This document shows positions 1 to 64,000 of a stretch of DNA of 64,000 nt, piece by piece. Under the pieces are notes generated by a model that was given only the letters and a program-made list of their open reading frames with translations, searched no databases and was not told the origin of the DNA. Numbering within the stretch: the first letter of the stretch is position 1; each line of letters begins with the position of its first letter. Source of the stretch: Adineta vaga (taxonomy: Eukaryota > Animalia > Rotifera); assembly GCA_021613535.1 (NCBI GenBank), contig CP075496.1, positions 8,618,001-8,682,000 on the forward strand, read 5' to 3'. The position numbers and the translations under genes were made by a program.

Positions 1-860
1 TTTCATTTCCGAAAAACGTTGATTTAATGTTGGTTCATATTCTACTTCTCCTCGAGCAAAATGAACCATTGAATCAGGATACAATGTATCGATCAAGTTG
101 ACCGGATTTGGACTTCGTGTTGCTAACATTTCGTCAATGGTAAGACGTTGTACAAGAAATTTTTGATGTCGGACTTTTTCTCCTAATCGAATGATTTCAT
201 TCCAACTTGTCCGTGATCCAATAATTCCCGAATGAGGTTCCCATCGTTCTAAATCAAGTGCAGCTGCAACAAACTTTGCAACATCTTCTAACAAAGTAAC
301 ATTCAATGGTTCATCGCCAGTACCAGCAAACCAAGCAGTACATTTATTAATATCAACACCAAAAACCATCGGCTCCAAAGAAGGATTACTTCGTTGCGGT
401 GTTGCAAAATAATCCATAAATAATCCATTTAGAAATAAAGTATATTCAATACCAGATTTTTTTACGGCATCAACAACTGGCTTCTTTACTTTCGTAAATA
501 ATTCTATCGATTCATTTCTCTCACTTGTACCAGTCCATTCAGAGGGTGCAAATCGTTTTACACCAGCATCGATTGATGCTTTTAGTAGAGCAATTTGAGC
601 ATCACGACAGATTCATTCACATCAGCAATACATGATATGACAGTATGAACATTTTCTAAACCTTTAACAAGTTGTTGATGATCATTATAATCGACTGTAA
701 TGAAGATAACATCTTTGGATACCAGATCAGATGATTGTTGACGTGAAAATACAACAACTCTATACTTTCCAGTGGTATGAATTGCATTTACAATATTTCG
801 ACCAACCGATCCTGTCCCTCCTGCAACAACAACTTTTTTCATTTCATCCATCTTTAACAT
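1..860 (-). CDS. NmrA/isoflavone-reductase-like NAD(P)-binding oxidoreductase (3' end runs off window; single-base frameshift near 610)
   Basis: Rossmann motif VVVAGGTGSVG. After a frameshift at ~610 the frame continues RDAQIALLKASIDAGVKRFAPSEW...GIEYTLFLNGLFMDYF...TLLEDVAKFVAAALDLERW, which is typical of NmrA/IFR proteins. No introns seen. Confidence 0.85.
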
Positions 861-1022
861 TCAGTAAACTATTCTCGTGTTTGTTTTTATATACAAAAGA
901 TAACTATTTTGATTCTAAGATATCAACATTTCAAGCACATTTAAACACAAAAAATGAGTACAGATGACACGTATATACTTTAAAAACACTACCATTATCT
1001 TTTAGACAAAAATATCCAAGTT

Positions 1023-1541
1023 TTAATTTTTAATTTTGCCTTGTTCGTTATCGTACGCTTGGAGACATCTGTAAGACCAAAAAGCAGTCACTAAATCTTG
1101 AAGACCAAAAATAATCAGTTGTATTTCAATAGAACTAGAACCGACAGTAATAAAAAAACATAATCATTCAATTACTTTCAAAGTAATACTCACTAAAAAT
1201 ATACCATAGCAACTATTACAGGTAGAGCAAACAAACGTCCTATTATACTTGCTCTAAATATTGAAAAATAAAACCAAATTGAAAGTTAAAAACAATTTCA
1301 ATTTTCATTACCGAAAAAAATCAATCAATCCATATTTTCCAGCAATATAATAATAGTATCCAATGATGGCTACACCTAAACCTGTTGATCGTACATATTG
1401 AGCAGCTTGTGCTGTTTGAAGAGGTAATACGAATAATAATTTCGTTGCCAAATGTGGAAAGAGTAGAAGTAATAAGCCTTGAATGATTAATAATATTCCC
1501 ACCGATGTAAAACTTGTTTTTAATGCTCGTTCAGTCGACAT
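1023..1541 (-). CDS. Small ~4-TM membrane protein resembling a bacterial hypothetical family; 3 exons
   Basis: Spliced product MSTERALKTSFTSVGILLIIQGLLLLLFP...GYYYYIAGKYGLIDFFR/ASIIGRLFALPVIVAMVYF/YSIEIQLIIFGLQDLVTAFWSYRCL...KIKN*. Two GT-AG introns at ~1254-1309 and ~1135-1192. Confidence 0.7.
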
Positions 1542-1844
1542 TCTTGAATACAATTCTATCCAAAAGAAAACGATTTTGTTTTTCTTTCTGTTTTTCACGT
1601 GGGTAACAGCGTCCTTGTGTTTACGTCTTTTTTCTATTACTATGACAGAAAGAGAGAAACGTTCTCTTTTTTCTTTCAGTCAACGATTTGTTCGTCGCTA
1701 TTGGTCTAGTCAATTCTAAGTAGATACAAACACATCTTTTTTCGTATAGGCTTGTTATTTTTACTCGAAAAAAAAAGAGAAAAAATATTTTAACATAAAT
1801 TTCAGTTTTTTATCACCAGGTATTTTGATGCATTGATAGTTTCT

Positions 1845-2420
1845 TCAAGGTTCAGAAAAATAGGACTGACGCGTAGCCCAGCGTCGATGTGGATAATCAT
1901 GTTTATATGCCGTTGGAATCCAAACTGGTCGTTCTTCTGGTATTCGGCGTTGACGAAGACGTTGAAGATCAAGTTGTCGAGATAAATATTCCGATAATTT
2001 ATCTTCTTCGTATGCCACTTTCTTTGGTGGTCTTCTCGAAGTTGGTCGAGGTGATGGCGATGGTGAAATAGAAATTTGATCAACAACATAATCATGACAA
2101 ATCGAACAATAATGAACAGGCGATACTGGTCGAGAATAACTTGGACGTCTTGTACGTGAATAACAGATAGAACAATCTACATCACATTGAGATGAGTCAA
2201 CTGTCGATGAACATAATCGACATGTTTCTTTTTCTAATCGTAAATCTTGTAATTCTTCACGTAAATCAGCTAATTCTCTTTGAACTCTCGTTAGATCATT
2301 GTTTAATCTTGCATTTGAATCTTCGACTAATATTCGATTTGTTGTTGCTGCCGTTGAATAGATAGGCACATAACTCACAGGTGATCTCCAATAGGAATCA
2401 GTAACTGGAACATAATACAT
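1845..2420 (-). CDS. Hypothetical protein with coiled coil and CxxC motifs
   Basis: Open frame from ATG at 2420 (MYYVPVTDSYW). Heptad segment LNNDLTRVQRELADLREELQDL, CxxC motifs (CRLC, CSIC x2) and a Pro/Arg/Ser-rich linker. Confidence 0.6.
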   Translation of the reverse strand: MYYVPVTDSYWRSPVSYVPIYSTAATTNRILVEDSNARLNNDLTRVQRELADLREELQDLRLEKETCRLCSSTVDSSQCDVDCSICYSRTRRPSYSRPVSPVHYCSICHDYVVDQISISPSPSPRPTSRRPPKKVAYEEDKLSEYLSRQLDLQRLRQRRIPEERPVWIPTAYKHDYPHRRWATRQSYFSEP

Positions 2421-2654
2421 CTTTTTTTCTTTTGACAATGATGTAGATGAGAAAGAAGAAAAAGTAAAATGACTCGTTACTACCAACAGAATACCAAAAC
2501 AACTTCTTTTCTTTTCTTTTCTACATCTTTCTCTTTCTAACAAATAAAAAAACAACAACGACCATTACCACAACAATCTTTCTCTTTCTCGTGAGAGTTT
2601 TACTTCACAACAAAATGACATGTGTAACTACAAAATATTTTTGTATTTTTTCTC

Positions 2655-5600
2655 TCAATCGCTCGATTTTAAAAATGCATGTCGATAAATCCATTTCAAA
2701 CATTGGTGCACTTGTCGATTCCATTGCTTTTCGGTATGTTCGTGACGAAGATGAAGTCTTGCAGGTGTTCGTAAACATTGTAAACGGAAAATTTCCCATT
2801 CACGTAGTAATTCATATCGTCTCGTTGCATTTCGTACTCGAGCAATTGCAGATAAATCAGCTATTTCACCAACAGCCAACGCTAAACAAAATCATATTTT
2901 TTTATATATAAAGAAAAAAACTCCACTTCTTGTAGAAATTTTTTTTTTACCAGTCAAGAGATTATTAACAAGAATTGTCATTGTTATACCAAACAAAAGG
3001 AAAATAACAAAAAGTACTGGATATAGACTAATGTATGCATCGCTATCTGGACCAAAGAAACGATCTTCATAACCAGTATCTAATACCATAAAAGCTATCG
3101 AGAAAGAAAAGTTCAGGAAATTTTCGAAAATTTTCTGAAAATTTTAACCTGATCTAAACCATGCAAATGGTATTGTTGAAAAAACCGGTTGATTTTGTAA
3201 AAGCATATAGAATGCTGATGAAAATGAACAAATTAATATGGCTAAAACAGGTGCAAACCATGAAAATTTTAACATAATTACTTCTAACATAACTACATAA
3301 ACTCCAAATATTGGTAGAAAACGAAGATATGATAATAAGGTTGCCCAAGCAAGAAAAACTCCAAAAGCTCCAACTTGCCATTGTCGTGGACAACGAAGTA
3401 TAACTTTACTTTGCCATTGATCATTATCATATAAACAGATGAAACCAAGAAAAAATGAAATCGTTTCAAGATAAAGTCGCCATACTAATGAACAACGATG
3501 AACACCGATGATTAACAATGCATCTTTACAAATGTGAATCCATAAAAGTACAATAACTAACATTTTTAGTATACGATCAATTGGTTGTTTTACTGCTTCA
3601 TGAATATTTAATTTAACAAGATATTGAGCAACTTGAGAACATTCCTAGATATGAAAAGAAGAAAACAATTTCGAAGATTAGTTCAAATTCGAAAGTTTTA
3701 CAAACCATTTGAGTTGTGCCATTTGCATAACGTCCATTTGGAAATGATGCATTAACTAATCGATAAAAATATTCCGGTTGTTTATTTCTTAACATAATTA
3801 TTGTGAATAAAATTAAATAAATACAATAAATTAAAAATGATATTAAAAAGAAAGGTAAACCAAATTGTTTCCATTTCAATTGTGTTAATTGATTACATAA
3901 TGGATGATGCATTAATTTATAACTATGACGAACATTTTCATATTCTTCTTCATGATCTTTTAAATCAATTTGTTTGGCACATTTACACATGACAGAAAGA
4001 ACACTATTATGTACTAAGGTATGTGGATCTGTTGTATAAGCCATTAATGGTTGATAAAGACTATTATGATGATATATACTTTGAAATTTCAATGGTTTAC
4101 GATGACAGAATAATGGAAAATAAGATGTATGAATATGATTCTGAGTAAGTAACGGAAATGTTCGATCATGTTGCCATTGTTCAATAAAACAATGATCTTC
4201 AAGAAATTCAAAATCATAAATGATTTTATATTGTGCTTTGTATTTATTTCCAATACGTGTTATACAAATATCTAATACTCGATAAGCTAAATCTGGCATA
4301 CATGTAATTAATTTTCTTAATGGTGTATCTACATGTTGATAATGGATGTCAAGAATTTGAGCATTACGTAAAAGATTTTTAAATAAAGAAATATTATTTA
4401 AATTTAATAAATATTCAACAAATGAACGATTACGTGCAAGAGTAGCTGTTTCAAGACAATTATGACCCAAACCATCGATGGCTGTTAAAAGATCAAAAGG
4501 TATTTGTTTACAATTTTGTATATATCGTAGAAAAATATCTAGAATACACACAGATGCATCAATTCCATTGATATATTTCATATTAACACATTGTGCAACA
4601 CAATGTAATGATGTTGATTCTTCTGCATCACGTGCATAAACATTAACATTTAATACAAATAATTCTTTTACTATTTCAATATATCCTTTTAAACATGCTA
4701 ATTGTAATGGGGTTCGAATTTGACCATCGGTTTGTTCTAATAGATAATGTTTACCCGACGTGTTAACATATTGAAGAAAAAAATTCATAAGATAAACATC
4801 ACCATAAAGAATAGCAATATGAAATGATGATTGACCCGTTCTATTTTTCAATCCAATTGCATAAACATGAGATTTTGTTAACATGGAAAGCATCGTTGAT
4901 GGCATAAGACGAATATCATTGGTATAGATATGAGTAGATCGAATTAATTCACCATCGATCTTATCGAGATAGATACATGGTTGTTGAATTTCATCGAGTT
5001 TATCAGATAATTCAAGTAATAATTGACAGAATGTATATAATTTGAGTCGAACAGCAAGATGAAGTGGTGTTTCATCATTATAATCTAGAGTATATATCAT
5101 TGGTTCAATTAATTGTAAGAATAGAGATGAATTCGATTGAATTTTTAAAAATAAACTTTGTAAAATACTAGATTCTCGTGATAGAACACTAAGATGTAAT
5201 AAAGTTCGACCATATCGATCAATTAATAAATCTGATTTTGTTAAAATTAATTCGAGTGTATAATTGAATATTAATTCGAAACATTTCAATTGACCAGCAT
5301 AGACTGTTGAAAGAAGTGGAATAAATCCATGTTGTTTCTCACGTAAAAATATCGCATTTGGTTCATGATCATCTTGTTGTTGTCGTTCAAGTAGATATTG
5401 AACAGTTGTTAAACAACCGAATTTACAAGCAATATGAAGAATGGTTTCACCAGTCTGTTCATTAATAACAAACCAAATAGGATATAAATCAAGAATAGTA
5501 AGATCTTCAGCAAGAATTGCTCTGTAGATTCGATTCGAAATACTTTTATCTTTTTCTTGCCAACGAAAATGATCATGTGGAATATGTTTGAAAAGTTCTT

Positions 5601-6585
5601 CAAGAATATCTTGATGATCATAGCTTTGTGCTAATGAAAATGCATCATGACCATCTGTTGTATTTGCATTAATATAATCCATTTTTGTACAGATAGGAAA
5701 ACATGTTTTATGTGATACACTTCGTCCCATCCATTTCCATCTACTCAATTGAAGTTCTGATGAACCAGCTCGAAATAATAAAGCTCGAACGATTGTATTC
5801 GTTTGATTATAACGACAAGCATAATGTAATGGAGTTGCTTGACGAATATCTTTTGCCTAGAAATAAGAAAAGATATTCTTGTAGTTTTACAATCGATAAC
5901 TTACTGCAATACATGCTCGATATTGAAGTAATAATTTAACGTTAGCAATTCGATTCGACATAATTGCATGATGTAATGCTGTTCGACCTTGATCATCTCG
6001 TTTATCAATATTCACTAAGGATTTGTGTTTAGTTTGATATTTAGTTAATAAATAGAATAATAATGATTGAGATTGATCACGTTCAGTATCATTATTGATT
6101 TCTTTCGATCGAGCAGCAATATGTAAGATGGTTTCACCATTCTTTCCAAAGGTATTAAAATCTATATTATTTCGAGAATGAAATCTATGATCTTTTTTTT
6201 GTGTCTGTATTTATTACCGCAGTTTTCATTAGCTAATCTTTGACAAACTTCTAAATTATTATAATAAGCTACATAATGTAATACGGATAAATTATCTTTA
6301 TCAAGTACTTCAGCAAGTACTCGAATTGTTTTATTAAAAGTCGATGAATGTCCACTTGTAAAAACAAAATAACTCTTTATTTTTGATGATTTTTCAAGAT
6401 TTCTATGGCACGAATGAAGAGTTTCATAGAAATAATTCCACCATTGAATTGCTTCTTTAACATCTGATGTTCGTGTAGCCTAAATAGATGAAAATGGAAA
6501 ATAGATTTTGAAACATCTTATAAATAACCTTGAGTAATAGATCTAACAATCGAACCGTATTTGTATTATTCGTTGTCATGTTCAT
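2655..6585 (-). CDS. TRPA-like ankyrin-repeat cation channel (multi-exon)
   Basis: Many ankyrin repeats (GETILHIAA, GRTALHHA, ATPLHYAC, ETPLHLAV, TPLQLAC), then HPLCNQLTQLKWKQFG, six TM segments, FGVYVVM and ILVNNLLTG/LAVGEI (TRPA S6 region). Exons are joined by GT-AG introns. Confidence 0.88.
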
Positions 6586-6864
6586 TGATTTTTCTGAAGA
6601 AAGAGGATTTCTATATATATATATATATATATGAATTTCAAATTCATTGTTGGAAGAAGCCTGTGAAGATAGAAGTAAAAAAATCATTGGAATAGAAAAA
6701 AAAGAACCTCAAATCACCTTGTCAGATGATTTATTGGTTTCTCATGATTTTTTTCTACTTTTTTGTTAATTATATCTTCAAGAAATATACAATGACATTC
6801 AACTGGTGTTTTTTATATTTTATTCGAATGAAATCATCACAGTACAGGAAAGAAAAGGAACGTC

Positions 6865-7410
6865 TTATTTAATTTTTTGTTTTGAATTTTTTGTCTGAAA
6901 CATCCATAAAATTCCGTTAATAATAACACTAAACAAACTTCCACAAAAAAAGACTAATTTGATCAAACCTGTATAACATGCTAATGTCATAATCGTATCA
7001 TTTCGTTGAGGATAAATATCCAAAACATATTTCTCTGCAATATTTTCGATATAATCTACAATCATGTAAATGAATGGACCAATCATATAATGACTTCGTT
7101 TTCCTAATGCTAAATTTGGCAGAGTTAATGTAAGAAAAAATAAAATAGGTAAAACAAAATCAGTATAATTAGCTAAGCGATACGCATGACGGCCATAACT
7201 ACCTAAACTTGTCAATGCTTGATATCCTTCATCCGGTGTGTAATAAGTCGTTTGATCGAGAACTATTGGAATAGAATTCAAACCAGTTGATGTAGCATAT
7301 TCTTGTAACGGTTTTAAAAAGAGATAAAAATTAAGAGCTGTTAATGACCAGGATACGATAACAGTGTATCTATTCGCCCAAGGTTTTAATATACGATAAA
7401 GTTTCTCCAT
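6865..7410 (-). CDS. Intronless membrane protein resembling a bacterial hypothetical family
   Basis: 181-aa ORF with LDQTTYYTPDEGYQALTSLGSYGRHAY..DFVLP and DYIEN..YP motifs and several hydrophobic helices. Confidence 0.7.
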   Translation of the reverse strand: MEKLYRILKPWANRYTVIVSWSLTALNFYLFLKPLQEYATSTGLNSIPIVLDQTTYYTPDEGYQALTSLGSYGRHAYRLANYTDFVLPILFFLTLTLPNLALGKRSHYMIGPFIYMIVDYIENIAEKYVLDIYPQRNDTIMTLACYTGLIKLVFFCGSLFSVIINGILWMFQTKNSKQKIK

Positions 7411-7610
7411 CGATAATCATCAATTCACTTGGCTTTTTTTAAATTAATAAACTCGTATTTTTTGCTTCTTACTTATGCAGGTAATATGAAAGCTCACACG
7501 TGATGAAAGTCAAGGACAAAATTTGTTTTTTTTCCCTCTTCAACACAGTTTATATTGACAAACGACAAGGAAAATATTAAATAGTTAACAAAGATTTTAT
7601 TTACATATGA

Positions 7611-8615
7611 TCATACAAAAATATTATTTACTGTTTCATTTACTGATAATGTTGTTGTTGTAATTAATGATGTATCTCGAAAAGTATCTTTTCGAGTTCT
7701 TGAAAATGATTGTGTTGATAGATTTCGAGGTTTCTTAAAAGTTAATATGCGAAGAAGTTCTCGACGATAAACACTTCCAGAAAAAATGTACAGAAAAAAT
7801 GATACAAAATAATCACATTGTTGCCAAGTGATAAATGCATTTCGTACAGCATCTATAGTTGTTGTTTGTGTTAATGGATCAATGGAAATCATACAATAAA
7901 CAACACCATACGGAAGTACAAACATCAAATGAACAACAATTTGTAAGATTAACATTCGAGCTAATTGTCCTTCTGTGCGTCGTCGTCGCATGGAACTTGT
8001 TAAAGGCAATGCTCGAATTGATTGTCGACGAATATTATTGATTGTTGATAAACCAAATAGAAACATTACGAAAGGAGCAACGATATAATATAGAAACACT
8101 TGACTGAATATATAAATACTGGTCAGAAGATGTTTTTGTGGTATACATTTATGATTAGATTCATTCCATTTATAAATAATTAACATTGGAGACATATAAA
8201 TCGAAGATAAGATTGTACCGGAGATGATATTTGTTCGTGCTGTACGTATAGTACTTTTTGCATGAACACGACGTGATCTTGAACTTGAGCAATAACGATC
8301 GAAGGATGCAAGAATTAACATTAGATTTGCTAGAAATGGAATTAAAAAAAGAATTGATGATTGTATTTTACAGCCAATACGTCCGTGTGACCAATCAATA
8401 AAAAACCCATTTAAAAACAATGTAGGACAAATTAAACAAGTATATATTGTATTAAATACTGCATAGGCAAGAAAATAATGTGTACATGATGATGAACGTA
8501 ATACTCGAGAACCTAATACACGTATATTAATAAAATTTGTCGTAATTGCCAAAGAAAATTGTAAAGGTTGTATATAGATATTTGCTTTTAGAACTTGTTC
8601 GAATAAATTACTCAT
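7611..8615 (-). CDS. Rhodopsin-like orphan GPCR (cluster 1, copy A)
   Basis: 334 aa, 7 hydrophobic segments, ASFDRY motif, FFLY...YRREL helix 7/8 motif; intronless. Confidence 0.9.
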   Translation of the reverse strand: MSNLFEQVLKANIYIQPLQFSLAITTNFINIRVLGSRVLRSSSCTHYFLAYAVFNTIYTCLICPTLFLNGFFIDWSHGRIGCKIQSSILFLIPFLANLMLILASFDRYCSSSRSRRVHAKSTIRTARTNIISGTILSSIYMSPMLIIYKWNESNHKCIPQKHLLTSIYIFSQVFLYYIVAPFVMFLFGLSTINNIRRQSIRALPLTSSMRRRRTEGQLARMLILQIVVHLMFVLPYGVVYCMISIDPLTQTTTIDAVRNAFITWQQCDYFVSFFLYIFSGSVYRRELLRILTFKKPRNLSTQSFSRTRKDTFRDTSLITTTTLSVNETVNNIFV

Positions 8616-10483
8616 ATCTAAAGAAAATTTACAACTAAAACTGTAAATATATATATATATATATTCTACTCGCTAATTTCATGTATGAAAGAAATTCTTC
8701 TGCTCTTTCAGAATATATATATATATATATCCAAATAGAGATTTCTATAAATAACTAATAAATATTAGACATCGTAAATACTTTGTAGTCTTTCATGACG
8801 TTTATTATGAAAAAAGACTTCCGTGGTAAATGATCTTCTGAAACATTAATGTTCATTTGGAAGGAATTATGATGAAGATTAACGGAAGCAGTCTAGAAGA
8901 AAATAAGGTCATCAAGCGAAATTCTAACGTCATCTGCGACTAAAAGGATATGATTTCTTCCTATTTGAACTTTGCTATCGAAATCTAAATTATGATTTGA
9001 CGTCATCAAGATCTTTTTTTTTACCTAGAACAACAAATTTTGTTTTCTCGCTCTAGTTGATCAAAAATCATCCTGTTTTCTATTGAATGATATTTCTGGT
9101 ACACAGAAAGATGTTCGCGACTACGACAAGATTTTTTTTTCCTATCAACTTCAGTACATCAAAAAAAGAACTTCGGAGGAGTTTATAACAGTATATATAA
9201 ATATATATCTTCTCCTATGTAATTTTCTAAAAGAAATAGAATATCGTATGAAAAATATTCTTAGACATCGCACAACCTAATATTTATCTTCTACCAGATT
9301 GTATGATTTGATCAGTAACAATCATGTCGATTCTTCGACAAGCACATCATTTTTTTCATGATTAACTCACTAGTTTATTCCAAATATTTAATTGAATGTT
9401 CACACTTCCTTCCGACATTTTTTCCTACTTCTTTTCAGCCTTCTTCTTTTGTCAAACATGCTACTTCATTTTCTTTTTCTACTCTAAACTACAATCAAAT
9501 GCCCGAGAAAGACGTTTATCAGTTTTACACATAAATTTTGTTGTTCCACTTCGATCATATGATCGAATCAAAGGAAAGTACACAATAATATGTAATGTCA
9601 AACAAAATGTAGGTTGATATGCTCATTGTTTCAATTTCATTATGCGATCATTTTGAAGGTATTTCTTGTATTGAATTGATGTAATTATATATAGGTGAGA
9701 TGAAAGATTCAATCCTCGTGAGATCCACTGATATGAAACCATATCAGAATAAAGTGAATCATGTCAGCTACATTTGTTTTCATTTTTTTTTCTACTCAAG
9801 CTCTTTTGATCTTTGTAGTGCCGTATGTACATAGAAAATGTTTGTTTTTTTGAAGTGATGTACTTTCTATATGGCTTAGCCATAGTATTGAATACATGCG
9901 AATGTCAATAGTATGAAGATTTTGGATTGAATGTTCTTTTCCAACTAAGATAGTTTGAGTTTTAAATACTGTCTATTTTTCTTTTCGATTCTCGAAGAAA
10001 TAATCTGTTTAAATACAAAGTGACTACGTAATGACATGCACACGCTTAATTGAGTGTTTTTATCATGTCTCCTCCGCGTATTTGCTATTCAATATAATGT
10101 CAGCTTGTATTATTTGCGAGATTATTATTAATTTTATAAATACTTAACTCTCAAAGTGCATTTTACAAAGATGCACCATAAGATGATCTTGAATCAATTA
10201 ACAAACAACAAAAAATTTATATACAAATACTCCATTGGGATATCTGATAGTTATACAAAAGAAAAGAAGTACATTTGTTACATCAGAATACATGCTAAAG
10301 TCACTAGACGTTTCATTTGATTGGAAATCTTTGCTCAATAATTACAGCGAATATTGGAGTTTAAATATTCATAATGAGTAAAATGTGAAGACTTATTATA
10401 ATCTTTAATGTCCACAGAAATAATAAGTTCACTTTCAGTTGTTGAGACAAAATTTTGAGCATAGTACAATGAATTTCCACGGC

Positions 10484-11458
10484 CTATAAACGATTGATCA
10501 CAGGAATGGTAACATTACGAATTGTGCCATTTTGTTTGAATCGAATTGAATGTATTTGTGTTTGATTGGAACGTTTACAAGATGAAAAGAGATGAAAAAG
10601 TTCTTTACGATAAACTTTTCCCGAACAAACATAAAGAAAAAATGACATGAAATAATCACATTGTTGCCATAGTACTAATATATAACGAATACCTATGATA
10701 TTCGGTGTTCGTGTTGATATATCAAGAGCATTCATTGAATAGACTATACCAAATGGTAGAGTTAAAACAAGATGTACAGTCATTTGAAGAATTAACATTC
10801 GAGCTAATTGTCCTTCAGTTCGACGATTTCGACTTGATCTTGGTCGTGGAAATGTACAAACTGCATATTGATGAATATTTATAATAGTTAACAAACCAAA
10901 AATAATCATTAATAACGGTGCTGAAATATAGAAAACAATAATTTGACTAAAAATATAAGTATTAATTAAAGGATTGGAATATTGCGAACAAATGCCAGTG
11001 GTTTCATTGAAATAATACATAAAAGACATTGGTGACATATAGATTGCCGAGAGAATAGTACTGATAAGAATAATTAATCTTGCTGTTCGTTTTGTACTTT
11101 CTGAATAGAATCGTCGTGCCCGAGAACTAGAACAATAACGATCAAATGAAGCTAATACCAACATCAGTCGAGCGATAAATGGTGGTAAAAATATAAGATA
11201 TAAATGTATTTTACATCCAATTCGAGTATTTCCTACATCAATACGAAAACCACGTAAAAATTGTGTTGGACATACGAAAAAAGTATAAATAATACTAGAA
11301 ATAGCATATCCAAGAAAATAATATGTACATGGAGATGTTCGAAGAGTACGAGAACATAAAATACGTATATTAATTATATTCGTAATCATTACTAATATAA
11401 ATTCAATTGGTTGAAGATAAATATTTGCTTGTAAAGCCAAATTTAAAATTTCAGTCAT
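10484..11458 (-). CDS. Rhodopsin-like orphan GPCR (cluster 1, copy B)
   Basis: 324-aa paralog of copy A (ANIYLQP, ASFDRY, RRTEGQLARMLILQ, WQQCDYF). Confidence 0.9.
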   Translation of the reverse strand: MTEILNLALQANIYLQPIEFILVMITNIINIRILCSRTLRTSPCTYYFLGYAISSIIYTFFVCPTQFLRGFRIDVGNTRIGCKIHLYLIFLPPFIARLMLVLASFDRYCSSSRARRFYSESTKRTARLIILISTILSAIYMSPMSFMYYFNETTGICSQYSNPLINTYIFSQIIVFYISAPLLMIIFGLLTIINIHQYAVCTFPRPRSSRNRRTEGQLARMLILQMTVHLVLTLPFGIVYSMNALDISTRTPNIIGIRYILVLWQQCDYFMSFFLYVCSGKVYRKELFHLFSSCKRSNQTQIHSIRFKQNGTIRNVTIPVINRL

Positions 11459-11971
11459 ATCTAGAATAATATAATGGTGAAATCAACAGAATGATCTTTT
11501 TCTATGGTTTCAATTGATATAATATAGAATAAAGCACCTAGGGAAAAGACAACGCTTTACTGTAATTATTCGGAAGTGATGTTTCTTTTCTGACACTTAA
11601 AACGTTTGATAACTTTCTACTAATAACAAGGAGTAATAATTTGTTTTCATTCAACTATAGAAAACCAGAATTCTTAACATGTCACGAAGTCACTATTAAA
11701 ATAGATTTTGCATTAATTACCGCTGTCACATCTGTATAATCTTTCTATGCTTACCAATTGTCACGACAGCAGCACTTCATCTTTTTCTCTATCTCTCATA
11801 TTAATTATTTAAATAATAGAACAGATATGAAAGTCATTAAGTAAAGTTTTACTAAGAAGACAATATCTGGTCAAATTCATTTAATGATAAAAGAATAAAG
11901 CAGTAAAGATGAACACTTAAATTAAAGTGATGTTAATATCTATTGTTCTTTTTATTAGTTACCTAAAGATT

Positions 11972-12570
11972 TCAAGAGTTCAAAGTAATCATATTTCTTA
12001 AACATAAAATTGACCTTAAAAGTCGAACGAATTGTCGACGATAGATACTTCCTATGAGAATATAAAGAAAATAATCACATTGTTGCCATATGACAAATAT
12101 TAAACGTATGCCTATTATTGTTAATGTTTGTGTTGATAATTGAAAACAATTCATCCTATAAATTATTCCAAATGGAAGTGCAAATATTAAATGAGTACCA
12201 TCTTGAAGAAGTAACATACAAGTCAATGGTTTCTCTCTTCGATGAACATATGAACTTGTTACAAATGATGTTAAACAAGTTGCTTGCTGATGAATGTTCG
12301 ATACTGTTAATAAATCAAATATTATTAATAAGAAAGGTGATATTATATAATAAAGACTAACTTGAATGGATATATAAATACTTACTAATGTATTTGATTT
12401 GATTAAACAAATACCATTATCTTCACAGTTCATATAGACGGAAGTTTAAAGGATTTTAAAATATAATAATAACGATCAAATGATGCAAAAATAAGCATTA
12501 GATTTGTGTTGAACAGATTAAACATGTATAGATAATGCTAAAAATTGCATCCGCAAGAAAATAATGAGAT
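11972..12570 (-). pseudogene. Truncated GPCR paralog (cluster 1, copy C)
   Basis: TM5-TM7 homology (WQQCDYFLYILIGSIYRRQF). Upstream only broken fragments remain (NLMLIFASFDRY at ~12470-12505), with deletions. Confidence 0.75.
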
Positions 12571-12852
12571 ATTGATGGCATAAAGAGAATCCATTGAGCG
12601 AAAAAGTCAGTATTATTTTCTGTAGGTTTGCCAATTAGAATCAATTTGAGAAAGAAGAAGTTAAGATTGTGTATATAGGTGAAATATTATTATAACCAAT
12701 TAAAAAAGATGATATAAAAAAAGGTCATTAGAGAATGATGCTTATTATTTTTTATTCGACTAAAAATCTTTTCAAAATAATTTCTCGTAATTAAAGTCAA
12801 TTGACATTGTTATTATTTTCTTTGACTATATATTATACAAATCACAAAACAT

Positions 12853-13800
12853 TCATAAATTTTCCGGTAATGTATTCGAAAAAACAGGATAAAGATGACG
12901 TTGTCTATTATCAAAACAAGCTGTTTGTAATAATCGAATTAATTCTTGACGATAAACTCTTCCTGTAAGAATATAGAGAAAAAATGAAATAAAATAATCA
13001 AGTTGTTGCCACATTACTAAAATATATCGTATGGCTAAAACATTTGGTGTTCGTGTCGATGGTATTAAACTATGTATAAAGTAAATGATACCAAATGGAA
13101 ATATTAGAATGATATGAAGGCTTATTTGAACAAGTAACATTAGAGTCAATTGTCGTTCAGTTTGACGTCGTCGCATGGATACGATTGAAAGTTTGGCACG
13201 AACTGAGTATTGACTAATGTTCGAAATTGTTAATAAACCAAATGTAAACATTACTATAGGAGCAAGAAAATAGTAAAGAAGCATTTGAGTAAATATATAA
13301 ATACTAATAATTGTATTCACTTCTGATAAACATTTATAATCATTCTTATTCCATTTATAGATAATCAACATTGGTGACATATAGATTGTGGATAGAATAG
13401 TACTCAAGATAATATTGATTCTTGCTGTGCGTATTGCAGTTTTTGAATACATTCGACTCAATTTCATACTGGAACAATAACGGTCAAGAGATGCAAGTAT
13501 TAACATAAGATTTGCTTGACAAGGAATTAGAAATAAGAAATAAAAATGTAATTTACAACCAATCGATCCACTTGCCCAATCGATATGAAAACCACGTAAG
13601 AATTGTGTTGGACACACTAGACAAGTATAGATAATACTAAAAATAGCATAGGCACGAAAATAATGTGTACACGGTGATCGGTGAAGTTTATCAGAACTTA
13701 AAATACAAATATTTAGTAGATTTGTAATAGTCGAAAGAAGAAATTGGACAGGTTGAAGATAGATATTTGCTTGGAGAACATGTTCTAACAGTTCTGTCAT
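12853..13800 (-). CDS. Rhodopsin-like orphan GPCR (cluster 1, copy D)
   Basis: MTELLEHVLQANIYLQP start, ASLDRY, WQQLDYF; 7TM; intronless. Confidence 0.9.
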   Translation of the reverse strand: MTELLEHVLQANIYLQPVQFLLSTITNLLNICILSSDKLHRSPCTHYFRAYAIFSIIYTCLVCPTQFLRGFHIDWASGSIGCKLHFYFLFLIPCQANLMLILASLDRYCSSMKLSRMYSKTAIRTARINIILSTILSTIYMSPMLIIYKWNKNDYKCLSEVNTIISIYIFTQMLLYYFLAPIVMFTFGLLTISNISQYSVRAKLSIVSMRRRQTERQLTLMLLVQISLHIILIFPFGIIYFIHSLIPSTRTPNVLAIRYILVMWQQLDYFISFFLYILTGRVYRQELIRLLQTACFDNRQRHLYPVFSNTLPENL

Positions 13801-14143
13801 GTCTCTACAATGATTCAAGAATGACAAGTAGGACAGTAATTATCTCAATTTCTTTCGAAAGGATTAACTGTCTCTAAATATTGCTAGAAAGAACTTATTC
13901 TAGAAGCTTATATATAAAGTTCATAGTCTATCTAGAATTTATCTTGTGATGTAAGAAAAGAAATGTAAAAACATCTGCGTTCATTTTTAACATTTATATA
14001 TTTATAAAAAGAATAAATGTACTACAAAAGAAGCAATGTTTTGGAATGATAGACATTCTGTTTGATCTATCCTGACAAGCAGAACGATGGAAAAACAAAA
14101 ATTTCAAAAATAATAGAAAATGAATTTATTAATAGCAATGTCG

Positions 14144-14992
14144 TTATAAAATGTCTTTTAACAATTCACCCGCTTTTCTCAATTGTTCTATTCTTGATTT
14201 GTCTGGTTCAGATAACCAAAATAAATTATTTTCTAATAAACCAGCTAAAACAAAAGCATGGCCCATTTTCGGTTTACTAAGATTAATCACTTGCTCTAAA
14301 GTATAACCCTGTCCTAAATGATCCCAGCCATCAAAATCTACTAATGCCATTGGTCGTTGTTGTTTATTATCGATATCTCCACAACAATATTTTATATAAA
14401 TATCATTGAGTTTTTTATAGGCATCTGTTTGTTCAACATATTTAGCATACAATGGTGCGTAGATTGTTTTTCGAGCTTCAATATAATTTAATCTCTGTCC
14501 GTTCCATAATGAGTAGAGTGGTTTAATTGTTGTTCGTCCGAGAGGAAATCGATGTGGTTTAGAATCATTCCAACCATCTTCAGCCCATTTCCAATACGCT
14601 GAAGAAGGTGTATTATCATCAGTTTCAGTAAATTGTTTATAAACTTTACAAAATTGCCAAGCATTTTCCATATTTTTTGCTGTGTACATTGTTCCATCTT
14701 TTGGATTTGGATACAATTCGATTGGTCCTAAGAAAAAAGGACTGAATTCTAAGCACCATTTTTCTTTCGTTGTTGATGTTACATTATGAACGAGCCAATT
14801 TTCTTTTATTATACACTCTGGTTTTGGACGTCGCATAGCAAAAATTCGTATGTGATTTAATGATGCTAATAATACTGATGAACGACGATTCTGTTGAGAA
14901 TGAATTAGATCAGTAAGATTCGTTTGTTTGGGTTGCTTCAATTGTTCATCTGCAAACGAATTTTTACGTTTATTTCCTGTGCTCGACGCCAT
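14144..14992 (-). CDS. DUF6939-like / NADAR-like protein of probable bacterial or viral origin
   Basis: Intronless 282 aa. Motifs NVTS..FSPFFLGP, AKNMENAWQFCKVY, YIEARKTIYAPLY, LVDFDG and MGHAFVLA. Basic N-terminal extension NKRK. Confidence 0.65.
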   Translation of the reverse strand: MASSTGNKRKNSFADEQLKQPKQTNLTDLIHSQQNRRSSVLLASLNHIRIFAMRRPKPECIIKENWLVHNVTSTTKEKWCLEFSPFFLGPIELYPNPKDGTMYTAKNMENAWQFCKVYKQFTETDDNTPSSAYWKWAEDGWNDSKPHRFPLGRTTIKPLYSLWNGQRLNYIEARKTIYAPLYAKYVEQTDAYKKLNDIYIKYCCGDIDNKQQRPMALVDFDGWDHLGQGYTLEQVINLSKPKMGHAFVLAGLLENNLFWLSEPDKSRIEQLRKAGELLKDIL

Positions 14993-15988
14993 TTACTTCT
15001 TCTCTTTTCTCATAAATGATCACCAGACGGTTAAAATGATGGTGTCATAACGTAATTACGTCACATTTTTGTAAAAAAAAGAAAAAGAAAAACATATGAA
15101 GGAAAGAAGAAAATGATTGCTATGAGAAACCAGACACGTGGAAACTATCTATTTTATGTAACAACTTCTTGTAACAAGTTTTGAGAATAATATAATGCAG
15201 ATCATAAACAAAATTTATTTGAACATACTATCTGAAATCGTTATTCGAATAGCAATAAATTTCATTTTGTCTCTCCTCATATATTTGATCGACACTGTTG
15301 GATACGGAAACTTCATTTATTACCAGTGATTTCTTAATATAAATATAATTTAAGAAATGAATTTCGATAAGTCTGATCATGCGACATCAAGTATTCTTTC
15401 AGCTGCAAAACATTTGATGAACGAAAGTCGCGCCTAACGTTTCTTGACAATTTGATTTTAATTATCTCAAAAATTTGAAAGTAAAATTCGTCTTTTTTTC
15501 TGGACATTCTGTGTACGAGTCGAATATCATGATCAAATTCGGGATAACAAATGTTCTCAGTTGATTCTCGATATATTCGTTTCGCGTTTAGAACATGAAT
15601 GCTTTTCGCATTAATGATAAACATTCATTTTTGTTTTCTGAAGAAGGACTCTACTTTGCTAAACTGTACTTGATAAAAACTTATGTGTAGGCTCGTAAAT
15701 GATAACAATCGTTAAAAGAAACAGTGCACTTCTTAATCTATAGTATTCAAAAAGGTTCTGATGGAAGTTGTTACACTCTTTCTTCATTTATTGCCATGCA
15801 TCATCAATAGCAGTTCTTTCTATTTCTCTTCTTTGTTTGACAAGCTTGTCTTCATAATATTTCTGCGTTCTTATCAAAAACACCAATGCTTGTCGTCATG
15901 GTTAACAAAGAGAAAAAAAAGTCACATTTACTATTTTTTTCTCATTCTTTTTTTCTTCTTAAGTTTTATATCACATGTTTATCATATA

Positions 15989-17053
15989 ATGAATTACACT
16001 GGAAGTTTTACAAAATTACTTAATTTAATTAAATCTAATATCTTCTTTTGCCGGCATCGATTCTATTTATTTATTCGTTTCATCATAATACTGATCTTTT
16101 GTTTAATATTTGGTTTCTTTTCATCTGTACATTATTATTCATTTTATTGCAATAATCGATTTCAACAAGGTTTAATTGAAGCTAATCGACGTCATTTATG
16201 GAATGTAAAACTAGGTGTCCGAAATCAATTTATGCCAATTTTAATGCCAGTGTGTGATCGACCACATTATTTAAAAAGAGTTCTAGATGGATTAATTCAA
16301 GTAGATGGAATAAATGAGGTAATAATCTTTATAGTAACACTAAAATCTGAAACCACGTAAAGTTTTAAATCAAATATCATTAAACAAGTTCTTTCTATTT
16401 AGACTATTATCATTGTATCACAAGATTGTGATCAATCATCAATTACATCGTTATTAACTTCTCTTCCTTCTTTTATTCGTATATTAATTCTTCCACATAC
16501 ACCGCCTTACTTTTCGTTACCACGTTATGTCGATACGAATGAATATGCCACTTCTGCGAATGTTAAATTCTTATTGGAATTTTCATTCGAATATATGTTT
16601 GCTGACGGTGCAATACTTCTAGAATCTGATCTTATTCCTTCCGTAGATTTCTATCGTTATCATCAATGGACGTATCAACATTTACTAATGGGAAATCATT
16701 CGAAAATTCTTTCAATTCATTCTTTTAATATTCATTCAACAAATCTATCGGATCCCTATCGTTTATTTTCTCGTCAATTCGATTCATGGGGTTGGTCAAC
16801 AGCTAGAACACGATGGAATTGGTTAAAAAATCATTGGACTAAATATAATGGTTGGGATAGTATTATAAGTCGTGTAGCAAAACGAGATAAATGGATATGT
16901 ATGATACCGAAATTGAGTCGAACAAGAATGATTGGTTTAAAAGGAATTAATGTCAATGTTAAACTTGAATCAGAAAAGAAACAATTCGAAGAAGATATGT
17001 ATATGAGTGAGAAGAAAATAGAATATCGTGGTAGAAAACCAAATATTTTGTGA
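15989..17053 (+). CDS. GT13 (GnT-I/MGAT1-like) type II membrane glycosyltransferase; 2 exons
   Basis: N-terminal TM, then VCDRPHYLKRVL, IIVSQDC, LESDL..SVDF, GW....W, WD and CMIPKLSRTRMIG. Intron ~16319-16402. Confidence 0.8.
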
Positions 17054-17726
17054 AATGAAGATCTTCATACAATCTTTTAATTGATGTTTCACGATATTAC
17101 ATGTTATTTATTGATGAAAGAAATCGATCTGCAATAATGTATTCATTTCTATATTACTGTTATTGAATTTTCGAAGTAATTGATCAGACGAGAGTTCTTA
17201 TCAAATCACCATCGAAACGATACATAAAACTTTCCTTTAAAGAATCATCTCAGAGTTCGGTTAGAACTATAACTATCTTGTGTTGATATTTCTTTTTTGA
17301 ACGATTGCATACATATGATGTTTTTCTGGAGGTCATATTTTTTGTCAAATTCTATTCGTCACAGTAAGAGATGAACACTTCATTTTCATCTGTTCTTCGT
17401 TTTTCTCATACAAACTATTTATTATCATAACAAGTGAAAATATGCGAAACAAAATTATCCTCGTCAATCGTTAATTGGCTAACACGTGATCATAAATCAA
17501 TATAACACCTGGAACGATAAAAGAAAACGAGACACCATCTGGAAGTGGTTAACACCTTTGTCTGATATTTTCAGCGAGAAAAGAATGATGGTATATAAGG
17601 ATGTAGATCAATACACAAGAACAACATCATCCTCTATTATACGTGAGAAAAAGATCATATTTCAGGTATGTGAAGCTATTAAAAGTGAATTATCTGTTAT
17701 CATATTTTTCTTCTAGTTTACACAAA

Positions 17727-18032
17727 ATGTTTTCCAAAACTATTGTATTTCTCGTGATTATGTGTTTGATTGTATCGTTCTGTCATGGTAAAAATGTACC
17801 TGAAGAAATGCATCATATCACAATATCATCTGATGAAGCAAATGGATTTCTTCATTCATCGGATCCGAACAATGTTGGAATCAATCTTACTCGACGTGAA
17901 ATTGGTAGCAATTGTGTACCTTGCAAATTGAATATGAATCCATGCTGTCCACCAAATATTTGTATCAAAAAAACATTCTGGTTTGATGAATGCATGGAAG
18001 TTAAGCAAACAGAAGCTGCAAAACGTTTGTAA
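17727..18032 (+). CDS. Secreted prepropeptide with 6-Cys knottin-like (C-C-CC-C-C) mature domain
   Basis: Signal peptide MFSKTIVFLVIMCLIVSFCHG, acidic pro-region, RR cleavage site, then C-x2-C-x6-CC-x4-C-x9-C. Confidence 0.75.
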   Translation: MFSKTIVFLVIMCLIVSFCHGKNVPEEMHHITISSDEANGFLHSSDPNNVGINLTRREIGSNCVPCKLNMNPCCPPNICIKKTFWFDECMEVKQTEAAKRL

Positions 18033-18772
18033 ACAAACGTTTCGTTAGATTATTTAATCAAGCAAATAGCATCTTTTCTGTATAGTGTAGCGTGTTATTT
18101 AAAGAAAAGAAGAGTTTTACTTTGTTAGTTTAAGATCTAAAATATAGAAATAAATTGAAATTCATGTATTCTAGCAAAATGATTTGTTAAAAGCGATATC
18201 AGAAGTTACAATTATTGAACAAAGATATTTCCATATTGGTTTACAGTTTTTCGATCATTATTCATATTTGCACTTCGAGATTTTTATTATTATATGCCAC
18301 CGGTCTGACTATCTTATAAATAAACTTAACATTAGCAAAATGTCACGTAGAATTTCATAGAATATTGTCTTCTCTTTTTTGGAAATAACTCATGGCGGAT
18401 CTTTCATTTTCTTTTTTATCAATTATCGACTAATTTCTGCCTATCTATACTGCAATCTACAGACATAAATTTGTGTATAATGAGTTTAATGACAGAACAA
18501 AATCTATTAACATTGAATGAATTCAAGTGAAACAATAATATTGCATTTATTTCAAAATGTTTGTTAATGGATAAGACAATCTTCGAAGATAAAAAGAAAA
18601 AATAGACCATAAAGACCTTCATTGAATTCCTTCAAAACACGATAAAATCTTCTATGAAAATTTTTTTATCTTAAAAAACCCCAACGCCTCCGTTGATCTT
18701 TTCTTGCTATATTATATAAATCTATCAAGAAGAATTTGCAGGTCTGTCTCCTTTATTCTTGTAATAGATTTC

Positions 18773-20196
18773 ATGGCATCGAATTTTCTTCTCGATATAA
18801 AATTAACTGAACAATTTTCTGATGTTTGGTTAGAACCATTAAGAATCTTACCATTAATTGAAGATTATGAACATTTGCCAATCGTTGCTTTTGATAAAGC
18901 TGTTCAACCAATACAATCTCTCGTGCCAGAACTTGATCGTATGATTTGGATAGTTCAACAACGTTGTCAACAAATCGAAGGAAATCTAACATACAATGAA
19001 TCAGCATCGATTATGCTCTATTCTATTGAATGGACTCCAAAAGAAAACTCATTTCATCATTTATTCAATCAAATACTTCGATCAGATAATCGTCAATTAC
19101 TTAAACCATGGTTACTCTATTTCAAGTTACTTCTTACATCTTATTCTAAACTTCCAACTAAATCTATTTCAAAGGTCTATCGTAGTGTATCAATGAATTT
19201 AAGTTCAAAATATCTTATTGGATCAACATGCATATGGTGGGGATTTTCATCATGTACAATGTCTGAAGAATATGTTGATCAATTTTACAATGAAACTGGA
19301 CAAAGAACATTATTTCAAATTGACTGTCAAACAGGAAAAGATATTCATCAACATACATTCTTTCCAAAACAACAAGTTTTATTTTTACCTGCACGACAAT
19401 TTGAAATTATCGACAATTACCAAGAGAATACTAATCTCTGTGTTATACATTTGAAAGAAATCGAACCATATATTTGTTTTCTTAAACATCTGTCAACAGT
19501 GGATACACTTCTTTTACGAACACGATCGATGAGTGATTATACGAATTCTAAATTAGAACATTTTATTGATCATTTCAAAGCTTGTAGTGAAATTAAATTA
19601 GCAAATTTAAACTTAAATGATCATGATATGGATATTATTATTCAACAAGCAATTAATAATAAAAATTGCACAGAATTATCATTGAATAATAATCAAATAA
19701 CTTGTCGAGGTGCATTCATTCTTGGATCAATTCTATATAATAATACAACATTAAAGAAATTAGTCTTAGCAAAAAATTCTATCGGTGACTTAAGTATCAA
19801 GTATTTCACACAAATTCTTGCAACTAATCATTCACATTTGACTAAATTAGATCTTTCATCGAACAATATAACTATAAAGGTATTCAATATTTTTCCGAGA
19901 TGTTGAAAACAAATCAAATATTACGATCATTATGGTTAAATGGAAATGAAATTAGTGATGAAGGTGTTCATTCTCTAATGAATTCTCTTGCTTTTCATAA
20001 TACATCTTTGAAATTTTTACGATTATCATCGGATCAAACGATCAGTGATGCTTGTATTGATTCGATAATCGATATGGTTAAACATAATACAACACTAAAT
20101 TATTTGGATATTCAACATTGTAATCTATCGTCAACTGGAAAATTATTATTGGAAAAAAACGTTCGATCAAAAAAAGATTTTTATTTAGATATTTAA
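18773..20196 (+). CDS. ART (NAD:arginine ADP-ribosyltransferase-like) domain + RNI-like LRR protein; single-base frameshift at ~19874
   Basis: ESASIMLYSIEW, VYRSV, WWGFSSCT and RTLFQI motifs. LRRs LSLNNNQIT, LDLSSNNIT and LWLNGNEISDEG. ORF 19900-20196 continues the LRRs. Confidence 0.85.
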
Positions 20197-20341
20197 TAAT
20201 AAAAGAACGAGCCTCTAAAAGATGAGTCATTAAAAACCATAGAATATTACATAGATTTCATTTCATTGGTTACTGTAAGACAAACGTAACCTTGAAATTT
20301 TGAAATAAACGTATTTTGTTTTCTGTCACAAGTTGTATAAC

Positions 20342-21199
20342 ATGGCATCGAAAAAACTAATCACAACTGATGCAATCACAAAGAAGATAAATAATTTGGC
20401 AATCAATAAAATTACTGATACAGCTCATTTCTATCGAGAAAGATCGGGAAAAGATAAAATTAATTTTGCTCGTCTTGAAAAAGGTCTTCTTCTTTTTATT
20501 TATCTTTATGAAACAGCAAAGAATACATTAGCATCGGAAATAGCTCTTTGGGATCATCGTCTTTGTTATTATATGATTAAAGATGGTAAATGTACAAAAA
20601 CATCTGATCAATGTCATCGTGAACATAAAACAAATTATCGACAACCAAATCTTTGTTCTTCATGGTATAAAACTCGATCATGTACATCTAATTCAAAATG
20701 TAAACATTCTCATCAATTTGAAGAAGTATTAAAATATCATCATTATATTCGAACAGAAACTGAAATGAATATTTATCAATTAATTCGATTTATTCGAAAT
20801 TTTGCTGGTCATTTCATTGATTCTGTCATTGAAGATCAAAATAATCAGCAAAATCTATATAAAGACATAGTTATTACTATGGTTCATATAGTTCATTATT
20901 TAAGTCGGAAAAAAATCAATTCAATTGAACATTTGAATCTATTTCTTGAAGCAACAACGATTAATCAATTGATTTCTGAACAAGATCTTCTAATCGAACT
21001 GGGGAACCCTTATGAAATTCCAGAGGTATTCTTTGATCTCAACATGAATTTTAATACACATTGGTATCGTTTCAATGGAGATAAACGATGTATTAATTTC
21101 CAACAACTTTCCAAGGAATTTGTCGAATTTTTTAACACTATTTTTGTCGAATTTTATGAAGGACGTTTGAAATCTCGAGGTGCCAAAGCACCATGGTGA
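20342..21199 (+). CDS. Kinase-less KEN (IRE1/RNase L-type) ribonuclease domain with inserted tandem CCCH zinc fingers
   Basis: C-x8-C-x6-C-x3-H and C-x8-C-x5-C-x3-H fingers. NIYQLIRFIRNFAGHF matches the KEN RNxxxH motif. The segments FARLEKGLLLF, LKYHHY and SKEFVEFFNTIF match other KEN helices. Intronless. Confidence 0.72.
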   Translation: MASKKLITTDAITKKINNLAINKITDTAHFYRERSGKDKINFARLEKGLLLFIYLYETAKNTLASEIALWDHRLCYYMIKDGKCTKTSDQCHREHKTNYRQPNLCSSWYKTRSCTSNSKCKHSHQFEEVLKYHHYIRTETEMNIYQLIRFIRNFAGHFIDSVIEDQNNQQNLYKDIVITMVHIVHYLSRKKINSIEHLNLFLEATTINQLISEQDLLIELGNPYEIPEVFFDLNMNFNTHWYRFNGDKRCINFQQLSKEFVEFFNTIFVEFYEGRLKSRGAKAPW

Positions 21200-22259
21200 G
21201 AACAATGCAATTAATTGACTGAATGCATAGTTATTTTTCATATACACGAATACAATACGAATAAATTGAAATACAAAACGACATTCTTTTGAATCTCGAT
21301 CGATATGAACTATGATTAACAGAGTTGTTTCTTACTAATAGGCTGAAAAATGAATAAAAAATGTTACTTAACACTGTATGTGTGTGGCTACACATCCTAT
21401 ATTAGATATAGGATCATAGAGAATGACCGTTCGTCGGGAAGATAAACAAATAAAAATAATATTACTTCCAATCATTCATAGTATCATTTTGATTTGATTT
21501 ATTCGACGAATTGATGATGTTAAATTATAAGCCCGAGCAAATAAATGTAAATTTTACAATATATACGTATTCTGTTCCAAATTGAGACTATTTCAATGTT
21601 TACCCAAGTATGATAAATATTATAGGAAAAGTAATAATAATTTCAGTTTGAATTCAATTAAGGATAAGAATAATATTCATTGACATCGTGAAAATCTCGA
21701 TTAATATACTTGTTCATTAATATAAATGATTCGTCTTGAAAATCGAAGGTAACAGGGAAATTAATAATCTTTGTTGCTTATATCTCGGAATAATTATACA
21801 CCGTCATAGTAATATGATAACATATTTTAGCAAGAAAAATGCTGATAATCAGTTTAAAACATCAGCAGTACACCAAGAAGTATCATTCACAGAAATCATA
21901 TTCTTTTTATTTCGAAATAAAATTAATAAAATAGTTCGCCTCAACATTTTCCAAAACTGTGGTTTTAATTAACTTTCAAAATAGGATTGCAATAGGATTA
22001 CGAATGTAACACAGTTTTCCTACATACTCAAGGATCACTTAGATTCTGTAGTCCATTACGTACATTATTGCGGTAGATTCACTGTTTGCTGATTTGTTCT
22101 TTTCTTTTGTTATCTTTATAATCGGAACAAAAAACCAAAATCCACGTTGGTAAGCACAAAAGGCTATTCTCCTCCACCAATACAAAGAGAAACAACGTAA
22201 TATTCGACAAATACTTTCGTGAAAAATATCATTAAAAAAAACCTAAGTTATTTATCTAA

Positions 22260-23041
22260 ATGGCAACAAATGATGATGTCTTCAATTCAATTAAATCTTC
22301 TCTTCAATCTGAGAATTATACAATATTTACGTCTATCAATGAATGGGAAAGGCATTCAATCGGAAAAATTCAATTAGTTGCTGAACAAGTTCGAAACGAT
22401 TTAAAACGATTATTTGATAAAAAACGTGAAGATGTTCATAATTTATTAATACAATCAAATAATCGAATTGATCGAAATTCTATGATAAATAATGATTTAA
22501 TAGACTTAACCAAAGAATTACATAAATTTCGTGAGGAACTATTAAATTTAACGTCAAAAATTCATATAGAACATGATAAAAATCAATCACCAATTTATTT
22601 GATTAAACTTTTGCCGCAACAAAAGGATCGAATCTCTACAAGTTTGGTAATTCATCAGAGAAAGCTATTTTTTTTAATTTCTAAACATTTGATTTTGCAT
22701 AGGATGAACGAACTATCGATGTGCCTGGAACAAAATTATTAACATTATCACGGCTTCATCAGATGACAATAATAGAACAAAAACAAGTTTTAGGTGAACG
22801 GCTTTTTGTGCTTATTCAGCAAATTGAACCGAGACTAGCAGCAAAAATTACAGGAATGTTTCTGGAATTAGATATAAAATATATTTTAATGTTAATTAAA
22901 TCAGATGCTATTCTCAAAGAGAAAGTTCGTATCGAAAGATGAATTATGACTATAATATTGTCTGATTTTGTCTAGATCAAAGAAGCAATTAATGTATTAC
23001 GTGTTCATCAACACAAACAACGGCATGTGACGGAACGATGA
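22260..23041 (+). CDS. Coiled-coil + MLLE (PABC) domain protein; 3 exons
   Basis: Exons 22260-22646, 22703-22924 and 22976-23041. EQKQVLGERLFVLIQQIEPRLAAKITGMFLELD...LKEK/IKEAINVLRVH is a MLLE domain. No RRMs are present. Confidence 0.85.
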
Positions 23042-23617
23042 ATTGAACTATTTCTGAGAAAGATTGTTTCAATAAAAGAAAAGTGCGAAGGCAGCTCGCC
23101 TTCGCGGATATATATTATGAGATTGAAATCTTAGTTGAATGAATGATTTTTACTCGATATTCTTTGTTAACAATGCTATATATTCACAATTAATGTCGAA
23201 GATGGGTTCGAGAACTTGTGAATTCAATTGAAGATCATGAATTGTCGTTGTTGTAATTTTACTGTTCTTTTCTTTTCTCCGAAAGATTATCATTCGAAAG
23301 CACGTGGAAGATATGATAGAAGTATAGACAAAAAAACATAATGATAAATCTTATCTACCGTGTTGGTAGAGATGAAGTAATATATTTCAAAAAAAAGAAA
23401 AAAAGATGTAGATGGAAGTTAACAACATTTCATATAGAAGAAAAATGAAAGTTTTCTATCACCAGTGATATGTGTAGAGGATTTATTATGATCAAGAATT
23501 TGATAATAATGCGTTTTTAATACCGATTTCTGTTTTAAGTAGTACTATCTACTTGATTTTTGTTAAACAAGAGTCCAGTATTGAATATTCATCTATTTTA
23601 TGGATATTTGTTTGCAG

Positions 23618-25022
23618 ATATGGAAAGAGCAATAAGAGATTTATTTTATCTTTTATGTCGAATACAAATAACAACATCGTTTGTAATGAAGATCCCTAAA
23701 TTTGATGCATTCAATTCTATCAATCAAGCAATCGAATCACAAGAAGATATAGCAATTAACGGTAATTATCTTCGAATAGCAAAGTTCGATATATTACTAT
23801 TCTCTTTGAAGGATCTATAACTATTCAATCGACAAACATATCATCTAGTCCGTCAATCTATCAATCAACAACTTCAACAGGTACGTATATCTAATATGTG
23901 ATTGTTTAGAAAATGATCACATTCAGAAGAGTAAAAAAAGTAACCAATATTGGGTATGTTGACAGACTGAGATTGAGATAGAGATAGATTCGTGTAAAAA
24001 AAGCCATCCTACACAATTCGCTGGATTATTTTAGAAACAACTGATACAGATATATGGTCCGAATTCAAGAAACATTTACCAATAGTCATTGCAATCGTGT
24101 GTGGTTCAGCTATTTTTGTTATTTTGATATTATGTATCTGTTGCTACTGTCGAAGAAGACGACGAATACCATATCGTATGTATTTACTGTTGTAGAAAAC
24201 CAATTGATTATATTTATTAAAGAGAATCTAAATTAGAACGATATCTTATCTCTTTTCTTTTCTGTTTCTAAAGCTTTGGAATCAAGTTCCGCAAGACATA
24301 CTGAAGAGGATATAGAATTATCAACTTTTTCCAGCAGAATATCTAGAAAAAAGCCATACAAACGATTGAAAACCATTCCTCAGTGTTCATATATGAAATT
24401 AGCGAAAGAATTCGTTGATTCGCTTGGTTGGGAGAATATTGTCTTCGATAATACCTATGATAAATGTTATTGTATAAGATGCTATCCTGCTTCATTGAAG
24501 GATGTATCGATAGCAGGTAATGCACAATATGTTATTCCTCGTGGTTGGACACGCATTGGTCTTCATGTTGATTCTGTAATCAGTCAACAACAGAATATTT
24601 GGGAAGAATGGGTTGTGACTTTTCATGGAACTACTATAGAAGCAGCAAAATTAATACTTGATCATCGTCAGTTCTGTTTGCCAGGAGATACATTGATGGA
24701 TGGAACTGTACTAGGAATTCGTGATGGACATATTCCAGATAAAAAACATATTTATACTTCACCAACAATTGCATATTCAAGTTTGCCTTACTATAGTAAA
24801 ACATATGATTTTTATTCATCAGATACGTTTCAGAATTATGGAGTTCAAATTGTTCTTCAATGTCGACAAAAAGCAAATTCATTTCAGGTACAAGGTGAAA
24901 CTGTTGGAGCTGGCATCAAACGTTTGTGTCCACATACACCGAATGATGAAATCGAATATTTCACAGAAATAAGACAATCAATTATTATTTACGGATTGCT
25001 TCTAAAATTGATCAGAAAATGA
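23618..25022 (+). CDS. Single-pass membrane protein with cytoplasmic NEURL4-C-terminal-like (PARP-fold) ADP-ribosyltransferase domain; 5' end unresolved
   Basis: Phase-compatible exons 23618-23761, 23812-23880 (S/T stalk), 24035-24175 (TM + CCYCRRRRR) and 24274-25022 (CYCIRC, YVIPRGW, FHGT, IYTSPTIAYS, ETVG, EIEYFT). Confidence 0.75.
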
Positions 25023-25407
25023 TTGAACTTGATACATAGTGTTTAGAAAGTCATTAGAAGATACGATTTGTTCAAAACAACTAACATAAACCTACCATTT
25101 ACAGATTATTAATTTTTTTTTCATATAAATTTCTATTCGAAAATTCTCTATTCACATCTGTTTCATTGTACTATTTTTCGAAAGAGACGACAAAATCAAG
25201 TCATTATAAAACATAAGCGAACGAAAAAAGTAATGTAAATCGACTCTTATTCATATTTATTACTTACCTATTAGATTGCTATGTACATAAAACTATGATA
25301 ATATTCTATCGAAGGTCATCACGTGTTAGTTAATTATATTTTCCTTTTAAACATATATACATGAAAGCAGAAAAATATATTCATATCAACGATTATTTAG
25401 AGGCAAG

Positions 25408-28400
25408 ATGCAGCCATCGAATCATTATGTTTATTTACGACAAAATCAGACAATCTGTGACACACAATGGAGTGAACAAAATTTCAAATATCTATTGAAT
25501 CGTTCAGCACGAAAATTACGATATAAACATAAACGTACAAATGAATATGTTAATAAATTGAATAAAACTCTCACTTATTTAAATCAAATACCTTTCGATA
25601 TCTTAGTTACAATATCTTCACATGAATTTTATATTACAATTCGAAATCTTATTCGTGATCTTCTCTATGATTGGTATATATCTTTTCAATTAACTCAAGA
25701 TGAAATCGATCTTCTTCAAAATTGTATTCTTTTTTTCAAAGATCTTGTGAACAGTATTTCTAATGTAAGTAAATTAACATCATGGTTAATTGATCCATCA
25801 TTAATTGATTCGATTGTTGAATGTATGCGTCATATCGATCAATTACTTTTAAAGGATACAAACAAACAAATATTTAAACAATTGACACGTCTTTTCAATA
25901 TGTTTAGTATCTATTATGAACGTTTACCTTTAAATGCCGAAGATAAAGATGAATTTTATCGATTATTTGATGCAACAATAGATTGTTTAGTATCATCAAA
26001 TTATGAACGAGCTTTTAGAAAATTAAAACCTCATACTAAATCAATGACGAGAGAACAAACATTTTTTCTTATTCAATGTCCATCATTTTTAACTTCCTAT
26101 CGTGGTAAATATTCGCCTTTTTTTAATCGTCTTTCGATTCTTCTTTTCTTTCTCCTAGGTTTACAATCAAAGAAAATTATCGATCAATTATTAGGTACAA
26201 TGATACCGCGATACGCTTCATTACTTGATAAACATATTCAATCGATCAAAGAATGGAAATCTTCAATGATTCATGTAGTTCATCATCTTCTATTAACAGT
26301 AGTTCATGTTCGAGGTTATTATACACCTTATGCTAATGGTCAACCATTACAATGGTTAATTGATCATATTACTCATATTATCAATGAATCAACTTTTATT
26401 CAAAAAATAAATAAAAAATCCAGCAATCCGGAAACTTTATTAATTCATTCAGCTCTTCGTACATTAACGATATTTGTTCATGAACCTGATCTTCTTATTT
26501 ATATAAAACAATTGAAAATGACTTCAATCTTTCGTTCATTAATTCTTGTATCAAATGAATCGATTGTTTTACATGCATATGTCATGTTATCGTATACATT
26601 AGATGAAGATGATATCAAAGCATCAGAAAAAGATTCTGGTCGTTTACTTTCACAAATCTTTGATTCATTACGAAAGAAAATTCAATCACTTTCCCGTATC
26701 GATAAAAATGAGGAAACAACTGATCGAAATATTTCATTACTTATGGAATCAATTCAAGGTAAATTTTATCATTGTTTGAATTTATGACTATGTTTTATTT
26801 TCTTATTTCACAAGCTCTTGTTCAACATGATCAAATAAAAAGTGAAATTTTAAAACAAAATGCTTTACCGTTACGTCAATCATTGTCAACAATTAAATGA
26901 TCGATCAAAACGTTTAGTACTCGAATCACTTGGTTCAATTACATTCGATAAAGAAGCAGCGAGAGTATTGCGTAATAATGAACAATTTATCAAATCTATT
27001 GAAGATATGCAAAAAACGAAAGATGACGGAATTAAAAAAGCAGCAGAAAAGATCCTATGGAATCTTGTTAAAGGTAGAAATGGATCATTCAAAATAATTA
27101 AAGAATGATATCTTTGATTTTTTCATTTAGAATCTGAGAGGGAAAAGAAAGCAAAAGAGGAGAAAACAATTGAATCTAATGATAAAAAAGAAGAGCAACC
27201 AAATAAAGTTGAATATCAACATGATATTATGATTTCATATTGTCATGCAGACAAAGAACTTGTTTATCGAATTCATAAATTTTTAGCTGATAAAGGTTTT
27301 AAAATTTGGGTCGATCGAGATAATATTTATGGACCAGGTAAATCAAATTCAATAGTTATCTTCTTCGCCTTTGAAAAACAAATTCTTCAATTTCAATTGT
27401 AGCAATGCAAGCCATGGCTGATGCAGTTGAAAATACCGAATTCGTGATTCTATGTATGTCTGATTCATATAAACGTAGTGTTTATTGTCAGGCAGAAGCG
27501 GAATATGCATTTCGATGTAAACGACGTTTAATACCGATTATTGTCCGACAAGGTTATCGTGCTGATGGATGGTTAGGTTTAGTTATTGGCAGTCGAATCT
27601 ATGTTGATTTTGGTCGAATGGAATTTAAAAAAGCATGTGAATTAGTATTGAAAGAAATAACTTTACAACGAGAAAATCGATTGAATACTTTGGAAAAAAC
27701 GAATGAAAATATTACAAATGTTAATGAGAAACATTCAGAAGAAGTAGTTAGTAAAATAATCGAGCAATCACAATTACCGGATATTTATATGAAACGTAAT
27801 ATGAAGAAAACAATGTATCGTACAATAGCAATAAATCAATGGACAAGAAAAGATGTTTTAGACTTTTTATATGATAAAAATCTTTATGATATGATGCCTA
27901 TATGTGAATTATTGAATGGAAATGGTTTAGTGAAATTATTTCAAATATGTCAAACAAAACCAAGTCAATTATATAGTCAAATAAATGATGAATTAACTTT
28001 ACGATTTAAATGTTTACATTTACCAATCGGAATTTTTACACAATTTCTTAGTGAAATGGATCGATTAATCGATTCATCAACTGTCAAGGCTATTGAACAC
28101 GGTGCACTTCATTCGAATTCATCATCATCTTCATCAACACCAACTTCATCAATGAGCAAACATTCAAATGAAACATCAAGTTCGAAATCATCATTACATT
28201 CCACGAAAATATCGTCCATTCAAGTTAATCCTCTACCATCTTCTGCACAAACCTCATCACCGGATTTAAAAACAACTCATCGAAAAGAATCACTTATCAC
28301 TGCAGCAACAAATATTCCTGTCCGATCAACTCAAGATAGAATAGCTACCCATTCAAAACGAAAAGAACTAACTCCTATCAATGCTAACATTCTCCGATTA

Positions 28401-28412
28401 AACATATATTAA
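25408..28412 (+). CDS. ARM-like helical repeat + TIR + SAM-like domain protein (multi-exon)
   Basis: Helical repeats ending AAEKILWNL. TIR: DIMISYCHADK..KIWVDRD..AVENTEFVILCMSDSYKRSVYCQAEAEYA..IPII. SAM-like: QWTRKDVLDFL..LNGNGL. Ser-rich tail. Confidence 0.85.
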
Positions 28413-28702
28413 GGTTAAAAGAACAGAAAGAAATCATGCATAAACTAATCTTTAATAACTTATCTGTATACTTCGAGTGCATGTGAGTTAAAGCTAATCG
28501 ACGCAATATTGTTTTTTTTCCAAAATAGTTGATATCATACTCGATCATCAATCAATAGAAATAGTTTACGACACAAAATTAGAATATTTCTAAAGAAATG
28601 ATTATTCGTCATTTAAGAACATATATAAGTAATCCCTTGAAGTGAAATTTATTTATCAAGTATATTACAGAGAAGAAAAAAAAGATGATAGGAATCAATT
28701 TA

Positions 28703-28992
28703 TTAGTTTGGATAAATAGTTGGTTCTAAAACAGCACCACCAGGTAATATAATACTACCTGCAGGAGCATGAATTGTCGTTGCTGGGCCAAAATGAACTG
28801 TACCAGGAAAGTTATTTGGATCTACTGGTGGTAAATTAGTACCCATTGTATATACAGCACCTGAACCAGGAACAACACCTGCAGGAGCTAAATATATCAT
28901 CATCCAAATCTATGTATGCAAAGGAATTATTTCTTACTTTGACCAAAACCACCGGGAACTCCAGTAAAAGCATTTCCAGCATTATAAGCCAT
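28703..28992 (-). CDS. Small Gly/Pro-rich protein (~80 aa); 2 exons
   Basis: MAYNAGNAFTGVPGGFGQ/TPAGVVPGSGAVY...EPTIYPN*; 50-nt GT-AG intron 28888-28937. Confidence 0.65.
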
Positions 28993-29428
28993 CTTTATTC
29001 TTGTTAAATTTTGCTTTGAATAGAAAAACGAATATATACGTAAATAATAATTATTCTCATAGATTGCTCGTACTTTAAATAGTCATATATCATTCATTCG
29101 TTATGCATCAATAGACAAAATCTAAAGAAAATATTTTTATCCATTAAATATCATTAATGATAACATTACACTCGTGTAAAAACATTTTATTTTCAAGGAT
29201 ATTCAGTATTTTTCTTTCTCATTATGCAATTTCGGATGACTTCATCGATATGTCGTAATTTATAAATGTATGAAAATAAATCAACAAAAACAACAATATG
29301 ATCATTGAGTAGAAGAAAAATCTATCGAATATTCGAAAGAAAATAATTATTAGAAAATAATTTTACAATTTTTTCATAGAAATGAAAAACAGCGACATTA
29401 ATACATATACAAAAACAAAAATAAGATT

Positions 29429-32400
29429 TTATTGTTGTGTTAATCGTCGTTTGATATCTTCTAATTCATTTTGTAAACTCAACGCCATTTTTCTCATTTC
29501 ATTATACGTACGAGTACCTGATTCTTCAATTGCATCACGAATTTCTTCTGTTTTTCGAACTAAACGTGTATTTTCTTCTTCATTGAATAGACTATCATCA
29601 CGTGTAGTATCATGATGATAAAAATATCCCGTTTCAGTATGAACTTGTTCGAATACTCCAACTGCTGGTGCTGATGAGGAAGATATTGATTGAGGTAAGA
29701 TTAGACCATCACGTCGTGTTAACGTTGTTAACGAAGAAAGATACGTTGGATTAAGATTATGTGGAATATTGATTGGATGTGAACGAATTTCAAGTTTACG
29801 TAAATGATATTTCAATGGAATAAGATTTAATTTCTCCCAGAAACTCATAAATCGAACATTTCGACTTAATTGTCGGATAATTGTGCCAACAGTTTCACAA
29901 AAACCACCTAATCGTGATTGAAATCCTAAAACAACTCCAATACGTGCACGTAAATGTTCACGTTTAGCATTTAAACGATATTCTTTTACATCAGCAACAG
30001 CTAAACCACCCTAAAAACAAACATAAAAATTCTTCATTACAATAGATCAATTCTTTTCTTTTTTTTACCATAATATTCATCATAACAATAAACATGGTGA
30101 ATATGTATGCACTATAAAGTATCAAAGCACCTTCGGCACCTGGCATTAATTTATTATCGGGAAAAAATGTTCCACCCATATCATATTCACCGATAAACAT
30201 CACTAATAATTTTGGTATAAAATTAAAAAATCGAAACTGTTCCATAATATCTTTACAGAGCATATAAAATGCTAGGATATATCCAATCCAAATCATAAAA
30301 TAAACCGCAATAAATTTTAGAAATGTTACAAATACTGTTATGAATAATAGACCATGTTTACCAAATTTAATTCCATTCATTACAACTAATAATAAAGATG
30401 TCCAAACTGATAGTAAACCAATTCCACCAGCCATCCATTGAGGAGAACAACGAATACCTGTTTGACGTGTACATTCATTTACATCAACTGAATAGATAAT
30501 CGCACTGACCTAAAATAATAAAATAGTGTTTTCCAATTGAACAAAAAAAAAGAAGATAGAACATCATTGTGTTTTGTAAAGAAATACTTACATACATATG
30601 TAATTCAATTAGATTAATATAAAATCGTCGAAAATACTTTTCTCTCTGTGTTAAAACTTGAAATAATTCTTTCAATAGCGCAAAACCTGATAGAATCAGT
30701 AGAATTAATCTCAATGCACGTAATGCTGAATTATCAGTTGCTGGATTTTTTGGATCATTAGCTAATGTAAGACATAAATCATAACATGAATAATTTACCA
30801 TTTGATAATAATTTGTTCCTTGATCGGATGGTGTTGGTGAACCTAATGCAATACCGGTGTAAAGTGCAACATACGTTGATTGACAACAAAGAATAAGTAA
30901 ATAGAGAAAATTTCCAAATAAATTAAATTTTAAATCGACACACAAACGAACTAGACGATGATCATAGACATCTTTATAATCAGCTTTAGCAATCAAAGCT
31001 AAAATAACATCGAAAATTCAATTAAAATGAATAAACTTCTCAATTCTTACTTAATGGATGTTGTTGAAGCCAATTATCTGTCGAAAAATGTTTTGTTCGT
31101 CCAAATATACATCGAGTTTTTGTTGGACGAGCATATAAACAATCATCAACAATAGATAAATCAATTCCTCGATCACTAACAAATTGTTCTAATATAAGTG
31201 GTACTAATGGAACACATTCAGGTGTTGTTAACATACGTTGTATAGGTGTTTGATAGAAAGGTGATGCATTGTTTTGTACAAATGGTTCATTATAATGTTT
31301 TAAAAATTGTTTATATTGATGACGAAAATTATATTGTTCAATTGGAATACGAACACTAATGAATAATCGAACGATATCTTTCTTCTTCAATAAAATTGCA
31401 TATTCCAACTAGGAAAATAAGAAAAGACAAAGAAACGTTTTCTTCACAATTTGTAAACTTCAACTTAACAAATCGTTCTATATTAGTACGTATTTCTCTC
31501 TTTCTAAAAGTAAACAACATCATGTTGTTACTTAGTCATCGAACAACAAGAAAAACTATTTGATTAATTTCAATTATCCCGTACAATTCGATATACTTTT
31601 TTTATAATAATTGATATTACTTTTTTTTTCCTACTTGATCGTCTAGAAAATTCACCTTACCAAATTAAAATATCGACCATTAACATTGACTAATAAATGA
31701 ATAATGTAAGCAAAACGTTTGGGTTGTGTGACAAAAAATGTTAAAATATCTAGTTGTTCTTGGTCAATAGCATTTTTCATTGAAACAGCGTCAATTAATT
31801 CTCGCATATCAATGTTTGCTTCTAACCAAGAAGATAAAACGATATGTTTAACACATTTCAATTGACCTTTTTCTATTGCTATATCAAATGGAGTTTTACC
31901 CAAACGATTTCTTTCTTTTATTCGACGTAATGCCTAAACAAAATGTCGTAATAAAAAAGAATCAAATCTTTCACAAAACAAAATCTTTACCGTTATTCTA
32001 TCACTTGTTGAATTCAATCGTTTAGATAAAGCAATAGCTCGATGTAAAACTACATCATTACAATGTTCACAAGCATAATGAAATACACTTGAATCATTAT
32101 TATCACTAGCAACAATTGATCGTGGATCTGATTCCATTAATAAAGTTGCTGTTGATGTTGAACCAGCTTCAATTGCTGTTAATAATGGTGTTTGTCCTTT
32201 AGTATTCATTAGCATACTTGCCTGAGATGTTTCACTAATCAGTAGACGCATGATTTCATCATGACCAAGACGAGCAGCAAGATGAAGAAGTGTTTGACCA
32301 CGTATATCTTTGTGTTCATTTGCTACCATTTGAATCATTTGATTATCAACAACGGATAGATAAGCATTATTTTGAAATGAATTTCGTCTGGTTGGAAGAG

Positions 32401-32803
32401 AAATTGCTCCTGGTGGTGGTGCTTGAATGACTAAAAGATCTGATTTACGTGCTGATGGACGAAATGAATTTGAATAATTTGTTGTCGTATGTAATGAATG
32501 TCTTGAATGACGTTTACGAATGATTTGTGGAGCAAAACGATAGTTTTCTCTAGCTGATGCATTATCATCAAAATCGATTTCATCGTCACTTAAATCATCT
32601 GGAATATTGATTGATGATGGTCCAGCTTGTAAACGTAAAACTCGATTGTATAGTGAAGGATTAAGTGATGGTGATCGTGATTGTTTCGGATGTGTATTCG
32701 ATGTAACTGATGAATAAGTTGATTTTAATGATGGTGATTTATCTCCATTATCACTCGTATTTTGTAAATCAAATACAAATGTTTGAGGTACAATTAAACT
32801 CAT
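29429..32803 (-). CDS. Second TRPA-like ankyrin-repeat channel (multi-exon)
   Basis: Ankyrin repeats GQTLLHLAA, GQTPLLTA and GKTPFDIA. Then HRLVRLCVDLKF, TM segments, MFIGEYD pore, FIVMMNIM/GGLAVAD and a C-terminal coiled coil. Confidence 0.85.
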
Positions 32804-33382
32804 TGTACTAATCGTATAAAATTTCTTCTATGATTGTTTACAAAAGATGCACACGTTTTATCAAACAAATCATAACGTGTAACGTTTCGATTGTGTTTCA
32901 CGTATTTCTATTGAGCAACGTAGGTGAGAAAAGTGTCTATGAAGAACGAAAAAGAAAAAACGAGCAAACCTTGACGAATATTGTTTCATACCATTAAATA
33001 GGTGTAAATGATATAAAAACAAAAAATATGTACGATGAAAAGATCGATTGACCAAATCACGCTTTTTCTTTTTTTTTTCTTCTTCGTTTTAGTATTATTT
33101 ACTTTTTTCCAATTAATTATTCATCATTGATAACAATACAAGAAAAAGTACGAAGAGGATCATAATCGCGCTTTCGATATTCGAAGATATATATATATAT
33201 AGCTTTCGGTACTGATTTAACTATTAAATTTCTCGTTTTCGTTTCGAACATATAAAGTAATTAGAATCAAGAGAAAATAATTTATCATTTCGTTTCGGTT
33301 CATTAATTTTTTTTTCAAATGCTCGCACCTGTTGTTTGATGGACTTCATTTGTTTTTTACGAACTACATATAAAATAGATTT

Positions 33383-34345
33383 TTATTTGCATAAGCAAAG
33401 ACAATTTTTTTTCATACATAGCAACAATTTCATTAGTATATCTTTAAATTCATGACGAAAAGATTTCGACATGAAAACATAGATCCAAAACGAAAGAGAA
33501 TTGTTAAGATATAAAAGAAATGATCGAGTAATATAAATCATTAATGTATGCCAAGGTTTATATACAATGTCACCTGAATCAAGTTGAAGAATTGTTGTAT
33601 AGAAAACAAATAATGTAAATGGAAATGTCAATGAAATATAAACGAAAATTTCAATTAATAATATTCGAATATAATCTCGATCACGTTTTCTTGTTGGATT
33701 TAAATTTGCTCTCAATTGTTGTGGTTGAACACGAGTACGAACCTCGTGTAAATTATTTAATATTAAAACACCACAAATAATCATCATCAATGGAGGAAGA
33801 AAACCGGCAAATATTAAAAGATAAATAGAATAAATTAATGCATGAAGCTTCACAATCATTTCACATCGTCCATTTTCAATAGATATCAATATTGGAATAA
33901 ATAAACATACGAGAATCCAAAAACTAATGACAAAAGCAATGCATCGAATTGTTATTCCATATTGAGTAAAATTTTTCAGGAAACGATGTTGAACACTTGT
34001 AGAAATATAACGATGAATACAAAGTAAAATAATAAATGTTCGTAATATTTGATAAAATGTATGTCGCAAATAAAATTGTATTTTACATATAATGATATAT
34101 GTTGTTAAAAGATCGGGATAATACAATGCATAGATAAATGGTATAGTACCTAAATTTAAACAGAAGAAATGACAAATTGTCATGGATAGAATATACAATG
34201 AACTGGAATTTCGACGATGAGTTGGTCGTGTAAATATGATTAGATTGAAAATTAAACCGATATTACCAAAGATCCAATATGTTGTCATTCCATATTGTGT
34301 TAAGGCATCCGCGATAAGATCAGTACTAGATTGGTTTGTATTCAT
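33383..34345 (-). CDS. Rhodopsin-like orphan GPCR (cluster 2)
   Basis: 320 aa 7TM; FGNIGLIFN, CIHRY, FWIYVFMSKSFRHEF. Confidence 0.9.
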   Translation of the reverse strand: MNTNQSSTDLIADALTQYGMTTYWIFGNIGLIFNLIIFTRPTHRRNSSSLYILSMTICHFFCLNLGTIPFIYALYYPDLLTTYIIICKIQFYLRHTFYQILRTFIILLCIHRYISTSVQHRFLKNFTQYGITIRCIAFVISFWILVCLFIPILISIENGRCEMIVKLHALIYSIYLLIFAGFLPPLMMIICGVLILNNLHEVRTRVQPQQLRANLNPTRKRDRDYIRILLIEIFVYISLTFPFTLFVFYTTILQLDSGDIVYKPWHTLMIYITRSFLLYLNNSLSFWIYVFMSKSFRHEFKDILMKLLLCMKKNCLCLCK

Positions 34346-35026
34346 AATTGTTTTGTAAGGAAATGAAAGTATGATAAGATAGTCTTTGTGTTAATGAGAG
34401 AGAAGAAAAAAGGTTCTTTTGAAGAGTCTCAGTAATTGTAAATGTCTTTTCAAGTGAATAGTAGCAGTATTCATAATTAGCGGATTCTCAAAAGAAAACT
34501 ACTGAACATACTGTGAAAATGAGCTAATATAAAATTTCGAAGAACTTAACCCTTTAATGTCAAGCACTTGAAAACCATGATTTCAATAGAAGATAGTTGT
34601 TGAAAGTAAGGCATGGATATATATATATATATTTAGGTCAAATCTAATTTAAAATAGAATAATCTGTCTGGTTTTCCTTTGGAAATAAATTATTTTTAAG
34701 TAAGATGGTTTTCTTTCTCATTTCATTTCGTTATTCAAAAACATAAAATTTATTTATAGAGAAAATGTACTCATTGAACTATGTATTGATCTTACATTTC
34801 CTAGTGATTTCCTTTTAAGATATACATTATAATGAGTAGTTTCAAGTCAGCAGGAAAAATATAATGATGATGATGCATTTTTCCACTATAAATTTTAATG
34901 AAAGTTTTTTTTTCGAGATTTTATTTTATTTTTCTTCTATAAACAACAGAAGAAAATACTATTGAATCAAAATAAAATTCTCACACTTTTCTAACGTTTT
35001 CAAGATTGTTGTTCAATCTACTTATC

Positions 35027-35721
35027 TTAAGTTTTTCTACTAAACAAAGACATACAGGCGTTCCGTATAAGATTTTTCACTGTACAACGAATTGATTGTG
35101 ATGCAATAAAGAAAATCCAAAATAGTAATCTATTATTAAGACAGAGTAAAGATGCACGTGCTATATGAGTGAGAAACATTTCTCGATCATGTTTTCGAAC
35201 AATTTTCATTGATGTTGCTGTTAATGAAATGATTCATTAATAATCTTACAAATGTAATCATTATTTTTCATATGGTATTACACTGGAACACGTGTTGTAT
35301 AAATGGAAAAGATACAAGCATTAGTAAGACCAAATATATCACAAATATTATTTTCAATAGATTGTAAAGCCGAAGGAAAAAGACTGAATAGAAGCCAAAA
35401 TATAATTACACAAGGAATAGTTCGAACAGCTATTTGATATCGACTAAAACAAGTAAAAAATGCTCGTTTATTAAATGCTGCATAACGATTCATACCTGCA
35501 ATAATAATAAATGTACGCATAATTTGACCGGAAAAATATCGAAAAATACTTATATATGCTTTACAATAAAATAACGAACTTATTGATGGATCTGTATTAT
35601 ACGAGGAATAGATGATCATATTAAGGATTGATCCAATATCATCAAATATTAAATAATTTATCGTATCATATCGTGTTAAGATTGTTTGAAGAGGAGCTGA
35701 TTGAAAGAAGAATGATGACAT
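35027..35721 (-). pseudogene. Degraded GPCR paralog of 33383-34345
   Basis: Fragments QIMRTFIIIAGMNRY and LNNRLLFWIFFIASQSIR, with deletions and a stop between them. Confidence 0.75.
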
Positions 35722-36444
35722 GATTAGAGTGAGAGATATTTACGATAGTTCGTTAATTCCAACATATTTATACTAACTCTCTTTAATTTATTAACTTTAT
35801 ATGGATTACGACTAATTAAATTTCATGTTTAGAACAGAAGAAAGCTGAAAGCATTATAATCTTTTAGCTTTTCCTTTCTTACTTTAAAACGATATTTTCT
35901 TACATCAAACTAATGATTACAACATATAATAGAGTATGAAAAGTAGACACATTCTTCTCCTTTCATATCCTTCAATGATATTTTTAGTCTTGTATTTAAT
36001 TTGATACATTTATTTCAAAAATGACTTATTTTGAAACAAAATTTTTGTCACTCGTAGCGAAGTTTCAAAGAACTGTTGCTTTATTCGCACTTTATGGGAA
36101 ATATTTTCATTATGAAGTCAAATAGTAGGTAATAATTCAAAGAATTAGATATCATATGAGAGAACAAACAATCTTTCGAATACTCGATTAACTCAAAGAG
36201 AAAGTGATATACCATATGACCCGTTAAATGCAAGATTATTAGTGTTATCATTTGAATTTCTATTCTCTTATAACATTGGAAGATAGAAATAGACTTTGAC
36301 GATGTGTTCAATATATATTGGCATGCTAAACCGTGTGAAACTACTTTTTATTGTAAGTAATCGAGAACTTGACTTAGTTTCTGAAGAAATCCATTGTTCC
36401 AAATAAAAAAAACAGTTTAATTATCGAACCATGAGTGTATTTTG

Positions 36445-37469
36445 TTAAATATTCATTGTATGAATTTGATTATGTCTTCGAACTAGTTTTGCTCGAAGAA
36501 AGAAATTGTATAGAGTCATAAATTTTTGTTGAATATCGGGAATAAATAAAATACAAATATATGGCAGAAATAATGATTGAATATATGGAAGATAAACAAA
36601 AAATGTTGAAAGAAGATAAGCAAGTTGATCTGTATTGTGAAATATTTGAATGGTTACAATCGTACAATAAGGTATCCAAGCAATCATATATGGCAAAGCA
36701 ATAGCGAGTAATTGTATACTAAGTTTTACCGAACGATGCTAAAATACGTCAACAATTATTCTTCATGATGTCAAAGATATTTTTCTTTTCTATTCTTACC
36801 CATGCCGAACGTCGATCTGCTGTTATGACTATTCCTTTCATTCGATACCGTTGAATAAAATGTCGTATAATTAAAATAATATTAACAATAAAAGTAATCA
36901 GTACCATCGATATACCATTTCCAACCCAATCAAATAAACCTAATGTTTGTTCAAATTGATAACATGCACCACCACAAAGATATAAATTGACATTATAAAC
37001 TGGTTGACATCTATGTAATATTATAACACCAATAAAGAATAGAGGACAATAGAGAATGATAACAATAGTAGGAATATAATGAAGACAAATTTGATATTGT
37101 ATAATGAATCGTTCGTGATAGATGAAGAGATAACGTTCAATCGATGTCCATGTCATTAGCATGATATTCAGTAAGAATAGAGAATAGTTCAAAGTAAGCC
37201 AAGGTGTACATAACTTTTCCATATAAATCGTATCTTTATAAAGATAATAGAGTGTAAATGGAAGTTCAATTGTAATAATTAAACCATTAAATACGAGTAG
37301 AATTCCATAAATTTGACTTTGTAAACGACACCACTTGAAATGATATAAACTATAAGAAATTTATTTTAGTAATAATAATGTTATTATTCTAAACTTACAA
37401 GAAAATGGTACATAGAAATGAAGGTGTTTGTAATACTAAAAGTAAATAGAATTTAATTTTGTTCTGCAT
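36445..37469 (-). CDS. Rhodopsin-like orphan GPCR with introns
   Basis: MQNKIKFYLLLVLQTPSFLCTIF, TIELPFTL, WTSIERY, YMIAWIP, LPYIC; two short introns. Confidence 0.8.
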
Positions 37470-38678
37470 CGAATTTATTGATTGTATTGTGTAATTTCAA
37501 TCAACTATTATTGATATTCAATTCTATGACAGAAAGACTATTTACATCGAAATTCTTATGAAATGACAGAAATATATGTTATAGAAATTTCTAAAGAATC
37601 TCTTCGAGAGAAGAAAAAAAGAATTTACATTACACAAATTAATCTTCTTATTATTCATGGGAAATAATCATCAGACAGAAATAAGAGTAATCTCAGAATT
37701 ACATATTCATTCGTTAGGATTTCTTATTAATCATGTATCTTGATGAAATATAATGATCTATGTTCATTCAAAATTAGAGAATAAAAACAAAATCTATCTA
37801 AGCAGAATTCAAAGAATAAATATTGTTAAATTCAAATGTCAACATGTATGAACGAAGCCTTTGAAAGTTAAGATTGAGTATAGAAGACGCTAAGATTGCT
37901 TTTATGTTTTTGAACTAATTCTATACTGATAAAAAGATTCGTAAATCATTACAATATTTATTTTCTTAACAACAATCAAACCAAGTGTCTGTTCGTATTA
38001 ATAACATGCGCCACCGCAAGTATACCTTTGTATATCATAATTAGATTGACATCTATTCCATAGATGATAATAATACATCCGATAGGAATATAATGTCATA
38101 AGAAATAATGTCTTAAGATCAGTTTTTCATAATAAATAAATATCTTACAGTTCCTTCATTTGACTCTGTAAATAAGACCATTTTAAATAGAACAATTTAA
38201 AAAAGTTTAACAAAAAAAAAAGTTTGTTCTCGTTCTCTTTTATGAAATTATATTTACATGAAAAAGGCACATCCAATTGAAGGTATTTGTAAGGCCAATA
38301 GAATATAGAATTTAATCGTTTTTGAATAATAACTGGCATTGATTTCCATTAGGAATACTGTATGGAAAGACAGAAAAAATAAATAAACTGAAGATGACTC
38401 TAGTTTTTATGATTTTCTTCATATTATTAGCAGAGAAACGATAAGACACTGAAAATTGACAATTTTATACTTTTTTTTTCGTATTACCAAGTTGAACATC
38501 TCAAGACGTGAAAAATTAAAAGAAACTTTTCTTTTAACAAAAAATATCGTGAGAAATCTATTATTTAGATAATTTATGACGACGTCTTTAATTATATTAA
38601 CAGTAGCTAAAAGACATTCGAATAATCTTAAATCCAATGATGACGACAATTGAATTTATATCTCTAATTGATTAATAT

Positions 38679-40474
38679 TTAAAAATTTTCTTTATTCAAA
38701 TAGAAATGAACTTCATTTTCTGATAGACTTTTATCATTCATCGTGATGCACAATTGTTGAAGTTGTTTTGTTAATGGTTTTGGACCACATACAAAAACCC
38801 CAATATTTCTTTTCTGCTTTGAATTCCAATCTTCATCGATAATTGATTGAAAATCGACATCAAATTTCGGTCGTCCATAATATGTTTTTGCTTGTAAACC
38901 TGTCCATATATCACGTTCATGAGGATTATTTTCAACAACTGCTCGTGCTTCTTTCATTGACCATTGTGTTAAATAAATTTTATATGTAAGAAAATTAATT
39001 CGATCTTGTAATTCTTGTTCGAGTTCTTGAAGTAATTGAGCAAACCATTCATAGCATGCGGTCGTATTACATATCCAATAGAAATAAACACGACGTAGTC
39101 GAATATCATCCGTTGCTTTCGAAGAACGAATATGTTTCAAAATTGCTGCATAGGGTGTCACTAAATAAAATAAAATAAATACAAAAAACAAATAATAATC
39201 AAATGAGAGTTTTTACCTCCTATTCCAGCACCAATAAGAACAACACCATCATAATTGAATACATCATCTGCTGGACTTCCATATGGACCATCAATACTTA
39301 ATCGAGGAATATTTTCCGGATAGTTTTCAAGCTTTTTAGCTAGTTCTTTCGTCCAATTTCCTACTGTTCGAATATGTACACTAACATAATCTTCTTCGGC
39401 TGCTGATGTAACAGTAAATGGATGCCATTCAAATTTAGCAAGAGCAAAACATTTTATATAAATATATTGACCTGGTTGAGGTGTTGTCATCGACTTTTTA
39501 TTAAAACAAATTTCAATAACATTCGATTCATGCCGAATAACATTCGTAATTTCAACATGTTGTAAACTACGTATAAAACGAAGAATACGTTCAAGAAGAT
39601 AAAGAACAAGTGGACAACATAACCATATCCAACTTGCTGGTTTTGAACCAGAAAAACGTGGATAAATTTGACATTGTTGTGAAGTACTCCATTCACGATA
39701 TAATGATGCACATATATCTGGATTATGTTCTTGAATATTTACTTGTGATTTAACTAATCCTTGAATTCCATGTAACATTAAACAGACAAAAAAAACAATA
39801 AAAAGATGATGAGTAAACCAAAATATTTCATAAAATGAACGACGAATCAGTAAAGTCGATGAACTAATCATTAGAATTAAACAAATACATAGAATAACAC
39901 CAGTAATTCCTGCTGTTGTACTAAGCATAATGCCAACGCCTAATGTTTTAGGATTAACTTTTCCAACGGGATTTATTTGTGATTCAGGCGATTTTAAATA
40001 TAATAAATTTAGTACAGCAGCAAGTGTGTCATGTTCATTATTTACATCAATAAATCGTTCGTAATTATAAATATGTGCACCTACATGTATTAATGACCAA
40101 AAACAGATAGCATAACCCACACAACGATGAAATTCAACATGTTGATCAAATAAACGAATAGTAAATCGACGAAAACGTGATTGTGTAATACAACGTGGTA
40201 GTAAATAACGAATTAATGATAATAAATTTCGACAAACAGGTAAAAGGATTAATAAACAATTGAAATTTAAACATAGAGCTGATGCACGAGCAATACTAAC
40301 ACCATCGTATATCAATACACGAAGATAAAAATATGAACGTGATCGATGATAATTGAAAAATTGTCCAAGAAATAAACTTATATTTGTTATTAACCATAGA
40401 AATAAGAAAACAATACTTGCAAAATCATTAACAAGAAACAGTCGAAACCATAAACGAATAGATTGCAAAGACAT
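38679..40474 (-). CDS. NADPH oxidase, NOX1/NOX2 (gp91phox)-like; 2 exons
   Basis: Heme-ligand His residues (FH..VGY, H..AH, FWFTHH, HG). FAD motif EWHPFT. NADPH motifs DGPYG, GAGIG/VTP, VFVCGP and C-terminal KENF. Confidence 0.95.
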
Positions 40475-40923
40475 TTAACTAGAAACAAATGATTATTCAT
40501 ATCAAAGATCTATTACAGATTTTTCTCACCTTTTCCTCAATCTAACGTGAGTACGAGAACTGTTGATATATGAATCTATCTTTCATTTATCTTCAGAACA
40601 AATGATAATATATATATATATATACATCATTTTTTAGTCATCATTCTGTTTGTGCTGATAATATTTACGTGAAAGAAAGAAGAAAACAAGAAAGACATTT
40701 CTTATGATTTATATTCAGCACATATGAGTAATGAAATAACGTTTGTTTTTATTAAAACTTGTTTATGATATTGAGAAATTCATTACTTATTGTGAATAAG
40801 CATTATGAATTATTAAATAAAATATCCGTAAGTATACACAAAACTTCTATAAAAAAATGACGAATAATTTGATTAATATCATGATAACAAAACTGAGTAA
40901 TGAAATAAACAAAACATATTTGA

Positions 40924-41991
40924 TCAATTCGATGGTATAGTTTGAGAATTATCCATATGTAATTCATTTGTATTATTAAATTCTCGATGTAATCTTCGTT
41001 TACATAGATCTGTTATAAAAATCGGTGTTTTACCATATTGTGGTAAGTCTTTTGTTTCAACTCGAATTCTTCCTGCTGCAACACCATATTGTCCAGCTAA
41101 TGGTAAAAACCAAAAACAATTTTCATCACGTAATGCTGCAGCTATGTAATACAAAGCACCAATAAAATAAAGTATATCCCCATATTTGTACAATATATTT
41201 GTTCCATATTCTTCTGGATAGAGATTTATTTGAACATTATATATAATATAAATAAATGAACTTATTGTTGTTGTTATATACGCCATTGTATCGGGATCGT
41301 CGAAAGTAAAACCTCGCCCGATTGTACGAGTATACGTCATATACCAAGACATGATCCTGTAAGATAAATCAAAAATAGTGATGTAATTTATTGAGAGAAA
41401 TATTTTATTGTGATTTTACCATCCAAATGAAGCAATTAATTCAATAATAGCCGCAAATAATTCAATTTTATGAACAAATAATGTATAATAACCACCGAGT
41501 GTATCCTGTTTAGAATACCAAAAAGCTGACCAAAGATAAAGTCCAGCTTCAATATGATTCAAATATTCCGGAATCATAATAATATCTAACGATGATCGAT
41601 CATGCCATGCCCACCAATAGAGAAATGCAGATATCAAATGTAAAATACCAAGAAAGATATAATATCGATTGATATCAGAATTGTGTTCAATAAGTTGATT
41701 AAGATTATTTGAAGGTAAAAGAGATTTATTCGTTGAACGTTCATTAAAATTAGGATGGAAATTGATAATTAATATTCCAATAGAATAAATTAGATAAACA
41801 ATATTTGCAAGCATATATCGACTTAGTAATAGTTTTTTCCAACAGATAGGTACTCGAACTCGTATATATTTCCATCGTAGTGCCTTACAAATCGAACTAA
41901 ATGATTGAAGTTCATGAATCGGACTAGTTAAATCTTTATTATCTAAGATTACAACAGATGCTGTTTGATTGCCACTCACATTCATCGTCAT
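40924..41991 (-). CDS. Multi-pass membrane protein of unknown family (tandem paralog 1)
   Basis: RYMLANIVYL, IPEYLNHIEAGLYLWS, SWYMTYTRTIGRGFTFDDPD, LRDENCFWFLPLAGQYG; one intron. Confidence 0.75.
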
Positions 41992-42295
41992 CGTTGATAT
42001 ATGATATGAACAATCAATGATGTTATCCGAACAGAACAGAACATCTAGACAATAGCGAGCGAATCATCCGTTAGATACATAGAGGTCATCGATATCAGTT
42101 TATCCGTGATTAGTCTTTCAGTTCCGAAAGCAAGAGCTCCGTCTTCTAATTAAACATGGATTATGTATGTTTGTACCGATTATATCTTGTTGCTTAGATG
42201 TATTAGTTTCGATCTGTACTACTATCCATTGATTCACATTCTAGAGAGTTACTACTGATAAATAGTGGTGTTCTTCCTCACATTTATATTTGATT

Positions 42296-42422
42296 AAGGG
42301 TGGGTGAGGGTGTGAGGGTGTGGGTGTGTGTGTGTAGGTGTGGATCAGTGTAGGCGAGGTTGAGGGTGTCAGTAATTGATTGATACAATAATCTCACTCT
42401 TGCCCACACCAACACCCACACA
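42296..42422. repeat. G-rich TGAGGG/TGTGGG/(TG)n tract with a nearby inverted C-rich tract
   Basis: TGAGGG at 42305, 42313 and 42361; TGTGGG at 42319; complementary cccacaccaacacccacaca at ~42403-42422. Confidence 0.7.
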
Positions 42423-42468
42423 TCTTCAAGATGTATGCGAGGATCGAGGGATGTTATAGAAAGACGAA

Positions 42469-42684
42469 TACTGGTAAAAATACCATAATTTACTGAACAA
42501 AGAAGATTTTATACTGATATCTTAATTATTTTACTGATCAAATGATTAAATTGCCGATCAAAAAATATATATCTACTGATCAGAATTAAAAATAATATAC
42601 TGATCATATTTTGATATGTTTACTGGTATTTCGAATAATTTACTGATCAAAAACTACTGATCATTCACAATAAAATACTGATCA
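42469..42684 (+). repeat. Array of 11 TACTGATCA-like cores at ~21-bp period
   Basis: Cores start at 42469, 42491, 42512, 42532, 42552, 42574, 42598, 42621, 42641, 42655 and 42676, separated by variable AT-rich spacers. Confidence 0.85.
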
Positions 42685-42818
42685 TTTAAATACAAGTCAA
42701 TAATAACTATGTCAGCATAGACTATTTTTTACATTATGTACTTGAAAAATGAAACGAACGTACTTTTTGTCGATAAGGGAAACCTTTTATTTCGAAATAA
42801 TCTAGACGAAGAAAGAAC

Positions 42819-43944
42819 TTAAAAATATGTTGATAGAACATCAATATTTATCGTCTGTTCGCGTAGTTTATTCTTTTCTGTATTCACTTTTCGCCGTCTA
42901 CATAAATCAGTAATAAGTATATTTGGATTTCCAAATTTCGGTAAAGTTCTTGTATCGACATGAATTCTACCTGCCGCAATTCCATATTGTCCAGCTAATG
43001 GTAAAAACCAAAACCAATTTTCATCACGTAATGTTCCGAAAATATAATAAATTGATCCAATAAAACCAAGAATATCTGCATAAGTGAAGATTTGATTACT
43101 TCCATAAGTTTCCGGATAGATATTGATTTGAATATTATATACAAGATAAATAAGTGTATTGGATGTTGTAGTTAAATATCCCATGGTATCAGGATCATCC
43201 AAAGTAAAACCTCGTCCCAATGTTCTCGTATATGTCATATACCACGAGACCATCCTTTAACAAAACAAAAAATCAAAATTTTTCATATAAAAAAAAGAAG
43301 TCTGTACCATCCAATTGCAGCACATAATTCAACACATGATGCAGTTAATTCAATTCGATGTATAGCTATTGTATAAAACCCGCCAAGTGTATCTTGTTTT
43401 GAATACCATATAGATGACCAAAGATAAAGGCCAGCTTGAATATGATTGAGATATTCTGGTATGAGAACAACATCAAACCATGATCGACCTCGCCATGCGA
43501 TAATGTAAAGAAAAGCTACAAGAATATTCACTGCAGCTAGACCTTGAGGAAAAAATAACAAATAATTAATGTTGTATTGAAATGAATAGAAAAAAAATAA
43601 TGACTTACCAATATAAATACGATTAGCATACTCATTCATTTGCACAGGTCGATCAAGGGGAGCTAAATCGTAATCATTGTGTCATTAGATGATGTATCAG
43701 ATGCCATTGTACTGAAATCCGGATGAAAATCAATAATAAGTAATGCAATAGTATATCCCAAATAGATCAAATTTGCTAACATATATCGATTATGTAAAGA
43801 TTTTTTAAGACAAATCGGTATCCGTTTGCGAACATGTTTCCATCGTAATGCGTCGCATAATGAAGTAAATGCTTCTTGTTCATTATAAGGAGCAGTTAAA
43901 TCATTTTCATCTTCATCTGTTTTTACTGGATAGGTAGCAGGCAT
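42819..43944 (-). CDS. Multi-pass membrane protein of unknown family (tandem paralog 2); frameshift at ~43679
   Basis: Same motifs as 40924-41991 (IPEYLNHIQAGLYLWS, GRGFTLDDPD, LRDENWFWFLPLAGQYG); two introns. Confidence 0.75.
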
Positions 43945-44536
43945 ATTTTAAAAAAGAAGACGAAAAAATTACTTGTTGTAAACGACCTATATCATAAATA
44001 TATATATATATGTATTATTAAAATGTCATTTGATGTGATCGATTGAAGTTTGTTGTAGTCAATCTAATCTTGCTCTCGTTATTGTATGTATAATTTTCAC
44101 AGGTACGCTCGAAGTTGATTATAAACTCATGTGGGATGAAGTTTCTTCTTTATTGGCAAGCCTTTCAAAATACATCGAATCACAATCATTTGATTATTCT
44201 TGTTGAAATAAGAAACATTGGAGAAGTTGTTTTTTCTTCGGATGCAGTTTATTAGACGTTTTCTGCATTATTAAGTAAAATGTCCTGTTTTTTTTTCTCG
44301 TTTTCTCCTTCTTGTTTTTACTAATTAAAGAACAAAATTTATGTTGACATTATAAGGTACTCAAAGATGCACAAGAATATTTTCCGATACATAGAAATTT
44401 AAATGAGAATCGATGATAAATCATATGTTTGTTATCTTCAAAAACAGATGGTGAAAATCGCAGAAATGAATATTAGTTTGATTCCTTCTTTTGATATCAA
44501 TTGATTACATTTAAGTTATTATCGGTGGCAAACGTA

Positions 44537-45985
44537 ATGAAAAAACTTCTCTCGATTTTTTCTTTTTTGCTTATTTATCCTTTATTTCTACATGCAATTC
44601 AAGTAACAATCAATAATCTTAAACCACGTTTGGATATTCATGGTAGTATTATCGATGCACATGATGGAAGTATACAACAATTTGAAAAAAATGGACTTTA
44701 CTATATGCATGCTATGCAATATGGTCTTTGTGAAGAGCCACCTAAATATGGATGTGATGGAGTAAGAAAATAATATATCAATATTTTGAAAATGTATTTG
44801 TAGATTAAAAATAATTTAGGCAGGTATGGAAAGTAAATGTGGCTTTCAAATGAATCATAATATTAGTATATGGACATCACCAAATCTAACTTCAGAATCA
44901 TGGATATATGTTGGTAATGCAATCAATGTATCTGATCGACCAGCAGGTAATCGAATTTATTAAATATGTATGTTCATAAAAATTAACTCTTTGGATTTTT
45001 GTAGGTGTAGTCTTTCGACCACATCTTGTATATAATCCAAAAACTAAATTATATGTTTTGATTTGGAACTATATGCGATGGAATCTTCCAAGTTTATACG
45101 CAGTGGCTATTGCGGAAAAACCTGAGTAAATTATTGATGAGTTTATATTAAAGCTTTTTTTAAACCCATTTTATTATTCAAAGTGGACCATTTCGACTGG
45201 TGAATCCTGCTTTAAATGTATCTCGAGGTGGCGGAGGTTCGTATTCAATGACGGATACTTTCTGATTTGATTGAATCAATGACTTCTCTAGGTGATTTCG
45301 ATATTCTTGTTGATGATGATGGAACGGGTTACATCGTCTATTCTCAAAACTATTATATGGGTATTGAACAATTAACACCAGACTTTTATTATTCTACGGG
45401 CAAATCTTATATTTTTGAAGAATATTTTGTTGAAGCACCAATATTTCTCAAGAGAAATAATATGTATTATGTTCTATTTGGTTGGTGTTGTTGTTATTGT
45501 ATGCAAGGAAGTGGAATTCTAGTTCATACATCAAAGAATCCAATGGGACCTTACACACTTCAAGTAACTTTTATTTTCATTTGATGAACATAATATTGAA
45601 ATTCTTTTACAGACGAATGGCGATCTTGCTTGTATTACAACGAGTGATGTGAAATCAACATTTGTTAATGGTTTACCAACTCCTAATCAAGGTTGTGAAT
45701 TTCATAACATGAATACAACATCGATCGTTCGATCTCAACAAAATTATATTATTAAAGTAACAAATTCAAGTGGATATACAACATATGTATGGACAGGTGA
45801 TAGGTAAAGTTAAATTCAATCAATTGTTCGTTTGTTTTTTATGAAAGAATTATTTTATTAGATGGCAACAAGCACCGGATAGAATTAAAGGTCACGAACC
45901 ACAGTATTGGACACCGCTGAAATTTTATGATAATGGAACAATTGATAAATTGAAATGGATAGATGAATTTGTTTTAGATGTGTAA
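44537..45985 (+). CDS. Secreted GH43 glycoside hydrolase (five-bladed propeller; resembles exo-beta-1,3-galactanase clade); 7 exons
   Basis: Signal peptide; IDAHDG, FRPHLVYNPKTK, GPF, GDFDILVDDDGTGY, VEAPIFLKR..YY, RSQQ, WTGDRW; six GT-AG introns. Confidence 0.85.
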
Positions 45986-46183
45986 TGACTGTAGAATTCG
46001 TTTTATCGTATTGAAATTTTAGCAATATTTCAAAAATGCACTTAAGAAGTCATTAATTTGTTAGTTTATTATAGAAAAATAAATAGAAATACAATTCTAT
46101 TTCAACGGTTTAATTTTATAATAAAAAAATAGAACTTCATCAAAATCTCCCTGATAAATTCTTCGTATCAGAATTAGAGATGT

Positions 46184-48075
46184 TCATAAAGAACTTGTAA
46201 ATGACTGTTCATCGGTATTTTTATGTGTATTTAGTAATTGTTTAGCAATTGGTGCCCATTTTTGTGCTGTTGAATGAGGTAATTGTAACCAAGTGCCTAA
46301 ACCTCGTAATAACATACCAACTCTTGCTGCCATTAGATAACCTTCTGGTAATTGTATAACTTCATCTAATTTTCCTAATTGTTCAAAAAATAATTGTGCA
46401 TTTTTACCTTCACATATTTCGGGATCATCTCGATCAAATCCCAATCGTGCTAATTTTTCAATTACATATGGATTCATATGACGTGTACGTACACCCATCG
46501 ATATATAATGTTCAATGATTTCTTCTTTGGTGCCTTCAGCAAGTAAAACAATTAATTTTGCTAATTTTAGACGATGAGATAGAGTTAGTTCTTGAACTTG
46601 ACCAAAATCAATTAAACCTTGAAAGAAAAAAAAAAGAAATCATTCAATCAATTAAAAAGAATATCGATTCATACCAATTTTGCCGCTTTTTAATAGAAAA
46701 ATATTTCCCGGATGTGGATCAGCATTAAAAATTCCATCTAAGAGAATTTCTTGCGCATGAACTTCATTGAGTAAATCAAGTATTTCATGTGGATTGATAA
46801 AAACTTGTTGTTCAATGTAATCTATTGGTGTTCGTTTCAGTAAAGGAACCATTGAATGATTATAAATATAAATGTAAACATTTTTTAAACGATCTATTGT
46901 ACGTATCAATGATGCATATGTATTAACAATAAAAGCGGATGGTGTATATTTCGTTTTTGCTTCACGATAAAGTTCTCCGGAGAGATATTTTCCCATCATT
47001 TCTTGTTCAAATTCTTCTAAAGTTTTGCCTTGTGCAGCAGCCATTTTTGCTTGTTCAGTTTTCAATGCATCGATAAGTTTCGTACCATCTAATTTTTCCA
47101 TAACTAAAACAAATTCAGTTGCCATACCAGGAATCGGACGAGGAATGACAACATTTGGAAAACGTGGCATTATATTTCGACCTAGAATTGATTATGTATT
47201 ACTAAAAACGAATGAAACGATTTTTCTTACCAATAACATCTAAAGCTTTTGCTTCTCGTCGAAAATCGAATTCAATTTGAAAAGCTTTTTCAAATTCATC
47301 GAATAATGGGAGATGTTCTGGTTGCGCTAGTCGAATGAATTTTTTCAATGTCGAAAAATCTAATCCAAAAAGTTTCCGTACTTCAGGATATTGAATTTTA
47401 ATAATAACTGCTTTATTCGATCCTTTTAAACGAGCTTCATGTGCTTGTCCAATTGTTGCTGCACCAACAGCGTTCGGATTAAATTCACAGAAGATTTCTT
47501 CTAGAGGTTTACCAAAAGCTTGTTCAATCATTTCTCGAGCATATTCACCAGGTTGTGGTGGAACACCATCCTTATTAAAATAATAAACGAACATCAAAAT
47601 CTTTTTCTTAAAAAAAATTCATTCTTACTTGTAATTGAGAAAATTTTTTCAAATAAGGTTTGGGAATAATATCAGGTCGAGTCGAAGCAATTTGTCCTAA
47701 TTTTATATAAACACCACGTTGATGAAGAACAACATTGAGCACATAATCACAATATTTATTATGTAAATCAAGCCATATTTGATCTTCTTCTTCAGGAGTT
47801 TTAGCGGGAAATAATTTGAAATAAAATTGTTGATAACGATAACGAAGATAGACTGGTATCATTCGAGACCAGAAATAATTTGTTCGTCGAATTTTCTCCC
47901 ATTCAGGACCAGATTCATATATTGTATATGAAAGAAAACCAGCACCAGTAAGAAGTGTTGTACCAACTACGAATTTAACTAAACGACGAGGTCGAAGAGA
48001 AGATCTGAGGGAAAAGTTTCGATAGAGATGAGTAGTCAATGGTCTAGGACGAGTTAACAATCGACAAAGTAACAT
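46184..48075 (-). CDS. ABC1/ADCK (AarF/UbiB) atypical kinase
   Basis: GVYIKLGQIASTRPD, AATIGQAH, IKIQYP, EFDFRREA, NADPHPGN, IDFGQ. Basic N-terminus resembles a mitochondrial targeting peptide. Confidence 0.92.
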
Positions 48076-48427
48076 TTTTTTTTCGTAAAATAATGATGAT
48101 TACATTACATCACCAGTATTGCATTCATTCATTGATGTCGATCTTTGAATGATTCATTTTGAAATAAGACTAGCGACATCCTATTCATTGATTGGTTGTT
48201 TACAATTCAATACAATTTGAGTTAATTTTTGTCAATATTAAGAACACTCAAATAATCACTTTTGTTTATATTTATTATGATTAGTTAGTTTGTCATTGGG
48301 AAAATAGCTTTAAATTTCAGAGAGAAACAATCCGTCACCCATCGATATGTTTCGTAACACATTCGATTTATACTTATAATTCTCATTTCTAGACAAGTTA
48401 TATTCTATCTCTAGAAATTTGCAAAAT

Positions 48428-49199
48428 ATGCCAGTTAATCGTGATACAATTCTTCGTGTAAGAATATCAGATTTTTCTTAGAAAAGAAATTCTTCTAAAA
48501 GTTAATTTTCTACTCTTTAGGTTATTCTTTGTACGCATTTCATTTTTGTTAGTGTGTAAGCCAATTACATTAAGCAAATTGAACATCGATGTGATACCGA
48601 TTCTTTTCTCCAATAGAGTATTAATTGCTGATTGGTTACCAAAAGCATATCTTCTTAATCAAGTGACTATTTTAGCAATTGGTATCCTAGCTATAATACA
48701 TCATGAAAGTGTCATAGAAATTGAACTCGTATGTTAGAAATCTTTCAAATTGTTTTCTTCTCATCTTTTTTCCATTGTTTTAGTTGATATTATTCAAATT
48801 TATTTCGATTATTATCGATTCTATTACTATTGCAATGTATTTTGATATTGGAAAGTCAGGTATATTGTCTTTTCAGTCTACTTTTTTTATATTAAATTCG
48901 TTTTCTAGCATCGTCTCCGTCTCGTAAAAGTGCATACTTTACGATTAGTGTTTCGTAAGTCTTTATTGATTGAACTAATTGTTTACAAATGCATCGCTTT
49001 ACGTTTATAGTTTTGCGATAATTCTTTTGATACTTAAACCAATAATGCTTTTAGTTTTGATCAAAATTCGACAAGAACGCTTGAATAATGCCGTATTTGA
49101 GTCATGGAGTAAGTTCAATTTTTCTATTTAAATCAATGCCTTTGTTATATATGTATATTAGCAACAAGATCTGGATATACACCCGTCGGTGATAGATAA
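48428..49199 (+). CDS. AGTRAP-like (angiotensin II receptor-associated protein) membrane protein; multi-exon
   Basis: Spliced product MPVNRDTILR/VILCTHF../..AYLLNQVTILAIGILAIIHHESV../..IIDSITIAMYF../FAIILLILKP..RQER../RSGYTPV follows the AGTRAP pattern. Confidence 0.7.
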
Positions 49200-49897
49200 C
49201 TAGCTCTTGGAGAATATAATCAATGAATAAAAAATCTCATTTTAACTGAAGACTGTGATACTATCACTTAAATTAATTTTTTCACTATTCAATTAGATTT
49301 TAAATAAATACGAATAAATTTCACGAACGTATTCTTTAAAAAAACAGATTTTTTTATTTTGAATAATCTATATTATGATCACTGGTGAAATAGGTTAATA
49401 TTATTTAAACACAGTGGATAGTAGTTGTTGTAGTTCAGAATTAATAAATGCAAGCATAATCGATAAATTTGTTATAGAAACAGAATAAATCAATCATTCA
49501 TTCAAGTTTACTAGTTGTAACACTTATTTCTTTTATCGAATAGTCTTTAAAAATGAATCTAATTTTTGTTTTTGTTTGAGTGTCATCGACGATTTATTTC
49601 GTCAATAAAATTTGTTGATAGCTATGTATATGTTTATAAATAATAATAAAAAAGGTTAATCATTTAGAGAATTTTATAGTCTCTTCGTGTATACCTGAGG
49701 TGATGATTGATGTTTTTTACTATATAGGCAAGGAGTTAAATTCACAAGTAGATTTAACCTTGAGTTCGTATTTTTATCATTCGTTCTCTGTCGTTCTTTT
49801 CTCACAAGTTAAATATCAACCTTCTCTCTATCAATATTATATTTTCACTTATATAAAAACCAAAATCTTGTCAATGTGATCTTGATCAATTTGACAG

Positions 49898-50773
49898 ATG
49901 TACTTTTTCGTTCTTTTCGTATACTTGTTACCAGCTATTCGAGCACAACAATATCCATGCTCATGTTCATGTTGTAACACTTATATGTGTACACCTACAA
50001 CACAACCAATAACATATGTATCTACTTGTACATCAGAAGTATGTGCTGCTCAATGTCGCGCAATATATCCTCAATGTCAAGGAACTTATCCTAATACACA
50101 AGTAATAGCACAATGTGGTACAAGTTATATTCAATTATATAATTGCCGATGTGAATGCTGTAGTACTGGTTCTGCTACATGTACACCCTCGTACATTGGT
50201 ACTAGTGTTGCTTATACATGTCAACCAGGTGCATGTAGTATTTCATGTTCTCGTCAATATCCAAGTCAATGTATATCAAATGAAAATGGACAAACCCAAG
50301 GAACATGTACCGGTCTCATAACTACAACGTCAACAACTACTACCATTGGCCCTTGGCTAGGTAATACATGTTCCTGTATGTGCTGTCAAACAGGTTCTTA
50401 TTGTACAACAACAAATGTTGGAATTACATCTGCATCTCAATGTTCGACAACAGCTTGTACACAAGCATGTCAAATTCGTTATCCAAGTGTATGTCCATCA
50501 ATCTATTCTCTTGGTCAAACAAGTGGAACATGTACAAGTGGTTCAAATAGTGGAAATACGCGTTGTGCCTGTCGTTGCTGTGGATCAGATGGTTGTTTGA
50601 ATTATGATATACGTACAAATGAAGTTTGTACAACATGTAATTCATTATGTCAATCACAAACACAATGTCGAAATTCTTATCAAGTTACTTATACATGTTA
50701 TTTAAATGATGCCAAGAGATTACATTCAAAATTTATCTTTATTTTAATTCTTACTTTTTTTTCATTATTTTAA
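49898..50773 (+). CDS. Secreted or surface-anchored Cys/Thr-rich protein with four CxCxCC-initiated repeats
   Basis: Signal peptide; repeats begin CSCSCC, CRCECC, CSCMCC and CACRCC; hydrophobic C-terminus FIFILILTFFSLF. Confidence 0.8.
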   Translation: MYFFVLFVYLLPAIRAQQYPCSCSCCNTYMCTPTTQPITYVSTCTSEVCAAQCRAIYPQCQGTYPNTQVIAQCGTSYIQLYNCRCECCSTGSATCTPSYIGTSVAYTCQPGACSISCSRQYPSQCISNENGQTQGTCTGLITTTSTTTTIGPWLGNTCSCMCCQTGSYCTTTNVGITSASQCSTTACTQACQIRYPSVCPSIYSLGQTSGTCTSGSNSGNTRCACRCCGSDGCLNYDIRTNEVCTTCNSLCQSQTQCRNSYQVTYTCYLNDAKRLHSKFIFILILTFFSLF

Positions 50774-50791
50774 ATGGAAAAAAATTCTATT

Positions 50792-51175
50792 CTATGAATA
50801 TCGAAATAATTCTGGTGAATTATTTAATGAATGTTTTGATTCTTTTCTTTTCGATGTTAAACTACTTTTTGTTTTACAAGTATATAATTGTGTTTCTGCA
50901 TTGGATTCTAAACTAATGAATGAAGATCGTTTCAAATCGATTGCTTCTTGATCGTTGGGAAGTTTTGCATGAAGATAATACGTAAAATAGACAAAAATAC
51001 AGTAACTAACACCAATAAATAATGAAATCAATATTAAAGTTATAAATAAAGAAATAAGAATTTTATTTCGATTTGTATTTGCATATTTTGTAGTTGAAGT
51101 TATTTGTTGAATGCGTATAATGATATTCTCTGTTGTTTGTTCTGCTTGAGATGTTACAGAAGAAGTATCTGCCAT
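50792..51175 (-). CDS. Small single-pass membrane protein, hypothetical
   Basis: MADTSSVTSQ start and one long hydrophobic segment; convergent with the preceding gene. Confidence 0.45.
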   Translation of the reverse strand: MADTSSVTSQAEQTTENIIIRIQQITSTTKYANTNRNKILISLFITLILISLFIGVSYCIFVYFTYYLHAKLPNDQEAIDLKRSSFISLESNAETQLYTCKTKSSLTSKRKESKHSLNNSPELFRYS

Positions 51176-51608
51176 TGTTGTCTTTATATATATAGGAGTT
51201 GAGTTGGTTCTTTTTTCTACTGACGACTCCGGCTTATCAAATCGTACCAAAGCTAGTGCACCAAAATGTGACATATTCAAAGATAAAATACGTCATCAAA
51301 TTCTTGGATCAATATGTATGAAAAGAAAACAAATTCTAAGAATTATTGAATTTCTCTAGATACAAAAAAAAAATTTTCAGTTTCGTTGCATCTAGGCAAC
51401 AAGAAAATGACTTGAAAAGTTCATTCATGCATCTAAGTGCATATTTATCTATTTTTAATAACAGAAAAGAAACCGTGTCAGTCAACATATCATCTATTCA
51501 ATTACCTTGCTGACGTCAATTCTAACTATTACTTAAACATCACGTCATGCAAATCTTCGAAAGATTATCTCTCATTATCAATAATTATTCCATATACATT
51601 GATTTTAT

Positions 51609-54386
51609 TTATAGAAGAACACAAACTGTACTTTTTGAAATAGATTTTCCTGGTGAAATTTGTTTTTCCATAATCGGTAAACTTAATGATGCTTTTAAAT
51701 TAGTTGGAACTTCTTTCAATCGATCGGATACTTGTTGATCACTGTGATTTTCGTTCGCATTTGCCGATGTTGTATGTACCATATCTTTCAAATCAAAAAT
51801 TTCTTGTTGAATATTTTTTACATCTGTATGTTCTTGTCCACAATTAGCTTGAAGAATATTTAAACTTTGATGAAAATAATGTAATGCATCATTTGGTTTA
51901 TTCATTGCACGATAGAGACGTGCTAAACCTCGTAAAGTATAAGCAATTTCATTATGATTTGATGATAATGTTGAACGTCGAAGATTTAATAATTTCATTT
52001 GACAAATTAATGCTCGATCAAACATTCTACATTTCCAATAGAAATTTGTCATTGGTGAAAGACATGTTTGAAGGATTTCTTCATTTTTTTTACTTTCAAG
52101 TATAGTCAATGCATGTTGATAATGTTGATCAGCTTGTTTAGGATTTTCATCTTCATACATTGTTGCAATTGATACGAGAATTCGTGCAACACGAGGATGA
52201 TTTTCATAATCATTACCAAGAATTGTTTTTAGATATGATAATTTCTTTTCACATAATTCAATTGCTTTATTCGATTGATCTACTTTCTTCAAAATATTAA
52301 TTATTAAATCAAAATGGATCATTAAATTCGGATGATTAAATGGTAAACATAATTCTTCCATATCAAATTGTTGTTGATAATTTTCCAATGCTAAATCTAA
52401 TTGATTCATTTTCTCATAAATATCACCTATATCACCATAACAAATGGCAATATCGATATGATTTAGATTAGATAAAAGATTCTGACGAATTTGCAATGTA
52501 TGATTAAACGAATTCAAAGCATTTTGCCATTCTAGTTTATCACGATAAATCAAACCAATATAACGAAATGTAATCGCTTTATGTAAATGATCGTATGGAT
52601 AAGCTATTTCTTGAATAGTTAAAGCTTGTCGAAAATAATTTAACGCTTGATTAAGATCATTTTTATCATGATAAATACTTCCAAGATGATTCAATGAATT
52701 CGCAAGTATTGGATGATCTTTTGAAAGATTATCAACACGTATATCATAAGCTAATGTTAAATAACTAAGAGCTGTTTCAAAATCATTCTTATCTTTATAT
52801 GATAGAGCAAGATTAGAAATTGTATCAGCTCGTTGAAGTTGATGTTTTATTTTTGAACATTTCGTTTCATAGATGTACAATGCTTGTCCATAAAAATCAA
52901 TAGCACGATCAAGATTATTCATATGTTTATAAACAGTACCGATATGATTTAATAAGCAAGCAATATGAATATAATCATTTGGAAGATGTTTTTGACGGAA
53001 ATTCAAAGCATATTGGTATTTATTCAATGCTAAATTATATTCTCCCATTTGATCATACGTATTACCTAATTCAACATAAATATCTGGAATATCCATATGA
53101 TCACTTGGTAAGGATTTTGATAGAATTTGAAAATAAGCTTTTGCTTGCGCTATTTGATTTAAATCATTCCATAGTAAATGACCAAAATAAATCATTGAAT
53201 TAGGATAATCCAGTTCTTTTTGAAGCATTTTTAAATATTCATTCACATGTTGTCGTCCATCAAGACTCGTAATGAATTTCATATGCCAATGATTATTGAT
53301 TATATCATATTCTATGGATTCTATTTTAAATAGAGAATTCATATTCAAAAGAATTTCTAATTGATCAGATGAAGAATTCAACAATGAAATATCCACAAAA
53401 GTAACGACATTACTCGACGAATCAATATGAATTTCTAACAGGACATTTTCTTTAGTTGTTAATGATTGTTGAAAGATTGACAACGCTTTTATTTTATCAC
53501 GTGATGCTAATAAAAATCCATCGATTGAAATAAAACAACCAATATTGTCTTTCAATTTAGTAATTTCGTCTTTGAATATCAATTGTTTTCGATAGATAAT
53601 GATCGATTCTTGTTTATGTAGATTTGCATATTCTTTTTCAATCGATGTATGTAAATCAATGATACACAATCGAAATGAAGAGAGAAATTCAATATCTTGA
53701 GTACGTAATGCATGATTGAGTAATTTATATAGAAAAGAATCTTTAATTAACCATTGTATTGCTTGTTCAGAAGTATAATTTAAACGAAAGATTTCAATTT
53801 TATCTAATTCATCACGATTTCGTCGATAATAATGTGAAAATTTATGTAAGATTTCTTCGCGTCGAAATTCATTTTGAGGAATTTGTTTGAGAATATTAAT
53901 TAACATTTGATACCAAAGAAATGAAGCTGATTCTTTTGTTAAATATTGTCTTTGAGAATCGAATAGATGATAAATGAATATTTGTTTTTCAATCAAATCA
54001 ATTTTGTCTTCAATCGATCGACATAATTCATCTTCATTAGCATATATATCAATGATTTTTGGATATTGAATTTTGAAATCTGTATCGATCTGTTGTTGAT
54101 GATTATCATAAATAAAAATAGCCAAAATCGATCGTAATGAATGAGTAATATCAAGAATATCAACGAATGAGAGATTTGAAATGATAAAAAAGATTTCTTC
54201 ATTCGAAATTGATTTGAGAACATTGATACATACTTGAATATCTGTATAGAATTGTGTTGCTGAATTCATTTCGAAGAATTTCATTTGTAAATCTAACATT
54301 GGCTCTGTTTTATCCAAATAAATTAAACGTATATTTTCTCTATTTATGGTTAGTTCATTGAAATGACGATTAATATTTTTAGCCAT
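51609..54386 (-). CDS. Degenerate ART domain + TPR-repeat protein with C-terminal CaaX box
   Basis: 925-aa intronless ORF. DSFLYKLLNHALRTQD, IYRKQ, GFLLAS and LEILL form an ART-like domain, followed by many TPRs (HPILANSLNHLGSIY). Ends CVLL*. Confidence 0.9.
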   Translation of the reverse strand: MAKNINRHFNELTINRENIRLIYLDKTEPMLDLQMKFFEMNSATQFYTDIQVCINVLKSISNEEIFFIISNLSFVDILDITHSLRSILAIFIYDNHQQQIDTDFKIQYPKIIDIYANEDELCRSIEDKIDLIEKQIFIYHLFDSQRQYLTKESASFLWYQMLINILKQIPQNEFRREEILHKFSHYYRRNRDELDKIEIFRLNYTSEQAIQWLIKDSFLYKLLNHALRTQDIEFLSSFRLCIIDLHTSIEKEYANLHKQESIIIYRKQLIFKDEITKLKDNIGCFISIDGFLLASRDKIKALSIFQQSLTTKENVLLEIHIDSSSNVVTFVDISLLNSSSDQLEILLNMNSLFKIESIEYDIINNHWHMKFITSLDGRQHVNEYLKMLQKELDYPNSMIYFGHLLWNDLNQIAQAKAYFQILSKSLPSDHMDIPDIYVELGNTYDQMGEYNLALNKYQYALNFRQKHLPNDYIHIACLLNHIGTVYKHMNNLDRAIDFYGQALYIYETKCSKIKHQLQRADTISNLALSYKDKNDFETALSYLTLAYDIRVDNLSKDHPILANSLNHLGSIYHDKNDLNQALNYFRQALTIQEIAYPYDHLHKAITFRYIGLIYRDKLEWQNALNSFNHTLQIRQNLLSNLNHIDIAICYGDIGDIYEKMNQLDLALENYQQQFDMEELCLPFNHPNLMIHFDLIINILKKVDQSNKAIELCEKKLSYLKTILGNDYENHPRVARILVSIATMYEDENPKQADQHYQHALTILESKKNEEILQTCLSPMTNFYWKCRMFDRALICQMKLLNLRRSTLSSNHNEIAYTLRGLARLYRAMNKPNDALHYFHQSLNILQANCGQEHTDVKNIQQEIFDLKDMVHTTSANANENHSDQQVSDRLKEVPTNLKASLSLPIMEKQISPGKSISKSTVCVLL

Positions 54387-55249
54387 TGATGTTGAATCGT
54401 TTTTTGAAGTTCAACAGAGTATCTATGTAATTATCATCTAACTGCCGGAGGATTTTTTTTCTTTACAGGAAGACAACTAATTCTCTTTTTTTTTCTCGGT
54501 CAGAAAAAGAAAAAAAAAGATGAAGGTGTTTCTTTTCATAAGTAAATCCATTCGATGACATTCTTAGAAAAATAAGATTATCTCGAAATAAGCTGCTATT
54601 CAATAGTAGGGATATATTTTATATAAAAAAAGAAATCTATGTCATCTGGTGTATATGTAAATTTATTTCATATGAAAATAGTTTGAATACGAAATGAACT
54701 TATATTAAATAAGAAGGAGAAAAACAATTGAACTAAAGAATATGAGTAAGATTTGTCAAGGTTAGTAGTTTTAATGATAATGAAAAGATTTACGGTTGGT
54801 TTACATTATATGTAATTTCATTCGCATTAGCATAGATAGTTCGGTGTAATATCTACTGAGTAATTACCTATCTTGTTTTTCACTCAATTTTTATAAAATA
54901 CACAGTCTGTGAAAAAGAAGATGTTCTGTGATTAATTCGATAAGAAATACATTATTTAGAAATTATTACACATTGCTTTTTAATTTAATAATTATATCTA
55001 CATTTTTAGAACTGTAATTATTAGTTCTATTCCTATGAAACTATAGAAACAAATAATAAGTCAATAATTACCATGTATTATTTTTTTGTTCTTATTGAAC
55101 ATCGTTTACTTTTGATAAACATTAGACAGTTATAACATGCTGTGAGCAATGTTAATTTATTTATAAATAGTAATGAGTGTATTGAATTTATTCAAACTCT
55201 TCATGCTCCCCCTTAGCCAACATATTGTACTTTGTATACATTACATGGT

Positions 55250-56395
55250 CCAAATTGATTCATTGTTTATATTTTGTACTGATGATTGACTTGAAATAAA
55301 AGGTATTTGTGAGGTACTCGAAGCACCAGTTCGTTTAGTGGAACATAATATTACGCCAACAAACTTTGCATCATCTGAAAATCAATTAGATCAACTTGAT
55401 TCATCTTTTATGTATACTCAAATAATCAAAGAAATATTCTCACACAGATGATGGGATACTTTATCAGAGATCTGCATAAGCATATCGCTCATTTATATAT
55501 GAAAAATTTGTGAATGCATTTTTCAATAAAAATTTTCAAGTCTACCGTGGACAAGATTTACCGAATATTGATTTTGAAGAATTGAAAAATAATCAAGGTG
55601 GTCTACTGTCATTCAATAATTTCTTATCAACCAGTCACAATCAACCATATTATTTGCATCGGTTAACAACGTAAGTACTTAGTAAAAAGAAAAAAAAAAT
55701 TCTATTTTTCTTGCATTCAGTATTTCGTATTAATGGTATTCAAATAATGCCTGAAAACGAACATCTCTACAAAGTCTATTTAACACTAACCGACGATGAT
55801 AATCCTGAGTTACAGAATTTGACTCATTTTATTCGATAAGAAAGTCATTCAGATAAAGAAGGATGATATAGATTAGGTGAAATTTTATTGAATTCATAAG
55901 AAATCGTTGACTTTTTATCAACAAATGACATCTTTCAATCATCTTGATCTAGGTAGTACATATGATCGTATGGTTTCTATACAAAAGCACTCTTAGCTCA
56001 TCACCTCTGAATCATTCTGCTTTAGAAAAAAACTCTCAACAATACTACTGCTCTAATTAGTATATTATAACATGAGCGATTATGTTAATTCACTTGTATA
56101 TTTTGAAAAAGCGATTACAATTCTACAACAATCTCTTCCTTCGAATCCTTCAGACATGGCAGGTTTATATTTTAATTTTGGGTTCGCAATCACTTTGTCG
56201 TTATCATTCGGATGTAGTTCTTTCCAATTACTAGACTGCTTATATGTATGGCAAAGTACATGAGGTATTTAAGAGCTCGAATATTTCTTGAACATGCCAT
56301 AGAAATTGCAAAACATTCATTATCAGCAAATTATTCAACTTTTCAGGATTCAAGAGCATATCTAAAATATATAGACGATCATTATTTGCATTGAT
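55250..56395 (+). pseudogene. ART-TPR pseudogene
   Basis: Fragments LDSSFMYTQIIKEI, MGYFIRDLH, VYRGQ, GGLLSFNNFLSTS and TPR YFEKAITILQQSLP, with many stops, frameshifts and deletions. Confidence 0.8.
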
Positions 56396-56587
56396 GACTT
56401 CTTTTCAAATAGGAATAGAATCTTTCAGTCAGTTATGTTTTTTGACGATGAAAACAGATTTTTCATTTATCTACTGAAGTTTCTCAATCATGCGTAAGAA
56501 AAACGAAGCAGAATACAATAAAACGGAACTTTTCGATTGTTTTAGAAGAGTCTTATGGACAAACAGATGAGAAGTAAATGAACGAAG

Positions 56588-57274
56588 TCAATCACTGATA
56601 TTCGGTTCCAAAATCAACATTTTATCAGAATTAGAAAGAATAATCGTATATTTATTTAATAATTCAGTTCCAATAATTCCTTTCGTTTGACCCATCTCTA
56701 ATAGTATATTAATAGACGATGGTAATGAGCCAAATGTCAATGTTTCCGTATTTCCATTCATAATAACTTCGATTTTATAAACATTGGTTTTGTAGATACC
56801 TATCGTAGGATAGAAATCTTCCATTTCACCAACTGAAGTACCAACAAGGAGATCATCACTTAGATATGATAGTTTAGCACCAGTATCGAAAATGATACGT
56901 TGATCTACCTGACCAACATTCAACTTAATAATCGGAATAGTCATTATTGTATCAATTATTGGCAGTTTAATAGCTAGTTCAGTATAAGGAATCGATGTAT
57001 CAGAAAAATGAATATCATTTTGAGTAAATTGAATATCGAAATGTTTAAGAATATCCATACCAATCAATCCATCAAATTTTAATCCGCTGAGTGAACAAAG
57101 CGTGTCAATCGTAGTCCCTGGGCCATCATCTCTGATTGGAAAATTCTTTCCATTAATATAGATATTTGTTTTATGTCCAAATGATTTTGGAGAACCAGTA
57201 TCAATGAGATAATCGAACTGATCAATACTAGCAATGATATGACCTTGTAAAAATTGGATAGGATATGTACTCAT
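56588..57274 (-). CDS. Two-domain retropepsin-like aspartyl protease, bacterial type
   Basis: LIDTGS...DGLIGMDIL and IFDTGA...GIIGTELL form two complete retropepsin lobes; intronless. Confidence 0.85.
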   Translation of the reverse strand: MSTYPIQFLQGHIIASIDQFDYLIDTGSPKSFGHKTNIYINGKNFPIRDDGPGTTIDTLCSLSGLKFDGLIGMDILKHFDIQFTQNDIHFSDTSIPYTELAIKLPIIDTIMTIPIIKLNVGQVDQRIIFDTGAKLSYLSDDLLVGTSVGEMEDFYPTIGIYKTNVYKIEVIMNGNTETLTFGSLPSSINILLEMGQTKGIIGTELLNKYTIILSNSDKMLILEPNISD

Positions 57275-57636
57275 CCTGTATAGGTTTTGCCGTCTTATTT
57301 TGTAATTTCGATTTTTGCACATACAGCGACAAATATATGTTGTGAAATATATATGTGCATTTTTATTATTCTTACGAAATTTCTTTTATGAGTCATGTGG
57401 TTGCAATGTATACCTACCGAGTCTACCGATTCTATAAAGTTTAATTTAAAATATTATCGATGTTCAGATGTCGTTGATATATGAATATGTATGCATCTGT
57501 TTATCGATACTTTCAAGGTTTATGAAAAGAAAAAGTATTCATCTTTACACGTTTGTATTTGTTAAATTTCAAGGTTAAAAAATTCTTGTACAATTTTTTT
57601 ATAAAAAAGAATATACAATTGTGCCACTGTCTAACT

Positions 57637-59839
57637 TTACCAAAATGCTTGAATCTGAGAGAGTTTTTTACATTTTGTTTCAGGCATCTAAAATAAAGAT
57701 AGAAAGTCTATTAGAATACTATTGAAAATAATAAGAAATATATTTACTTTATACCACAAAAGAATAAAAGCTAATAAGCAGCAAACACAAAAAATAAGAA
57801 ACACATAACCATGAAAAATGGATTTTAATATTGGAAAGAAAACTGTAACTACTACATAAATCAAATATATACTTGAATCTTTATTCTATAATCAAGAAAA
57901 TGAATATACACTTACATGTATTACATAGCCAACTAGCAAACATCGATGCTGAAAGTGCTATTGGTCGCATATCAATTGAGAAGACTTCATTTGGATAAAC
58001 GTAAGGTATAGGTCCAAGTCCCACAGCAAATATAGCAATAAAGATTAACATAAATACTAAAGCCGCTATTGCTAAAATAGTCTCTTTGCTAAATAATTTA
58101 CAGAATAGAAAGAAAAAAGAAAGCATACATGTATGTGTTTCGACAAAGATACAAAGTAGAATCATAATGAATGCGATCATACCAAGTGAGCAAAGAATTA
58201 ATAAACGACGACCAAATGATTCAACTAATTTAACAGCTGCAGTAGTAGCCACCAAATTGATTAAACCAGTTGAGATTACACTCCAATAGAATCTATCTTC
58301 TACAAAACCAAGTGTCGATAACGTTTCACTTGAATAGAAAAATACCTATGTAGTAAATTAATGAATAGCAATGATTAATTTCTTTTCGTTCTAATCAATC
58401 CTTACAGTATTGATACCAGACAATTGTTGAATGGCATTCAAAGCTATACTTGTTAATAATGGCCAACGAAAACGTGTTGATGTACACATAGTATATATCG
58501 ATAATTCTGTGTTACAACAGTAGCTTCTTGTCGTTCGATTTCATCAAGTTCAGCTTCAATTAGATTACTTTTTCGAAGAAGACGAAGTGACGCTGCGGCT
58601 TCATTTCGTTCACGTTCTTGAACAAGCCATCGTGGACTTTCAGGTAATGTCCAAATAAGAAAACATCCGGCCAATGAAAATAAACCAGCCCATGACATAC
58701 CCCAATTCCATTTACTAGACATTATATGAATATAATTATACCATTAGATCTTGAAAACTAATCACTTACTCATGCTGACCAAGAAGCCATGGTATTCCAA
58801 TAATTTGTCCGACGAGTACACCAATAACTATAAACAATTGATGAAATGTTACAATCTTACCGCGCATAGTTCTTGGACTGATATCCATTAGATAGATTGT
58901 TGATACTACACAACACATACCTAGATCATCCATAAAGTATCAGTAGATATTGTCTTGAAAATGAAAAAGCATTTTTCAAAATTCTATTTGTATATATTTA
59001 CCAGCAGAAAATCCAGAGAGAAAACGTGATATATAAAGAAGACCAATAGCAATCTCTTTATTTTCGAATGTTTTTATAATCGTTCTTCTATCAGGATCAT
59101 TTGTATATCCATAATAAATATACAATGGAATAATCATAAGAATAGATGCTAACAATTGGATGATCATGCTGGCAAATATAGCATTTCTTCTATAAATCAA
59201 TTGAAGAGTTATCAATTTATTTACAAAAGCAAATGTCTTCAATCTATTTATACCTTGTTAAAAATATATACCAATATTTTGCCGTCATACCTCCAACAGT
59301 ACCACCAAGAACAAAACAAACTGTATGGATCGCATCGATAAACTGTTGCCAAACTTGCTCTTTCACTGGTATCATTGGCAAATAATAATAACCATAAGTC
59401 TTATTGAAACGTGAAATATTCTTATAATCACAATTCCACCATACTCGTGCAATCCATTGTGCTGTATCATCACTTTTTTGACACGGAAATGGATATCCTC
59501 TTGTCCATGGAATAATAAACTTAAAGAATTCATTCTATTATCAATAAAAACCAACTATGAAACATTTAAACTAACCGAATTATATACATTAGGTCCTCCA
59601 ATATTAACACCCATAACAAAACTTGTTGATAAGGTCACAATCAGTACTGCCCATATTAATGATGATGTCCATTTCTTCAATAAAAAAAACATGATTTAAA
59701 ATCAATATTTATTTCGTATAGTTCTGTAACAAACTTGCTGATCGTTAAAGAATTGAATATTATCAGGAACTGTTCCAAGATGTATTGTCAATGTTCGTAT
59801 TTGACTATCCGGTATACCAATAGTTGATGGATTTGACAT
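57637..59839 (-). CDS. MFS sugar porter (GLUT/SLC2A-like); multi-exon, frameshift at ~58513
   Basis: SRFLSG, DISPRTMRG..FHQLFIVIG, LPESPRWL, QQLSGIN, FGRRLL, GLGPIPY, MPETK. Confidence 0.9.
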
Positions 59840-60989
59840 TTTTCGTATAAATTCTGATAACTAATTAAATAGAAGGATTTAACAAAAATGAAGATTTTTC
59901 AAGTATGAAATAAGTGTTATAAATTAACATAAAAATAAAATATTCTATAAATAAATACTCTTCATATTCTTTCCTAAGTAACCTACAAATATTCTAAAGA
60001 GTTTTTCTAATTTTTATTCCAAGTTAAAGTGCTACTTAGCAATTAGAGCAGTCGACTATCAAACAGACAAAACTTTCTTTTCCGGACTAGCCTATAAAAT
60101 TAATTTTAATGTTATTAAAAGAGAAAAAACATTGCAACATATCCTTCGGCACGCCCCTCACGATTTTGTTCTAGTTATCAACTCTTTCATTATTGTTAGA
60201 TATGCGACACATTTTTCAATTCAATTAAAACTACTTCAAAAGACCAAAGCTATGAAATCGTAGAAGAATTTATCATGCAAAGAAAAAATTCTAAGGCAGA
60301 ATTATCACGGCAGTAGCTCTAACGAATCTTGTATTATATTACCAGAATAGAACTATATTCATTAAGACGCCTATTTTTCTCCAACTAATTCTAAAAGATA
60401 ATCTTGTATGATAGGTTGCTTGTACCTAGATATACTTATGAAGTGAACTAGTGAGTTTTCTAACGTGTATGGAAGTAAATTATTATCACAATTATATTTT
60501 CTTGATGGATATCAAAATTAACGACGTTTTCCTAAAGTATTATATTATAATCTTTTTTTACACGTGATTAATTGTCATATCTTTGATTATTTAATCGAAT
60601 ATCACGCGAAGATTGTAGGAATTGTTAAAATAGAAGAATACTTTATCAAGAATCTGTTCGTAATTTACCTGTATGTCTGAAGGTGTCTGCATGTTCATCA
60701 ACAAGTGATTTTTCCAATGAACTCATTCTAATATCCTCTTCCACACCCACACTGACGTGTTTGAAATTCGATCTTTTGTTCTACTTTACTACTCTCTGAG
60801 ATGATGACAAAGGATCGGAAAAGAACACAAAGCAAGAAATGTCTATATCAACACAACTAAGAAAGTAATTATCTTATACTATAGTCGACTTCTTTCTTCA
60901 ATTGATCAATGAACATTTCTTTCAAAAAATAGATATTGCTTGATTACAATCAAATTTTTATATACAGAAAAAGAAACAGACATAATAAA

Positions 60990-62973
60990 TTAAACAAAAT
61001 CGCCTGGATATTCAGCACGTAATTCATTATTCGGTATAAATCTTGCATTACTCATATCTAGTCGTTCAAATTGTTTACCAATACTATCAGCTGTACATAA
61101 TCTTCGTAAAATAGCACATTTATTTTCTTCATTTTCAATCGAAGTAAACGCAAGTGTATCAATATTATCTTCAGCAACATATCGTCGAGATGAATCATCT
61201 GCTAGAATATGATAAAATGGTTGTGATGCACCTCTTGTTAAACTTGATATACCCATACGAATTTGCCAGACAGGTGATGCCATACAAGTTAAATCCCATC
61301 CACAAATAACACCCCAATAATTATATTGGATATGTTGAAATATTTGTCCGATGAAATATTTCGGTAATGAATCTTCTCGTCGTTTTTCTTCAATTACAGA
61401 AGGATTTGCATCTTGATCTTGTATTTGTTGACGTTCATCTGGATTTGAGCTGAACGGAGAAGAGAGTATATCAAATAGATGTATATCCATAGGAAAATGT
61501 TCTTTTAAAACATGCATCATGGAATCAAAAGTAAAAGGTAATGCACCAGCACCTAATATTTTAAGGACACATACAGCACCATATAAACCATATGAATTCA
61601 ATGATGATGTTGGATATTGTGTGATACTATTGATCATATTTCTTGCTGATCGACTAATTAAAATCGTTATTGATGTAATTGGTAATGGATGTTGTAAAGG
61701 TTCATCGAGAAAATCACCTAAACGCTGATTAATTTCATCGAGAGTCATTATTTTATCTAGGAAGACAAAGAGAATCAAAGTAAGAAGATTTGTTTATAAT
61801 CTGATTTACTTTCAAAAACGCTGATTATCAATGGTAAGGAAGTATCATTCGATGTCGATGATTCATGAACTTGTGCCATAACTTCACCAGGAAAACCAAG
61901 CGGTCGAGCAATTAAATTGCATTCTTCGGCCAATGCACAAAAAATTGAAACAAGCGTTAATGGAATTGTAGGTTTTCCATGAAATGCTGAGAAAATAAAC
62001 GAATTATTTATGTCATAATATTCTGTAGTACCATCTGCAGGAAGAAAATGTTCATTTTTCATTGTAGTTAAAATCAATTGACATTTTTCATGTAAAGTTA
62101 ATGTTAAAAATATTGGGTCATCAAGAAGTTGTTTACCGATTGTATGAAGACGTGCTAATTGAAGAAGAATACCATGTGGATGAAAACATTGAATAATTGA
62201 TAGAGCATTCAGTAATGCTTTTCCTTCTGTACTAATATCTTCTTGAGTTTTCATATCCTGAAGAAGAGCTAAGCCAGTTTGTCGAGATATCAATCGAGCT
62301 ATTTCTAATGAATAATATTCACGAGTAAGATTACGTGAATCAAGTGGAATTGATTTGGAAGCATCCATAGAAGGTGGAAAATAATGTTTGAACACATCAA
62401 AACCTAACAGGCCGTATGTTGACGAGATCAGATTAGCATTATGAATTCCTAAATAATATGAAAATACAGATTGTATGCAATTTCACTTGGTATCACATAG
62501 AAATTCATATGAAACTTACGATTTTTTCGAGTAGACATAATTTCATTCAGAAGAACTCGAATATGTTTATCTTGAAGTGATCTTTGTATGAAATATTTTT
62601 GCCATGTATAACCATCAGGTAGTTCAGGAGATTTCTGTGCGGCAAACAATAAATAATTTTCATTGGAATATGAAATGCTTCGAACTGAATAGGTGTACCT
62701 GAAAGAAACAAATATGATTCTATAACTATTCTGATATATGATAGATTGTAACATTTTGCGAAGTAAATTCTTTAGAATTCTCCCATTCTCATTTTCCTAG
62801 TGTACAACATTCATATACCGTTCTAGATAATACTGTTGCCATATTTTATCATCACGAACAATTACATTCAATCTACGGCATGTTTGAGCTAGAGCAGATG
62901 CTGCTTCTGGAGAAAGATGTGCAAGAATATATCTGAATAGTTCTGGCGGAAGAGCATCCAATGAGCAAGACAT
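60990..62973 (-). CDS. F-box + transglutaminase-like + YccV/HspQ domain protein (FBXO21-like); 4 exons
   Basis: F-box LDALPPELFRYIL..CRRL. YYDINNSFI..PTIPLTLVSIF..GFPGEV. YccV motif KYFIGQIFQHIQYNYWGVICGWD..QPFYHIL..RYVAEDNI. Confidence 0.88.
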
Positions 62974-64000
62974 TGTGAATATCGATATTTTATCGATAAA
63001 ATGACATATATAAAATATAAAAGTAAAATATCAGATTATATTAACTAATAGAATCATAAAAAAGAGTACAATACTGTTCAGACTCTTTTCATATTAATTG
63101 TATGAGTATGAATTCTTCTTCCAAAAAAGAAACATCGATTCTCTTCTTCTTAATCTTAAGTTCTGTTATAACAGCTGATAGTATAGCCATTAAAGGAATG
63201 AATGTGCCTCTACAAAATTTCTGACTAAAATGATAGTAAAATATGAAAAGTTTTATTATTACTCAAAAACTTTAGTGTACTGTTCATAGGAGATATGCGC
63301 ATATTAATAGACAAATGTAATTATGGGTGATGATTTGAGGATATAGATACGTTTGTTTTTGACATGTAGTATACACTGATGCACCTAACTAGTGACGCGA
63401 TGTAGATAGCATTATTCAGCACTATATTGACTGGAACAATGCACTTTTACATGAGAAAGTTGTGTGTTTATATTATCTCATAGAACGAATGATGAACGTT
63501 GATTTAATGAAGGCAATATAACATCATGAAAAAAATGATTATTTGATGTACTTGTAAACACTTGCTCTTCATCATTCTGTTTGATTAACGTAGGCATCAA
63601 TTCAAGAGATCCATTTGATTAGATCATATAATTATAATCTAAAACATAACAATCAATTCCACAATTTATCTATAGAGTTAATAATCGACCTTTTCGAGTA
63701 GTATTATAGGGACTTAGTAAAAAAAAATTTACAATCCGTACACTTAACGAAGTATATTGTTGTGAAAAGAATAGTTTCCAATAAATAAAGAAGCATTTGA
63801 ATGATTATCAAGATGATTAGCAAAGTTCAATAGTTCACTTTTATTTTCATCACTACATAGAAGGAATAAGACGTCATGATTTACCCAACCTACATCATAA
63901 CTACCAGACAGCATAAATAAGCTCCCATTTCATTAGATCGATTTAGTCACGCTGCTGCAGGAAATGGTATCTATTTATAATATTTTCTACCTCAAAACTA

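What the first reader, a model, noticed from the sequence alone, without database searches (positions are those of the whole stretch)
20342..21199. Stand-alone KEN (IRE1/RNase L-type) ribonuclease with two CCCH zinc fingers inserted inside the nuclease domain
Seen: an intronless 285-aa ORF with two CCCH fingers and LIRFIRNFAGHF (RNxxxH at 20795-20812). Known: IRE1 and RNase L KEN domains run FW-x-LEK-x-L-x-FF, then a W, then L-R/K-K-F-x-x-Y, then DLLR-x-x-RN-x-x-x-H, then F-V-x-Y-F. This ORF has counterparts in the same order: FARLEKGLLLF, WDHRL, [two CCCH fingers], VLKYHHY, QLIRFIRNFAGH, [~100-aa insert], EFVEFFNTIF. Putative catalytic Tyr/Arg/Asn/His are retained. There is no kinase, ankyrin or TM region. 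Inference: RNA-binding fingers replace the kinase/2-5A activation module and may target or dimerise the nuclease directly on RNA, giving a ZAP/Regnase-like antiviral or RNA-decay effector. I do not recognise this architecture as described.
Basis: partly seen in the sequence, partly recalled or inferred. Interest (0 to 1): 0.9.

Follow-up and report, generated by a model that had tools for sequence, protein, structure and literature searches.

The report
Rotifer zinc-finger protein with RNase-like motif
This is a real, expressed, stand-alone 285-residue gene found mainly in bdelloid rotifers; two RNA-binding zinc fingers interrupt a helical domain that carries the catalytic motif of IRE1/RNase L-type (HEPN) ribonucleases, but neither profile nor fold comparison confirms that it belongs to that family.

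Summary
Window 20342-21199 (+) of Adineta vaga encodes an intronless 285-aa protein with two CCCH fingers and R-N-x3-H exactly at 20795-20812. About 60 homologues were found; every named one is from Adineta or Rotaria. All are about 285 aa and stand-alone, and A. vaga has three intact paralogues. R152 and H157 are invariant and N153 is nearly so.

RNA contigs cover only 20315-21197. They show no splice joint and no link to the upstream gene, so this is not the last exon of a kinase-KEN gene.

Finger-less relatives align across the whole core (hhalign 97%), with the fingers as a gap. The fingers are therefore an insertion into a pre-existing domain.

The KEN assignment is only motif-deep:
- Pfam Ribonuc_2-5A is the best non-finger hit, but it stays below threshold (at most 19.7 bits against a cut-off of 23.3) and covers only the RNxxxH helix.
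- hhalign against genuine IRE1 KEN domains gives 4-20% probability over 14-36 columns. The scores still exceed all 150 column shuffles.
- The KEN catalytic Tyr aligns with Glu139.

My best reading is a divergent HEPN-type endoribonuclease with built-in TTP-like fingers (about 0.5). A true KEN derivative is about 0.2 to 0.25.

The parts
20315..21197 (+). Minimum extent of the mRNA: colinear with the DNA, no splice joints, not joined to the upstream gene
   Evidence: Contigs of runs X1, X2 and X5 lie only at 20315-21197 here. The same runs carry the spliced form of the neighbouring gene's 56-nt GT..AG intron (22646-22701), so they are RNA. DNA run X8 covers everything.
20342..21199 (+). Coding sequence, 285 codons plus TGA. 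The true start is ATG 20342 (MASKK...), which is conserved as the start in the homologues
20342..20422 (+). Poorly conserved N-terminal tail (residues 1-27), predicted disordered
   Evidence: pLDDT below 50 for residues 1-21
20465..20551 (+). First core segment (residues 42-70) with the invariant L45-E-K-G-L-L50, E57 and W70 (W70 kept in at least 90%). It precedes the fingers. On paper it corresponds to the HEPN helix before the variable insert
   Evidence: helices 46-59 and 64-70, pLDDT 93-98; aligned to the same helix of the finger-less relatives
20564..20626 (+). CCCH finger 1, C-x8-C-x6-C-x3-H (C75, C84, C91, H95)
20636..20713 (+). Lead-in Y99-R-Q-x-N-L followed by CCCH finger 2, C-x8-C-x5-C-x3-H (C105, C114, C120, H124). 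This is the TTP/TIS11-like type
   Evidence: the family profile hits TIS11d, TTP, POS-1 and 9y10 at E 5e-4 to 2e-3, with the lead-in aligned to their K-T-E-L-C lead-in
20756..20812 (+). Helix 139-157, which ends in the putative active-site motif L147-I-R-F-I-R152-N153-F-A-G-H157 (RNxxxH = 20795-20812)
20837..20902 (+). Helix 166-187, which follows the motif after an 8-residue loop. On paper it corresponds to HEPN helix 4
   Evidence: [quoted passage not shown]
20927..21196 (+). C-terminal subdomain (residues 196-285): short helices, two small strands, invariant W241, a long last helix 258-279, and the conserved basic tail G-R-L-K-S-R-G-A-K-x-x-W (21161-21196)
21260..21265 (+). Candidate polyadenylation signal AATAAA, 61 nt after the stop codon
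   Evidence: direct reading only; the RNA contigs end at 21197

Best explanation
The gene encodes a small cytoplasmic endoribonuclease of a new, very divergent HEPN-type family; all named members are from bdelloid rotifers.

Proposed anatomy. The catalytic unit is an all-alpha core built from helix 46-70, helix 139-157, helix 166-187 and the C-terminal subdomain. The invariant R152, N153 and H157 lie at the C-terminal end of a helix, as in IRE1, RNase L, Cas13 and other HEPN RNases.

Proposed chemistry. This would be metal-independent cleavage leaving 2',3'-cyclic phosphate ends.

Proposed role of the fingers. Two CCCH fingers, the second of the TTP/TIS11 type, are inserted at the position where HEPN domains tolerate inserts (between the helix before the insert and the motif helix). 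They would hold single-stranded, probably U/A-rich, RNA next to the active site, so that substrate binding replaces the kinase/2-5A module of IRE1 and RNase L.

What is shown: gene structure, expression, conservation, the fingers as an insertion, the position of the motif in the model, and a local similarity to the KEN catalytic helix that exceeds column-shuffle controls.

What is inferred: the HEPN fold, catalysis, dimerisation, RNA specificity and any defence role.
For: - About 60 homologues of about 285 aa with the same start and end, and three intact intronless paralogues in A. vaga.
- R152 and H157 are invariant, N153 is kept in at least 90%, and L147 and F150 are invariant. R152 and F150 remain invariant in the wider family.
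- RNA contigs show a stand-alone unspliced transcript.
- Finger-less relatives (P0064, P0070 and the P0081 group) align over the whole core with the fingers as a gap: hhalign 97.4%, E 1e-11.
- In both AlphaFold models (pLDDT 89.3 and 85.9) the motif closes a long helix and is followed by a loop and another long helix. That is where PMC3710099 places Rx4-6H in HEPN domains.
- Pfam: Ribonuc_2-5A is the commonest non-finger hit (13 of 32 members). It is the top hit for 7 of 10 finger-less C-terminal halves (E 0.001-0.098), always at HMM positions 53-90.
- A six-frame scan of the whole genome with PF06479 picked up a paralogue of this family.
- Other HEPN-clan models appear among the weak hits: DUF4145 at E 0.0086 for P0087 and 0.2 for P0081, plus HEPN_MAE_28990 and HEPN_Apea.
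- hhalign against seven genuine IRE1 KEN domains (each of the three checked scored about 146 bits to PF06479) aligns RNFAGH on RNKKHH. P is 0.005 (A3), 0.010 (A1) and 0.001 (A5). For A3 and A5, the two controlled, the scores exceed all 150 column-shuffled controls.
- Finger 2 and its lead-in match TTP-family tandem fingers.
Against: - No profile reaches significance. Pfam PF06479 gives at most 19.7 bits against a cut-off of 23.3. The family profiles find no IRE1 or RNase L chain in the PDB at E up to 10. hhalign probability is only 4-20% and the alignment is 14-36 columns long.
- Neither the N-terminal nor the C-terminal 'KEN motif' is recovered.
- The KEN catalytic Tyr aligns with Glu139.
- The KEN comparison was chosen because of the motif, so its P-values are post hoc.
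- The weak hits in different homologues are not independent of one another.
- No acidic residue is conserved across both subfamilies.
- No activity data exist.
Confidence: 0.5

Rival explanations
1. It is a true KEN-clade nuclease: a descendant of an IRE1/RNase L-type KEN domain that lost the kinase, like the solo KEN genes of Oikopleura and monocots. It then acquired two CCCH fingers in place of the variable alpha2'-alpha3' region, plus a C-terminal extension.
For: - Of 24,736 Pfam models, Ribonuc_2-5A is the best non-finger match, always in the same register. It also found a paralogue in a whole-genome scan.
- hhalign puts L-I-R-F-I-R-N-F-A-G-H-[FY] on L-L-R-A-[IL]-R-N-K-K-H-H-Y with identical R-to-H spacing and an aromatic residue after the His. 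An 'R-T' 15 residues upstream also aligns.
- The scores exceed all shuffles.
- PMC3710099 Table 1 records solo KEN domains and KEN with CCCH.
- From my own memory, not tested here: the RNase L motif L-L-K-F-I-R-N-L-G-E-H-I-D is even closer.
Against: - The Pfam score is below the gathering cut-off.
- hhalign probability is 4-20% and only the motif helix aligns.
- The N-terminal LEK segment is not matched.
- The catalytic Tyr is not conserved at the aligned position (Glu139).
- No KEN chain appears among structural matches for two confident models.
- The finger-less subfamily leans towards DUF4145, another HEPN family, as much as towards KEN.
- My KEN profile was shallow: seven IRE1-type sequences selected by the motif itself, with no RNase L.
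Confidence: 0.22
2. It is a non-catalytic CCCH RNA-binding regulator. The fingers bind mRNA elements. The helical domain is a novel protein-protein or RNA-binding scaffold, as in TTP, Roquin or Unkempt-type regulators. Its conserved R-N-x3-H is structural or RNA-contacting, and its resemblance to HEPN is convergent.
For: - No fold match to any nuclease.
- All profile links are sub-threshold and motif-deep.
- Chance-level PDB hits of similar strength exist: NAIP5 at E 0.055 and arenavirus GP2 at E 0.039.
- HEPN domains without catalysis exist (Roquin, MtlR).
- P0064 is an intact finger-less relative with Phe in place of His157.
Against: - R152 is absolutely conserved, and N153 and H157 are kept in at least 90% of sequences, across subfamilies that share only about 20-25% identity. 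Invariance of exactly these residues is what a catalytic site would show.
- The motif closes a helix and is followed by a loop in both models.
- Weak hits are enriched for HEPN-clan models (KEN, DUF4145, MAE_28990, ApeA), which are a very small fraction of Pfam.
Confidence: 0.25
3. The ORF is not an independent gene. It is a terminal exon of a larger gene (the upstream ART-LRR gene or a kinase-KEN gene), or a pseudogene or chance ORF.
For: It lies only 146 nt downstream of, and on the same strand as, the ART-LRR gene at 18704-20196.
Against: - RNA contigs begin at 20315-20335 and show no joint to upstream sequence. The upstream gene has no RNA cover in the same runs.
- About 60 homologues in several species begin at the same Met and end at the same Trp.
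- The two other A. vaga paralogues have different neighbours.
- There is strong purifying conservation. Strain differences fall at variable positions only.
Confidence: 0.02

Closest known systems
KEN domain of IRE1 and RNase L (Pfam PF06479 Ribonuc_2-5A; HEPN superfamily)
   Same: - Both have the motif L-[IL]-[RK]-x-[ILM]-R-N-x3-H-[YF] at the end of a helix, with identical R-to-H spacing.
- It is the best Pfam match outside the fingers.
- The local profile similarity exceeds shuffled controls.
- Solo KEN genes and KEN with CCCH are on record (PMC3710099).
   Different: - No kinase or pseudokinase, no ankyrin repeats, no TM segment.
- The Pfam score is below threshold.
- Only about 35 of 127 KEN positions align.
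- The catalytic Tyr position holds Glu.
- The region between the first helix and the motif helix is two zinc fingers.
- There is an extra C-terminal subdomain of about 100 aa.
- The predicted fold does not retrieve KEN structures.
Other HEPN families (DUF4145 PF13643, MAE_28990, ApeA; Cas13, Csm6, Las1, Swt1)
   Same: - Rx4-6H with a polar residue (Asn) after the Arg.
- The motif sits at the end of one helix and the start of the loop to the next.
- An insert site lies before the motif helix.
- Weak hits to several HEPN-clan models.
   Different: - All hits are sub-threshold.
- No structural match to any solved HEPN domain.
- All named members are from bdelloid rotifers; the rest come from unnamed metagenomic contigs, one shown to be eukaryotic.
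- No bacterial relatives among 1.84 billion cluster representatives.
Roquin (RC3H1/2): RING, a HEPN domain split by the ROQ domain, and a CCCH finger
   Same: An RNA-binding module is inserted between two helices of a HEPN-type bundle, so the HEPN domain is discontinuous in sequence. A CCCH finger sits in the same protein (PMC4346627).
   Different: - In Roquin the inserted module is ROQ, the CCCH finger lies outside the HEPN domain, and Roquin acts by recruiting decay factors rather than as a described RNase.
- Here the fingers themselves are the insert and R-N-x3-H is conserved.
- No sequence or structural match to Roquin was found.
TTP/TIS11/POS-1 tandem CCCH zinc-finger proteins
   Same: Finger 2 is C-x8-C-x5-C-x3-H, with a Y-[RK]-x-x-[NE]-L-C lead-in and aromatic residues in the expected places. 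The profile hits TIS11d, TTP and POS-1 at E 5e-4 to 2e-3.
   Different: - Finger 1 has x6 spacing.
- The linker between fingers is 9 residues, not 18.
- There are no TTP activation or CNOT1-binding regions.
- The fingers are embedded in another domain.
Regnase-1/ZC3H12A (NYN RNase plus CCCH) and ZAP (CCCH fingers that recruit nucleases)
   Same: The functional logic is the same: CCCH fingers aim an RNA-degrading activity at selected RNAs in immunity and mRNA decay.
   Different: The nuclease folds are unrelated (NYN/PIN in Regnase; none in ZAP). The fingers flank the catalytic domain rather than interrupt it. This is analogy only.

Membership tests
KEN (IRE1/RNase L, PF06479) | Match to the Pfam model at or above the gathering score (23.3 bits) over most of its 127 positions | tested here: not met
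   The best score is 19.7 bits, E 0.001 (P0029 C-terminal half). The window's own protein gives no hit at E up to 10. All matches cover only HMM positions 53-90. Genuine KEN controls score about 146 bits over positions 1-127.
KEN (IRE1/RNase L, PF06479) | Catalytic Arg, Asn and His in R-N-x3-H | tested here: met
   R152 and H157 are invariant and N153 is kept in at least 90% of 32 sequences. hhalign aligns them onto R-N-K-K-H-H of IRE1 KEN domains.
KEN (IRE1/RNase L, PF06479) | Catalytic Tyr about 13 residues before the Arg (the 'RTY' of IRE1) | tested here: not met
   hhalign aligns 'RTY' of KEN with 'RTE' (R137, T138, E139). The family consensus there is R-T-E-T-D. Y132 and Y135 lie 4-7 residues further upstream, and Y135 is not among the columns kept in at least 90% of sequences.
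KEN (IRE1/RNase L, PF06479) | KEN fold (similarity to 2RIO, 3FBV, 3P23, 4OAV) | tested here: not met
   No IRE1 or RNase L chain appears among Foldseek matches at E up to 10, or among the 50 best VIA-align rows (lowest Z listed 3.2 and 3.4) out of 48,161 representative chains. This was tested with the full model and with a natural finger-less relative. A direct superposition could not be run.
KEN (IRE1/RNase L, PF06479) | Location at the C-terminus of a kinase or pseudokinase that drives dimerisation | tested here: not met
   It is a stand-alone ORF and transcript. This does not exclude KEN, because solo KEN genes are described (PMC3710099).
HEPN superfamily | Rx4-6H motif with a polar residue after the Arg, conserved across the family | tested here: met
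   R-N-F-x-x-H. Exceptions are P0064 (His to Phe), P0062 (Asn to Gln) and P0066 (Asn to Ser).
HEPN superfamily | [quoted passage not shown] | tested here: met
   DSSP of the models: helix 139-157, loop 158-165, helix 166-187. In P0064: helix 95-113, loop, helix 122-140. The criterion comes from PMC3710099.
HEPN superfamily | Four-helix up-down bundle core that resembles solved HEPN domains | tested here: inconclusive
HEPN superfamily | Significant profile link to a recognised HEPN family | tested here: inconclusive
   Sub-threshold hits to PF06479 (E 0.001), PF13643 (E 0.0086), PF18737 (E 0.061) and PF18739 (E 0.12). hhalign against KEN gives P 0.001-0.01 and exceeds 150 of 150 shuffles (A3 and A5 tested), but probability is only 4-20%.
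HEPN superfamily | Dimer with two Rx4-6H motifs forming a composite active site | tested here: inconclusive
   The homodimer prediction returned 'no answer' (score 0.00, the fold itself uncertain in that method).
CCCH (C3H1) zinc fingers, TTP-like | C-x8-C-x5-C-x3-H with conserved ligands and a profile match to solved tandem fingers | tested here: met
   Finger 2 has the canonical spacing and finger 1 is the x6 variant. Six of the eight ligands are invariant; C84 is kept in at least 90%, and C114 falls in a gapped stretch of the alignment and was not listed. Pfam CCCH models hit 19-23 of 32 members. PDB profile hits to TIS11d and TTP.

The most novel reading that the evidence does not exclude
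Probability: 0.2. Interest if true: 0.75.

Novelty: new variant of a known kind. Interest (0 to 1): 0.52.

Why it matters
If the domain is an active HEPN-type RNase, this would be the first case, as far as the papers searched show, of RNA-binding CCCH fingers inserted inside such a nuclease domain. It would be a minimal 285-residue enzyme in which target recognition replaces the kinase/2-5A switch of IRE1 and RNase L.

That would give a compact model for how HEPN nucleases can be aimed and activated. It would also add an uncharacterised effector to the RNA-level defences of bdelloid rotifers, animals known for unusual genome defence.

The family has no Pfam model, and no solved or predicted structure searched here resembles it, so even a negative enzymatic result would define a new domain. 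The present evidence for catalysis is motif-deep only, so the value lies in a cheap, decisive biochemical test.

Tried and rejected
- **Homodimer prediction**: 'no answer' (score 0.00). This is not evidence either way.
- **ESM Atlas**, by features and by shape: no usable hit.
- **BFVD viral structures**: only finger-level matches.
- **Arenavirus GP2.** One paralogue fragment hit 3mko at E 0.039 and 8dmh at E 0.42. Part of the first alignment is the His-tag of the construct, and the family profile A3 does not recover it. I reject it as chance.
- **NAIP5** residues 1134-1156 (E 0.055-0.15): a 23-residue match, rejected as chance.
- **PF06479 six-frame scan of the A. vaga genome**. It found no canonical IRE1. 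L001 (21.9 bits) is an isolated 84-aa ORF with no PDB hit and no relation to this family. L003 and L004 are noise.
- **Back-translated IRE1 motif patterns in the own genome**: only chance sites in AT-rich DNA. The same kind of pattern did fetch genuine IRE1 KEN domains from metagenome contigs, and these were used for hhalign.
- **N-terminal LEKGLL fragments against Pfam**: no KEN hit.
Profile comparison with other HEPN families was therefore not done.
- **Further homologue searches** with P0081 and with a mixed profile: only a handful of unnamed metagenomic proteins.
- **Conserved synteny of the three paralogues**: none seen.
- **Terminal-exon or pseudogene reading**: rejected on RNA and conservation evidence.
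Full report
**1. The observation.**

The window has about 29% G+C. It lies on an Adineta vaga chromosome: G000:C4:8618001-8682000, with homologues named Adineta vaga on a contig of the same length.

The ORF at 20342-21199 (+) translates to 285 residues. It has two CCCH fingers:
- finger 1: C75-x8-C84-x6-C91-x3-H95
- finger 2: C105-x8-C114-x5-C120-x3-H124

The codons for R152 to H157 occupy exactly 20795-20812. Pfam finds no kinase, ankyrin or membrane segment, and for this protein it finds no significant family at all.

**2. It is a real, conserved, stand-alone gene.**

A search of 5.8 billion proteins gave 62 hits.
- Every hit that carries a name is from a bdelloid rotifer (Adineta vaga, A. 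ricciae, A. steineri, several Rotaria species). The rest come from metagenomes or run assemblies.
- Nearly all are 277-331 aa long and begin with the same Met. Most cover at least 90% of the query at 46-75% identity; two outliers share 36%.

An exhaustive HMMER pass over 1.84 billion cluster representatives found only 22 proteins, none obviously bacterial. A. vaga has three intact, intronless paralogues: this one, C3:17110851 and C4:9915421. Their neighbours differ.

Invariant residues in the 32-sequence alignment:
- L45-E-K-G-L-L50 and E57
- six of the eight finger ligands; C84 is kept in at least 90%
- L147, F150, R152, H157 and W241
- N153 is kept in at least 90% of sequences

Differences between strains seen in sequencing runs fall only at variable positions.

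**3. Transcript evidence.**

Contigs of three runs (X1, X2, X5; two studies) lie only on 20315-21197 and on the next gene downstream. They show no joint inside the ORF and nothing over the upstream ART-LRR gene or the spacers. DNA run X8 covers everything.

The same three runs carry the spliced form of a 56-nt GT..AG intron (22646-22701) of the downstream gene, which X8 lacks. They are therefore RNA.

The gene is transcribed as an unspliced unit that starts at most 27 nt before the ATG.

**4. The fingers are an insertion in a pre-existing domain.**

Distant relatives lack the fingers but keep both the helix before them and everything after them. These are P0064 (239 aa), P0070 (211 aa) and the P0081 group (about 245 aa, on a eukaryotic metagenome contig with myosin exons).

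hhalign of the rotifer family against the P0081 group gives 97.4% probability and E 1e-11 over 188 columns. The whole finger region, about residues 72-135, appears as one gap.

AlphaFold predicts one compact unit (pLDDT 89.3, pTM 0.86) with this order of elements:
- helices 46-59 and 64-70
- the two fingers
- helix 139-157
- helix 166-187
- short helices and two small strands
- a last long helix 258-279

Finger 2, with its lead-in Y-R-Q-x-N-L-C, matches TTP, TIS11d and POS-1 tandem fingers in a profile search of the PDB (E 5e-4 to 2e-3). That points to single-stranded RNA binding.

**5. Is the core a KEN domain? Sequence tests.**

- *Pfam, whole members.* Ribonuc_2-5A is the most frequent non-finger family (13 of 32 members, best E 0.0071).
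- *Pfam, fingers removed.* It is the top hit in 7 of 10 C-terminal halves (E 0.001-0.098; 13.2-19.7 bits; cut-off 23.3). The hit always covers fragment residues about 8-46 against HMM positions 53-90 of 127.
- *Whole-genome scan.* A six-frame scan of the 100-Mb genome with PF06479 returned four places, and one was a paralogue of this family.
- *N-terminal segment.* The LEKGLL segment gives no KEN hit.
- *PDB profiles.* Profiles of the family find no IRE1 or RNase L chain at E up to 10.

For a profile-profile test I fetched genuine IRE1 KEN domains from metagenome contigs with a back-translated motif pattern. I confirmed three of them at about 146 bits over the full Pfam model and aligned seven (A7). 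hhalign gave:

| Query | Probability | P | Columns aligned |
|---|---|---|---|
| A3 (C-terminal halves) | 7.2% | 0.0049 | 36 |
| A1 (full length) | 4.3% | 0.0096 | 35 |
| A5 (finger-less P0081 group) | 19.9% | 0.0011 | 14 |

In the two controls run, the scores exceeded all 150 column-shuffled KEN profiles. For A3 the score was 23.3 against a shuffle mean of 12.5 ± 2.4 and maximum of 22.4. For A5 it was 28.5 against 13.3 ± 2.9 and a maximum of 26.3. Reversed profiles also scored lower.

The alignment puts L-I-R-F-I-R-N-F-A-G-H-F on L-L-R-A-L-R-N-K-K-H-H-Y, and R137-T138 on the 'R-T' of KEN 'RTY'. The KEN catalytic Tyr therefore meets Glu139, not a Tyr.

There is thus a real local resemblance to the KEN catalytic helix, but it does not extend beyond that helix. 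The comparison was also chosen because of the motif, so its P-values are post hoc.

**6. Structure tests.**

I searched with the full model and with a model of the natural finger-less relative P0064 (pLDDT 85.9). The searches were Foldseek against the PDB, VIA-align against 48,161 representative chains, a second look at the Foldseek candidates, the ESM Atlas and BFVD.
- Nothing reached significance.
- No IRE1, RNase L, Sacsin, Roquin or Csm6 chain is listed.

**7. Why I still favour a HEPN-type RNase.**

PMC3710099 defines the HEPN signature as follows:
- Rx4-6H with a polar residue, often Asn, after the Arg
- frequent inserts between helices 2 and 3
- in KEN, a circular permutation that puts helix 1 last

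The models place R152, N153 and H157 at the C-terminal end of helix 139-157, followed by a loop and helix 166-187. The fingers occupy the insert position. A long helix closes the protein.

Besides KEN, other HEPN-clan Pfam models appear among the weak hits: DUF4145 at E 0.0086 for P0087 and 0.2 for P0081 (over 12-74 and 16-77 of 88 positions respectively), HEPN_MAE_28990 and HEPN_Apea. The paper notes that HEPN families were originally linked through just such borderline hits sharing the motif.

The motif's Arg is invariant, and its Asn and His are nearly so, across subfamilies sharing only about 20-25% identity.

Roquin shows that an RNA-binding module can sit between helices 2 and 3 of a HEPN domain. 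That HEPN domain was not predicted from sequence.

Against this reading:
- Everything is motif-level.
- The hits in different homologues are not independent.
- Chance PDB hits of similar E-value occur.
- No acidic residue is shared by both subfamilies.
- The homodimer prediction gave no verdict.

**8. Mechanism proposed (inferred).**

The TTP-like fingers bind single-stranded, probably U/A-rich, RNA. They present it to an R152/N153/H157 site that cleaves without metal and leaves 2',3'-cyclic phosphate. Two molecules may pair on RNA to complete a composite HEPN site, which would make substrate binding the activating step.

The finger-less relative P0064 has Phe in place of His157 and may be an inactive paralogue.

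A role in defence or mRNA decay is plausible by analogy with RNase L, Regnase-1 and ZAP, but it is untested.

**9. Novelty and scores.**

Solo KEN genes and KEN-CCCH fusions are already noted (PMC3710099), as is a HEPN domain split by an RNA-binding domain (Roquin). Literature searches for HEPN or KEN together with CCCH or rotifers found nothing on this family.

I rate it a new variant of a known kind. My probabilities are:
- divergent HEPN-type RNase: 0.5
- of that, true KEN derivative: about 0.2-0.25
- non-catalytic RNA-binding regulator: about 0.25

Interest is 0.52. Earlier first-stage notes of this scan list other HEPN-like and CCCH-effector genes in the same genome. They are unchecked and did not change my reading.

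Noticed in passing
window 18704-20196 (+): The upstream gene encodes an NAD:arginine ADP-ribosyltransferase domain followed by RNI-type leucine-rich repeats (Pfam ART E 8e-6; LRR_6 E 1e-8). In this assembly it is split into two ORFs (18704-19906 and 19900-20196). DNA run X8 has one extra A after 19872, which joins them into one frame. The window therefore carries either a frameshifted allele or an assembly error. The three RNA runs show no cover of this gene.
   Followed up: partly
window 22260-22942 (+): The downstream gene ends in an MLLE (PABP C-terminal) domain (Pfam E 1e-19). It has a 56-nt GT..AG intron at 22646-22701 that is spliced out in runs X1, X2 and X5. This served as the internal proof that those runs are RNA.
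   Followed up: partly
P0064 (ENA metagenome contig, 239 aa): A natural finger-less relative (about 40% identity) in which the two fingers are replaced by a linker of about 45 residues with low model confidence. The motif His is Phe (R-N-F-G-L-F), so it may be a catalytically dead paralogue.
   Followed up: partly
window 21161-21196 (+), residues 274-285: The C-terminal tail G-R-L-K-S-R-G-A-K-x-x-W is among the best conserved stretches of the family (R275, L276, R279, G280, W285 each kept in at least 90% of sequences). It has no assigned role. It could be an RNA-contacting or partner-binding motif.
   Followed up: no
G000:C4:3535938-3536198 (L001:1498-1752): An isolated 84-aa ORF scores 21.9 bits to Pfam Ribonuc_2-5A (HMM positions 36-113, with a stop inside). 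It has an R-N-K-x-x-H and an F-V-x-Y-F-like stretch. It has no flanking ORF, no PDB hit and no relation to the finger family. It may be a relic or chance. The canonical IRE1 KEN domain of A. vaga was not found by the six-frame scan or by the motif patterns.
   Followed up: partly
P0029 residues 160-242 (equivalent to window 20819-21067): A weak sequence resemblance to the HR1/T-loop region of arenavirus GP2 (3mko at E 0.039, partly driven by the His-tag; 8dmh at E 0.42), with shared T-T-[IV]-N, V-P and N-Y-S-x-x-W-Y. The family profile does not recover it, so I judge it chance.
   Followed up: partly
L005 (ENA metagenome contig, 4464 bp), gene at 2967-3713: The finger-less P0081 subfamily (5-6 proteins, all from metagenomes) lies on a eukaryotic contig next to myosin-head exons. 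The core domain therefore exists outside named bdelloid genomes, in an unidentified eukaryote.
   Followed up: no
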